From positions 1 to 45,007 of IMG/VR virus record IMGVR_UViG_3300006105_000007: 45,007 bases of DNA; one strand, given 5' to 3'. Under the pieces are notes generated by a model. That model was not told the DNA's origin and made no database searches. It saw only the letters and a list, made by a program, of their open reading frames with translations. Shown piece by piece: positions 1 through 45,007 of this stretch. A program made the translations under genes and the position numbers. Position 1 is the first letter of the stretch. Each line of letters starts with the position of its first letter. This stretch comes from a virus. Lineage: Duplodnaviria; Caudoviricetes.

Positions 1-22
1 AGCACCGCTATCAGGAGCATTG
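1..22 (+). repeat. Terminal direct repeat (assembly circularisation overlap), left copy
   Basis: agcaccgctatcaggagcattg at 1-22 is identical to 44986-45007. Confidence 0.95.
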
Positions 23-999
23 TCCATGGATAGCGAATCGTATGTCATTGCCGAATATGGTGCGCTATGATATGGAGTGGCAATACTCATGGTATTGTCC
101 CACTTGCCAGGTTCACCCCACATGTTCGCAGACAAGAAATTGGACGCGCCTCCAAACATGCCTACGAGGTACTTTGTCTCTTGTTTGGCAATAAAACTGA
201 ATACCGTCGCTCGGTCATTAAGCCGAATATACATGCGCTCGGATAATAGCTTAAATTCCACGTCCAGGAGCGGTTCACCGTTGCCATAATCAAACCCAGC
301 CAGTTGAGGTGATGTACTGCTGGTCCTTGGAATTTGTTGAAGGGTAATCCATGTCGCCCCCGAGTCTGTGCTTTGCTGGATCAAGTAGTCGCCGTTTGAC
401 TCAGAGATCACCTTCCAGTAGACGGCCCCCTGCTTGACTCCAACCCATACTTGAGGAGTATCCGAAGCGGTTGATACGCCCCCCTGGGTGCCAGCGGCAA
501 AGAACACTTTTGGTTGCGGTCGCGCCGACACGGTTACCGTCAAAGCCTGGTGGTTGGATACGGTTGAAGTCAATTCAAATTTGTTAGTGTTTGCGGACGT
601 GTACGTGCTAGTCATGACCGAAATGCCCATGCTTCGGCTGGTCTGACTACCCCATAATGGCTGGTAGAAGCAACCTGTTTCAGCGTTTGAAGTCCAGGTC
701 ACCGACGGCAAGGTCGAATCGTACCCACCTGCCGCCGTGACTAGGGCTAATTCAGTATCGTACAGCGCATCAATTCCTGCTTGAAGGAACGCGTTGTGTG
801 GGACACGCAACGGGGTCGAGGTCGTGTGCTGACCTTCGTAATTGTGGGCAACGTTGGTAGTTCCACCTTCGCCGTTTGTGAGAGGTCCGTCTCCAAACTC
901 CCACGGATACCATGCGGCACGGTATTGTGGTTGAACCCGATACGGGAACAGAGAGTGCGTGGGCCACATGTAAACCTGCGCGTTATGTAGAACTTCCAT
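1..999 (-). CDS. 5' part (333 codons) of a ~785 aa tail tip/baseplate-hub-like protein spanning the junction
   Basis: ATG at 999 directly follows the upstream TAG. MEVLHNAQVYMWP... stays open to base 1 and continues in frame at 44985 (GWTETLDTSTVDPGTG). Contains Asp-box-like STDSGATW. Absent from the ORF track. Confidence 0.85.
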   Translation of the reverse strand, partial: MEVLHNAQVYMWPTHSLFPYRVQPQYRAAWYPWEFGDGPLTNGEGGTTNVAHNYEGQHTTSTPLRVPHNAFLQAGIDALYDTELALVTAAGGYDSTLPSVTWTSNAETGCFYQPLWGSQTSRSMGISVMTSTYTSANTNKFELTSTVSNHQALTVTVSARPQPKVFFAAGTQGGVSTASDTPQVWVGVKQGAVYWKVISESNGDYLIQQSTDSGATWITLQQIPRTSSTSPQLAGFDYGNGEPLLDVEFKLLSERMYIRLNDRATVFSFIAKQETKYLVGMFGGASNFLSANMWGEPGKWDNTMSIATPYHSAPYSAMTYDSLSMDNAPDSGA

Positions 1000-3975
1000 C
1001 TATCCAGGCACCCAAGTTTGTCCACCGTCTTGACTGATGTAGCTATCCACGCTACTACCGGACGGCACAACAAATCGCCACTGACGCACAACCCCATCCT
1101 CGAAGATAAGAGCGGCTTTACTGGCGCTTACGCTACTTAGAACAGTCCCAGCCAAAGCGAACGCTGATCGCCCAACTTTCGTGTACGCTTTCCATGTACC
1201 GGAATCAAAAATAACAGCCATTGACATGTCAAGAGGCTTGGCGTAGTCAGCCGCAACTTGTGTTCCTGATGCTATCAATGTTTCTGTACTCCATGTGTCC
1301 TCTTTGCCGACACTACTAATATAGTATACGTCTGAGCCGCCAGCATGAACGTAATACAAGTCCATTGCGGCCTGAAAACCGTATCGCCAGTATCCATCAA
1401 TATCATCAACGGTAAATGCCCCAACGGTAAATGTCGCGTCAAACGACTTGATATACCGATTCATGTAGACGTTGGTGGCGCCTCCAAACGCGACCAGTCC
1501 CCATCCAACATTTCGCGCAAAGCCACAAACTGAGCCCTGAACGACAACCGCAACATGACGAAATGATGCTCTCCACCGTTGGCGATTTTGCAATACCGCG
1601 TGATCGCTTAGGTGTGGTATTGGTGGTTGGTTTAATTCAGATGTGGTATCAACGTTGCCAAACGCCCAAGTAGCGCCAGTCAGGTACCCACCGATGCTGT
1701 TTGAGTACCCGGAACCTTCATGAGTGGTCGGTGTGGCAGTTTCGTAAAGCTGAACTTGCGCACCCACGTTTGGGGTACCAGTTAAGGTGAATACGTCACC
1801 CCATCCTTGAGCACGTAATGACTTCGACACACACAAAGGAGTGTATCCACCAAAAGCGGCACTTTGCGTCCACACGTTTCCCGCTCCAGGATACACAACT
1901 ACCTCGTCCCACAAGTCTTGTGCTGGTATGGTTGCCCCTAATGGTTGGTCTATCCAGTCTTTCCAAATGCCGGTGACCGTATCCACTGTCGCCCCTTGTC
2001 CACCGAAGATAAGCGCCGGCAACGAGGTCGAGTGGTATCCATCGGTAGGAGCGGTTAGCAGTGTCGCAGTAATGCCTGGGAAGTATGCCAACATGGACTG
2101 CAATTCATAAATGGCGTAGTATCGGTATGTTGGTGAACCCGAAAATGGAACGATATGCGCGAGTGCTGGTAGATCGCACGGTCGATAATCGTTTTCCAAG
2201 ATCAGCAAATCTTGCAAATAGGTTTTGTCAGACCCCGAGGTCCACCCCAAGTTGAAATCCTTAAATGGTTCCAGGATGGTAAGCGCAACCTGACGTGCAG
2301 GGTCGGATGAGTTCACTAATGAAACATCAGTTAGCGTAATGGATTCGCCGTTAGGTATGCCGCTAATAGTAATGGAGTCACAGAAATTAACACCCCAACC
2401 CAAGTCATACTGATCTACTGGATCGGTCGCTATCGGGAATCCACCTGATCCTGATAATGGGTAGCGGCATTGTGTACTATTAACAGTGGTGCCATCCGAT
2501 GTCGCGCAACACAAGTCTAACTGGGGACTTGTCGAAGTTACGATAAATGGAAAATCCCAACTTTGACCAGCCAAGCTTGCATGTAACGTCACTCCTGCTG
2601 AGGCTAATCCGGTGACTTGCAAGTACCGATAAACTTCCCATACGCGCACCGCACTTTGGACTGCTAGGGTTAATGACCCAGTTCCTCCTGATGCCGCCGC
2701 GTGAACTCGCCCTCCGACTAACGATAGAGTCGTATTAGCTCCTGCCGACCAATGGGTGAGTGAGGTACACGGATCAATGTTTAAGCTAGTGGCTTTGGCT
2801 ATTGTCATCGCGTCCCATTTGAACCCGTTAAACATACATCGCCAATCGGTTGCATCGTCGGGCGATAACGAAGAAAGCCAAGCCGCCACTGGGGACGTTT
2901 CGTCCAGTGCGACCCCCGGCGGCAAGTACCCATTCAGATCGCACGAGCCCAAATACTTCTTTTGGTCCCATGTTGGTCCAGCGGTAGGGTTCAGGGTTAC
3001 GTTTGAAGTGTGCGAGAATTTATCCTGCACGGTCATTGTCACACCTGGGGATGGAATGTCGTTTCCGAAACATTTAGCCCTAGCGTTTAATGCAAACATA
3101 GTCGGGGCTTGCATTGCCGCCGACCCTGCCGAGTACACAGTATTGACCATGTGTGAGATCGACCACAATCCCGCCGCGTCTGCGTTGGCCTTGCATGTCA
3201 TTGTGCTATCAAAATCGACCGCACACGCTAGAGTTCCATTTGGGAAATTGCTCGACCATACGGCACCCGGCACCGTCCAGGATGATGTCTGTACGACTGG
3301 GGAAGTCCACGAAGTCGTGTATAGGTGCGAGGGTTCACTACCGTTTGCGTTGAACTTTGAAAAGCTAGTGTTCGGGAAAATGTAAAGCTGATAGTCCGAA
3401 ATCGTACCAATCGCGGCCTGGAGTGCGGCATCAATCACAAAGGAAATGGTAGCCGTAATTGACGACAGCGCGATTGAGCAATAGCATGTGCCACCGATGC
3501 GCGGTTGCAATGTGTACTGAATGCCGCTGGCCGGTAACCCATCCCCCTGCGCTGTCCCCCCGTAGTTTGGGAAATTAGTCCCGTCAATCGTGGTGGATGC
3601 TGATGGAATATAGCTTGTGGCCCACTCTTCAACGTCAATGTAAAACGTATAAGTGCCGCCTCGGGCACCACCACCTGTAAATGGGTTGAATCCTATGTTA
3701 AACCAGTCCGTTAAGGTGGCCGTAACCGACGGTCTTGTCGGCATTTGCGCTTCGACGTTTAACTGTACGCCACTGGGACCGGTAGGACCACCGCAACCAC
3801 CAGCGGCAGAGCAGTTTAACTGCATCCCGCAGAAATTGAATTGCAGTGACCCTGAACCTGCAAGCTGGAATCCTGGATGCCCACCACCTGCGGCAGTAAC
3901 TATCCCGGTTGTGTCTAGGGATAGATTACCGCTGGCGGGAAGTCTCCATGTGCGTCCAGTTAGCCAACTTGCCAT
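1000..3975 (-). CDS. Minor tail protein (991 aa), beta-rich
   Basis: Long S/T/G-rich ORF downstream of the tape measure gene. C-terminal Asp-box SQDGGQTW suggests a beta-propeller. Confidence 0.7.
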   Translation of the reverse strand: MASWLTGRTWRLPASGNLSLDTTGIVTAAGGGHPGFQLAGSGSLQFNFCGMQLNCSAAGGCGGPTGPSGVQLNVEAQMPTRPSVTATLTDWFNIGFNPFTGGGARGGTYTFYIDVEEWATSYIPSASTTIDGTNFPNYGGTAQGDGLPASGIQYTLQPRIGGTCYCSIALSSITATISFVIDAALQAAIGTISDYQLYIFPNTSFSKFNANGSEPSHLYTTSWTSPVVQTSSWTVPGAVWSSNFPNGTLACAVDFDSTMTCKANADAAGLWSISHMVNTVYSAGSAAMQAPTMFALNARAKCFGNDIPSPGVTMTVQDKFSHTSNVTLNPTAGPTWDQKKYLGSCDLNGYLPPGVALDETSPVAAWLSSLSPDDATDWRCMFNGFKWDAMTIAKATSLNIDPCTSLTHWSAGANTTLSLVGGRVHAAASGGTGSLTLAVQSAVRVWEVYRYLQVTGLASAGVTLHASLAGQSWDFPFIVTSTSPQLDLCCATSDGTTVNSTQCRYPLSGSGGFPIATDPVDQYDLGWGVNFCDSITISGIPNGESITLTDVSLVNSSDPARQVALTILEPFKDFNLGWTSGSDKTYLQDLLILENDYRPCDLPALAHIVPFSGSPTYRYYAIYELQSMLAYFPGITATLLTAPTDGYHSTSLPALIFGGQGATVDTVTGIWKDWIDQPLGATIPAQDLWDEVVVYPGAGNVWTQSAAFGGYTPLCVSKSLRAQGWGDVFTLTGTPNVGAQVQLYETATPTTHEGSGYSNSIGGYLTGATWAFGNVDTTSELNQPPIPHLSDHAVLQNRQRWRASFRHVAVVVQGSVCGFARNVGWGLVAFGGATNVYMNRYIKSFDATFTVGAFTVDDIDGYWRYGFQAAMDLYYVHAGGSDVYYISSVGKEDTWSTETLIASGTQVAADYAKPLDMSMAVIFDSGTWKAYTKVGRSAFALAGTVLSSVSASKAALIFEDGVVRQWRFVVPSGSSVDSYISQDGGQTWVPG

Positions 3976-4113
3976 TATTCTTAGATTTCAAATAACACCA
4001 TCTGCATTCCAGATGGTCCAAAAGAAGTGTGTACGAATTCACGGAGTACGACGCTGGCCGTCCACGGCACTAATTTACCGTGGACGTTGGCGACTCCATG
4101 TTTAACCCCGTAT

Positions 4114-4563
4114 CTACTCCTGCCCGTCCGATATGTGCTCGGTGGTGGGAGTACCTTGCTCTGGTTCTGTCGCGGGTGCTGGTTCTGGGGTTGCGGTTGG
4201 CTCATTTGTTTCCTCTACTTTTGGGGCCTTTTGCTCTGGTTCTGTCGCGGGTGCTGGTTCTGGAGCCGGGTTGGGGTCCTGTGCTGGTGCAGTGGAATCA
4301 ATCACGACTGGCTTCCCCGACGTGTTCCATTGAATTGTTGGGTGTGCAGTTTCAGGCACTACAGTTGCCAATCCTGGTACAACAAAGAACTCTTGGAGTT
4401 GAGCAACCGTTGCCTTGGTCGCGTCCTCTAGCGTGTTTTCAAATGACTGAGCGGCAAGCCGAACTTTTTCGTACTCACCGTTAAGGAATTGGATAAAGAC
4501 GATACCATCCGCCAAATTGAATCGACCTGATAGGCGGTTAGGTTGCAATGTTAGGAGTTCCAT
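4114..4563 (-). CDS. Hypothetical protein with acidic Pro/Glu/Thr-rich repetitive C-tail (moron-like)
   Basis: ORF 4114..4581. Second ATG (4563, MELLTLQ) lies 6 nt after TACACT. PEPAPATEPEQ occurs twice. Confidence 0.7.
   Translation of the reverse strand: MELLTLQPNRLSGRFNLADGIVFIQFLNGEYEKVRLAAQSFENTLEDATKATVAQLQEFFVVPGLATVVPETAHPTIQWNTSGKPVVIDSTAPAQDPNPAPEPAPATEPEQKAPKVEETNEPTATPEPAPATEPEQGTPTTEHISDGQE
4156..4263. repeat. 33-nt perfect direct repeat (4156-4188 and 4231-4263) encoding PEPAPATEPEQ
   Basis: ttgctctggttctgtcgcgggtgctggttctgg occurs twice, 75 nt apart. Confidence 0.9.
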
Positions 4564-4746
4564 ATTTATAGTGTACTCCATGTATAGTCATAAATAATGG
4601 AAAGAACCTTGTATAGGCCCTGAACCGTCGGTAAGTTGTGAGGGCCGGGGTGTTCTGATAAAGGAGGTGAAATGAGACCCGTCGCGGAATCTATCCGCGC
4701 TCTACAACCACCCCGGCAGGTGGAAAATGGGATTACCCCACCCTCT

Positions 4747-7700
4747 TTATGAGTATACACGATTCGACAAACCTGGCCTCCACCGAACGTCTTGAGCGTT
4801 CTTAAAGTTCTCAATCGTCTTGGAGTTTTTGGATAACGTATTTCCTCGGTCATCTTTTAATGTGACTTCGATCTGAATAGGCATTGTTGACCCACTAGCC
4901 GCCGCGCCTTGCGCTTGCCTTGTGTACCCAGCGGCAGAACCACCTTGCGGGTCTGCATTTGCCAGGTTGCGCAGGTCGTAGCCTAATGCTTGCATTTGGT
5001 GAATTTGCGCTTTTGTACCGCCGATTGATGGATGAAGAATTCCCGACTGAGACGCTTCCCGGTTGGAGAATGCGGCCCGAGCAATCCACTCGTTAGCGTG
5101 TGGCACGTTTGCGGCAATCGACATCAATCGGTCCATGTATCCGAAATTGAATTCTCGGGTAAGACCTGATAATTCCTCGACCGCTGATGCGCGTTGAGCG
5201 GCTAATCGTTTTGCTTGCTCAGGAAGAGGTCGTCCGTTGTGTTCTTTGGCGAGTTCTGCATATTCGGCGTCAATGTCGCTAATATGGGACCGAATCGTTC
5301 CCATCTGTTGCTGTAGATTGTTCCGAATCATTCCAGGAGCGCCAGGAATTAAACCTGATTTAAGTGCTGACTCCTCTGCGCGTAATCCGTATAACTTTGC
5401 GGACTCATATCCACCCATCGGGACATTGGCACGGTCAATTTCCATCCGTGCAGATTGAAGTCGTGCGCTAACGAGGATATTTCGCGCCTCAATAGACGCT
5501 TTGGAGTTTGGCTCATTGCTGAACGCATCCACCATCCGTTGAGCCGCCGCCACGCTTTCGCGTCCACCTCTGGCAATGTCTGCGTAAGCGGCACCTGCGG
5601 TGCGTCCACCGTACCCATACATTAACGCCGTGGTCGGAGCCACAGATCGCTCTGCGACACCTGTCATAGCGATTGCATACTCGCCCTTGATGTTGCTGAC
5701 AATGGCGTCATATTGTGATACGTTTGCCTCGGCATCTAAATCGTTTGCTGACGCTCGTAGTCGCATCCGTTGCTCGTCACTTAATGGGTTACGCTTATTA
5801 TCCGCAAGCGACCGTGCAAACGTGGCCTTTTCTCGTGCGGCTTTGGCTTGAGCCATTCCGTACACACCCGAGTTTGCAACCGACCCACTAGCCGCCGCAA
5901 ATTGAGCGGCCCCAAGGTATTCGGATTGCCCGAGTTCCATGTATGCGGACGATTCGCCAGACTCAGCCTGGAAAATATCCATGCGGCCCTGTAACACGAA
6001 CTGCTTCATAGCCCCTTCCGCACGTGCTCGACCCAGTGAACCCGGCATGTACGTACTTGCAAGTTCTCGCTGGCTGTTGTAATATTCTAAGGCGTCTTGC
6101 CCTGTGTATGCCGCACGAACATCTGCCGCACTTTTAGTCTTTGCTAGTGCAATGTCGTAAGGCAGTTTAGAATTAGCAATATCTGACGAATACCGCGCCT
6201 GGTCTTGTTCATGTCGCAGTTGTGGCAACCATCGCCCAAGTGCAGTGGTAATAAAATCGTGTTGCTCCATACCAGCCAGCGCAGAGATAGCGGCTTGTGG
6301 ATTATCTGCCCCACCCGTCATAATCACTTGATCCGCATAACTTCTGGAGAGTTTATTGTTGTAGTATGCTCCGATCTGTCGCTCAACAAATGGACTCATA
6401 GCCATACCTGCGAAGTTGCCTATTTGCTCCTTGCTGGCGTCTTCGCGGAAGATTCCTTCGCGCCGGTTCTTGAGGGCGTTACTTGTCCAAATAGCGTCGG
6501 CGGCTTGCCACCCCGCAATGGCTCCACCAATAGCACCAATGGATATTCCGATACCAGCACCGACTGGTCCTCCAACCATTGCTCCAGGAATAGCCCCAGT
6601 AGTGCCACCGATTACCGCTCCACCTATCGCGGTGCCAAACTTAGCCCCTAAACCTATAGCCGCTTGGCCTGTAGTTTGCGGGATAACCATTGACTGTAAG
6701 TTGCTTTCCCATTCAGTAGGAATCGGTGTGCCACGGTTAATCATGGCTTGCGCAAAATCAATCTGGTTGTTAGGCAGGATGGGCACAACGCCCCCATTCA
6801 TGGCGGTATATTGCTTTTGGAGGAATTTCTGGGCAATATCGCGCTCAATGTACGGGTGTAATGCTGTGCTGGATATCTTTCCTGTGATGGCACCAATAGC
6901 GGCGCCGATTTCAGGTTGACCAAATCCTGCACCCGCGATTGCTCCGATGCCAATGGCTCCGAGTTCAATTTCGGACGGGAGCATACTTTCATTGCTCCAC
7001 GGTCGGCCACCGGCAATCGTTTGTGACTCAATCGCGGCCTGGTCTTCAAGAGCTTGTACGCCGGTACGAATAGCCATATAAAGACCAATGCGCGAACGGA
7101 ACGCGTCTTTTCCGTCGCCTGGTTTTTTCTTTCCTGGTTTTTGAATATCCCACCAGTCAGCATCCTGGACCCCTGGAATACTGTTATCCCAAAAATCGGA
7201 ACGTCGGTATTGTCGGCCAGCACTATATGTCACCTGGAGTCCACTACCGGCTCGAACAATACCCTGCTCCCCTGGTTCCCAGCCTGATGACACGTTGCCA
7301 TAGTTCGGACCCATTCCGTAAGGAACAATCGAACCCCCGCCGCCGCCCGGTCCGGGATTCCATGACATAGATGGAACACCTGCCCCTCCACCTGCCCCGC
7401 CATACATCTGAGCCCCGCCACCGTACCGAACAATGGCGTTATTCATGAATTCTTGCGTGAACCCATTACTGAACGGAATACTAGCGTTACCGGTGGATAA
7501 GCCACCTCCGTAGCGCACGATGTCATTGTTTCCGTACCGAACAATGTCTCCTGACCATTGAGCGCCGCCAGGATAAATCGTAATCATCTTCCCGGCGTAT
7601 ACATTGGTGCCTGGATGACCTACAGAGCCCGTATCCGCCACAACTGGCGCACCTATAGTGGCTGACGCGATAGCAGGTGGTGCGCCAAGGAATGACGCCA

Positions 7701-7998
7701 TGTCTGCCGTAGTGAGAATTCCATCCGAAGAGATGGGAGCCGCCGCCGTTCCCCCGACCGCTGATGGTGGATTAAATAGGGACGTGGCGCTAGAGGGTGA
7801 GGTTGATGCCTTACCCATATTGCCTGATGCAGATGCACTAATCGCAGAATTGCTCGGGCCGCCACCTAAATTGATGGACCCTCCCTTTTGCTTGATACGA
7901 TCTAGTTGATCTTCAAGTTCCTTGAGGGCACTCAGGACTTCCTGAATACCCTCAAGCATTAACTTTAGACTAGCTGTTGACTCAATACCGTCAGGCAA
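4747..7998 (-). CDS. Tape measure protein (1083 aa)
   Basis: Long Ala/Gly-rich helical ORF directly after the tail tube gene, with hydrophobic GAAIG repeats. TTG start after GGAG. Confidence 0.75.
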   Translation of the reverse strand: MPDGIESTASLKLMLEGIQEVLSALKELEDQLDRIKQKGGSINLGGGPSNSAISASASGNMGKASTSPSSATSLFNPPSAVGGTAAAPISSDGILTTADMASFLGAPPAIASATIGAPVVADTGSVGHPGTNVYAGKMITIYPGGAQWSGDIVRYGNNDIVRYGGGLSTGNASIPFSNGFTQEFMNNAIVRYGGGAQMYGGAGGGAGVPSMSWNPGPGGGGGSIVPYGMGPNYGNVSSGWEPGEQGIVRAGSGLQVTYSAGRQYRRSDFWDNSIPGVQDADWWDIQKPGKKKPGDGKDAFRSRIGLYMAIRTGVQALEDQAAIESQTIAGGRPWSNESMLPSEIELGAIGIGAIAGAGFGQPEIGAAIGAITGKISSTALHPYIERDIAQKFLQKQYTAMNGGVVPILPNNQIDFAQAMINRGTPIPTEWESNLQSMVIPQTTGQAAIGLGAKFGTAIGGAVIGGTTGAIPGAMVGGPVGAGIGISIGAIGGAIAGWQAADAIWTSNALKNRREGIFREDASKEQIGNFAGMAMSPFVERQIGAYYNNKLSRSYADQVIMTGGADNPQAAISALAGMEQHDFITTALGRWLPQLRHEQDQARYSSDIANSKLPYDIALAKTKSAADVRAAYTGQDALEYYNSQRELASTYMPGSLGRARAEGAMKQFVLQGRMDIFQAESGESSAYMELGQSEYLGAAQFAAASGSVANSGVYGMAQAKAAREKATFARSLADNKRNPLSDEQRMRLRASANDLDAEANVSQYDAIVSNIKGEYAIAMTGVAERSVAPTTALMYGYGGRTAGAAYADIARGGRESVAAAQRMVDAFSNEPNSKASIEARNILVSARLQSARMEIDRANVPMGGYESAKLYGLRAEESALKSGLIPGAPGMIRNNLQQQMGTIRSHISDIDAEYAELAKEHNGRPLPEQAKRLAAQRASAVEELSGLTREFNFGYMDRLMSIAANVPHANEWIARAAFSNREASQSGILHPSIGGTKAQIHQMQALGYDLRNLANADPQGGSAAGYTRQAQGAAASGSTMPIQIEVTLKDDRGNTLSKNSKTIENFKNAQDVRWRPGLSNRVYS

Positions 7999-8009
7999 TT
8001 ACATACTCC

Positions 8010-8858
8010 TTACGTGGATAGATAGAGAGGCGGGTGAGCCGTTGAACCGAGAACCGTACACGGCCACGGTGTAAACACTTGCCCAAGGTCAACTGTTTGG
8101 TCTTCCGTGGTATTGGGAACAACACTTGTCAGTGTCAGAATCCTGGTACCAGTTAAGAAGCTAATCGTGATCGCCGCCGAGTCCGCAAATGGAACATTGG
8201 TTGTCAACCTGGCCGCAAAGTCGAACTTTGCGTTGCAGGTAATTGGACCAGCATCCCACGCCGTCATCGTATTGGTACCGTTGAGCGGTGCGCGAGGTAG
8301 GTGGTTGTTACTGTATCCAATCTCAACGCCATAAATGTCGCCAGTAATGCCTGTAAAGGTCGTGTCCTGGAACATGAGTGGTCGTGTCGAGTCGAACGGA
8401 GAATAACCAGTCTGAACTGCATTGGTCTTTGTCGGTACCGTCGGACATGCGTATACGGCCTGTAATCCAACTTGCATCCCTGGCTTGATGGCAAGCGTAA
8501 ATGATTCAGCTTTGGCGTTCGACAGGACGTATGTGTCTTGTGAGTTGTTACATGTAAGCGTCAGGGCTTGAGTGTCATCAAACCCACCAGACCATGCGAT
8601 TCGTGTGAACCACCATGCCCAGAATGTCGTACTCATAATTTCGGTTGTACTGATGCGCACGTCATAATTAACGACGAGCCGTGAAGACCGAAGACCCTCA
8701 GCAAAGTTAGTCGCCCAGCTATTACTAACGGGGACAGGAATCACCAAGTTTCGTGGTTGAGTCAAGCTCCACGACTTGACAGGTATAGTAGACGTATTGG
8801 TCCCATCACTATGAGTGATAAACCCGTTACGTCCTTGTGCAATAGGGATGCTTGCCAT
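8010..8858 (-). CDS. Major tail tube protein
   Basis: 282 aa, Thr-rich beta protein between tail completion genes and the tape measure gene. EIGYSNN motif resembles tube proteins. Confidence 0.65.
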   Translation of the reverse strand: MASIPIAQGRNGFITHSDGTNTSTIPVKSWSLTQPRNLVIPVPVSNSWATNFAEGLRSSRLVVNYDVRISTTEIMSTTFWAWWFTRIAWSGGFDDTQALTLTCNNSQDTYVLSNAKAESFTLAIKPGMQVGLQAVYACPTVPTKTNAVQTGYSPFDSTRPLMFQDTTFTGITGDIYGVEIGYSNNHLPRAPLNGTNTMTAWDAGPITCNAKFDFAARLTTNVPFADSAAITISFLTGTRILTLTSVVPNTTEDQTVDLGQVFTPWPCTVLGSTAHPPLYLST

Positions 8859-8861
8859 GTT

Positions 8862-9314
8862 TTATTCTCCAGTTAAGTGTACTATAATTTGTTCCGCTAC
8901 CTGTGAAATTGCCTCTTCTCGTAACCGAACAGGTCGAGGAGGAACGTGGGATTGCTCCGCATTCGCGCCACCATATTGTTGAAGTTCTGCATAAAACAGT
9001 GTTGAACCCACTGTAATGCTATCGGACCCAATAATTTCAATGTGATCGCCGCCGGGTTCGGACCATGACCGCAAAAGCGCCCCGCTTTCAATAAGGATTG
9101 CCGGGTCACTTTCGCCGTTGCGATGCCTCTCTTCCATTCTCCTCGGAGATAGAGGTAACCATACAGGATCACCTTGTTCCCAGAATTGGCTGGCAATATC
9201 TTCGTTAAGAATTTCACCGGCGTCTTTTAGAAGGTTTTCAATGGTGCAGTTGGACATCATGGTCGAAATCATTTCCGACCATCCCGTACAATCGAACTGC
9301 ACCTCAAGAGTCAT
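8862..9314 (-). CDS. Phage virion morphogenesis protein (Mu gpG-like)
   Basis: Motifs PVWLPLS, ILIESGALLRS, VGSTLFYAELQQYG and VPPRP. Confidence 0.85.
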   Translation of the reverse strand: MTLEVQFDCTGWSEMISTMMSNCTIENLLKDAGEILNEDIASQFWEQGDPVWLPLSPRRMEERHRNGESDPAILIESGALLRSWSEPGGDHIEIIGSDSITVGSTLFYAELQQYGGANAEQSHVPPRPVRLREEAISQVAEQIIVHLTGE

Positions 9315-10168
9315 TAAGGCTCCACTGGTCTACCGGCTGGGGCTTGGGAAATGGCTGTAATCGTACCTGCGCTAATCCCACCTGCCGCCACGATGCCGCT
9401 GACTGCCAAAATAAGACTTCCTGTTGGGGCTGGTGCGGCACCTCCAGGGGTCAAAGCAATCGTGCCATTAGTGGTGACGTTAGCCGTCCATGTCTTACCC
9501 GTCAATACTGACGAATAATTGGCTGGGTCACGTGCCGTTCCGGTAACTGTTACCGTTCCGGTACCCGTCAACCCCGACACTGTTAATGCTGGGAACCCTC
9601 CAGCGTATAACGTGGAGTCAATCGTCACACCTGCTGTCTGCCCAGTGCCCACAATTAACTGTCGTAAGTAATTCGTATATGCGGCTCCAGGTCCAGACCC
9701 CGGGGCATCGGCATAGATATTCCACGGTGAAGGATTAACACCAGCAAACCATGAAGCACCGAGCGCAAGCCATGAAGGGTGTTGTAAACTTGCCCAATAG
9801 TTGATCGGATTTGCGGTGTTCAGATAGGTAAGATATGTGTCCAAGTTTCGCACAGTTTGACTCACTTGTGCCTGAATGATATTGTTTTGAATAGCGAATA
9901 AAAGCTGGGATAGATTTCGACCGGCCTGGGTAACACCGTCGGTAATCTGCACAAGTGTTACGCCCGAGTTTGCAAGTTGCGCTTGCAGGGATAAATCCCC
10001 ACTACCTGTAATGGCAGTGGAGATTAGAGTGGCCTTGTTTGCGGCTCCCCATCCAGCATTGCGTGGTCCGTAACCGAACCCGGAACCACTGGTGCCAAGA
10101 ATCTCAAGGTAATACCCGACGCAGTTATCGAGGATTGAATTTAAGGTGGTTGCTGTAATGACTGACAT
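9314..10168 (-). CDS. Putative virion structural protein
   Basis: 284 aa, G/T/A-rich (GTGTVTVTGT), in the head-tail joining cluster. Confidence 0.6.
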   Translation of the reverse strand: MSVITATTLNSILDNCVGYYLEILGTSGSGFGYGPRNAGWGAANKATLISTAITGSGDLSLQAQLANSGVTLVQITDGVTQAGRNLSQLLFAIQNNIIQAQVSQTVRNLDTYLTYLNTANPINYWASLQHPSWLALGASWFAGVNPSPWNIYADAPGSGPGAAYTNYLRQLIVGTGQTAGVTIDSTLYAGGFPALTVSGLTGTGTVTVTGTARDPANYSSVLTGKTWTANVTTNGTIALTPGGAAPAPTGSLILAVSGIVAAGGISAGTITAISQAPAGRPVEP

Positions 10169-10174
10169 ATTTCA

Positions 10175-10702
10175 CTAAGTTCCTGGCAAGACATCGTAAT
10201 CTGGGTTGAATTCATTGGATGCAGGGGTGCATTCTTGATCGCCAGTAAGCGAATCAGATGCCAACCCAACTTGCAATCTAAACTTTCTATCGGCCTGTTT
10301 GGAGCCAATCGAACTATATCGCACTAGCTCTGGTACCGACGTGAACCCTTTAATCAGGTTTCGCATCATGCGCTTGTAGGTTCCGTCGATGTACCTGGCG
10401 TACGTGGTTGCTCCACCTCCACCGTGCGAGTCTAGTGACACGTCCGCGAACCCTTGAACCTGCGCGTATGACATGCTCTCAATGATTGAGGCCGTCAAAA
10501 GATTTGCCATGGTCAGCACGTACGCTGGTGGAGGGTTGTTAATTTGTACGTTTTCTGGGTTGTACGGCCAGAAAAAATAGTTGGCGAGGTCGCCGTCGAT
10601 CTGGCTGTCGCAAATAGAAGACGCGACCGTAAATAGATCACCTGCGTTGGTAATCTGGTTCTGACACAAAGTCTTAACCGTGTTTTGATTCGCGTATGGC
10701 AT
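10175..10702 (-). CDS. Head-tail adaptor (Mu gp36-like)
   Basis: MPYA start and SQIDGDLANY motif, directly after the capsid gene. Confidence 0.65.
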   Translation of the reverse strand: MPYANQNTVKTLCQNQITNAGDLFTVASSICDSQIDGDLANYFFWPYNPENVQINNPPPAYVLTMANLLTASIIESMSYAQVQGFADVSLDSHGGGGATTYARYIDGTYKRMMRNLIKGFTSVPELVRYSSIGSKQADRKFRLQVGLASDSLTGDQECTPASNEFNPDYDVLPGT

Positions 10703-10713
10703 CTTAATACAAG

Positions 10714-10744
10714 AATACCCCCTGAATTGCGTTCAAGGGGTATT
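10714..10744 (-). terminator. Stem-loop/intrinsic terminator after the major capsid gene
   Basis: Minus strand aataccccttgaa-cgcaa-ttcagggggtatt, followed by cttgtatt. Confidence 0.65.
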
Positions 10745-10753
10745 TACCGGCCA

Positions 10754-11680
10754 TTAGAGCCCTGCGGGGAGTGTGCAGGTGATAAGGTAACCGCATTCCG
10801 AGGCGATAACCTTATTGACCCAGTTGTAGTTGTCGATGTACTTGTTGGACATTGGGTCCAACTTGCGCTCGACCACAACATTGTCCTCGTTCCAGAACCG
10901 AGCGCCATATGTCAGAACATACTTTTGCATTGGCTGAGGAGCGACGTATCCGACCCAGATATTATCTGGCATGATACGAGTGTTAGAGGTTGCTTGACCG
11001 TCGTTATTGGTGTTAGCGATTGCCTGAACGTACTTGACTTGGATGCCGAGCAAGTTCTGGGGAAGCATCAAACCGCCAATCTCGACCGTTGGAACAACGT
11101 ACTTGACGCTTTCCTGGTATTGAGTCGTCAAAACGATTGCACGCATCGTGTCAGGGTGCATGACGAGCATGTTGGGACTGACACCAGCGGCAAGTTCAAT
11201 GGCTCGTACCGCAACAGCAAGAGGAGTCTTCCAGTCGGCAGTTGCGGCTGTAGACAAGTCTAGAGTCGTGCTACCGGAGTTCTGACTAGCCGTATTGAGC
11301 GGACTAGCTGAACCGAACGAAATGATCTCCTGCTCAAGAAGAAGCTTCTCCTTCACGAACTGGACGGCGACAACCGAAAGATCAACTTCGTCGTCAACTT
11401 CATTCTGCTCGTCGTCATAGACGAACGTGGAGAATGCGTGTCGGTCCAAAGCATATACGTCGTTTGTCCAACCGAAGTCTGCACTGACTGACTCTTGGCG
11501 AACACCTCGGTAGGTATTCGTGTAGTCGTACAGCGTCTTATCGAATCTGAGGTAGTTACCGGTCGCCATCTTAACTTTAAGTGGCTTCCAAACCTCGTCG
11601 GCGATAAACCGGTGGTTCTTATACAGAACCGACATATTGCTCAGGAGTTTATTGTAACCTGATGCGACTGAATTAGGCAT
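10754..11680 (-). CDS. Major capsid protein (HK97 fold)
   Basis: 308 aa. LSNMSVLYKN..FIADEVWKPLKV N-terminus and PNMLVM motif are typical of this capsid class. Follows the protease and decoration genes. Confidence 0.88.
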   Translation of the reverse strand: MPNSVASGYNKLLSNMSVLYKNHRFIADEVWKPLKVKMATGNYLRFDKTLYDYTNTYRGVRQESVSADFGWTNDVYALDRHAFSTFVYDDEQNEVDDEVDLSVVAVQFVKEKLLLEQEIISFGSASPLNTASQNSGSTTLDLSTAATADWKTPLAVAVRAIELAAGVSPNMLVMHPDTMRAIVLTTQYQESVKYVVPTVEIGGLMLPQNLLGIQVKYVQAIANTNNDGQATSNTRIMPDNIWVGYVAPQPMQKYVLTYGARFWNEDNVVVERKLDPMSNKYIDNYNWVNKVIASECGYLITCTLPAGL

Positions 11681-11697
11681 GTTTCTTCAATATCTCC

Positions 11698-12294
11698 TTA
11701 TGCGTAGAACGGTGCCGTATCGAGTGCGACCGGAACCAAATCGTACTGTGCCGTTGTCGTGGTAAGCGCATAACCCAATGGGAAATACAATACATTAGTG
11801 CCAGTTGACTGCGGAACAACTGCCGTGTCGTTAACCAATCCCACGTTGTACGTAAGAGTTGGTGTGCCACTTGGAAGTGACATGACGCCCAAAAGGATTC
11901 GTGGCAAGTTGGTCAACGGAGTCTGCGCATTTGTTCGGCTCACGTTGGCGACGTGGAACAATCGCGTATCAGCCGTAACTGCCTCATTGCAGATCGCAGG
12001 GAAAATACCCTTCGTCACAACCGAGATCGACTTACCGCTATAAGTGGAACCCATTGCGATACCAACGATTCGGCGAGTCGGAAGACCTGCGGATACTGGA
12101 GTGGGAACGTACAGGTTGCCAAGTGCGGCTCCCTGAATACCAGCCGCAATCGCATTCGTTACGTCCGTTGCATTGCCAAGGCTTACCGAAGAGAATGCGG
12201 CAAGGGGCTGACCACTGTTAAGATTGTCGTAGTAGATACCTCCTACGATAGCGTCTTTAATTGGCTGTTCCCAAACCTGTTGTGTAAAGGCCAT
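11698..12294 (-). CDS. Capsid decoration/cement protein
   Basis: Lies between scaffold and capsid. IVGIA..SVVTKG and LGYALTTTTA..DLVPV match the DUF2190-like pattern. Confidence 0.65.
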   Translation of the reverse strand: MAFTQQVWEQPIKDAIVGGIYYDNLNSGQPLAAFSSVSLGNATDVTNAIAAGIQGAALGNLYVPTPVSAGLPTRRIVGIAMGSTYSGKSISVVTKGIFPAICNEAVTADTRLFHVANVSRTNAQTPLTNLPRILLGVMSLPSGTPTLTYNVGLVNDTAVVPQSTGTNVLYFPLGYALTTTTAQYDLVPVALDTAPFYA

Positions 12295-13586
12295 TAGTTA
12301 GGCACCTCCGACATGTTTCTGATACCGTGCTTCTTCAAGACTTCGCGCAATGCGACATCTTGGCCGACTTTACTTGCCTGGGCAAGTTTCTTGGCTTCAC
12401 TCAAGAAGAACTCTGCGTTCTTTGGTTTACGGTCCCGGGCCTGGACAGGCTGGAATCGCTCCGAAAGACTTTTGGACTTGTGTGCGCCGTCAAATGGAGT
12501 TGGCTTTTCCTTATCTCCATCTGCATCACCCATCTCCATCTGGCCGTTTTCGTCAAGGTCTGCATCTTCGTCGCTATAAGCCTTACCGGTTGGCTGAACG
12601 TGAACGACATCACCCGGAAGCGAGTTAATCGTCTCCGTAAGCATGTCGATTAGATCGCACTTTCGAATACCGCCGGTTCCCTGACGATAAATTGACCCAG
12701 TATCACCTTCGGCTTCTTCGGCTAGTTCGACCACTCGCATACCACTATTGATGATAGTTTCGGCAAGCTTGGCAAACTGCAAGGCGGCTTGAGGAGTCAA
12801 AGCTCCTCGCTTTTCCATCGCGTTTGACAACACTCCACCAAACTTGTCAAGCTCTACGGCTCGTTTAGTCTGAATTTCGCGCAGTTCGTACTGCTTAATT
12901 TTCTCGGCAAGCGAGATATTTGCCTGTTTCGCCTTATTTGCCTCTTCCGACAAGGTAACCACTTTAGCGGCTTCCTTTTCGGCCTTAGCAAGTGCGGCTT
13001 TCAGGGTTTCAATTTCATTTGGCATTGATTGGTTACCTCTCTCGGTTGCGACCGAGAATTCCGACAAGTTTAGGACGCGCATCGCAGGTTCCATACCCTT
13101 GATGAATGGACGATTAGTGAGCCCGAGCCCAGAAAGCACGTTTTCAGGCTTACGGGTGGCTGGGTTCTCCCAGTTAAAAAATAGTTCTGACGAGCAAAAA
13201 GCAAGACTGCCTTCATCAACCATCTTGGTAATGTCTGGCGACGTTAGCTCTATGTAGGCATACAAGCCCTGCTGGTCGTCAGATAGCTCCAGCGCACGGA
13301 TAAACCCGCAATCATGTCGGTCACTTTTAGAGTGCGCCTTACCCGGAGTCTCCTCTGGTGTGCGCTGTACGGGTCCGTCGATAGGCACAGGGTAATAAAC
13401 CTGCGACTCGAAGTTGGATTTCAGTTCCTGGAGCAACGCTGATGTAACGATCAGAGTGTCTTCGTTACCGTCTTCGTCCTCGGAATACTTCCAATCGCCC
13501 GTTTTAAGGACTTGAATGCGAAATAACCCATCCTTATCCTTGACGGGGATATTTGATAGAAAATATATTGATTTCTGGCTATGCAC
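12294..13586 (-). CDS. Prohead protease/scaffold (Mu gpI-like)
   Basis: IQVLKTGDW, SSEL and GLGLTNRPFIKGM motifs, followed by a coiled-coil scaffold half. Confidence 0.85.
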   Translation of the reverse strand: MHSQKSIYFLSNIPVKDKDGLFRIQVLKTGDWKYSEDEDGNEDTLIVTSALLQELKSNFESQVYYPVPIDGPVQRTPEETPGKAHSKSDRHDCGFIRALELSDDQQGLYAYIELTSPDITKMVDEGSLAFCSSELFFNWENPATRKPENVLSGLGLTNRPFIKGMEPAMRVLNLSEFSVATERGNQSMPNEIETLKAALAKAEKEAAKVVTLSEEANKAKQANISLAEKIKQYELREIQTKRAVELDKFGGVLSNAMEKRGALTPQAALQFAKLAETIINSGMRVVELAEEAEGDTGSIYRQGTGGIRKCDLIDMLTETINSLPGDVVHVQPTGKAYSDEDADLDENGQMEMGDADGDKEKPTPFDGAHKSKSLSERFQPVQARDRKPKNAEFFLSEAKKLAQASKVGQDVALREVLKKHGIRNMSEVPN

Positions 13587-13674
13587 TCATGATCGTGGTT
13601 TGGTGTTCTGCGTATTAAGGCCACTACCAACTAAAATTATACACTATCTTCAAAACAAGACTCATAAAACACAA

Positions 13675-13702
13675 AATCCCCACCTAAAAATAGGTGGGGA
13701 TT
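13675..13702 (-). terminator. Intrinsic terminator
   Basis: aatccccaccta-N4-taggtggggatt perfect stem, followed by ttgtgtttt on the minus strand. Confidence 0.75.
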
Positions 13703-13712
13703 CAAAGTGGGC

Positions 13713-14093
13713 TTAGAATTTAACGCCGAGCGTGGCAACAATGCCTGTGCTTAGTTGCTTTCCGGTATTCATTGTCACTGCCGCACCCAACGTTCCAATA
13801 TAAGGAGTCTGTGGGAGCGTCCATGAGCCGGTCAATGAAAATCCTGTCATGCCCGTAAAGTTTGAAAATCGAGGATTGTCGCTAGTGGTGCCTACGATTG
13901 CTGACAAGTCGAGGCCAAATTTCTTGAGTTGGTCGATGCGTGTCATCAAAATCGGGCCGCACTGGTGAGTCTTGAAATCCATGTAGATTGCCGGTCGAAC
14001 TGGAGCATCCTTGGGAATGGTTACAGTAAACGACTGAGCACTTGCGCCAGCGACGATTGCGGACATTGCGAGAAAAGTTGTAATTGTCTTCAT
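13713..14093 (-). CDS. Small secreted, putative outer-membrane beta-barrel protein
   Basis: Sec signal peptide MKTITTFLAMSAIVAGASA, amphipathic beta strands, C-terminal ...TLGVKF (terminal Phe). Confidence 0.65.
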   Translation of the reverse strand: MKTITTFLAMSAIVAGASAQSFTVTIPKDAPVRPAIYMDFKTHQCGPILMTRIDQLKKFGLDLSAIVGTTSDNPRFSNFTGMTGFSLTGSWTLPQTPYIGTLGAAVTMNTGKQLSTGIVATLGVKF

Positions 14094-14114
14094 AATTTTC
14101 CTACCTCGAATATT

Positions 14115-14408
14115 TTACCCTCTTCCAAGAGGGTAAAATCCACCTTCAATCTCAAACATGCGTGAAATGTTGTCTGGATTGTCGAGTTGAGTCCTCTGCT
14201 CAATCTTTTCCACCGTCATCGGTAAGCCATTTTTGATGGTTATCATGCTCAAATAGCCTTGCTTGAGCCTTCGCATTAAGAGGATCAGAGCGTATTCTGA
14301 AAGGTGCAAATGAGTCGTAATGTGACCCTCTGGAACCTCCACTGGAGATAAGACACTCTCAGTTTCGGGTTCTTTAGATTTCGTTTGGTTTGATTTGACT
14401 GTTGACAT
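14115..14408 (-). CDS. Hypothetical protein
   Basis: 97 aa ORF in the operon, overlapping the upstream gene. Confidence 0.6.
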   Translation of the reverse strand: MSTVKSNQTKSKEPETESVLSPVEVPEGHITTHLHLSEYALILLMRRLKQGYLSMITIKNGLPMTVEKIEQRTQLDNPDNISRMFEIEGGFYPLGRG

Positions 14409-14940
14409 AAGCTAATTCATCCTGTGCTTGAGTAATAACGGAGCATTTGAACCGCATTCGGAACCCGCGAGATAACATTCCTTGATTTGACAATACTTCG
14501 ATGTATCTCGTATCCTGAACTGGACAATATGCTCGACCGTTGGCGTTAACGTAAACGACTACTTCGCCGTCTGACATATTTAATGACATGCTCCGTTGAA
14601 GTAGGACATCTTTGATGCCAGCGGCCAGCTTTTCCACCGACCTTGCCAGCACTTCGGGTTCTGTGCCGCGAATCATTCCGTAAATATCGAATTGGAATTG
14701 AGTCAAATAGTTATTTGGCATCGAATACCAGTCGTAATCCTCGGAAATATGCTGAATCATGATGAGCGGATAACTGTTACCGTCAGGAGCCGCCTTCCAA
14801 TAAGGCAACACAAATTGCAATTCATAGGGACCAGCTTCCAGTAAAAGGGCATTAATGTAGCTCTTTTGGTCTGAAATGGCATCCGCGATTGCTTGCGCGA
14901 CCATTGCTGAATCTGCCATTACAGTAACCATTCCTCGCAA
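14374..14940 (-). CDS. Putative tail terminator/completion protein
   Basis: YPLIMI..SED motif and an alpha/beta pattern typical of tail terminators. The start may be 14919 (MADSA). Confidence 0.55.
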   Translation of the reverse strand: MRGMVTVMADSAMVAQAIADAISDQKSYINALLLEAGPYELQFVLPYWKAAPDGNSYPLIMIQHISEDYDWYSMPNNYLTQFQFDIYGMIRGTEPEVLARSVEKLAAGIKDVLLQRSMSLNMSDGEVVVYVNANGRAYCPVQDTRYIEVLSNQGMLSRGFRMRFKCSVITQAQDELAYVNSQIKPNEI

Positions 14941-15101
14941 GTAATGGAACGATATTGGGAGTCAGGATAAATTGTCTTGATCAACCCAACAAGATCGTCG
15001 GCCTTTGTCTTGCTTTTGAATAGCATCCGTTTTCCATCCTTGGAAAAGATAACAGACTCGCCCGATGCCCAGACGACACGCACGAACCAACGCTTATTCA
15101 T
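14919..15101 (-). CDS. Hypothetical protein
   Basis: 60 aa ORF overlapping both neighbours. Confidence 0.55.
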   Translation of the reverse strand: MNKRWFVRVVWASGESVIFSKDGKRMLFKSKTKADDLVGLIKTIYPDSQYRSITCEEWLL

Positions 15102-15312
15102 CGTTGCCTCTTGCGGGGGCTGAGTTTAATTGTGCGGCCCGGTACTCACGGTTCATAGCCATGAAGTAGGCGGCAACTGCATACGGCATTGTCATGATAT
15201 TTGGCTCCCATAGTTTTCCGAGGTACGCATCGAATAATGCGACCTCGGCTTGAACTATTTCGTCTTTTTGTGCCCCTTCACTTCCCCAGCGGTAGGCGAC
15301 TCCAACAAAAAA
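15094..15312 (-). CDS. -1 frameshift extension of the tail chaperone (gpGT-like, ~210 aa fusion)
   Basis: From T TTT TTG (15312-15306) the -1 frame is open for about 71 codons (FVGVAYRWG...IMTMPY...GNDE) to TAA at 15096-15094, filling the gap. Confidence 0.72.
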   Translation of the reverse strand, partial: FFVGVAYRWGSEGAQKDEIVQAEVALFDAYLGKLWEPNIMTMPYAVAAYFMAMNREYRAAQLNSAPARGNDE

Positions 15313-15725
15313 AGTAGCCTATCTGGGTCAGGTTCCGACGCAAATTGAACTTCTTCAAAAATTGCTTGCGCCATGAGCGGTGATAAATTTTCTACCGTCG
15401 CTCGATCCATACCCGTTGAGGCCATGATTAGCTCTAAGTTCATCCGTGATTGATCGAGCCTGAACTCTCCCTGTGACACAGTTGTCGACACCCGCGCCGC
15501 TTCAATTTTTTGACCGTAGGTGTACGGTTTAATATCGACTACTAGCTCTTTTAGGGAGCCGCTGTCACGTGCCGCCTTGAGCAAATCTTCTTGATTTTTG
15601 ACGTACGCGTCGGTGTCAAGCCCGGACTTCTTGGCAAATGCCACACTGCGCTCTAGGCGCTCTCCGGTAGGAAGAACCGCAAGTCTTCCCTTATCGTCTT
15701 CTATATACTGGAATTGGACTTGCAT
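15255..15725 (-). CDS. Tail assembly chaperone (gpG-like)
   Basis: 156 aa with IKPYTYGQ and VENLS motifs. Slippery T TTT TTG near its 3' end. Confidence 0.7.
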   Translation of the reverse strand: MQVQFQYIEDDKGRLAVLPTGERLERSVAFAKKSGLDTDAYVKNQEDLLKAARDSGSLKELVVDIKPYTYGQKIEAARVSTTVSQGEFRLDQSRMNLELIMASTGMDRATVENLSPLMAQAIFEEVQFASEPDPDRLLFLLESPTAGEVKGHKKTK

Positions 15726-15970
15726 TAGTTGTCACCAAACCCAAACGCCAGGTGCTTGCAATCGCTTACTAGCCTATCAGTAACGCTTACGGACAACCTA
15801 AACTGGTCAAGTCCGGTCTGCTCCATTGAAAAAACTACAATCGCGTCATGAAGAATAGCGATTTCAGTGTCTCCGTCCATCATTGGTCCTTTTCCGTTTG
15901 CGGCACGATTGCGCTTAACAATATCGACCACTGCACTAAGAACTGTTCCAAATCTTTCTGTATTATCCAT
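15725..15970 (-). CDS. Hypothetical protein
   Basis: 81 aa; its stop overlaps the next start. Confidence 0.6.
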   Translation of the reverse strand: MDNTERFGTVLSAVVDIVKRNRAANGKGPMMDGDTEIAILHDAIVVFSMEQTGLDQFRLSVSVTDRLVSDCKHLAFGFGDN

Positions 15971-16211
15971 GCCACTTCCCTACAAGCGTATCGCTTGCTA
16001 CTTTCTGAATCAATCGTGCGTCAGATAGCCGACGCGCCTGTGTCGAATCTCGCAAGATGGATAGGATTTTCAATAATGCGCCCACCATTTGCTGATTTTG
16101 TTTGCAAAGTGTTTCGTGCCCAGGGTGCCCACTCATTGGCTGGCGACACGCCTTGCACTTGAATTCAGATGCGTCCCGCTCGGATAAGACTACTTCTTGT
16201 TCATTTTCCAT
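15963..16211 (-). CDS. Hypothetical protein with Cys/His motif
   Basis: CKAC...H..H...C motif; GGAG RBS. Confidence 0.6.
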   Translation of the reverse strand: MENEQEVVLSERDASEFKCKACRQPMSGHPGHETLCKQNQQMVGALLKILSILRDSTQARRLSDARLIQKVASDTLVGKWHG

Positions 16212-16213
16212 CT

Positions 16214-16390
16214 TTACTCCCCGTCTGGTACTCCCCGGTGCAAGAACCTTCCTTGCTCTGGATCAAACCATACAATCAATGTACCTTCGCTGACTCGCCA
16301 AAGCGAGATTTGCATGGGTTTTGACTTCAAAATATCACCCACTTGTTCTATAACGTAGGGGACAGCTTCTTCAAACGTTAGATTTTCCAT
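16214..16390 (-). CDS. Hypothetical protein (58 aa, MENLTFEEAVPY...)
   Basis: Translated by hand; fills the gap after the portal gene and has a GAGG RBS. Confidence 0.55.
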   Translation of the reverse strand: MENLTFEEAVPYVIEQVGDILKSKPMQISLWRVSEGTLIVWFDPEQGRFLHRGVPDGE

Positions 16391-16396
16391 TTACCC

Positions 16397-17959
16397 TCAA
16401 GGGGGAGCCGCACCTGCCGGTTCCCCTGAAATTTCCTGCTGGTTTGTCGGGTCTACCGATTCCGGTGAGATAATACCAAGACTTCCAGCCTTTTGAATCA
16501 TGTACGGGATACCTACACTTTGAAGGATATAGGCCCAGTCAATTCCAATCTGGTTACCGTTGCCGTCCATAAGTGGTTTACCGGATGCCGCTGACTGAAT
16601 AATTGCCGTCATAAGCATGAGGCTTGGGTCCACGTCAGGTGGCTCAAATTCAATAACGATAGGAGGAGCACCGTCCCCAAAGTTCAAGCGATTCCAAGGG
16701 GCCAGAATTTGCTGGTCGATAACCTGCTTGAGCCCGTCGAGACGAGCATTGACCTGGCGCAAGAACAAGTCGATCATGGACTTTCCTAGCGTGTAGGTTC
16801 CTCGATCTGGAGACTCGCTGGTTGCATATCCCGGGATACCGAACGACGTACGAATCATGTCGTTGATATGCTTAATCATCTCCACGTAATGTTGGGCACC
16901 GTCACCCTTCACTTCCAGGAGGTCGATACCCCAATATTCCTTGCTTGTCTGCGGGTCAAACTCAGATGCGTACGCGACAGATGCTCCGGAGTCGAGCCCG
17001 TCAAGAATACCCATCATGATGTCTTTGTTATCGACCCTCTGTGGAATACCATTGGCGTCCACTTGGCCCGTAGCAGTAAATCCTGGACGGAATTTACCTA
17101 CTTTGTATGGCGCACCATAAAGGTCAGCCCACTTAGCCATGTCGTCGTACAGACGCTCCGCTAGGCGTACAAATGGGATTGAAGACTTTGTTTGGGCAAA
17201 TCCGTACAAGGAGTCGAATTCACGGTCGTTGACGTAGTGAACAAGCTTTGAAGCTGGAATGTCAATTCGTCCCGCCATCGCTGGAACGTACTGTTTAATT
17301 CCTCCAAAGTCTCCTGTGAATGGGTCAACACACAAAATTGTGTCGCTGGGATCGAAGTATACAAATTTCTTAAATCCAACTGCGTAGGGGAAAATATATT
17401 CTTCAATCCCCGAGTCTGACTGTGACGTGGAAGTCCGGACATTGTACTTGTACTCTTCGACTTTTTCTGCGACTTGATTCCCAAATTGCAATGCTCCCCG
17501 TGTCAGGTTTTCGGTTAGCCCTCGTATGTGGGGCCGAACCAATACTGCCGCCAACTGGACCGCTTGGTCGTTAGGCGAGACAAAATGGCATCCAGCACGG
17601 CTAACAGCAGACACTACAACATTAACGCAATCGCGCAGAACAGGATAAAAGCGGACCTTATCATACGTGTCATAGTCAACCTCGTCGTATCGAATTGCAA
17701 GGGCCGCATTTGGGCCGTAAGGCATCTTGACTGCGCCCTGCGATGGAGAAGTAAATCGTGCTTCGCCAGTACGACCAAACTGCCTTGGGTCGATTGCGGC
17801 ACCTCCTCCGAGGTAATTCGCAAACGACTGTGCCATTTCCGCAAGTCGAGCCTTGACGCCCTGTGGAGTTTCTTTACTGGTAACCGGCACTTGAAATGAA
17901 TTAGTCTGTGCCAGTGGTGCCGCCAGCTTGTTCTGTTGTGATTTCGGTGAATTCCGCAT
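16397..17959 (-). CDS. Portal protein (Mu gp29/DUF935-like)
   Basis: ~520 aa with WADLYGAPYKVGK and QQILAPWNRLNFG motifs, next to TerS. Confidence 0.85.
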   Translation of the reverse strand: MRNSPKSQQNKLAAPLAQTNSFQVPVTSKETPQGVKARLAEMAQSFANYLGGGAAIDPRQFGRTGEARFTSPSQGAVKMPYGPNAALAIRYDEVDYDTYDKVRFYPVLRDCVNVVVSAVSRAGCHFVSPNDQAVQLAAVLVRPHIRGLTENLTRGALQFGNQVAEKVEEYKYNVRTSTSQSDSGIEEYIFPYAVGFKKFVYFDPSDTILCVDPFTGDFGGIKQYVPAMAGRIDIPASKLVHYVNDREFDSLYGFAQTKSSIPFVRLAERLYDDMAKWADLYGAPYKVGKFRPGFTATGQVDANGIPQRVDNKDIMMGILDGLDSGASVAYASEFDPQTSKEYWGIDLLEVKGDGAQHYVEMIKHINDMIRTSFGIPGYATSESPDRGTYTLGKSMIDLFLRQVNARLDGLKQVIDQQILAPWNRLNFGDGAPPIVIEFEPPDVDPSLMLMTAIIQSAASGKPLMDGNGNQIGIDWAYILQSVGIPYMIQKAGSLGIISPESVDPTNQQEISGEPAGAAPP

Positions 17960-18440
17960 CTTGTACTTCCATTTTAGCATCCTGACCCTGGATTGCCTTG
18001 ATTGTCTCCTGAATCATTGATGAAACTTCTACATTGACAGTGACACCCCCGGCCACCGGACCAAAGTTCTCCCGGTCAAATCTTTCAAGTAGCCATGTAG
18101 ACGCTCTCCAGTCGCCTAAAACTTCCTCTTCAATCTCCATCGTCCCCTTTTCGCTGACGACGGTTTTCTTCTTGACCTGTTTGACCCCCGCCGACGCAAT
18201 GCGGTCAAGGTACATTTCGACTGCTTCTGTCTGAGCCTTCGCAATCTTGTCTGATAGTTCCTCGTGGTGTTTGCGTACGTAATCGAAGTCCTTCCTACGC
18301 ACCCCTGCCGACGCGCACGCATGGCCGATAGGCATACCACGTGATATTAACTCTAGGACAACGTCCATGCGCCCCAAGAACTCTTGCGGTAACTTGGACC
18401 CTGGTGGGTGCAACCTTTCCAGGTCTAAACTAGGGTTCAT
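17901..18440 (-). CDS. terS: Terminase small subunit
   Basis: N-terminal HTH (HACASAGV) and DWRASTWLLER..ENFG motif, directly upstream of the portal gene. Confidence 0.75.
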   Translation of the reverse strand: MNPSLDLERLHPPGSKLPQEFLGRMDVVLELISRGMPIGHACASAGVRRKDFDYVRKHHEELSDKIAKAQTEAVEMYLDRIASAGVKQVKKKTVVSEKGTMEIEEEVLGDWRASTWLLERFDRENFGPVAGGVTVNVEVSSMIQETIKAIQGQDAKMEVQDAEFTEITTEQAGGTTGTD

Positions 18441-18612
18441 TTTGTACCGCCAGTCCACATAACCCTACAATCGTGTAGCACGACACAATATCGACGCAAC
18501 CGACGATAAAGAAACCGGCTCCAACTTTGTGCTTGAGATATATCCCAAGCCACATGAGTAGCGCCGACGAAATAAGAGACACGTAGGATAACTTTTCTGC
18601 CCACGGCTTCAT
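18430..18612 (-). CDS. Small two-TM membrane protein
   Basis: MKPWAEKL... with two hydrophobic segments; ATGA overlap with the upstream gene. Confidence 0.55.
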   Translation of the reverse strand: MKPWAEKLSYVSLISSALLMWLGIYLKHKVGAGFFIVGCVDIVSCYTIVGLCGLAVQNEP

Positions 18613-18812
18613 TCTGCATACTCCGCTTGTAGATATGCAATGATTTCCCCGAGAATGGTCGCACGAATCGCCGCCGCATCCCTTACGTACTGCGGGATAG
18701 GAACCGGCCCCTCTTCTATGTTCCATTTCCTATGGGTTGCCAATGACTCCGCGCAAGCATCGAAATACAAATCGGACAACTTCTTAATGTAATTCTGAAC
18801 TTTCTCTTCCAT
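18609..18812 (-). CDS. Hypothetical protein
   Basis: 67 aa ORF with an RBS, coupled to its neighbours. Confidence 0.6.
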   Translation of the reverse strand: MEEKVQNYIKKLSDLYFDACAESLATHRKWNIEEGPVPIPQYVRDAAAIRATILGEIIAYLQAEYAE

Positions 18813-18969
18813 TTTTCAATATCCTCTCCAAGTCTTCCCGGACCATATCGCAGATATGCGCCTGCCCCATAGAAATCCCAAACATAAGATCGTCGGCAGG
18901 ATTCTGTTTCTGCGTAATCCTGTAAAGAAACTTCATTTTTGCGATTAAATTCTCTATTTCCTTTTCCAT
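18784..18969 (-). CDS. Hypothetical protein, first gene of the late operon
   Basis: 61 aa; CATAAT lies 5 nt before the ATG. Confidence 0.55.
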   Translation of the reverse strand: MEKEIENLIAKMKFLYRITQKQNPADDLMFGISMGQAHICDMVREDLERILKNGRESSELH

Positions 18970-19557
18970 ACATGATTATGCAACATGAGAACACGAATCT
19001 TGAAGAAAACGAAGAAAAAAACTTGACAGATCGGGTACGCTAGATCGGTTCCACGCTCCCCTGATAGCAAGAGCGAGACGCCGCAGACAACGAAATCTGG
19101 AAAGACACAGGAAAAGAACCAGTCTGAAAGAGGGGAACGAATTACTCTTATTGTTCTTGTCTCCTAAAATGAATCACGATTAACTTACCTGCGCTACTCT
19201 TAGTTAGGATGGAGTGATAACCTCGTAATAATACTAGGTAACTAATTTGTAAATCTATTGCTTTTCTAAATCTGGATCGGGGTTTGGAACTGAAATTGGA
19301 AATTGGTTTGGTTTTTCATTGAATGACCTATAGGCCCCTCCCCAAAATCGCTCCACTGTTACCCTCCCCCTAGGGTGCTTCATATGTGAACGGGTGAAAA
19401 TGTGTAGGGGTAGCTGATACTTTGCGCTCTCCTTAAAGGTCATTCGTCTCGGTTAAGACTGTACTTTGGGGTGAATCGAGCACGATGCAAGTGAGAATTG
19501 AGGCGATAACGCAAGCTCGGCGGCATCCGATAGGTAGGAACCGGCCAAAGTAGGTAG

Positions 19558-19587
19558 TTGACACTCTATCACTGTATATGATATGCT
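19558..19587 (+). promoter_or_regulatory. Strong sigma70-type early promoter
   Basis: TTGACA-18 nt-TATGCT with an extended -10 TG. Confidence 0.75.
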
Positions 19588-19591
19588 ATCC

Positions 19592-19687
19592 ATGATGGTT
19601 ACTTTACTGTTGTGTGTGGTGCTGGGCCTCGCTATTGGTGCGGGGCTTGTGCTCTTGGTTACATCTGTCGGGGACTCAGGGGAATGA
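19592..19687 (+). CDS. Small single-TM peptide (31 aa), probably leaderless
   Basis: MMVTLLLCVVLGLAIGAGLVLLVTSVGDSGE; starts at the predicted TSS and its TGA overlaps the next ATG. Confidence 0.55.
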   Translation: MMVTLLLCVVLGLAIGAGLVLLVTSVGDSGE

Positions 19688-19863
19688 GCCGCAAGCATTA
19701 CGTTTTAATCGCTCAAGCAATAGGCTCTATTGCTCGTCTCTCTGCTTCTCATACGTCGGCCATGCTTGTGCTAGTGGACGTGTTATGCATCCAATTCAAA
19801 GCCGATAACGCAGGATTTAATGAAGCTCTCTTCCGTAAGGCATCGGGAGTAGATAGGGTTTAA
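19684..19863 (+). CDS. Conserved small phage early protein
   Basis: MSRKHYVLIAQAI...FKADNAGFNEALFRKA matches a common phage small-protein pattern. Confidence 0.7.
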   Translation: MSRKHYVLIAQAIGSIARLSASHTSAMLVLVDVLCIQFKADNAGFNEALFRKASGVDRV

Positions 19864-19929
19864 CTATTCGTCGTGGTTTGTCCGGGGAAGGGCGCGAACC
19901 CTCGGAACGTTAGCGCAAGGGAAACAAAA

Positions 19930-21645
19930 ATGTCTGAATTAAAAGACCGTGAACTAATGTTTGCGGACGTTTTATATGTGCAGTGCGAAGGCGACTTATT
20001 AGTGCCTGCTGACAGGTACTACTCTGGTGAAGCTCTAGTTGACTGGCTAAAAGGCTGTGCAATGGCTCCTGCATTCGCATCTTATTGCGCTCAGAGTCTA
20101 GGGGTGAAACATACCGGGGTATCGGGGGTTCTACATTTTTTCGCTGATAGCGGTACATTACGAGCATGTGATTATCCGGAACCGTTGCCGTTTGTGGCGA
20201 CCACCGAAGGCTGGGAAGTATTCCAAGCTGGGGTACGTCAATTCTGCGACGGGATGACAGACGAAGAGACTAATCGGGAGTTGCATCTGGTTTCTGCGTA
20301 CTTTACTGAGAGAATGCGTAGAACTACGGGGAGTTCGGTCACGCAGGAAGATATTTGCCCTTGCATTGACTGCACTAGGCAGAATATGCGCCGTCGTCAA
20401 TACCGAAGGCGTCTGACTCGTAACTTGTTAGATATGCGGGTCTACCGTAACCGGGATCGTGCGGAAAGGCTGATAATGGCGCTTTGGGGCAATTATCGCT
20501 TTCATCTGCGACATGCGCTCATCAGGGACTTCTTGGAACAGAGTGCGAACGTCGTGGACTGTCGTCCATTGGAGTGTTACCTATGGAAAGCTGAGGCGGT
20601 TGACGTATACGTTGACGGGGGGTTTGTCTGGCTACCGCTTATCCCTACTAACCGACAAGTCCGGGACATTCAGTCATGTTACTCGGAGCTGGGCTTCGAG
20701 GTATGGTGGAGTGCGGGTGGCGGGTGGGTTGTTGAACCACGCCACGATGAGGATGATGAGAATGACGACGATGATAACCAATCTAACTACATTCCTGATT
20801 ATCATTCCGTCTCTCGACCATGGCGCAGGCGAACTATTCAACCGTACGAAATGGGAATCGAGGTCGAAGCATTCTGCGATGAGCGGGGCGCATTGGCGGC
20901 TGATGTCTGCATAATCACGTCGGCATTTGACGAGCCTTGCCTCGCTGAGCGTGACGGGTCATTGGACGGCTCATACGGTATCGAATCGGTTACACCGCCC
21001 ACATATCTTGAGGACGCTAAGCGGTTAGCGGTTGAACTGTCTGAGGCTTTGCGCACTCATGATGCTAAGATTCCTAACAATGAATACGGGTTGCACGTAT
21101 CAATATGCACTCATGAGTGGTCCATATTGCATCTTGGTAAGTTTGAGGCATTTCTGAATGTCAACCAAGACGTGTGTGAATTGATCGCGCGGCGCGCACG
21201 CAACCATTGGTGCCAAACAGTAGAAGGGGGATTCACTGGGCGCATTAAAAGGTTCAAACGACATAGCAGATTTGACAAGTCACGCGGACATGGCATGATA
21301 CGGGAGGTACTGTCGTCAACGTCGGGGCATTATGATCTAGTTCAACTAGGCTCAAGTGGTCGTGCTGAAGTTCGTATGTTTCGGTCATCCACTAAAGCTA
21401 TTAACCTCGTGGGTGCTATCGAATTTGTTCATGCCGTAGCCTCCTACACTCGTGATTGCTCGGTTAGCCAAACGGCTGATGGCGGGGTGTGTGATTTACC
21501 GGCGTTTTGGCGCTTCTGCTGGGAACGTCGCAAGCGGGATTATCCTAACCTATTCAAATATGCCTTGGAGTGTGGGGTAGACACCTCGCTCCCTATTCGT
21601 AATGATCGCCTTGAAAAGATTCAAAAATCTGGAGTTGTTGCTTAA
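19930..21645 (+). CDS. Putative amidoligase (COOH-NH2 ligase, glutamine-synthetase-like fold)
   Basis: MGIEVE, ERDGSL, GIESVTPP, GLHVSI and AEVRMFRS motifs. Confidence 0.88.
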   Translation: MSELKDRELMFADVLYVQCEGDLLVPADRYYSGEALVDWLKGCAMAPAFASYCAQSLGVKHTGVSGVLHFFADSGTLRACDYPEPLPFVATTEGWEVFQAGVRQFCDGMTDEETNRELHLVSAYFTERMRRTTGSSVTQEDICPCIDCTRQNMRRRQYRRRLTRNLLDMRVYRNRDRAERLIMALWGNYRFHLRHALIRDFLEQSANVVDCRPLECYLWKAEAVDVYVDGGFVWLPLIPTNRQVRDIQSCYSELGFEVWWSAGGGWVVEPRHDEDDENDDDDNQSNYIPDYHSVSRPWRRRTIQPYEMGIEVEAFCDERGALAADVCIITSAFDEPCLAERDGSLDGSYGIESVTPPTYLEDAKRLAVELSEALRTHDAKIPNNEYGLHVSICTHEWSILHLGKFEAFLNVNQDVCELIARRARNHWCQTVEGGFTGRIKRFKRHSRFDKSRGHGMIREVLSSTSGHYDLVQLGSSGRAEVRMFRSSTKAINLVGAIEFVHAVASYTRDCSVSQTADGGVCDLPAFWRFCWERRKRDYPNLFKYALECGVDTSLPIRNDRLEKIQKSGVVA

Positions 21646-21646
21646 A

Positions 21647-22771
21647 ATGTGTTTAATCATTTCTTCTCAGCCTATCGAAGTTGCTGGTAAGCCTTGCGTA
21701 TCTCTGGAGACTATTAAGTCGGCTATTGCGGCCAACCCTCATGGCGTCGGCGTAGCGTGGGCCGACGGGCGCGTACACGTTAAAAGGCGGGTTCGCGCTA
21801 ACGCTGAAACGGTACATAAGCTGATTACCTCCTTGCATGAAGCCGGGTTCGCTTGGACGTTTCATACTCGCTTTGCGACTCATGGCAAAGTCAACGAAGC
21901 TAACACTCATCCTGTTCAGTTATCCGACGAAGTGGTCTTGTCACACAACGGGATTTTGAGCGGGTACGGTTCTACGGAGGTGTCTGATACTCGTGAGTTT
22001 TGCCGAGTTCACTTGCGCGGTATTCGTGCTGATGCGGTCCACGATCCTGAGACTATCGAACGGTTAGAACGTATGGGTGTGATGCGTGGCTCTAAGTTCG
22101 CCATACTCTCGCACGATGGCCGTATCTCTCATGTCAATAAGGATGCCGGTTATAAGTGCGACCTTACCGGGTGTTGGTTCTCCGCGTATGGTTACGCATA
22201 TGGGCAAGAGTATGATGCTTTCGACTATGGGTGGAATCATTCGCCCAGCACACCTATGTCGTCGCGCACCAATACCTCATGCGCCACCCGTAGGCTCGTG
22301 ATTAAGCATTACAAGGCTGAGGATATTCTTAGTGCCGCAGATTGGGCGCGTATTAAGTCAGGAGAGATAACACTGGACCTTGCCTGTGAGTGGGCGGCTG
22401 ATGATTATTTATTAGACTATGACCCATTAACGGGGTTATTCGTAGACCGTTACTGGTACTGGGATAACATGTCCGCGACCGGCACCACCATTAACCGCTA
22501 CTTGGAAGATAAAGCCTCTGAGAGTCTGGGGGTAGAACAGGAGCGGCATACTGACTCATTACCTCCTCTTGAGGACGGTTATATTCTCGTTGCGGCGAAT
22601 TCGCCATTGGTACCGATACCTCTGGAGTGGAAGTTTACTGGCCCGGCGTTTACTCGATGGTACGCATCCACCGCTTCCGGGGGCATGACGTGCAAGCAAC
22701 TATATGAGGCATCCGGGGCGCGTTACGCAATGCCCTGCCAGTCGGCCTCTGAACTTGTCAAGAGTAGTTAA
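21647..22771 (+). CDS. Class II (Ntn) glutamine amidotransferase with C-terminal extension
   Basis: True start MCLII (Cys2 nucleophile); NPHGVG, HTRFATHG, NTHP, HNGIL and SDTREF motifs. Confidence 0.9.
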   Translation: MCLIISSQPIEVAGKPCVSLETIKSAIAANPHGVGVAWADGRVHVKRRVRANAETVHKLITSLHEAGFAWTFHTRFATHGKVNEANTHPVQLSDEVVLSHNGILSGYGSTEVSDTREFCRVHLRGIRADAVHDPETIERLERMGVMRGSKFAILSHDGRISHVNKDAGYKCDLTGCWFSAYGYAYGQEYDAFDYGWNHSPSTPMSSRTNTSCATRRLVIKHYKAEDILSAADWARIKSGEITLDLACEWAADDYLLDYDPLTGLFVDRYWYWDNMSATGTTINRYLEDKASESLGVEQERHTDSLPPLEDGYILVAANSPLVPIPLEWKFTGPAFTRWYASTASGGMTCKQLYEASGARYAMPCQSASELVKSS

Positions 22772-22785
22772 CTATCGGTCGTTTC

Positions 22786-22814
22786 TCCCCTCGGTTTTGG
22801 CTGAGGGGATTTTT
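22786..22814 (+). terminator. Intrinsic terminator
   Basis: tcccctcgg-ttttgg-ctgagggga followed by ttttt. Confidence 0.75.
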
Positions 22815-22855
22815 AGGTACCTAGTCTCTGGTGCGGACTAGGTTAAGGTGAATAA

Positions 22856-23098
22856 GTGAAAATAAGAAGTTCAGTATTGGAACGTATACCCCCATTTAGT
22901 TGCCGGGTTCGGGTTCTTGAAAGTCGAGTTGATGAGGCTTGTAAAGCGTATGTACTCGCAAGGTCGCGGTATCTCTTGGCGGTCGCTAATGGGGAGAATA
23001 CGGCGGTGCTACGTCACGCGGTTAATATCGCGTCTTGGACGTTAGCGAGTCGTAAGAAGTCTCTACGCATCATGCGAGACTGTTTGAGGTGGTGGTGA
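22856..23098 (+). CDS. Hypothetical basic protein
   Basis: 80 aa, GTG start with an AAGGTG RBS. Confidence 0.55.
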   Translation: MKIRSSVLERIPPFSCRVRVLESRVDEACKAYVLARSRYLLAVANGENTAVLRHAVNIASWTLASRKKSLRIMRDCLRWW

Positions 23099-23226
23099 CG
23101 TGGCGAACGGTCACTCATGCCTTATGGTTGGCGCTCCTTGCGTTCCTTGCGCTCGTGACGGTCAACCGGCTACTTGCGGCTGTTGTGGACCGTCTCCCAT
23201 GCTCTGATTACCGTCAAGGTCAATAA
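23095..23226 (+). CDS. Small TM protein (43 aa)
   Basis: GTGA overlap; MTWRTVTHALWLALLAFLALVTV... Confidence 0.5.
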   Translation: MTWRTVTHALWLALLAFLALVTVNRLLAAVVDRLPCSDYRQGQ

Positions 23227-23231
23227 GTAAT

Positions 23232-23264
23232 GCCCATGCTTAGAACTCTAAGCATGGGCCTTTT
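23232..23264. terminator. Terminator between convergent units
   Basis: gcccatgcttag-aact-ctaagcatgggc perfect 12-bp stem, then ctttt. Confidence 0.8.
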
Positions 23265-23276
23265 GCGCGTCCGTGG

Positions 23277-23696
23277 CTATTCGTCGGCGAATGGGTCATA
23301 CTCCTCGGTCGCAGTCGCTGTAGTGCCCGATGACGTGGAACGGTTACCGGTGCCTGTGTTAGCGGGGTCCCCGTCATCGTCACGTCTCTCTAGCCCATTA
23401 ACGCTATCTGCTACCAATTCCCAGATACGCACTTCCTGCCCGTCTTGCGCGGTCCACTTGCGCTCTTCCATCCGTCCGGTGGCGCTTGCCAATTTACCCT
23501 TCCGTAAGTAGTCACCGGCGTACCTCGCGGATTGCTCCCAGCATGTAACGCGAAAGAAGTCAGCGGTCGGTGATCCCTCCTGACGCTTCCCGCGGCGATT
23601 CACGGCTAGGGTGAAGGAGCAGGTGGTTTTGCCGCTGTTCGTCGTCCTGACCTCTGGGTCCTTCGTCAGTCGGCCCACAATACTAATATTATTCAT
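23277..23696 (-). CDS. ssb: Single-stranded DNA-binding protein
   Basis: IVGRLTKDPEVRTT, ADFFRVTCW and an acidic tail EEYDPFADE. Confidence 0.96.
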   Translation of the reverse strand: MNNISIVGRLTKDPEVRTTNSGKTTCSFTLAVNRRGKRQEGSPTADFFRVTCWEQSARYAGDYLRKGKLASATGRMEERKWTAQDGQEVRIWELVADSVNGLERRDDDGDPANTGTGNRSTSSGTTATATEEYDPFADE

Positions 23697-23779
23697 CTTT
23701 GGATTGCCTCTTCTTTGGATTGCTGGCCCCTTCTTTGGATTGCTCGGGGCCTTCTTTGGATTGCTTACGGCGTCTTTAC

Positions 23780-23950
23780 TTATATTGGGGAGTATGGTTC
23801 ATCATAATCGCCAGATGCTTGTAAATTGCGGGACACTGCCTCGCGTTCTTCGGCGTCATCCTCGGGGGTACGCGTTAAGTCTGGGTATTTATCCTCTCGC
23901 TCTCGCGCAGTATCCCGTGTTATACTTACTGGTCGTGGTTGAAATCTCAT
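23780..23950 (-). CDS. Small acidic protein (56 aa, MRFQPRPVS...)
   Basis: Translated by hand; has an AGGAG RBS and is bracketed by the 11-mer repeats. Confidence 0.55.
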   Translation of the reverse strand: MRFQPRPVSITRDTAREREDKYPDLTRTPEDDAEEREAVSRNLQASGDYDEPYSPI

Positions 23951-23989
23951 TGTCTCCTCTTTGGACTGCTTGAGCCCTTCTTTGGATTG

Positions 23990-24223
23990 CTATAGAACTT
24001 GATCGCGCTCTTTGAGCATAGCTCGGGCAATATCGTAGGAACGTTTCGCAATATCCTCGACGCTCACCCCTTGCAGTGTTGCGGTTCGTAGCCGGTCGGA
24101 TAGTACCGTGCTCAGGGCTTGCCCAGCAAAGTAGTCCAGTAACGACATGCCCTGGGCTTCCCATTGAACCACCTCATCGTTCCTGTCGAGCACTCGCCCA
24201 ACAGGAAACGCGGGTCCGCTCAT
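23990..24223 (-). CDS. Conserved hypothetical phage protein
   Basis: GPAFP...GMSLLDYFAGQAL...SYDIARAMLKER is a widespread phage motif. Confidence 0.75.
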   Translation of the reverse strand: MSGPAFPVGRVLDRNDEVVQWEAQGMSLLDYFAGQALSTVLSDRLRTATLQGVSVEDIAKRSYDIARAMLKERDQVL

Positions 24224-24603
24224 TTGACACACCCATTAACCCTAAAACTCCGTACAATAATGTCCATTCCATTCTCCTTGGCCCATGCTTTTTCCTTTGA
24301 GTAGCGATAATACGAATGCACTCGCTTTAGCTGGGATAACACGATTATGTCAGGTTTGGTAGCGATAACACAATCCCGATTTGCAAATCCAATCTGGTTT
24401 AACAGCCTAGTGTTTTCGTGTGGATCAAACTTTGCTCTGGTACGCCATTTATTCCACTCGCTCATTGAGAACTCCACGTGCATCCAGTCGCCGGTCGTGC
24501 CTGAGTATTCTTTGGATTGCTTACTGACCACTAAGCGCCTCCATATCGTGCCGCTCTTGACATGCGACATGGTACACGTCCGGCAACGGGTCATTGTCTC
24601 CAT
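24220..24603 (-). CDS. Hypothetical protein
   Basis: 127 aa ORF coupled to the downstream gene. Confidence 0.5.
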   Translation of the reverse strand: METMTRCRTCTMSHVKSGTIWRRLVVSKQSKEYSGTTGDWMHVEFSMSEWNKWRTRAKFDPHENTRLLNQIGFANRDCVIATKPDIIVLSQLKRVHSYYRYSKEKAWAKENGMDIIVRSFRVNGCVK

Positions 24604-24681
24604 AATTCACTGACACGACCGCTAACTTGTTGTCTATGTCAGCATAGGAAACGAATCTCCCGTAATACATACACCAAAACT

Positions 24682-24954
24682 TCATCTCAATTCTCCTATA
24701 AGCGTCACTGTCTCCCCGTCCCGCAAGATATGATCGACGTGGTACTTATTTGGATTGGTCAGCGTCTTTATGAACATGTCTTGCGTCGGCCCATCCACGT
24801 ACAAGGCATGTTGGTTGAGCCATAACTCATGAATATGGGCGTCTTCCGGGTGCGTGACGGGTTGTAGATGTGGCCCTGCACACTGCCATGCGGATAGAAG
24901 CACCAAAGCGGTGGCCAGTGACCCTAATGCAAATGCTTTATGTTCAGGAATCAT
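24682..24954 (-). CDS. Membrane-anchored/secreted small protein
   Basis: AAGGAG RBS; hydrophobic N-terminus AFALGSLATALVLLSAW. Confidence 0.65.
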   Translation of the reverse strand: MIPEHKAFALGSLATALVLLSAWQCAGPHLQPVTHPEDAHIHELWLNQHALYVDGPTQDMFIKTLTNPNKYHVDHILRDGETVTLIGELR

Positions 24955-25317
24955 TTCGTTTCTCCTTGTCTCAAGTTCTTTGAGACGTAAAGATCACCTA
25001 GAGACCCTATTACAGAAAAGTTATTGAATCATAGTAAATCACAGTTAAGAATAAGAACCTTCCTTATTCTAATTAGGGTATTCACTTTGGATTGTAAAAT
25101 TCTGCTTAGAAGTTATTAGGGATCAATAACTAACGATTCAAAATCTACCACCGATTTGCCTGTCTTTGGATTGCTTCATTAAATATTGCTATGAAATTAG
25201 CAAACATCAAAATGGTTACCGTAACCTGAGTGGTGATTGTATATAGTTTATCAGAGTCGCTATCAATAGTGCGCAATCAACTACTGATCGTGATATAATG
25301 ATAGCAGGAGAAACGAC
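24955..25317. promoter_or_regulatory. AT-rich divergent control region
   Basis: Extended -10 TGaTATAAT at 25291-25299 and an AGGAG RBS. Palindromes ggttacCgtaacc (25214-25226) and agaataag-N7-cttattct (25048-25070). Confidence 0.65.
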
Positions 25318-25716
25318 ATGAAAGTAAACGATTTCTTGGTTATCGGTAGTGGCCGACGCGCTACTCGCCACAAGATCACCGATATCACCAACCATAGCAT
25401 CCGCATCATGCCCTCACTCAAGGGTGCGCCAACTTCTCAAGAATACTTGCCCGAGCGAGTGATTGAGGCTATGCTGACGCGAGGAGCCGCTACATTGTTG
25501 GCTGAACCAGTTATGGCGGCATCTGAGGCAATCCTGGGAGAGTTGCGACAGCGAAACGCGTGGGCGAGAAGTGTGGAAGGTAACGTGCTCACTGTTCACG
25601 GACAGGCTGTAGACGTTATGACGTTGAACGAGATTATTACCGTGCTATCCAAGCACATGAGGGAGGAAGAAAATGTCGATGTTCAGTCAAATTGCGCATA
25701 CGGGCCTGACCGATGA
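25318..25716 (+). CDS. Hypothetical protein
   Basis: 132 aa with promoter and RBS. Confidence 0.7.
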   Translation: MKVNDFLVIGSGRRATRHKITDITNHSIRIMPSLKGAPTSQEYLPERVIEAMLTRGAATLLAEPVMAASEAILGELRQRNAWARSVEGNVLTVHGQAVDVMTLNEIITVLSKHMREEENVDVQSNCAYGPDR

Positions 25717-26053
25717 TGGTGGCTACATTGTCATTGACTTTGACACTCATATGGTTGGCACTATTGAGGCAATACGCGCCGCTCGCTTCCCGCATCCCAA
25801 CTTGACCGTAGTCCGGGTTGACAACCCCATCAGACTTACGCAACGACGACCAGCCACTCAACCTGCGCCCAGAAAGCCAGTGACCCCAAAAAGGCGGTCC
25901 ATGAAATTTAGATTGGACTTTTATTTCAGCCGTCAGGCTCATGATGAACTACTGGAAAAGCTGACCGCCTCCAATAAGCTCTACCTAACCCAAACCATTC
26001 CTATCGAGGGCACGAAAGCAACATGGATCAAGGTGTCATGGAACGAAGAATGA
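25673..26053 (+). CDS. Hypothetical protein
   Basis: 126 aa with a GGAGG RBS. Confidence 0.65.
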   Translation: MSMFSQIAHTGLTDDGGYIVIDFDTHMVGTIEAIRAARFPHPNLTVVRVDNPIRLTQRRPATQPAPRKPVTPKRRSMKFRLDFYFSRQAHDELLEKLTASNKLYLTQTIPIEGTKATWIKVSWNEE

Positions 26054-26223
26054 AGCCTCTTTATGATCTGTGCGCCCGTTGCGGCTTGCTGTTCTTTTAT
26101 GCGGCTGGCACCACTAGAACGCACTGTAATAAGTGTGAGGCCAGCACAAACACTAGACAGAAGCCTATCAGCTACCGTCAGATGCGCGTCATCATCCGGA
26201 AACAAACACAAGGAGACATGTAA
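26050..26223 (+). CDS. Small zinc-finger protein
   Basis: CARC...CNKC; ATGA overlap. Confidence 0.6.
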   Translation: MKPLYDLCARCGLLFFYAAGTTRTHCNKCEASTNTRQKPISYRQMRVIIRKQTQGDM

Positions 26224-26549
26224 TGTTAGATTTGAATTTTGAACCCATTGAGGGGGACGTAAAGGTTGTCAGGGATGACGACCGTAATTTCGCAGTCCAG
26301 CGTTATGTTGCGGTGGACATTAAAGAGTCAGGAGCCAGAGGTGGCAAGAAGACCGGCGAGAAGCGGCTGGAGTGGAAAACTCTTGGGTACTTTGGAGAGC
26401 GACCCGAGTCATTAGTGGCGGCGGCAAAATGCGCACTTGCGGCAGGAGCCAATGGTCACGACACCCGCGAGCTAGTCGCCAGCATCGAACGCGCCGAACG
26501 CAGTATTCGGCAATCAATCAAACAGTTACTTGAAGGAGGAAAAGCATGA
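26223..26549 (+). CDS. Hypothetical protein
   Basis: 108 aa, coupled to its neighbours; WKTLGYFG motif. Confidence 0.7.
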   Translation: MLDLNFEPIEGDVKVVRDDDRNFAVQRYVAVDIKESGARGGKKTGEKRLEWKTLGYFGERPESLVAAAKCALAAGANGHDTRELVASIERAERSIRQSIKQLLEGGKA

Positions 26550-26926
26550 AACCAGTAGAACTAGGATTTGTATTAGTCACCGATAAGTCGCTACCGACGC
26601 ATCCGTCGTGGATGGTATGGTCCCCGTGGAGTAATAATTGGGTGAGAACGCGCAATCAAGTAGGTGAGCGGCAAGGAGATATGACTTACGCCAAGCCCAT
26701 CGTAGACGGCTACGAAGTGGTGCAAGATCAAGCCCTCGTAGGTCAAAAGGATTGGCTGTATTTATCTATCGGTGGTACTCCGTCCCCGGTATGCGCGTTA
26801 CTCGATTGCACCATTCCTAATGACGTCTGGGCTAAGGGGGCGCGATTCTTGAAACCTATCGAACCACCGAATAATCCGGGGTCAGTGATGGTAGCTACTA
26901 TCCAGAATAACATGGAGGAAAAGTAA
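26546..26926 (+). CDS. Hypothetical protein with two internal repeats
   Basis: G(F/Y)x(L/V)V...W...(Y/F)xKPI occurs twice; AGGAGG RBS. Confidence 0.65.
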   Translation: MKPVELGFVLVTDKSLPTHPSWMVWSPWSNNWVRTRNQVGERQGDMTYAKPIVDGYEVVQDQALVGQKDWLYLSIGGTPSPVCALLDCTIPNDVWAKGARFLKPIEPPNNPGSVMVATIQNNMEEK

Positions 26927-27150
26927 TGCCTGTCAACCCACTCTATCTTAACCCATCACTATACTGCACCACCGACGAAGCTTGCGCTATCCTGAGTATC
27001 ACCAGAAGTGGTATTATCCAGGCCAGAGATAAGGGCAAGATCGACACTGTAAAGTTTGGTTCCACAATCATGTGGAACCGCGAATCAGTTGAAGCATATC
27101 GCAAGACACGGGGAACATTCCCCGTCTACACTCCAGGAGGAAGCAAATGA
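26926..27150 (+). CDS. Excisionase-like HTH DNA-binding protein
   Basis: TTDEACAILSITRSGI....KGKI...KFG..MWNRESVEAY. Confidence 0.8.
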   Translation: MPVNPLYLNPSLYCTTDEACAILSITRSGIIQARDKGKIDTVKFGSTIMWNRESVEAYRKTRGTFPVYTPGGSK

Positions 27151-27287
27151 ACAAACCACAGAAACGCTACGCGCTCTTGATGCCTCCACCGGCATTCATG
27201 AAAATGGTCATGGGTGACACGGGGTGCACCAACCCAAAGAAACTGCCACGTAAGGACGCGAAGCGCCTGAGTCGAGTCGGGAGGTAG
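27147..27287 (+). CDS. Small basic protein (46 aa)
   Basis: ATGA overlap and AGGAGG RBS; its stop abuts the convergent stop. Confidence 0.5.
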   Translation: MNKPQKRYALLMPPPAFMKMVMGDTGCTNPKKLPRKDAKRLSRVGR

Positions 27288-27797
27288 CTATTTCAAACTA
27301 AACCCCTTATGGGGTTCAACACGATACCCTTCTTGGGCCTTGCGGTAATTTACAGCCGCAAGGTCCAATTCTTGCAAACTGGAGTACCTGTAACCGGTGG
27401 GTAGTGGTGGCGTCTGACCTGTCAGTTTCTTTAACCTGCGCACCTCCGACCTGGCCGACTTTGTTGAGATTGACGCTATCTCTGGGTCTTGGCCGAAACC
27501 GATTCGGTGGGAGATCAAGTAATTGCGTCGGTGCATCTTGCGGTGCTCGGCGTCAGGCATTGCCACCAGTGACGCGGCTTGATCCTCGGTCAGTGTGTAC
27601 GGTATGGCGGCATCTATCACCTGCGATAACCAAACCGCTTTGCGTCTACCGATTTGGATAAGCGGAAAGTTCTTGCGGCAAAACGAACGGACAGTTTCCA
27701 GGTTTGCCCTCTTGAGTGCGGCCACCTCACGGAATGTTAAGAGGCGGTCATTGGGGTATATCGGGTACCGTGATCTCTGTGGTTTATTTGTAGCCAT
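27288..27797 (-). CDS. HTH (excisionase-like) domain protein
   Basis: RLLTFREVAALKRANLETVR...FPLIQIGRR N-terminal domain. Confidence 0.65.
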   Translation of the reverse strand: MATNKPQRSRYPIYPNDRLLTFREVAALKRANLETVRSFCRKNFPLIQIGRRKAVWLSQVIDAAIPYTLTEDQAASLVAMPDAEHRKMHRRNYLISHRIGFGQDPEIASISTKSARSEVRRLKKLTGQTPPLPTGYRYSSLQELDLAAVNYRKAQEGYRVEPHKGFSLK

Positions 27798-27807
27798 TAT
27801 AAATTAG

Positions 27808-27837
27808 AACAGCCCTCCTTTGGTGAGGAGGGCTGTT
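27808..27837. terminator. Stem-loop/terminator
   Basis: aacagccctcct-N6-aggagggctgtt, 12-bp stem. Confidence 0.65.
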
Positions 27838-27871
27838 TGTGAACACCATCAGACCGAGTAACTTATGTATT

Positions 27872-29116
27872 CTACCATCTTCCAGAGTTCAACATGCCAT
27901 GCGAACCCCCGGGCTCTCCAGAATGTTTGGCTTGCATGAGGTTACTGTACTCGATCAAGCACTCTGCGGCATCTTGCATATTACGTGCCGGTAGGTGCGA
28001 ATCCTCAATCTCGCGGAGATAAACGTTCGTGTCGGGGGTTAACCCGATAGGTTTCAGAATCTCTGAATCCATCCCTGGGAGTGAAACGTATATAATAGAA
28101 CCGCTCGGTCTTTGGTTGAAACCAAGCTGAACCCTCGCATTCCTTTGCCAGCCACCGGTCGTATCCCACTTGAGGCCAATCGTGCGCTCCAGGTCTGCCG
28201 AGAACTGGTGCGTGTGGCCTGAACCGACTCTGTGAATTTGTTCGTGAGGATGCAAATTGCGGTGCATAGTCAGGAGCCTATCCTTCACGTCGGAAATAAA
28301 CCGAGGTGAGTTTGGCGATATGTTAGAGTGACCGTAGCCGTGCATGAAGAGTGCATTGTGTGTGCCCTCGTATGCCAGGTTGACAATCGTTGCATCCATT
28401 GACAACGTAAAGTCAAGTCCATGAATATCCTCGCAAATGTCCTTGACCATTAAGAACAACTGACCAGCCAGTGGGTGACCATTTGTGTACTCATGATTAC
28501 CTCGCATCCACCGAATAGACACCGGCGCATCTGTAAGTTCACGCAAGGCAAGCATTCTCCTTCGAAAATGAACTGCCCCAATCTGACACTGCGACTCTGC
28601 ATTGGAAACGGTTACGTCTAGGTCTTGATTCTTATAGATACCTCGACCGGCAACGTAGTCGTCACCCCATACAAGCTGGATGCGCTCAGGAGCGTATTGC
28701 TTGATAACCTCAAGAGCCTTAATCCATGTCTGATGGCATGAACTCAAAAGGTGATTAGCGTCTGCATAGTGAACGTCAGATTCTCGATGCGTGAGCAGAC
28801 CACCGGTTCTTTGGGTTGAGTCGGCATGTTGAGCCCACGTGATTTGACTGCGAAGGATCGCGTTCTCTTCCTCTAGTTGGGAGATATACGCGTTTCGGGT
28901 ATCAATGACCGCCGGGTGCATTGCCGCATTCTCGTGGGAGAATGGAGGGGTCTTGGAATTGACTCGCGTAACGTGCAAATGCAGACTGCGAATCTTGAGC
29001 CGAATTGCGTCGTAACTTCGACCCTCGAAATGCCCTTGGATGGTGGGAATATCAAGACCCAGACCTACAAGCTCCCGGAGGAGCTTGATGTCTTCATTAG
29101 TCCATGCTGGCTTCAT
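27872..29116 (-). CDS. Calcineurin-like metallophosphoesterase with N-terminal Myb/HTH-like domain
   Basis: SDVH, GDD, GNHE, MHG and GHTH motifs; WTNED...GRSYDAIR N-terminus. Confidence 0.85.
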   Translation of the reverse strand: MKPAWTNEDIKLLRELVGLGLDIPTIQGHFEGRSYDAIRLKIRSLHLHVTRVNSKTPPFSHENAAMHPAVIDTRNAYISQLEEENAILRSQITWAQHADSTQRTGGLLTHRESDVHYADANHLLSSCHQTWIKALEVIKQYAPERIQLVWGDDYVAGRGIYKNQDLDVTVSNAESQCQIGAVHFRRRMLALRELTDAPVSIRWMRGNHEYTNGHPLAGQLFLMVKDICEDIHGLDFTLSMDATIVNLAYEGTHNALFMHGYGHSNISPNSPRFISDVKDRLLTMHRNLHPHEQIHRVGSGHTHQFSADLERTIGLKWDTTGGWQRNARVQLGFNQRPSGSIIYVSLPGMDSEILKPIGLTPDTNVYLREIEDSHLPARNMQDAAECLIEYSNLMQAKHSGEPGGSHGMLNSGRW

Positions 29117-29361
29117 ACAGCACTTCCAGTGGTCGGTGTTGACGTACCTTCCAGTACCGCCGTCGACACCCCGGCGAGATAGGCCGTGCCAGCTAACGGC
29201 GTTTCACTTGGGGAAAGGCTGTACTTAGCCTTGACCGTTATCGCCATCGCTAGGACAATAGTGGCTATCGCGTTTGCGTCGATGGGTCCGTTAATACCCT
29301 TATAAGCCGTTAAGCCAGCAATGAGTGCGTAAAGGAACACTTCAAAAGTCACTCGTTTCAT
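29113..29361 (-). CDS. Putative holin (two TM segments)
   Basis: Two hydrophobic helices, downstream of the endolysin. Confidence 0.5.
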   Translation of the reverse strand: MKRVTFEVFLYALIAGLTAYKGINGPIDANAIATIVLAMAITVKAKYSLSPSETPLAGTAYLAGVSTAVLEGTSTPTTGSAV

Positions 29362-29374
29362 ATTTCCGTTTCTC

Positions 29375-29623
29375 CTATTTGCTCTGCGCTGAGGGGTGAG
29401 TTAGGAATGCGGTCACAATAGCCGACATTGCTCCAGCGACAATCCCGCAGAATGAGCCCATGATAGATGCGCGTCCTTGCATGGAGGCAACATCTGTTTC
29501 TACTTGTCGTAAGTTGGAGGTTCGTTCCTCCATCTTGGCTACCTTAACTAACAATTCTTTAATGTCAGCGCGAATCTCCATGATAGCGTTCATGGTATTG
29601 AACCCTTCGTGCTCGGGAGCCAT
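29375..29623 (-). CDS. Coiled-coil plus C-terminal TM protein (lysis accessory/holin-like)
   Basis: Heptad N-terminus and hydrophobic C-terminus; overlaps the endolysin stop. Confidence 0.55.
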   Translation of the reverse strand: MAPEHEGFNTMNAIMEIRADIKELLVKVAKMEERTSNLRQVETDVASMQGRASIMGSFCGIVAGAMSAIVTAFLTHPSAQSK

Positions 29624-30237
29624 TAGTATAAGCCTCCCGACCCGCGAATGATATTCATGTCCACGTCCAACCCGAGGAGCGTGGTTTCGCGTTGCTGTTT
29701 AATATCCCAATCGTCGTAGTACAGAGAATCCGTCCAACCCTTTGATTCGGCAAGCCAGCGGAAGTCGATCAGCTTGGCGGCAGTAAGAAAGGCGAGGGTT
29801 TTCCCTGAACCGTACGCTCCTGGCCTGAAACCGCTTGCGCGGACAACCGAAGCAAACGCCACAAAGTCTAGGTAAATGGGTCGGTGTAGATCGTCTGAGG
29901 TGGCATCGTAATCGACTGACCGGTAGATGACTGTGCCCTTTGGGGCCTGTAAATTGGTCAAATGTTGGACCGATAAAATGCCAGCGGCTCGACCTTGCGA
30001 TTGCCCGAACGAATCTACCGTGTTACCTGCCTCGTAGACGTGACCCACCTTTAGTCCGCATGAGTGCAGTTCCGTGATTTCAGCCGCAGTAAACGCTTTA
30101 TTGGGAAACTGCTGAGTGTTTTGGGTGTACTTAATAACACCCTCAATTCCGTTCGTGTCAAGTTGCTTGCCCAACCCCAAAACAGACGAGGTTGTGTCAA
30201 TGGCAATACTCAACGTTGTCAGTCCTGTGGTTACCAT
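29623..30237 (-). CDS. Endolysin, DUF1906/GH25-like glycoside hydrolase
   Basis: KAFTAAE, VYE, IYRSVDYD, GAYGS, WLAESKGW and DVDMN motifs. Confidence 0.85.
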   Translation of the reverse strand: MVTTGLTTLSIAIDTTSSVLGLGKQLDTNGIEGVIKYTQNTQQFPNKAFTAAEITELHSCGLKVGHVYEAGNTVDSFGQSQGRAAGILSVQHLTNLQAPKGTVIYRSVDYDATSDDLHRPIYLDFVAFASVVRASGFRPGAYGSGKTLAFLTAAKLIDFRWLAESKGWTDSLYYDDWDIKQQRETTLLGLDVDMNIIRGSGGLY

Positions 30238-30259
30238 ATCTATAGTTTACAATATTCGA

Positions 30260-31873
30260 TCAATAGTCGTACCAGTTCCCGTCAGCCTGATGATCCTCTT
30301 CTTCGTGGACGTATTTGCTGGACCATTCAAATCTGGGGAGATCATCGGGGCCACGGTAAACCTTGTAAGCGAACCCTTCACCGTATTCCCCGAGGTTGGT
30401 CTTAATGTGCGTAGCGTTACAGTAACCCTTGCGCTTCTTATCCCATTTAATCTGGAGGCACGTTCGGTACTTTCCGACGATAGCAATAGACCCAAGGCCA
30501 GCATAAATTGGATTGGAGTCTCCATCCTTAGAGCCGTTGCCCTTGTGTAGGTGACGCAAGCAAATAATGCAAGCCCCTGTCTCTGCGGCGATTTTCTTGA
30601 GGCCATCCATAATCATGTGGACATTAATCTTTGCCCCTTGCACACCGGATGCGGCCTCAATAAACGCCGTAATAGGGTCGATCACCACTAGCTTCGCTTG
30701 AGTCGCCTTGATCTTGAGTTTCATGTCCTCTAACCCCTGAAAGTCTAGCGGTACCACTTCATCCTTAATGGCGATGCGCGTCAAGTTGCCTTGGAGCGCC
30801 ATGAGTCGCGGAACCGTCGTATACTCCTTCGCGTCCTCGGTCGCATACAGGAGAACATTGATGGGTGGGGACTCAGTGTGTAAGGCGGGAATGGATGCCC
30901 CATTAGAGGCTACACACGCCATTGCCGCCGCAAGGAGCGACTTGCCGATACCTGGGTCACCTTCGATACCGGCCAGCGTCCCAAATGCAAAGTACGGCTT
31001 AAAGAGCCAGTCCACCTTTGCTGGGGTGACCTCGGATGCCCACACAAACCCTCGCACTTCGTCGTCCGGTAAAAGGTCATGACGCGGCACGAATTCGTCG
31101 GGCGTGTATCCCGCAATCAGATGGTCGTACGCGTCATCCTTCTCTCCCTCAGTCTTTGAGTTGACAATGGCGCACGGAACACCGGCCCGAGTTAACTCCA
31201 AGCTGACACGCTTTGCGAAATCGGTTGCTGGTGCATCCCGCTGGGCCACGATGACCACCGTGGCCCCTCGTAGATGGTCGGCGTAGTACGGCTTCCATTG
31301 TGACTTCTCGCCGTGTGCAAGGCAGGTCGCCATGAATCCACGCTCCAGCATGGCGTTCGCGGCCTTCTCCCCGTTGCAAAAGTACACCGTGCCGCCACCC
31401 TTCGCTTCCTGCATGACCCCTGGTAGATTGTAAAGGCAGTACACCTTTAATCCTAGCCCAGCGTCCTCCGGAGTCGGGTATCGAAACTCACCCTTCTTGA
31501 GTGGTTGCCCATCCTTAAACCGGCATTGAAGGTAGAAACTCTTGCGTCCCTCCTTCGTGTAGTAACGCACCTTCTCAAATAGGTACTCCCCTTTCGGTCC
31601 AGTGTACGTGTACGTCTCACTTCGCGGTCTAGTGGAGACAACGGCCTCCCTTATGCGCCGGTCCTCTTGCGTGAGTCCGAGTGACTGCAAAATAGCGTCC
31701 TCACTGCACCCAACTTGACATCGCATATGGATATACCCGTCGCTACCTTCCCATGCGGCAAACGAGGGATGGGAGTCATCATGGGCAGGGCACTTGGATC
31801 GTACTCCGGGCTGGTCTTTATATGTGAAGGGTTTTGGATTGTCGAGTCGTTCGGTAAAACTATGAAAGTCCAT
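30260..31873 (-). CDS. Primase-helicase (Zn finger + TOPRIM-like + RecA/AAA_25 helicase)
   Basis: CPAHDD..C..GC zinc finger, Walker A GDPGIGKS, TED and VVIDP motifs. Confidence 0.88.
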   Translation of the reverse strand: MDFHSFTERLDNPKPFTYKDQPGVRSKCPAHDDSHPSFAAWEGSDGYIHMRCQVGCSEDAILQSLGLTQEDRRIREAVVSTRPRSETYTYTGPKGEYLFEKVRYYTKEGRKSFYLQCRFKDGQPLKKGEFRYPTPEDAGLGLKVYCLYNLPGVMQEAKGGGTVYFCNGEKAANAMLERGFMATCLAHGEKSQWKPYYADHLRGATVVIVAQRDAPATDFAKRVSLELTRAGVPCAIVNSKTEGEKDDAYDHLIAGYTPDEFVPRHDLLPDDEVRGFVWASEVTPAKVDWLFKPYFAFGTLAGIEGDPGIGKSLLAAAMACVASNGASIPALHTESPPINVLLYATEDAKEYTTVPRLMALQGNLTRIAIKDEVVPLDFQGLEDMKLKIKATQAKLVVIDPITAFIEAASGVQGAKINVHMIMDGLKKIAAETGACIICLRHLHKGNGSKDGDSNPIYAGLGSIAIVGKYRTCLQIKWDKKRKGYCNATHIKTNLGEYGEGFAYKVYRGPDDLPRFEWSSKYVHEEEDHQADGNWYDY

Positions 31874-32324
31874 ACAATTCGTTTCTCTTGTCAAAAGCGG
31901 TCGTGGCCACAGCAAGTGCGGCCCACATGTCAGCCTTGAATCCGTAAGTGGCTCCTGGGCTGTTCTTCTTCCCTGGGGCACCATATCGGTCAATCAAGGC
32001 TTGACGAATATTCATATCGTTCGCTCTGGAACTATGACAGATATGATTCTTGATTGCAATGCGTGTCAAGCGTTTACAACTGTCATTATTGCCCCACCAT
32101 GCCATGAACTTGCCAGCCCACACGCAAGTCTCAAATACTTCTTGGCCGACTGGCATTCCGTAGGATGCGATCATTTCAATGCACAGGTGGTAGTTTTCCT
32201 CGCATCCTAGTGTGGGTAGCCATTCTTTCAAATCTTCGTTGTCTAGAATATTCCTGCTGACTATGCGTCCTGCATCATCCAAAATTACGACCGCTGATTG
32301 CACGGGTCCAGGGTCAATCCCCAC
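31860..32324 (-). CDS. RuvC-like Holliday junction resolvase
   Basis: GIDPG, CIEMIASYGM and DMWAALAVA motifs. Confidence 0.82.
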   Translation of the reverse strand: MGIDPGPVQSAVVILDDAGRIVSRNILDNEDLKEWLPTLGCEENYHLCIEMIASYGMPVGQEVFETCVWAGKFMAWWGNNDSCKRLTRIAIKNHICHSSRANDMNIRQALIDRYGAPGKKNSPGATYGFKADMWAALAVATTAFDKRNELYGLS

Positions 32325-32340
32325 AATATAATGCGTGTGT

Positions 32341-32904
32341 TCAGTAATGGCGCACCTCCCAGAAGATCGTGTTATCGCCTGTATCTGTTAATGGGCCGTC
32401 AATGGTTGTGAACTCCACGACCGCACCGTCAAACTTGTCAAGTAGGTGATTCAGCATCTCGTATGAATTGTTGTCCATGCGCGACTGTAATAGCATGAGC
32501 GCATACAGGCCGGTACAGTGATACTGCTCGGTCGCTAACGCAATTCTCATGGGTAGCTTGCAGGGACTCCAACGCAGGGATAGCCCTTCATGGGTCCGCA
32601 TGGCTTCGCCTTGGATCAAGATACGGTCATCATCAATACACCGACTGAGCGTAACTCGCTCAAGGTCAGCACCCTCGCAAATCCACTGGTTGAGTATGTA
32701 CGGAACCTCGACTGGGCGCAATCTCTGCCCGTATCGCGGAAACGTGCAACCACCGATCCCTAGATACCGAAGCATCCATCGCCCGTCACTATGCCGTGGT
32801 AGGTTTCGATAAATCGTGTTAAACCCAATATAGGTTTCAACCTGCCAACCGAACTCCCCTCGCTTGAGGAGTTCGGCCATTTGTTGCTTGGATTCTATGC
32901 GCAT
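32341..32904 (-). CDS. Hypothetical protein (possible ATP-grasp-like C-terminus)
   Basis: 187 aa coupled to the clamp gene; IQGE and VVEFT...IFWEVR motifs. Confidence 0.6.
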   Translation of the reverse strand: MRIESKQQMAELLKRGEFGWQVETYIGFNTIYRNLPRHSDGRWMLRYLGIGGCTFPRYGQRLRPVEVPYILNQWICEGADLERVTLSRCIDDDRILIQGEAMRTHEGLSLRWSPCKLPMRIALATEQYHCTGLYALMLLQSRMDNNSYEMLNHLLDKFDGAVVEFTTIDGPLTDTGDNTIFWEVRHY

Positions 32905-34019
32905 CAGGCACCTACCTTGAAGGTTGCAATGACTGCGCGGAACTTCATCTCGTCACTGACTGGGGTGACCAGCGCAGAGTGGGTGCCGCTGTACGGGTTA
33001 CGTGCAATCGAAATCGTAATCTTCTCGGCTGGTTTGCAAGCACGAATAGCTTCAAGCACCTGGCTTGCGTCCAGGATAACTTTCTCTCCCGTGCCTGTGA
33101 TTTCACAAGGAAGTGATTCTTCTGACTTACGGGGCGGGTTGAGGCTAATCGCAGACATCTTGACTGCTGACGCGGAACCTGGAACAATGTCCAGCTTGCG
33201 TTCGTCGTCGTGAGTGCTGGCGAATCGACCCAAAGCCGCCTCTAGCATGGACCGATTGAACGTGTACGTGAAGATGGGGGTCACATCAAACAGCTTCTCC
33301 CACTTCGGCGGCAACGAACCAGATACACGCTGACTTACGATCTCATGGCCATCCAGCGTCCCGGCATGGATGCGGTAATCGTTCCAGCGAATTAGCAATC
33401 GACCCTTATGCTTCATAGCAATAATGGCCGCAACCATCCTGGGTGGCAACAAAATCGTGCCCGTCGTGGACTCGGTAGCCGAGTCGATTGTGTCCGCATG
33501 GAGTCGAACCTTATCCGTCGCTACCAGACTCATATCCTTGCCAGTGCAAGTCACGCAAGGGCACTCAAACGGAAGCGAGATGCGCGTCTTCATGAGGGCC
33601 GGTCGAATGCGCTCCAAGGATTCTCGCAATAGGTCGGCGTCTACCGAAATACCTTCCTCTTGGGCTAGTACGGGAATCTGCGGAAAATCGGTTGATTCTA
33701 AGACACTGAATCGAATATCACCGTTGCGCCATTTAAGCCGACACTTTGATTCACGAAAGGTGATCGTAATAGTGGGTGACTCAATCGTCCAGATTGGGCT
33801 CAGGACCCTTGGGTCCACGCAAAAGTCTCCTAGGATTTCATTCTCAATCTGAATGACCTGCGATTGCCACGTCTCTCGTGAAAATCCTGCAATCAAAAGT
33901 TGATTGACGCCGAACTTGAATCGGACAAATGTGGACGCGTCTCCTCCACCTGGAGCATTCGCAAACTTAACGGCGAGTCGTAGTGATTCTGTGGGTACTA
34001 CCCATTCTTGTACTTGCAT
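32904..34019 (-). CDS. dnaN: DNA polymerase III beta sliding clamp (divergent)
   Basis: 371 aa, three-domain length; DFPQIP and LVATDKVRL motifs. Confidence 0.82.
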   Translation of the reverse strand: MQVQEWVVPTESLRLAVKFANAPGGGDASTFVRFKFGVNQLLIAGFSRETWQSQVIQIENEILGDFCVDPRVLSPIWTIESPTITITFRESKCRLKWRNGDIRFSVLESTDFPQIPVLAQEEGISVDADLLRESLERIRPALMKTRISLPFECPCVTCTGKDMSLVATDKVRLHADTIDSATESTTGTILLPPRMVAAIIAMKHKGRLLIRWNDYRIHAGTLDGHEIVSQRVSGSLPPKWEKLFDVTPIFTYTFNRSMLEAALGRFASTHDDERKLDIVPGSASAVKMSAISLNPPRKSEESLPCEITGTGEKVILDASQVLEAIRACKPAEKITISIARNPYSGTHSALVTPVSDEMKFRAVIATFKVGA

Positions 34020-34021
34020 TC

Positions 34022-34243
34022 CTAGTAATTCTCCAGCCCAGGCAGTTTCGGTTGCGCAGGGGATTGGTCGAGGTGTAATCGGTAACGAGTCGATAGGCGG
34101 TGGATTGATGAAATCGGCACCCCAGTCAACTCATAGACTTGTTGTGCGGTCATTTGCTGGCCGATGTAGAGATTGTAGACTTCCTCGCATACCTCTATGG
34201 AATACGTGTTAGGTCGCCCTTTTCCTTTTCCTGTGAACACCAT
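34022..34243 (-). CDS. Small HTH DNA-binding protein
   Basis: GRP..YS and TAQQVYELTGVPISSIHR. Confidence 0.75.
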   Translation of the reverse strand: MVFTGKGKGRPNTYSIEVCEEVYNLYIGQQMTAQQVYELTGVPISSIHRLSTRYRLHLDQSPAQPKLPGLENY

Positions 34244-34330
34244 GACGACCAGTATACATGAATTTCAATCAATTTCGATTTTTTATGAAAAATATCTTGA
34301 TTCTTCCAGAAGACACGGTATAGTGTTGTC
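34244..34330. promoter_or_regulatory. Divergent promoters for leaderless transcripts
   Basis: Plus strand: TTGATT(34297)-16 nt-TATAGT(34319)-6 nt-ATG. Minus strand: TATACT 7 nt before ATG 34243. Confidence 0.65.
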
Positions 34331-34951
34331 ATGGAAAACGAAACCCATACCGCAAAACCCGACTTCATGGGCATGACCGAAACCGAATATCAGGCATGGA
34401 TTGAGGAAGCATTGGCTAACCCTACCACCCCTGAAAAATCATTTGAAATTGATTCCGACGGCGCACTTGATTGGGTTCTTGGCAAGTTCCTAGAATGCGA
34501 AAGCCAACTACAAGCAATTCAGAACAGCCCCGAGGTCATCCGAGCCAAGGCAATCATCGCCAATGCCCAAGACCTAGAGAGGCGCGCCAAGGAGCGCATT
34601 GAGCGATTACACGGTCGATTTGACAATGAAATCGCCCATTACGTTCAAGCGAAATTGGAAGGGAAACGCACTCGCACGTACCGAACCCTCCTGGGAGCCG
34701 TATCATTGAGAAACAAGGCCGCAGGATTAACTGTGATAAACAAGGAGTCGGCTCTTGAGTGGGCTAAAGACGCATACCCTGCCGCTGTCACGACCGAGAT
34801 CAAAGAGTCGTTCAAGATTTCCGAAGTGGACAGTGTTATGAAAGCGATTCTCATGGCGGAATCGAACGACACATTGGCTCGTCGTGGACTGCTGGCGACA
34901 CCTGCGACTGAAACACTTACGATTACGACGGGGGTTGGTGGTGCAGAGTAG
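34331..34951 (+). CDS. Host-nuclease inhibitor Gam-like protein
   Basis: FEIDSDGALDWVLGK, coiled coil, RTLLGAVSLR and ALEWAK motifs. Confidence 0.72.
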   Translation: MENETHTAKPDFMGMTETEYQAWIEEALANPTTPEKSFEIDSDGALDWVLGKFLECESQLQAIQNSPEVIRAKAIIANAQDLERRAKERIERLHGRFDNEIAHYVQAKLEGKRTRTYRTLLGAVSLRNKAAGLTVINKESALEWAKDAYPAAVTTEIKESFKISEVDSVMKAILMAESNDTLARRGLLATPATETLTITTGVGGAE

Positions 34952-35558
34952 CGAGTCAGCCGTTATAGAGTTAGCGATTAGTCGTTACTTCCCTGAGGCG
35001 TACGATTTACCATGCGCCTCAGTGTGTGGCGGGTTTATTCGTAGCACCCTAGAGGGGACGCCTCCGAATGACCTGGACGTATTCTTTGATAGCCCCGATT
35101 CGTTATATGGGGCTGTCGCTAAGATTTGCGGGGTAGGTCGATACATATGCACGGAAACGCGTTATGCGTTTACGTTTGTAAACGGTTCCAAGAAGATTCA
35201 GTTCATCAAAAATATTTACGGACAATATAACGAATTGCCTTTACAATTCGACTTTACGGTTTGTATGGCATCAATTCCGCTTATCCCTGGGTCTAACGTA
35301 TTCATGTCGGGCCTATGTCGTGATGATTTAACAGCGCGACGTATCCGCATTTATGGAATCACCGACGCGCTAGGCACTTTGAGGCGCGTGGCGCGGTATA
35401 TGGAATACGGTTACTCTATTGAACCGTGTGACATTCTCACTATTCACGACGCTTTATCTCTGCAACGCCCCAAAGGTGACGACTATCCCGAAGAAACACT
35501 TCTTCCTACAACCAGTACAGCCTTGTGCCCAGACGAGTATGACCCGTTTGCAATGTAA
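34941..35558 (+). CDS. Nucleotidyltransferase (CCA-adding/poly(A) polymerase head-like)
   Basis: GGFIRS...PNDLDVFF (hG[GS]..DxD), IQFI, FDFTVC and LRRVARYMEYGY motifs. Confidence 0.8.
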   Translation: MQSSESAVIELAISRYFPEAYDLPCASVCGGFIRSTLEGTPPNDLDVFFDSPDSLYGAVAKICGVGRYICTETRYAFTFVNGSKKIQFIKNIYGQYNELPLQFDFTVCMASIPLIPGSNVFMSGLCRDDLTARRIRIYGITDALGTLRRVARYMEYGYSIEPCDILTIHDALSLQRPKGDDYPEETLLPTTSTALCPDEYDPFAM

Positions 35559-35560
35559 TC

Positions 35561-36283
35561 ATGGAAGCAAAGAAAACATCTCACGTATATGAAGCAATTT
35601 CCAGCGTCATGTTGGAACTGTCCAAAGAAGGTATCGGTAAGGAGGGATACAACCCAAGTCAAAAGTACAAGTTCCGTGGAATTGACGCGGTATATAATGC
35701 CTTGTCGTCGCTTCTCGCGGCTAACAAACTTGTCATCATTCCACGAGTCCTCGACCATAAGCTAGAGGAGCGTGTTACCTCCAACGGTGGCCGCATGGCT
35801 TACTCGTTTGTTGACGTGGAATTCGATCTTGTGTCGTCAGTGGATGGGTCAACCCACACGTGCCGAACAAGGGGCGAAGGGATGGATACCTCCGACAAGT
35901 CCACTAACAAAGCGATGTCGGCGGCTTACAAGTACATGGCGTTCATGCTGTTTTGTATCCCAACCGAGGGTGATAATGATGCTGACGCGCACACTCCGCA
36001 GGTTATGGCGAGAGGTGAGCGACCTCGCGACGAGCAGGTACAACGCACAGTCGCCGCCGCACCCAATACAAATGAGCGTGACGCTGGCGCGTGGCTAAAG
36101 AAGATCGGACTGCAAGCCGAAGCATTCAAGGAGTTCAAGGCCGCGATTCCACCGGACATGTTGTGGTACAACGTAGCTCTGGATGCGTCAGCGCGAGGTG
36201 TGACCAACGTAACCGAGCTAATGATTTACGTCAAGGAAGGTCGGGCTCCAGGTTTTGAATCAGTGGTGGGCAACGATGATTAA
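35561..36283 (+). CDS. erf: ERF family ssDNA annealing protein
   Basis: YKFRGIDAVYNAL and GEGMDTSDKSTNKAMSAAYKY...FCIPTEGDNDAD motifs. Confidence 0.9.
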   Translation: MEAKKTSHVYEAISSVMLELSKEGIGKEGYNPSQKYKFRGIDAVYNALSSLLAANKLVIIPRVLDHKLEERVTSNGGRMAYSFVDVEFDLVSSVDGSTHTCRTRGEGMDTSDKSTNKAMSAAYKYMAFMLFCIPTEGDNDADAHTPQVMARGERPRDEQVQRTVAAAPNTNERDAGAWLKKIGLQAEAFKEFKAAIPPDMLWYNVALDASARGVTNVTELMIYVKEGRAPGFESVVGNDD

Positions 36284-36656
36284 CTTGCAATCGTGTCTAT
36301 TGTCTGACCAGTCGGAGTCCACAAAGGGAGGGCGAGTCTACGGGGTCGCCCTCCAGGGCACTCTTGATGATTTGCACCATGCCTATTGTCGAATCATGGA
36401 GCAATCGACTGAGCCCGGTAGTGAACTGCAAGTCTATTACCACCGCATAGGCGAGGTGGAATGCTGTGTACCCATCTTTAATCCGCGCCGAGAACTAACG
36501 TATTTGGTCGTGATGTCACCTAAAAGTGACGTGGTGCTGGATGACCTGACGCTCGTTCCATTGCATGACGATTATCCCCTAACGCGATACGAGTATAGAG
36601 TCATGCAGCATTTAGACAAACCGTCACAGGTTCGTGTGTGGAGGGTTGGGCCATGA
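36276..36656 (+). CDS. Hypothetical protein
   Basis: MINLQ... overlaps the erf stop. Confidence 0.55.
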   Translation: MINLQSCLLSDQSESTKGGRVYGVALQGTLDDLHHAYCRIMEQSTEPGSELQVYYHRIGEVECCVPIFNPRRELTYLVVMSPKSDVVLDDLTLVPLHDDYPLTRYEYRVMQHLDKPSQVRVWRVGP

Positions 36657-36741
36657 ATCTACTTTCGCAATTTTGGCTGTCAGCTACATGCTCATTGCGG
36701 CCTGTACTGCTGAGGAATTCACAAGTGGTTGAGGTGAGCGA

Positions 36742-37035
36742 ATGAGTCCCGAAGAAAAGCAAGCATTCTTTGCATCGTTCAAATCCGTTAAGCCTAACGC
36801 CAAGAAGATAGCCGAAGACGAAAATAAAAACTTACGATTTGCTATTTGCGGGGACCATCCCCACTCAGGAAAACAAGGCACGTTGGGGGTCGTTGACGGC
36901 AATATAAGCACTATTCAATTATTCGGAAAGACCATGTACGCAATTAAGTTTGACCCCGATATTGCAGAACATCAAGATCAAGGATGCTTTGCCGAAAAGA
37001 AGAACTTAAAGCCAATTTATGAGGCCAACAAGTGA
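36742..37035 (+). CDS. Hypothetical protein (possible SH3/KOW-like barrel)
   Basis: GAGGTG RBS; HPHSGKQGT motif. Confidence 0.6.
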   Translation: MSPEEKQAFFASFKSVKPNAKKIAEDENKNLRFAICGDHPHSGKQGTLGVVDGNISTIQLFGKTMYAIKFDPDIAEHQDQGCFAEKKNLKPIYEANK

Positions 37036-37280
37036 GCAACAAACCAACCCCCGACCATATTCCCGACACCGACGCTTGCCCTAACTGTGATTCCTTAGTT
37101 AAAGAGGTGGCAAAGCTAAGGGACTTTATTGAGGGCCTTATTGCCGAACACGAAAGGCATCAAGCAGAAGGGTTATTGATCGTATGGGGGCAAGGATCGC
37201 TTGCGACAATAAAGCACGTATTAAGCAAGTTGCCCACTCCCCCATCTACTGAACCAAAGGAGGAACCAAATGATAACTAG
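37032..37280 (+). CDS. Hypothetical protein
   Basis: GTGA overlap; CPNC motif. Confidence 0.55.
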   Translation: MSNKPTPDHIPDTDACPNCDSLVKEVAKLRDFIEGLIAEHERHQAEGLLIVWGQGSLATIKHVLSKLPTPPSTEPKEEPNDN

Positions 37281-37803
37281 AAAATCGGCCCCGCCGCAAG
37301 CAAACTGGTGGGCCAACGTGAACACGCAAATCATACTTTTCTGTTGTGCGAGCTTGATAGTATTGTGGTGTACGTGTGGGCGTTTGCTGGTGCCTGATGT
37401 CAAGCAGATCGGCAGTAAGGAACCGTCCTCGCAATACGTATGGCTTGACAGTGGGTCATCTGTGCAACCAGTGGCTTATTGGGGTGAATTTAGAGATGGG
37501 GACGTATTCAGCGTGGGGCAGTACACCGCAAGAATGTACCACCATAAGCCAACAAGGTCTTACAATGAACCTATACCCAAGAAATCCGAACCCCGTGGGT
37601 ACCTGACAATGGCTATGAGGTCGCTAGATAGTGGGGGTGTGCATAAACTTGTTTTCTACGGCCCCATATCGAGGCTACACACGATACTTTACGAGGTCGA
37701 CCATATGAAACCGCCGCAGGTTTTGTATGGTATGCCCTGCACGGATTTTGATCGTTACCAAAAGCAAAGTAAATCCGTGTTATCGTTCCATGTAGATAAA
37801 TAG
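37270..37803 (+). CDS. Membrane-anchored hypothetical protein
   Basis: AGGAGG RBS; N-terminal hydrophobic IILFCCASLIVLW. Confidence 0.6.
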   Translation: MITRKSAPPQANWWANVNTQIILFCCASLIVLWCTCGRLLVPDVKQIGSKEPSSQYVWLDSGSSVQPVAYWGEFRDGDVFSVGQYTARMYHHKPTRSYNEPIPKKSEPRGYLTMAMRSLDSGGVHKLVFYGPISRLHTILYEVDHMKPPQVLYGMPCTDFDRYQKQSKSVLSFHVDK

Positions 37804-37811
37804 ACGCAAAT

Positions 37812-37847
37812 AAAAGAGCCCGACCGCGTAAATGGTCGGGCTCTTTT
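37812..37847. terminator. Bidirectional intrinsic terminator
   Basis: aaaagagcccgacc-N8-ggtcgggctctttt between convergent genes. Confidence 0.88.
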
Positions 37848-37867
37848 GCGCCTGATTATCCTACAGA

Positions 37868-40800
37868 CTAGGTGTCCGGTGTGACCCGTAAAGTATCGGT
37901 TCCAGCGGCATTGATTTTAATTTTTGCCGTCTTGCCGACACCGATAGCCACGCCAGTTGAACCATTGATGTTGACCGTAATAATCTGGTCGCATGAGTTA
38001 GTGAATGTCCACTCCCAGTTGACGTTAGTTCCCTGGTTGGCGCTAACGGCTGGCAGGATGAACGTTCGGCCTGAACCACCACCTGTACCAGAGAAGGTAA
38101 TGTTCTTATATCGACAAGTGAGGTAGGTAGCAGTCACGTTAGCCGAAGCGTAGGTGACCGTAGTCGAGAGTCGCTGAATGTCGTGCTGATTCTGATAGGA
38201 CTCTTGGCCGAGCGTTCCCGAAGGTGCTGGCTGAGTGCCTGGAATCATTTCCACGTCAGTCCATGCAGAGTAGGTCGTATCTGTGGCTGATAGGCTAGTA
38301 CGAGCGTACAACTGGACTAGAAGCGACTGGTCTGTCGAGTTAATATAGATCGTAGCATTGACCCGTTGCCACTGGTCCATTGGCGTGATAGGTACCTGCG
38401 TCACGTCGCCTGTTCCAGTGGTTAATTGGAGTGCAGGATTATTCGTAGACGCCTTGGGGACGTACACCCACACGGACACTGTGACGAACGACCCACGAAG
38501 GTAGTACGCATCAATGACCGAGAATGTATAAGTTGCTAAGCATATACCGGTTGAGCTACTAGGAATCAACTTGTAAACGTAGTTAGGGGCCGACGATGAC
38601 ATGCCGGTGTCAAAGTTCGGAATCAAACCAGTGATGGTCGATACTGGAACAACACCTGCACCACCAACCGAGCCCGAAGATCGCCATTCGTTGTTTGTCT
38701 CTGATCGTCCAAACTTGGAGTCAGGGAAGAGATTCGGGCCAAAGAACGCCGGTTGCGTGATCGTGTTGTACGTGAACTGATCGTACTGACGCAGTGGCTT
38801 ATTGCCGAACGCGACAATGGAGTCCCCACCGAAGATGTTGCTGTTGATGTCCCAACCCCATACTGCGCCGAATGCGTAGAAGCAACGAGCAAAGAACACT
38901 GCACCCGATGGTGAAGCGTAATCCGCCCGGAGCCACTTGGAGACTTCCTGGAGGTTTGAACCGTCCGGAGTCAAAGCGTACAGATGGACGTACGCGTCGG
39001 AATTACCGGCCCATGTACCACCGTTAAAGTCCGACTCGGACTGGAACAGGATGGTACCGTCCGGGGTCAAGCAACCTTGGAATCCTTCACCATGTACTCT
39101 ACCAGCCATTGTGGTGATCGTGTTGGCGTTAATGTCGATACGCCGCATGATATTTGCGCCCTTGGGACACGCATAGCCATCGTTTGACGGGAAGGTCCCC
39201 GCTGGATACGATAGTGCGGCCTGGTCGGGAATCATGTACGCATAATGGTGACCCTGCGCCTTCGTAACCGAACTTGTCGTTATGTAACTGTCGCTACCGG
39301 TAATGTTGTGTGACCCATCAAACGGAACACTGGATGCGTCTGGTCTAATGTAAAGAGTATTGACTCCGGTTCCGATCAGATAACCCCAGGCTCCGCTGGT
39401 CGCTTGGCGCATAATGTCGCCAACAATAAACGTGCCATTCCAGGTCGCAGTAATGGTGTTTATCCCATCACCGACCATCTCAACAGCGCGGGAATCCTGA
39501 CCACCCATGCCTTGCGTCCCTGTAACAGATGCGCTGGCCGCTAGGGGATACGGGTTGACTCCAATAAAGTAATTGAGTCCACCACCCAGGTTGGTTGTGG
39601 ATGATGCTACGGTCGGGGTTGTAGTTGAGTTTGTGGTGACACCCGTAACCAGTGAGCCAGTGATAAACACCCCGCTGGATGGGTCCAGGTTAATTGTGAG
39701 CGTGTTCGTACCGTTGTCGGCTGTAACATACCCAAAGTTAGAACCCTGGTTGACTCGCTCCCCTAAACGGAAAGGCGCAGACTCAGAACTGTACGTTAAT
39801 GTCTGCTGGTAAATGGTGGCTGACGAAGCCCACGATGACCGTGCGGGGCCGTTGACATTGGTTAAGCCCCAATACTGCCCCCAGTTGGTCGGGTTATTGC
39901 ACATGTCGGCAACGTTATCGCAGTAAATAATTCCTGCCTGATAATCGTTATCGCCACACATGATATAGAGGCGACCTTCATAGGCCCCGAACCCAGGAAA
40001 GAATTCGGCTCCGTGGAAGTGTCTAATTGACTGCGTACCCCCCGCTCCGAAGCTGTTGCCGGTTCCGCGACACGTAAACATCTTGTGCCAGACAAGAGGT
40101 TCCTTATCGGGTAGGTTGAAGTACATGGAAGGATTACCTTCGCAGTAGTCTCCAAACCAAATAACCCTAGTGTTGCTGTACGTGCCGCTGGCTACCGTGA
40201 TTGGACCTGCGATAATTCCGCAGTCACAAATCTGGTGAGCAAGGTAGATCGAACTAGAGCCTGTGTCAAGTGCTGGCTTAAACGGAATGTTTTGCCCGTC
40301 TGGGCTCCACTCCAGCCACCATACGTTTGCTGTCTTCACCAGCGCGGTAAGGGTGTTCAGATTTGCACCCGAGGTGGTAAAGTTAATTTGGTGTGAGTTA
40401 TCGAAGTCGGCAGGTGAAGTGCCCGACTCTTCAATAGTGGCGACACCGGCCACCACTGATAGGACTCGACCGGTTGCAAGGCTTGTGGCCTGAGTGACCG
40501 CTTCACCCGCTTGAGGTGAGCCGCTTACGGTCCCAGTAATCACAAACCGGTTGGCTTGCTGGCAAGCGTAAATACCCGAATTAGTCCCATATAGGGAGTT
40601 CCCGAGCGAATAGCTGGCGTAGTTTGTAGACGCTCCACGGCGAGTCGTCTGTCCGTTATACAGGGCGATACCCGTATTGGATTTATACGGCGAAACAACA
40701 TAGTTCTCAGATTGCTGAAACTGTGAGGCGGTAGTCACCGACGCATTCGATGTCTGCCCGGTGATGGTGTCTGCAAACACAAACTGGGCGGTACTCGTCG

Positions 40801-41137
40801 GCCTGATAATCAAAATGCCTGACGCCCCACCAGCACCGGAGTCCTGGATCAAGATGCCGGTCGCACCCGAAACGGAACCGGTAACAACCTCACCGTTAAT
40901 GAAGTTGCCCGATTTAGTTGCAGTGTACGTGTAATCGACAGGACTATTCCACAAGCATTGACCTTGGATGATCTTCGCCTTGTGCGTCGTTACGTTGGCT
41001 ACCGTGCCTGTATATCCCGGAATCACGTAAGATGACTGCGGGATAATGTTTCCCCCGATGCGTCCAGCACTAGGGGGAATTTGCGCTACCCCTAGCATTG
41101 AAAGCATCAGGAGTAGAAACGAAGTAATGTATTTCAT
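37868..41137 (-). CDS. Large multidomain adhesin/receptor-binding-like protein with signal peptide (1089 aa)
   Basis: MKYITSFLLLMLSMLGVA-Q N-terminus; repeated FxxGExVTxxxSGATG modules; CBM-like region (NLFPDSKF..VSVWVY..QWQRV); fiber-tip-like C-terminus. Confidence 0.7.
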   Translation of the reverse strand: MKYITSFLLLMLSMLGVAQIPPSAGRIGGNIIPQSSYVIPGYTGTVANVTTHKAKIIQGQCLWNSPVDYTYTATKSGNFINGEVVTGSVSGATGILIQDSGAGGASGILIIRPTSTAQFVFADTITGQTSNASVTTASQFQQSENYVVSPYKSNTGIALYNGQTTRRGASTNYASYSLGNSLYGTNSGIYACQQANRFVITGTVSGSPQAGEAVTQATSLATGRVLSVVAGVATIEESGTSPADFDNSHQINFTTSGANLNTLTALVKTANVWWLEWSPDGQNIPFKPALDTGSSSIYLAHQICDCGIIAGPITVASGTYSNTRVIWFGDYCEGNPSMYFNLPDKEPLVWHKMFTCRGTGNSFGAGGTQSIRHFHGAEFFPGFGAYEGRLYIMCGDNDYQAGIIYCDNVADMCNNPTNWGQYWGLTNVNGPARSSWASSATIYQQTLTYSSESAPFRLGERVNQGSNFGYVTADNGTNTLTINLDPSSGVFITGSLVTGVTTNSTTTPTVASSTTNLGGGLNYFIGVNPYPLAASASVTGTQGMGGQDSRAVEMVGDGINTITATWNGTFIVGDIMRQATSGAWGYLIGTGVNTLYIRPDASSVPFDGSHNITGSDSYITTSSVTKAQGHHYAYMIPDQAALSYPAGTFPSNDGYACPKGANIMRRIDINANTITTMAGRVHGEGFQGCLTPDGTILFQSESDFNGGTWAGNSDAYVHLYALTPDGSNLQEVSKWLRADYASPSGAVFFARCFYAFGAVWGWDINSNIFGGDSIVAFGNKPLRQYDQFTYNTITQPAFFGPNLFPDSKFGRSETNNEWRSSGSVGGAGVVPVSTITGLIPNFDTGMSSSAPNYVYKLIPSSSTGICLATYTFSVIDAYYLRGSFVTVSVWVYVPKASTNNPALQLTTGTGDVTQVPITPMDQWQRVNATIYINSTDQSLLVQLYARTSLSATDTTYSAWTDVEMIPGTQPAPSGTLGQESYQNQHDIQRLSTTVTYASANVTATYLTCRYKNITFSGTGGGSGRTFILPAVSANQGTNVNWEWTFTNSCDQIITVNINGSTGVAIGVGKTAKIKINAAGTDTLRVTPDT

Positions 41138-42186
41138 TAAGATCGAACTCTCCCTACAACGTAGATGTCAAGAATGAATAAAGCCACCGGAGACGACGCG
41201 GTTGGGTTATATCCCGTCGCGTATCCGTTAGTTCCGGTACCTGCTGAACCATCAACCGTACCGCCCGTGTTGATGGTAACCGTCGGTACACCTGTTGACC
41301 CGTTAATGACTCGCAACCTACAAGCGACCGCCCCTGATGGAAGTGCCGCGATAGGGTGCGTACCATCCGGTGATGTGTGCAACACTAGATATGATAGCCC
41401 ACGAGTTCCGCTGGCTCCAAGCGTAACAGTAATCGCTGACCATTTAACCGATGCGGTATCAACCATTGGAATGACAATGCCATTAGCATCAATGTATTCG
41501 ACCCCCAACGTATCACCACTGCCGCCAGCATCAAACAGGCACACAGCGAGTGGATTTAGGTTAATTGGCATTGCGGCATTAGTGGATTGCCCGGACGAAA
41601 CTGTCACGTTACCGCCGGGTGCAATAAAATAAATGGTGCCGATACTAAGCGCCGTAGGTGTGGTTGCGTTAGGCGCTACAACTTGAGTGGCAATACCGCC
41701 ACCTGAGCCCACCGAGGAATCAATGGTTCCAGCCGTATTGATCGTGACACTACCAGAAGTTACGTTAACTATCAATGTAGCCCCGCCGTTAGTTAGCGTG
41801 TTTAGGAAGTGTGTACCATCGGGTTTCGTCTGGGTGACGAGATAACCAAACCCACGAGCCGTACCCGCAGGAATAGTTAGTGTTACAGCCCCAAATGTCG
41901 CTCCAGTGGAATCTACAAATGGGATTTCTAGGCCCCCACTGCTACGCATTTCCACGTTGACAGTAGAACCGCTACCCGACGCATCAAAAAATGCGGTCTG
42001 CGCGGGTGTGACGGGTCCGGTCCCAACCTGCATTAGCTCAAACTTGGGCAAGGTAACCGAAGCAAATGAGACAGAGGGTGCAAAGCAAGTTGCCACTAGC
42101 GCAATGCCTACTTTCACCCAGTTTGGTAAAGTTCCCCACCACCCGAAGCGGTGCGGGATAGATTGGAAACTGGTGTTTTCTTTCAT
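41137..42186 (-). CDS. Signal/TM-bearing beta-rich protein with a tandem duplicated ~100 aa domain
   Basis: VGIALVATCFAPSVSFA segment; FDAxGSG...IPxVD...RGxxYLV...PDGTH...VTINTxGTxD occurs twice. Start may be 42186 or 42243. Confidence 0.68.
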   Translation of the reverse strand: MKENTSFQSIPHRFGWWGTLPNWVKVGIALVATCFAPSVSFASVTLPKFELMQVGTGPVTPAQTAFFDASGSGSTVNVEMRSSGGLEIPFVDSTGATFGAVTLTIPAGTARGFGYLVTQTKPDGTHFLNTLTNGGATLIVNVTSGSVTINTAGTIDSSVGSGGGIATQVVAPNATTPTALSIGTIYFIAPGGNVTVSSGQSTNAAMPINLNPLAVCLFDAGGSGDTLGVEYIDANGIVIPMVDTASVKWSAITVTLGASGTRGLSYLVLHTSPDGTHPIAALPSGAVACRLRVINGSTGVPTVTINTGGTVDGSAGTGTNGYATGYNPTASSPVALFILDIYVVGRVRS

Positions 42187-42212
42187 AGCCGTAAGACTAG
42201 TATACTTATAGT

Positions 42213-43634
42213 TTAACGGTACGACAACGAAAACCCTCGGCACCGACCCGAAGATATGGCTACAGTAGATAGTGAGTCTACCGCGAATGCACCCTGCAAT
42301 GGGGTAATGATATTAGGTTTGGGATTATAGATTACCGAACCCCCGAGTCCCATGTGACGTAAATTACATTCGTAAGCCAAAGCTACCGCGCATACCATGT
42401 CATCATGCTTGCCTTGTGGTGCTGACATTTGAAGCAATCCGCTTGGCAACTTATTGAACTTATACGCTCCAAATTCCCTCTGGCACTCCGCTCCAAGGAG
42501 TGTTTCATTATTAAGCAGGTGCCCCGAGTGCTCGTCAAATGCTAAAGACAACTGATTCATAATTCGCGTCTTCTTATCGTTACTGAACACGAACGGTTCA
42601 ACTCGCGCATAGAAACAATCCTGTCCTAATTGATCTACCGTCCCCGCTTCGCGAGTTGCGTCGGCCACGACCGGACATTGCCATTTCTGGAGGGCCGCTC
42701 CGATAATGCGCATCATGCTAGGATACGGCTGGATATTAAGCCTGATTAAATGCGCCAAGCAATTTAAGGTGCTATCCCAGATCGCGAGGACCGTAAAATC
42801 ATTGACCTTCCCTAAGTCAAGACCGGCGCAATATTGGTGGCCGTCGATTGGTTCTTCTTGCCACTCAGCGTCACACACCTCATGATACGTGCGGAACACG
42901 GAGCCACCAGAGCCCAGGAAGTCCCCGTAGATTTCCTGACGGATTAGATCATGAGTCATACCTTCCGTCATAGACCGAATCTCCTCCACGGTCATGATGG
43001 GGTTTTCCCCACTCCAGCACTGCTCACTCCACCACTCGGGGCGACTCGGGTCTTTACCCATGTCGAATATGGCTTTGTACCAGTTGTCACCGTTCGGTGT
43101 GCTAGGGAAAATAGCAGAACCTTTTCGGTCAGCGAGTGCTGGCCGAATGCTTCTCCACCAGGGGTCGGGCGAATCCTCTAGTGCGGCCTCGTCAAAGATA
43201 CACAAATCCCAACCGTCTCCTACGAGAGATCGCGGATTGTCGGTGCTCTTAGCCTGAATGATACCGCCCGTCTTTAACTTGAGCGACTGTTTGCCTTCCT
43301 GCGTAATCAAGTCCGAAATCAATTCGCGGAACTTGCTACCCTCGATCATGGCAACCGTCTCGGACCACACCTTGTTCGCTAGGTTGTAAGTCGGGGCCGC
43401 ATTCATAACCCATCCACCGAGAATAGCGCATGTTGCAGATTCAAACCCGCAAGCTTTTGTCTTGCCGGTACGCCGACCCCAGTCAGGCACACGGAATCGG
43501 TTGCGTGCTTCATGCAACCGCAACTGGGGCGGGTTTGGGTCGTAGTCCATCGCTTCCGCGTATGGTTTCATTTGTTCCCATGTCAGCTTCGACATAAGAA
43601 ATTGCCACGGTGCGCGAGGTTGAATCTTACGCAA
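42213..43634 (-). CDS. terL: Terminase large subunit
   Basis: Walker A GRRTGKT, Walker B IFDEAA, STPNG, nuclease GLDLG..NDFTV and HDDMVCA motifs. Confidence 0.95.
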   Translation of the reverse strand: MRKIQPRAPWQFLMSKLTWEQMKPYAEAMDYDPNPPQLRLHEARNRFRVPDWGRRTGKTKACGFESATCAILGGWVMNAAPTYNLANKVWSETVAMIEGSKFRELISDLITQEGKQSLKLKTGGIIQAKSTDNPRSLVGDGWDLCIFDEAALEDSPDPWWRSIRPALADRKGSAIFPSTPNGDNWYKAIFDMGKDPSRPEWWSEQCWSGENPIMTVEEIRSMTEGMTHDLIRQEIYGDFLGSGGSVFRTYHEVCDAEWQEEPIDGHQYCAGLDLGKVNDFTVLAIWDSTLNCLAHLIRLNIQPYPSMMRIIGAALQKWQCPVVADATREAGTVDQLGQDCFYARVEPFVFSNDKKTRIMNQLSLAFDEHSGHLLNNETLLGAECQREFGAYKFNKLPSGLLQMSAPQGKHDDMVCAVALAYECNLRHMGLGGSVIYNPKPNIITPLQGAFAVDSLSTVAISSGRCRGFSLSYR

Positions 43635-44985
43635 TCGGTGGGCTCCCTGGAACGTAGCGAGCGGTAATATTAGTCGTAGCTCGTTGTATTGTAATGTCGT
43701 GAGTGATTTCGGTTACCATTAGCGGGATGCTGGATAGTGGCACACGGTCACCCGCATAGCACACGTTGTCTAGAGGGAAAATGTCCGGTTGCAACCAGGC
43801 CGTCGGAAGACTTACGTCCAGCCCCGGCAGGGAAAAAACTCGGTACATGTAGTCTGCCGCATTCGATGCAAAGGTCGAGTCCGCAAAGATACCGTCTACC
43901 CATTGGCCCATGTTCTGATAGCCTAAGTGGTTGTACGCCGTTGGATCGAAAATAATTGGGTTTGTGGACGGGTCAACCGGTCGGCGCTCAATGATTGGGT
44001 TCCAGTAAGGGGTGTACGAGTTGATGCCAATAATCGCAAAGTCTGATCGAACCTCGCGCATGTTCTTGCGCACACTGGATGCGAGTACGCTATTAAAATT
44101 CAGGCCGGTTCCTAAGACGCTTTCCCAGTCAGAATCAAAGAATACACGCTTAATACCGTCCGCAAGTTGGAACTTCTCAAAATGAAGCTTACCGGCCACG
44201 TCCGTAAATACCATATATCCAATCGGGTTAGCCTGTTTAATCAGTAGCTCGTCCAGCTTACCATTGGCATATCTATTCTGCAAGCTACCAGCATCACCAA
44301 TCCCAAGGAACGGCGCAGGGTTACCGTACTGATCGCCAAGGTCGGTGTCAGGGTCAGGTCCGACTAGCGCATTAAAGTACAAGTCATCAGGCACAAATCC
44401 CCCAAGTTGTGCAAGGTACGATGCCGCATAGAATTGGTTCCACGCATCCATACGCGGCAAGTCCCATCGCGGGGAATCAAGCTGAATCATGCGGTCGCAA
44501 CACGTCATGACGAACAAAGAGCCTCCCTCGACCGATTCCACGTCCCCTTCGCAGTGGCCGTAGCCTGTGAAGATAAGTTGAGGACTTGACATGGAGCCGC
44601 CATCGGTTGTGCGTGAAGCGTACACCTGCACGGCTACCTGCCCGGTATTCAGCATCCAGTTACCCCACGACCCGTCGTAGTTATTAAAGAACAACTTGGC
44701 ATACGAGTGAATAGTTAGGGCCTCGGGGTCGAACTTGTGATTGACAACGATGCGCTCAGGGAATAGTTGGGTGGCCGGTTGAGGGTCCGAATAATCGTTA
44801 GGTGTGGAGTCAGTGTAGAACCCCCGAATCACTTTTGTCAGGTCCGAATACGCGTTACCTTTATAGGTGCCGTCTGTTGGCCCCGTGAAGTCCACCTTGG
44901 CACGCAAATTAGGGCCAGTCGTTTGGGTATACGGTTGACCTGTGCCGGGGTCCACCGTGCTCGTATCCAGGGTTTCCGTCCAACC
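43627..44985 (-). CDS. 3' part of the ~785 aa tail tip/hub-like protein (continues from 999..1)
   Basis: In-frame continuation; hub-like C-terminus LMVTEITHDITIQRATTNITAR. Confidence 0.8.
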   Translation of the reverse strand, partial: GWTETLDTSTVDPGTGQPYTQTTGPNLRAKVDFTGPTDGTYKGNAYSDLTKVIRGFYTDSTPNDYSDPQPATQLFPERIVVNHKFDPEALTIHSYAKLFFNNYDGSWGNWMLNTGQVAVQVYASRTTDGGSMSSPQLIFTGYGHCEGDVESVEGGSLFVMTCCDRMIQLDSPRWDLPRMDAWNQFYAASYLAQLGGFVPDDLYFNALVGPDPDTDLGDQYGNPAPFLGIGDAGSLQNRYANGKLDELLIKQANPIGYMVFTDVAGKLHFEKFQLADGIKRVFFDSDWESVLGTGLNFNSVLASSVRKNMREVRSDFAIIGINSYTPYWNPIIERRPVDPSTNPIIFDPTAYNHLGYQNMGQWVDGIFADSTFASNAADYMYRVFSLPGLDVSLPTAWLQPDIFPLDNVCYAGDRVPLSSIPLMVTEITHDITIQRATTNITARYVPGSPPIA

Positions 44986-45007
44986 AGCACCGCTATCAGG
45001 AGCATTG
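44986..45007 (+). repeat. Terminal direct repeat, right copy
   Basis: Identical to 1-22. Confidence 0.95.

Follow-up and report, generated by a model that had tools for sequence, protein, structure and literature searches.

Gabija anti-defence 2 (Gad2; PF26128), encoded by ORF159 of the Bacillus phage SPbetaL7, is a phage-borne protein with a nucleotidyltransferase (NTase) domain, and its gene sits in an exchangeable slot. According to the accessible text of the preprint that describes it (10.1101/2023.05.01.538930), its knock-out makes SPbetaL7 sensitive to Gabija and its expression is toxic; the accessible portions of two other papers (PMC12904381; PMC13728456) treat its mechanism as unsolved. 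Gabija itself can be licensed by phage modules. As far as the available part of that report goes (10.1101/2025.08.30.673261), Mu Gam homologues (JBD30, F8) and Exo-Erf (D3) each license it by keeping RecBCD off DNA ends, and Exo-Erf required an active exonuclease to do so; licensing is shown there only for Pseudomonas Gabija with RecBCD, and the same part describes no counter-defence gene inside these modules.

Two further systems bear on the comparison. The first is the head-and-neck part of class II CCA-adding and poly(A) polymerase enzymes (for example PDB 4wby, 1vfg, 5hc9). The second is the C-terminal tip of bacterial single-strand binding proteins (SSBs), in which a disordered linker closes with acidic residues followed by Pro-Phe. 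The E. coli tip is DDDIPF (PMC5872125), binding of SSB tips by annealases has been published (PMC6393309, PMC13490951), and DDIPF has been described as the end of an SSB-like protein from a phage (10.64898/2026.10.27.754916), all as given in the accessible portions of these sources.

The window analysed here is the entire 45,007-bp contig of a phage, with a terminal repeat of 22 nt, and its sequence is present in freshwater metagenome runs. Profile searches recognised genes for an SSB, a resolvase, a beta clamp, a primase-helicase and a Mu-like portal and protease. A Gam-like protein, an NTase and an ERF annealase are all encoded by plus-strand genes that run divergently from the clamp gene (Table 1), so that the NTase is flanked by the same two families that are found in the Gabija-licensing modules. 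This is the arrangement given in the initial annotation, and both the ORF coordinates and the profile matches agree with it. The start of the NTase and the stop of Gam share 11 nt, a gap of 2 nt separates the NTase from the ATG of ERF, and we infer that the NTase is co-expressed with both neighbours; a scan for promoters and terminators returned chance level (8 vs. 5.3 and 4 vs. 3.7). The most likely start of the NTase is the GTG at 34941. A GTG at 34884 was considered and rejected, as the 205-aa form is the one in the protein collection and three close relatives have an ATG at the 34941 codon. Against PF07352, the Gam-like ORF scored 23.6 bits (E 5.6e-5), with a curated cut-off of 28.3. We were not able to recognise an exonuclease gene beside ERF with Pfam and PHROG profile searches, which sets the locus apart from Exo-Erf, and no tRNA gene was found in the 45,007-bp genome.

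Table 1. Features of the locus, with positions in the 45,007-bp window
Feature	Position	Strand	Remarks
Mu Gam-like DNA end-binding protein, 206 aa	34331..34951	+	phrog_2205 E 1.3e-11
Exchanged block: C-terminal part of Gam (DNA 80% identical) plus core of the NTase (61%)	34781..35468	+	differs between phages with clamp genes 89-99% identical
Probable minimal nucleotidyltransferase (NTase) of the Gad2 family, 205 aa	34941..35558	+	GTG start; PF26128
Predicted catalytic D44-x-D46, motif A carboxylates	35070..35078	+	D44 in 71/72, D46 in 72/72 aligned sequences
FDFT motif	35247..35258	+	aligns with CCA-enzyme motif B RRDFT, both arginines replaced
Linker, residues 177-196	35469..35528	+	predicted disordered, poorly conserved
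SSB-tip mimic PDEYDPFAM, residues 197-205	35529..35555	+	matches tip of phage SSB and of 96 genome SSBs
ERF single-strand annealing protein, 240 aa	35561..36283	+	PF04404 63.8 bits (cut-off 25, passed); phrog_155 E 1.5e-31
Phage SSB, 139 aa	23277..23696	-	PF00436 E 1.3e-27; ends EEYDPFADE, tip 23280-23306

The NTase carries PF26128 in a precomputed annotation, and its closest Atlas clusters are those of the Gad2 family (0.98). It aligns with SPbetaL7 Gad2 directly (tblastn, 23.5% identity, E 2e-4) and, far more strongly, as a profile of 72 sequences that covers residues 10-191 of Gad2 (hhalign 99.8%, E 6e-30). Common to both proteins are the motifs GG, DxD, Q, FDFTVC and R..KY/RY; the GG..R..DLD and FDFT motifs that had been claimed for the NTase are indeed seen, as GGFIR, D44-x-D46 and FDFT. 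A Pfam profile scan matched neither the NTase nor Gad2 itself, so the model set appears to lack PF26128; PADLOC gave no match for the NTase, and a sequence search among solved structures returned nothing relevant.

An AlphaFold2 model of the NTase, based on a 10-sequence alignment, has a mean pLDDT of 76, with a structured part that ends at about residue 178 and residues 179-205 below 50. In fold it is the head-and-neck portion of a class II CCA/poly(A) enzyme (Foldseek E 6e-7, TM 0.53-0.56), and the NTase profile also matches an Armatimonadota CCA enzyme (96%, E 4e-9), the DxD of which aligns with D44-x-D46. Motif A is shared, and the remaining motifs, the roles of which we take from the accessible text of PMC7947759, are not: the RRD of motif B is QFD in the NTase (F in 71 of 72 alignment rows), the strand aspartate is Gln87, and in place of the motif D template (EDxxR / xDxxR) there is a TDALG(T) region with no arginine, not conserved in the alignment of the Gad2 family. 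Arg149 is invariant. On the strength of these alignments the NTase belongs to the Gad2 domain family and not to the CCA-adding class, and it is probably an active, minimal nucleotidyltransferase. With 205 aa against the 400 aa of Gad2, and a match that ends at Gad2 residue 191, it is missing the C-terminal half of Gad2, which weakens orthology with Gad2 and not membership of the domain family.

Gad2 has no tail like that of the NTase, which continues past its folded part into a linker and an SSB-like end. Compared with the end of the phage SSB, TEEYDPFADE, the six residues EYDPFA are identical; in a six-frame scan of the genome, YDPF occurs at the ends of the NTase and the SSB and nowhere else, and by a rough estimate the chance that one of ~60 genes has EYDPFA among its final 12 residues is 4e-6. 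The near-identity of the two tails, which the initial annotation had pointed out, is therefore borne out. It had also reported synonymous codon differences, and these are there (the third base differs in 3 of the 6 EYDPFA codons); protein-level selection does not follow from them, because an old capture of an ssb 3' end would look alike. The SSB tip had been described with the right sequence, 3 nt off its true position (23277-23303 instead of 23280-23306). The terminal DE of the SSB is missing from the NTase tip, which closes two residues past PF, where the SSB closes three. The tail is a conserved mimic of the SSB tip on a predicted flexible linker. It differs from bacterial SSB tips in that it sits on an enzyme and not on an OB fold, has lost the terminal acids and has a docking role by prediction only. 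In a complex prediction, residues 160-240 of ERF and 172-205 of the NTase scored 0.12, the mark being 0.32, a score that we count neither for nor against docking.

To learn whose tip this is, we searched 185,579 species genomes for EYDPFxDE-stop, which yielded 105 loci, 96 of them SSBs; being selected by the motif, these loci give no share of Fimbriimonadales that use the tip. By hand count, 90 of the 96 SSBs come from records with Armatimonadota, Fimbriimonas or Chthonomonas in the title. Where flanks were at hand, rpsF lies within 1.5 kb in 68 of 80 loci, and the residue before the EYDPF pattern is D in 84 of the 105 genome matches. The phage SSB is up to ~50% identical to genome-derived SSBs with the same tip, and among 120 of its relatives YDPF is confined to the best 8. 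Of 228 Fimbriimonadales genomes, 7 contain homologues of Gam, up to 42% identical, and these adjoin Sak4-like, Dda-like or SSB genes. Because tip-bearing SSBs and Gam homologues occur in this lineage, the host of the phage is likely a bacterium of the Fimbriimonadales (Armatimonadota), and the NTase tail would copy the non-canonical tip (DEYDPFADE) of the housekeeping SSBs of this likely host. Both this origin of the tip and the Gad2 family had been missed in the initial annotation. No prophage copies of the NTase were found in 401 Armatimonadota genomes, where the 39 matches were read as CCA-type from their frame length (420-870 aa; one was checked), nor in the 228 Fimbriimonadales genomes, with one match in a 559-aa frame; both sets are incomplete samples. 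We also found no Gad2-like NTase in the Gam-bearing Fimbriimonadales genomes. The same tip is seen on TIR-domain proteins of the host lineage (loci L029, L093), and DPF-type motifs are seen on other unrelated proteins.

A search for the family found 597 NTase clusters, and the best 150 of the 597 were examined for tails. The closest among the matches listed, P0002, P0003 and P0004, have a core identity of 60, 42 and 35% and keep 7/7, 6/7 and 7/7 of the tip residues, with 17/20, 6/12 and 3/20 of the linker residues; they are again at the top, among the matches listed, with a query from which the tail was removed. The last two residues vary, with AM in the NTase and TM, AE or AD in the relatives. 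The conserved tail of P0002 is weak evidence, because it shares a conserved DNA block with the 5' end of ERF (a recombination boundary). In P0004, a contig of 2 kb has no ERF downstream, and the next ORF has a DPF-type motif at its N-terminus.

None of the other 147 clusters of these best 150 has a tail ending in YDPF or WDPF; 30 end in the family-typical xID/xVD, and 3 pass the tip rule, which is not above background (p = 0.21). Viral loci of the NTase were gathered by the FDFT motif, that is, blind to the tail. Outside the group, 5 of the 87 viral NTases that are complete and non-redundant end in an acidic PF tip, compared with 19 of the 1883 other ORFs in these loci (p = 0.003, with kinship ignored), and NTases of other branches carry canonical tips such as DDLPF, NDIPF and DDVPF. 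A quick, poorly resolved tree places P0001-3 in one clade (98), leaves P0004 unjoined and scatters the tip-bearing proteins. The SSB-type tail thus appears to be a recurring minority trait of the family. For a comparison of tails with cognate SSBs, 44 viral records were searched and 3 had a canonical SSB; one weak lead comes from an SPbeta-like cluster.

Like Gad2, the NTase seems to occupy an exchangeable slot. Three loci (L013, L014 and L017) have the same gene order as the window, with Gam 92-94%, ERF 98-99.6% and the NTase 63-64% identical; the NTase core is there a ~60%-identical allele, and the divergence also takes in the C-terminal part of Gam. For L013, the alignment row of ERF residues 61-240 was disregarded as an artefact of ungapped alignment. 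This diverged allele recurs in the metagenome runs X6 and X7, and pieces of the window's allele are found in X2-X5 and X8. In one of the seven runs (X6), a contig of 137 nt with a depth of 2.76 joins 34929 to 35557 and omits the NTase; it has 83 letters on the Gam side (11 differences) and 34 on the ERF side. This single contig of low depth is only suggestive of an NTase-free state. Taken together, the alignments indicate that the NTase is an accessory, exchangeable gene.

To see how general the gene neighbourhood is, we analysed 80 viral records with the enzyme (L017 and 79 others, nine short or redundant loci having been excluded). ERF is present in 8 of the 80 and Gam in 4, and the one record with both is L017, a relative of the window phage; among the other 79 records the numbers are 7 and 3, respectively. 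In four of these seven ERF-positive records the NTase lies within 1.5 kb of ERF. In L004, ERF is directly 3' of the NTase. Among viral contigs, the only relative of the window's ERF is that of L017. The dedicated Gam-NTase-ERF system proposed in the initial annotation is not supported by these data: the synteny does not hold beyond close relatives, the two flanks being found together in 1 of 80 viral records, and one low-depth contig has Gam and ERF without the NTase.

On the other hand, the broader tie to DNA-end modules did survive. The immediate same-strand neighbours of the NTase are annealases, SSBs, exonucleases or SbcC in 27 of 134 cases, as compared with 1 of 73 genes at least 5 kb away (2 of 73 if UvsX is counted). 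These are hand counts over 134 of 137 neighbours (three duplicates or fragments were dropped) and 73 of 75 distant controls (two at locus ends were dropped). With one locus per 50% cluster, the numbers are 7 of 62 and 1 of 73 (p = 0.018, or 0.05 with UvsX). We see ERF-NTase-exonuclease (L207), RecT-NTase-exonuclease (L228) and gp2.5-NTase-exonuclease (L245) in unrelated branches, and further Sak4-NTase (L217) and SSB-NTase-clamp (the L283 group). A looser link of Gad2-like NTases to DNA-end and fork modules does hold; the enrichment would fit a role in replication or recombination equally well as one in counter-defence.

Since Gad2 has an anti-Gabija phenotype, Gam and Exo-Erf trigger Gabija, and Gabija is present in Fimbriimonadales (24 of 228 genomes have an OLD-nuclease domain, with GajA-GajB pairs in 5 of 20 loci fetched), we favour, with a probability of roughly 0.4, a counter-defence NTase that docks through its mimic of the host-type SSB tip and offsets Gabija-type sensing. 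The phage, likely infecting Fimbriimonadales, would carry an exchangeable Gad2-family NTase inside a Gam/ERF module, and these two neighbours would provoke Gabija-type sensing. The copy of the SSB tip would dock the NTase on proteins at the ends and forks of phage DNA. There, the enzyme would transfer a nucleotide either to a component of the defence or to a DNA end and so blunt the defence. A counter-defence passenger in a defence-drawing module is the most economical reading of these facts, and one in which we infer every functional step, from catalysis and docking of the tail to the anti-Gabija role and the host. Several observations speak against it. The identity of the NTase to Gad2 is no more than 23.5%, the C-terminal half of Gad2 (200 residues) has no counterpart in it, and just two members of a family of 597 clusters were tested against Gabija. 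As Gad2 itself has no such tail, the tail is dispensable for the one tested anti-Gabija member. Given how rare Gam and ERF are in the other 79 records, most members of the family travel without these triggers, and no exonuclease is recognised beside the window's ERF although Exo-Erf licensing required one.

Alternatively, and with clearly lower odds, the NTase could belong to the recombination machinery of the phage itself as an accessory subunit, its tail docking on ERF or a phage helicase and its enzyme extending or capping DNA 3' ends, which would aid annealing or block nucleases. This is a looser form of the tailing idea in the initial annotation. The tight packing with Gam and ERF suits this idea, as do the NTases between annealase and exonuclease in unrelated phages, the SSB-NTase-clamp order and the closeness of the NTase to four of the seven other ERF matches. 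One arginine of motif B selects ribose over deoxyribose, and in the NTase both are replaced. Furthermore, C-terminal domains of annealases can bind SSB tips, as the accessible part of the work on Red-beta reports (PMC6393309). It fits less well that a contig has Gam and ERF without the NTase, that it is missing from the prophages with Gam in 7 Fimbriimonadales genomes, and that the NTase core was swapped for a 60%-identical allele next to an ERF that is 98-99% identical, which is unusual for a subunit of a tight machine.

Less probable still is a Gabija-independent takeover of the host, in which the tail would fill the SSB-tip pockets of housekeeping enzymes (RecQ, RecJ, PriA, RecO, primase) and the NTase would nucleotidylate them; the initial annotation had likewise offered, as its second idea, a possible modification of SSB-interacting host proteins. 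That the tip is of the host type, that SPbetaL7 Gad2 is toxic when expressed and that a phage NTase annotated as Gad2 slowed the growth of P. putida 4.2 log2-fold under strong induction are all consistent with it (10.1101/2023.05.01.538930 and 10.64898/2026.09.15.751885, each in its accessible part). Rapid allele exchange and loss, however, better suit a variable defence target than conserved housekeeping ones, and the tip is absent from most members of the family.

We give similarly low weight to the idea that the tail is a piece of an ssb 3' end that was picked up in a recombination event and has stayed through linkage, without any role in docking. The tail and the 5' end of ERF do lie in one conserved DNA block (P0001/P0002), the final two residues are variable, and DPF-type motifs are found N-terminally in the ORF that follows P0004 and on unrelated proteins. 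However, the tip of P0004 is fully kept despite the divergence of its linker and core, that of P0003 is kept at 6/7 with a shorter linker, the codons differ at silent sites, and other branches bear canonical tips. Finally, a tRNA 3'-end repair (CCA-type) enzyme is very improbable: among solved folds the best matches come from class II CCA/A-adding enzymes (TM ~0.55) and small phage NTases carry the annotation tRNA nucleotidyltransferase (accessible part of PMC7693777, where they are known by annotation name and may be another family), but a CCA-type activity is hard to reconcile with QFD for RRD, a template without its arginine, Gln87 for the strand aspartate, a missing tRNA-binding body and tail, neighbours that are DNA genes and a genome without a tRNA gene.

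In the literature that we could search, which includes few subscription journals, we found no paper on an SSB tip on a Gad2-like enzyme. The NTase domain family and the docking of SSB tips are already known; new are the lineage-specific tip, the accessory status of the gene and its Gabija-trigger context. A counter-defence role of the NTase could be approached in a compact test system, as the locus offers a half-size natural relative of Gad2 with a separable tail, in two alleles and with a likely absence, between two Gabija-trigger families. A tail that tracks an unusual, lineage-specific SSB tip is evidence of co-variation of a kind that canonical tips cannot supply, and, for a phage that is not in culture and belongs to a phylum with few studies, the tip doubles as a marker of the host. 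More speculatively, and we would not put much weight on it, Gad2-like NTases may be bodyguards inside Gabija-triggering DNA-end modules, some of them with a lineage-tuned SSB-tip address tag; since the same tip is also found on TIR-domain proteins of the host lineage, the tip pockets might be a docking surface contested by phage counter-defence and host defence.

Tails that imitate the tip of SSB, the protein that binds single-stranded DNA, are not confined to the NTase among enzymes, since we also find acidic-PF tips on SF2 helicases of phages. These helicases, encoded by ORFs of about 580 aa near the NTase, terminate in canonical tips such as DDEIPF (the loci are listed in the table). Acidic DPF or LPF tails likewise terminate the Gad2-like proteins of three loci (L253, L265 and L273) in the cluster nearest to the Gad2 of phage SPbetaL7, and a 394-aa protein in L265 has repeated DPF motifs at its C-terminus. 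Separately, a tandem EYDPFDPF is seen close to the N-terminus of L015:714-1469, the ORF downstream of the NTase relative P0004.

The DEYDPFADE-type tip of the likely host's SSBs also terminates prophage and viral proteins that do not have the OB fold (L079:712-1527 and L114; viral loci L133, L135, L140, L148 and L158). Those of L135 and L158 belong to phrog_8542, while family assignment found no named family for the L079 protein. These proteins are possibly non-canonical SSBs. Fimbriimonadales-type ssb genes occur, moreover, in three contigs with the record titles archaeon, Methanoregulaceae and Pyrinomonadaceae (L055, L058 and L090, respectively), which are likely mis-binned or mis-titled.

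Features of the window and of the retrieved loci
Feature	Location	Strand	Remark
Amidoligase and class II glutamine amidotransferase gene pair	window 19873-22771	+	
Phage-encoded beta clamp	window 32904-34019	-	divergent from Gam operon
Small ORF upstream of beta clamp	window 34022-34243	-	ends QPKLPGLENY
TIR_2-domain ThsB-like protein	L093:493-1527	+	Armatimonadota genome; ends DEYDPFADE
TIR_2-domain ThsB-like protein	L029:1501-2100	-	Armatimonadota genome; ends DEYDPFADE
SF2 helicases with acidic-PF tip	L238, L239, L256, L268, L272, L277, L288, L293, L300		

The end of the small ORF in the window has a possible resemblance to a clamp-binding motif. In the L283 group of viral loci, too, the NTase has clamp genes next to it. 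The genes downstream of ERF (window 36255-37803) are variable too among the close relatives, with values of 62% and 48% in L013 and, in both L014 and L017, stretches inserted or lost, which marks the Gam-NTase-ERF operon as an exchange hotspot.

Gabija (GajA-GajB) pairs are present in Fimbriimonadales genomes (L378, L380, L386, L393 and L395). An ORF that by eye looks like SIR2 lies near the TIR_2 protein of L029. The full SSB tip forms the C-terminus of both TIR_2 proteins, and it is possible that they are defence sensors sharing the SSB-tip tag of the NTase.
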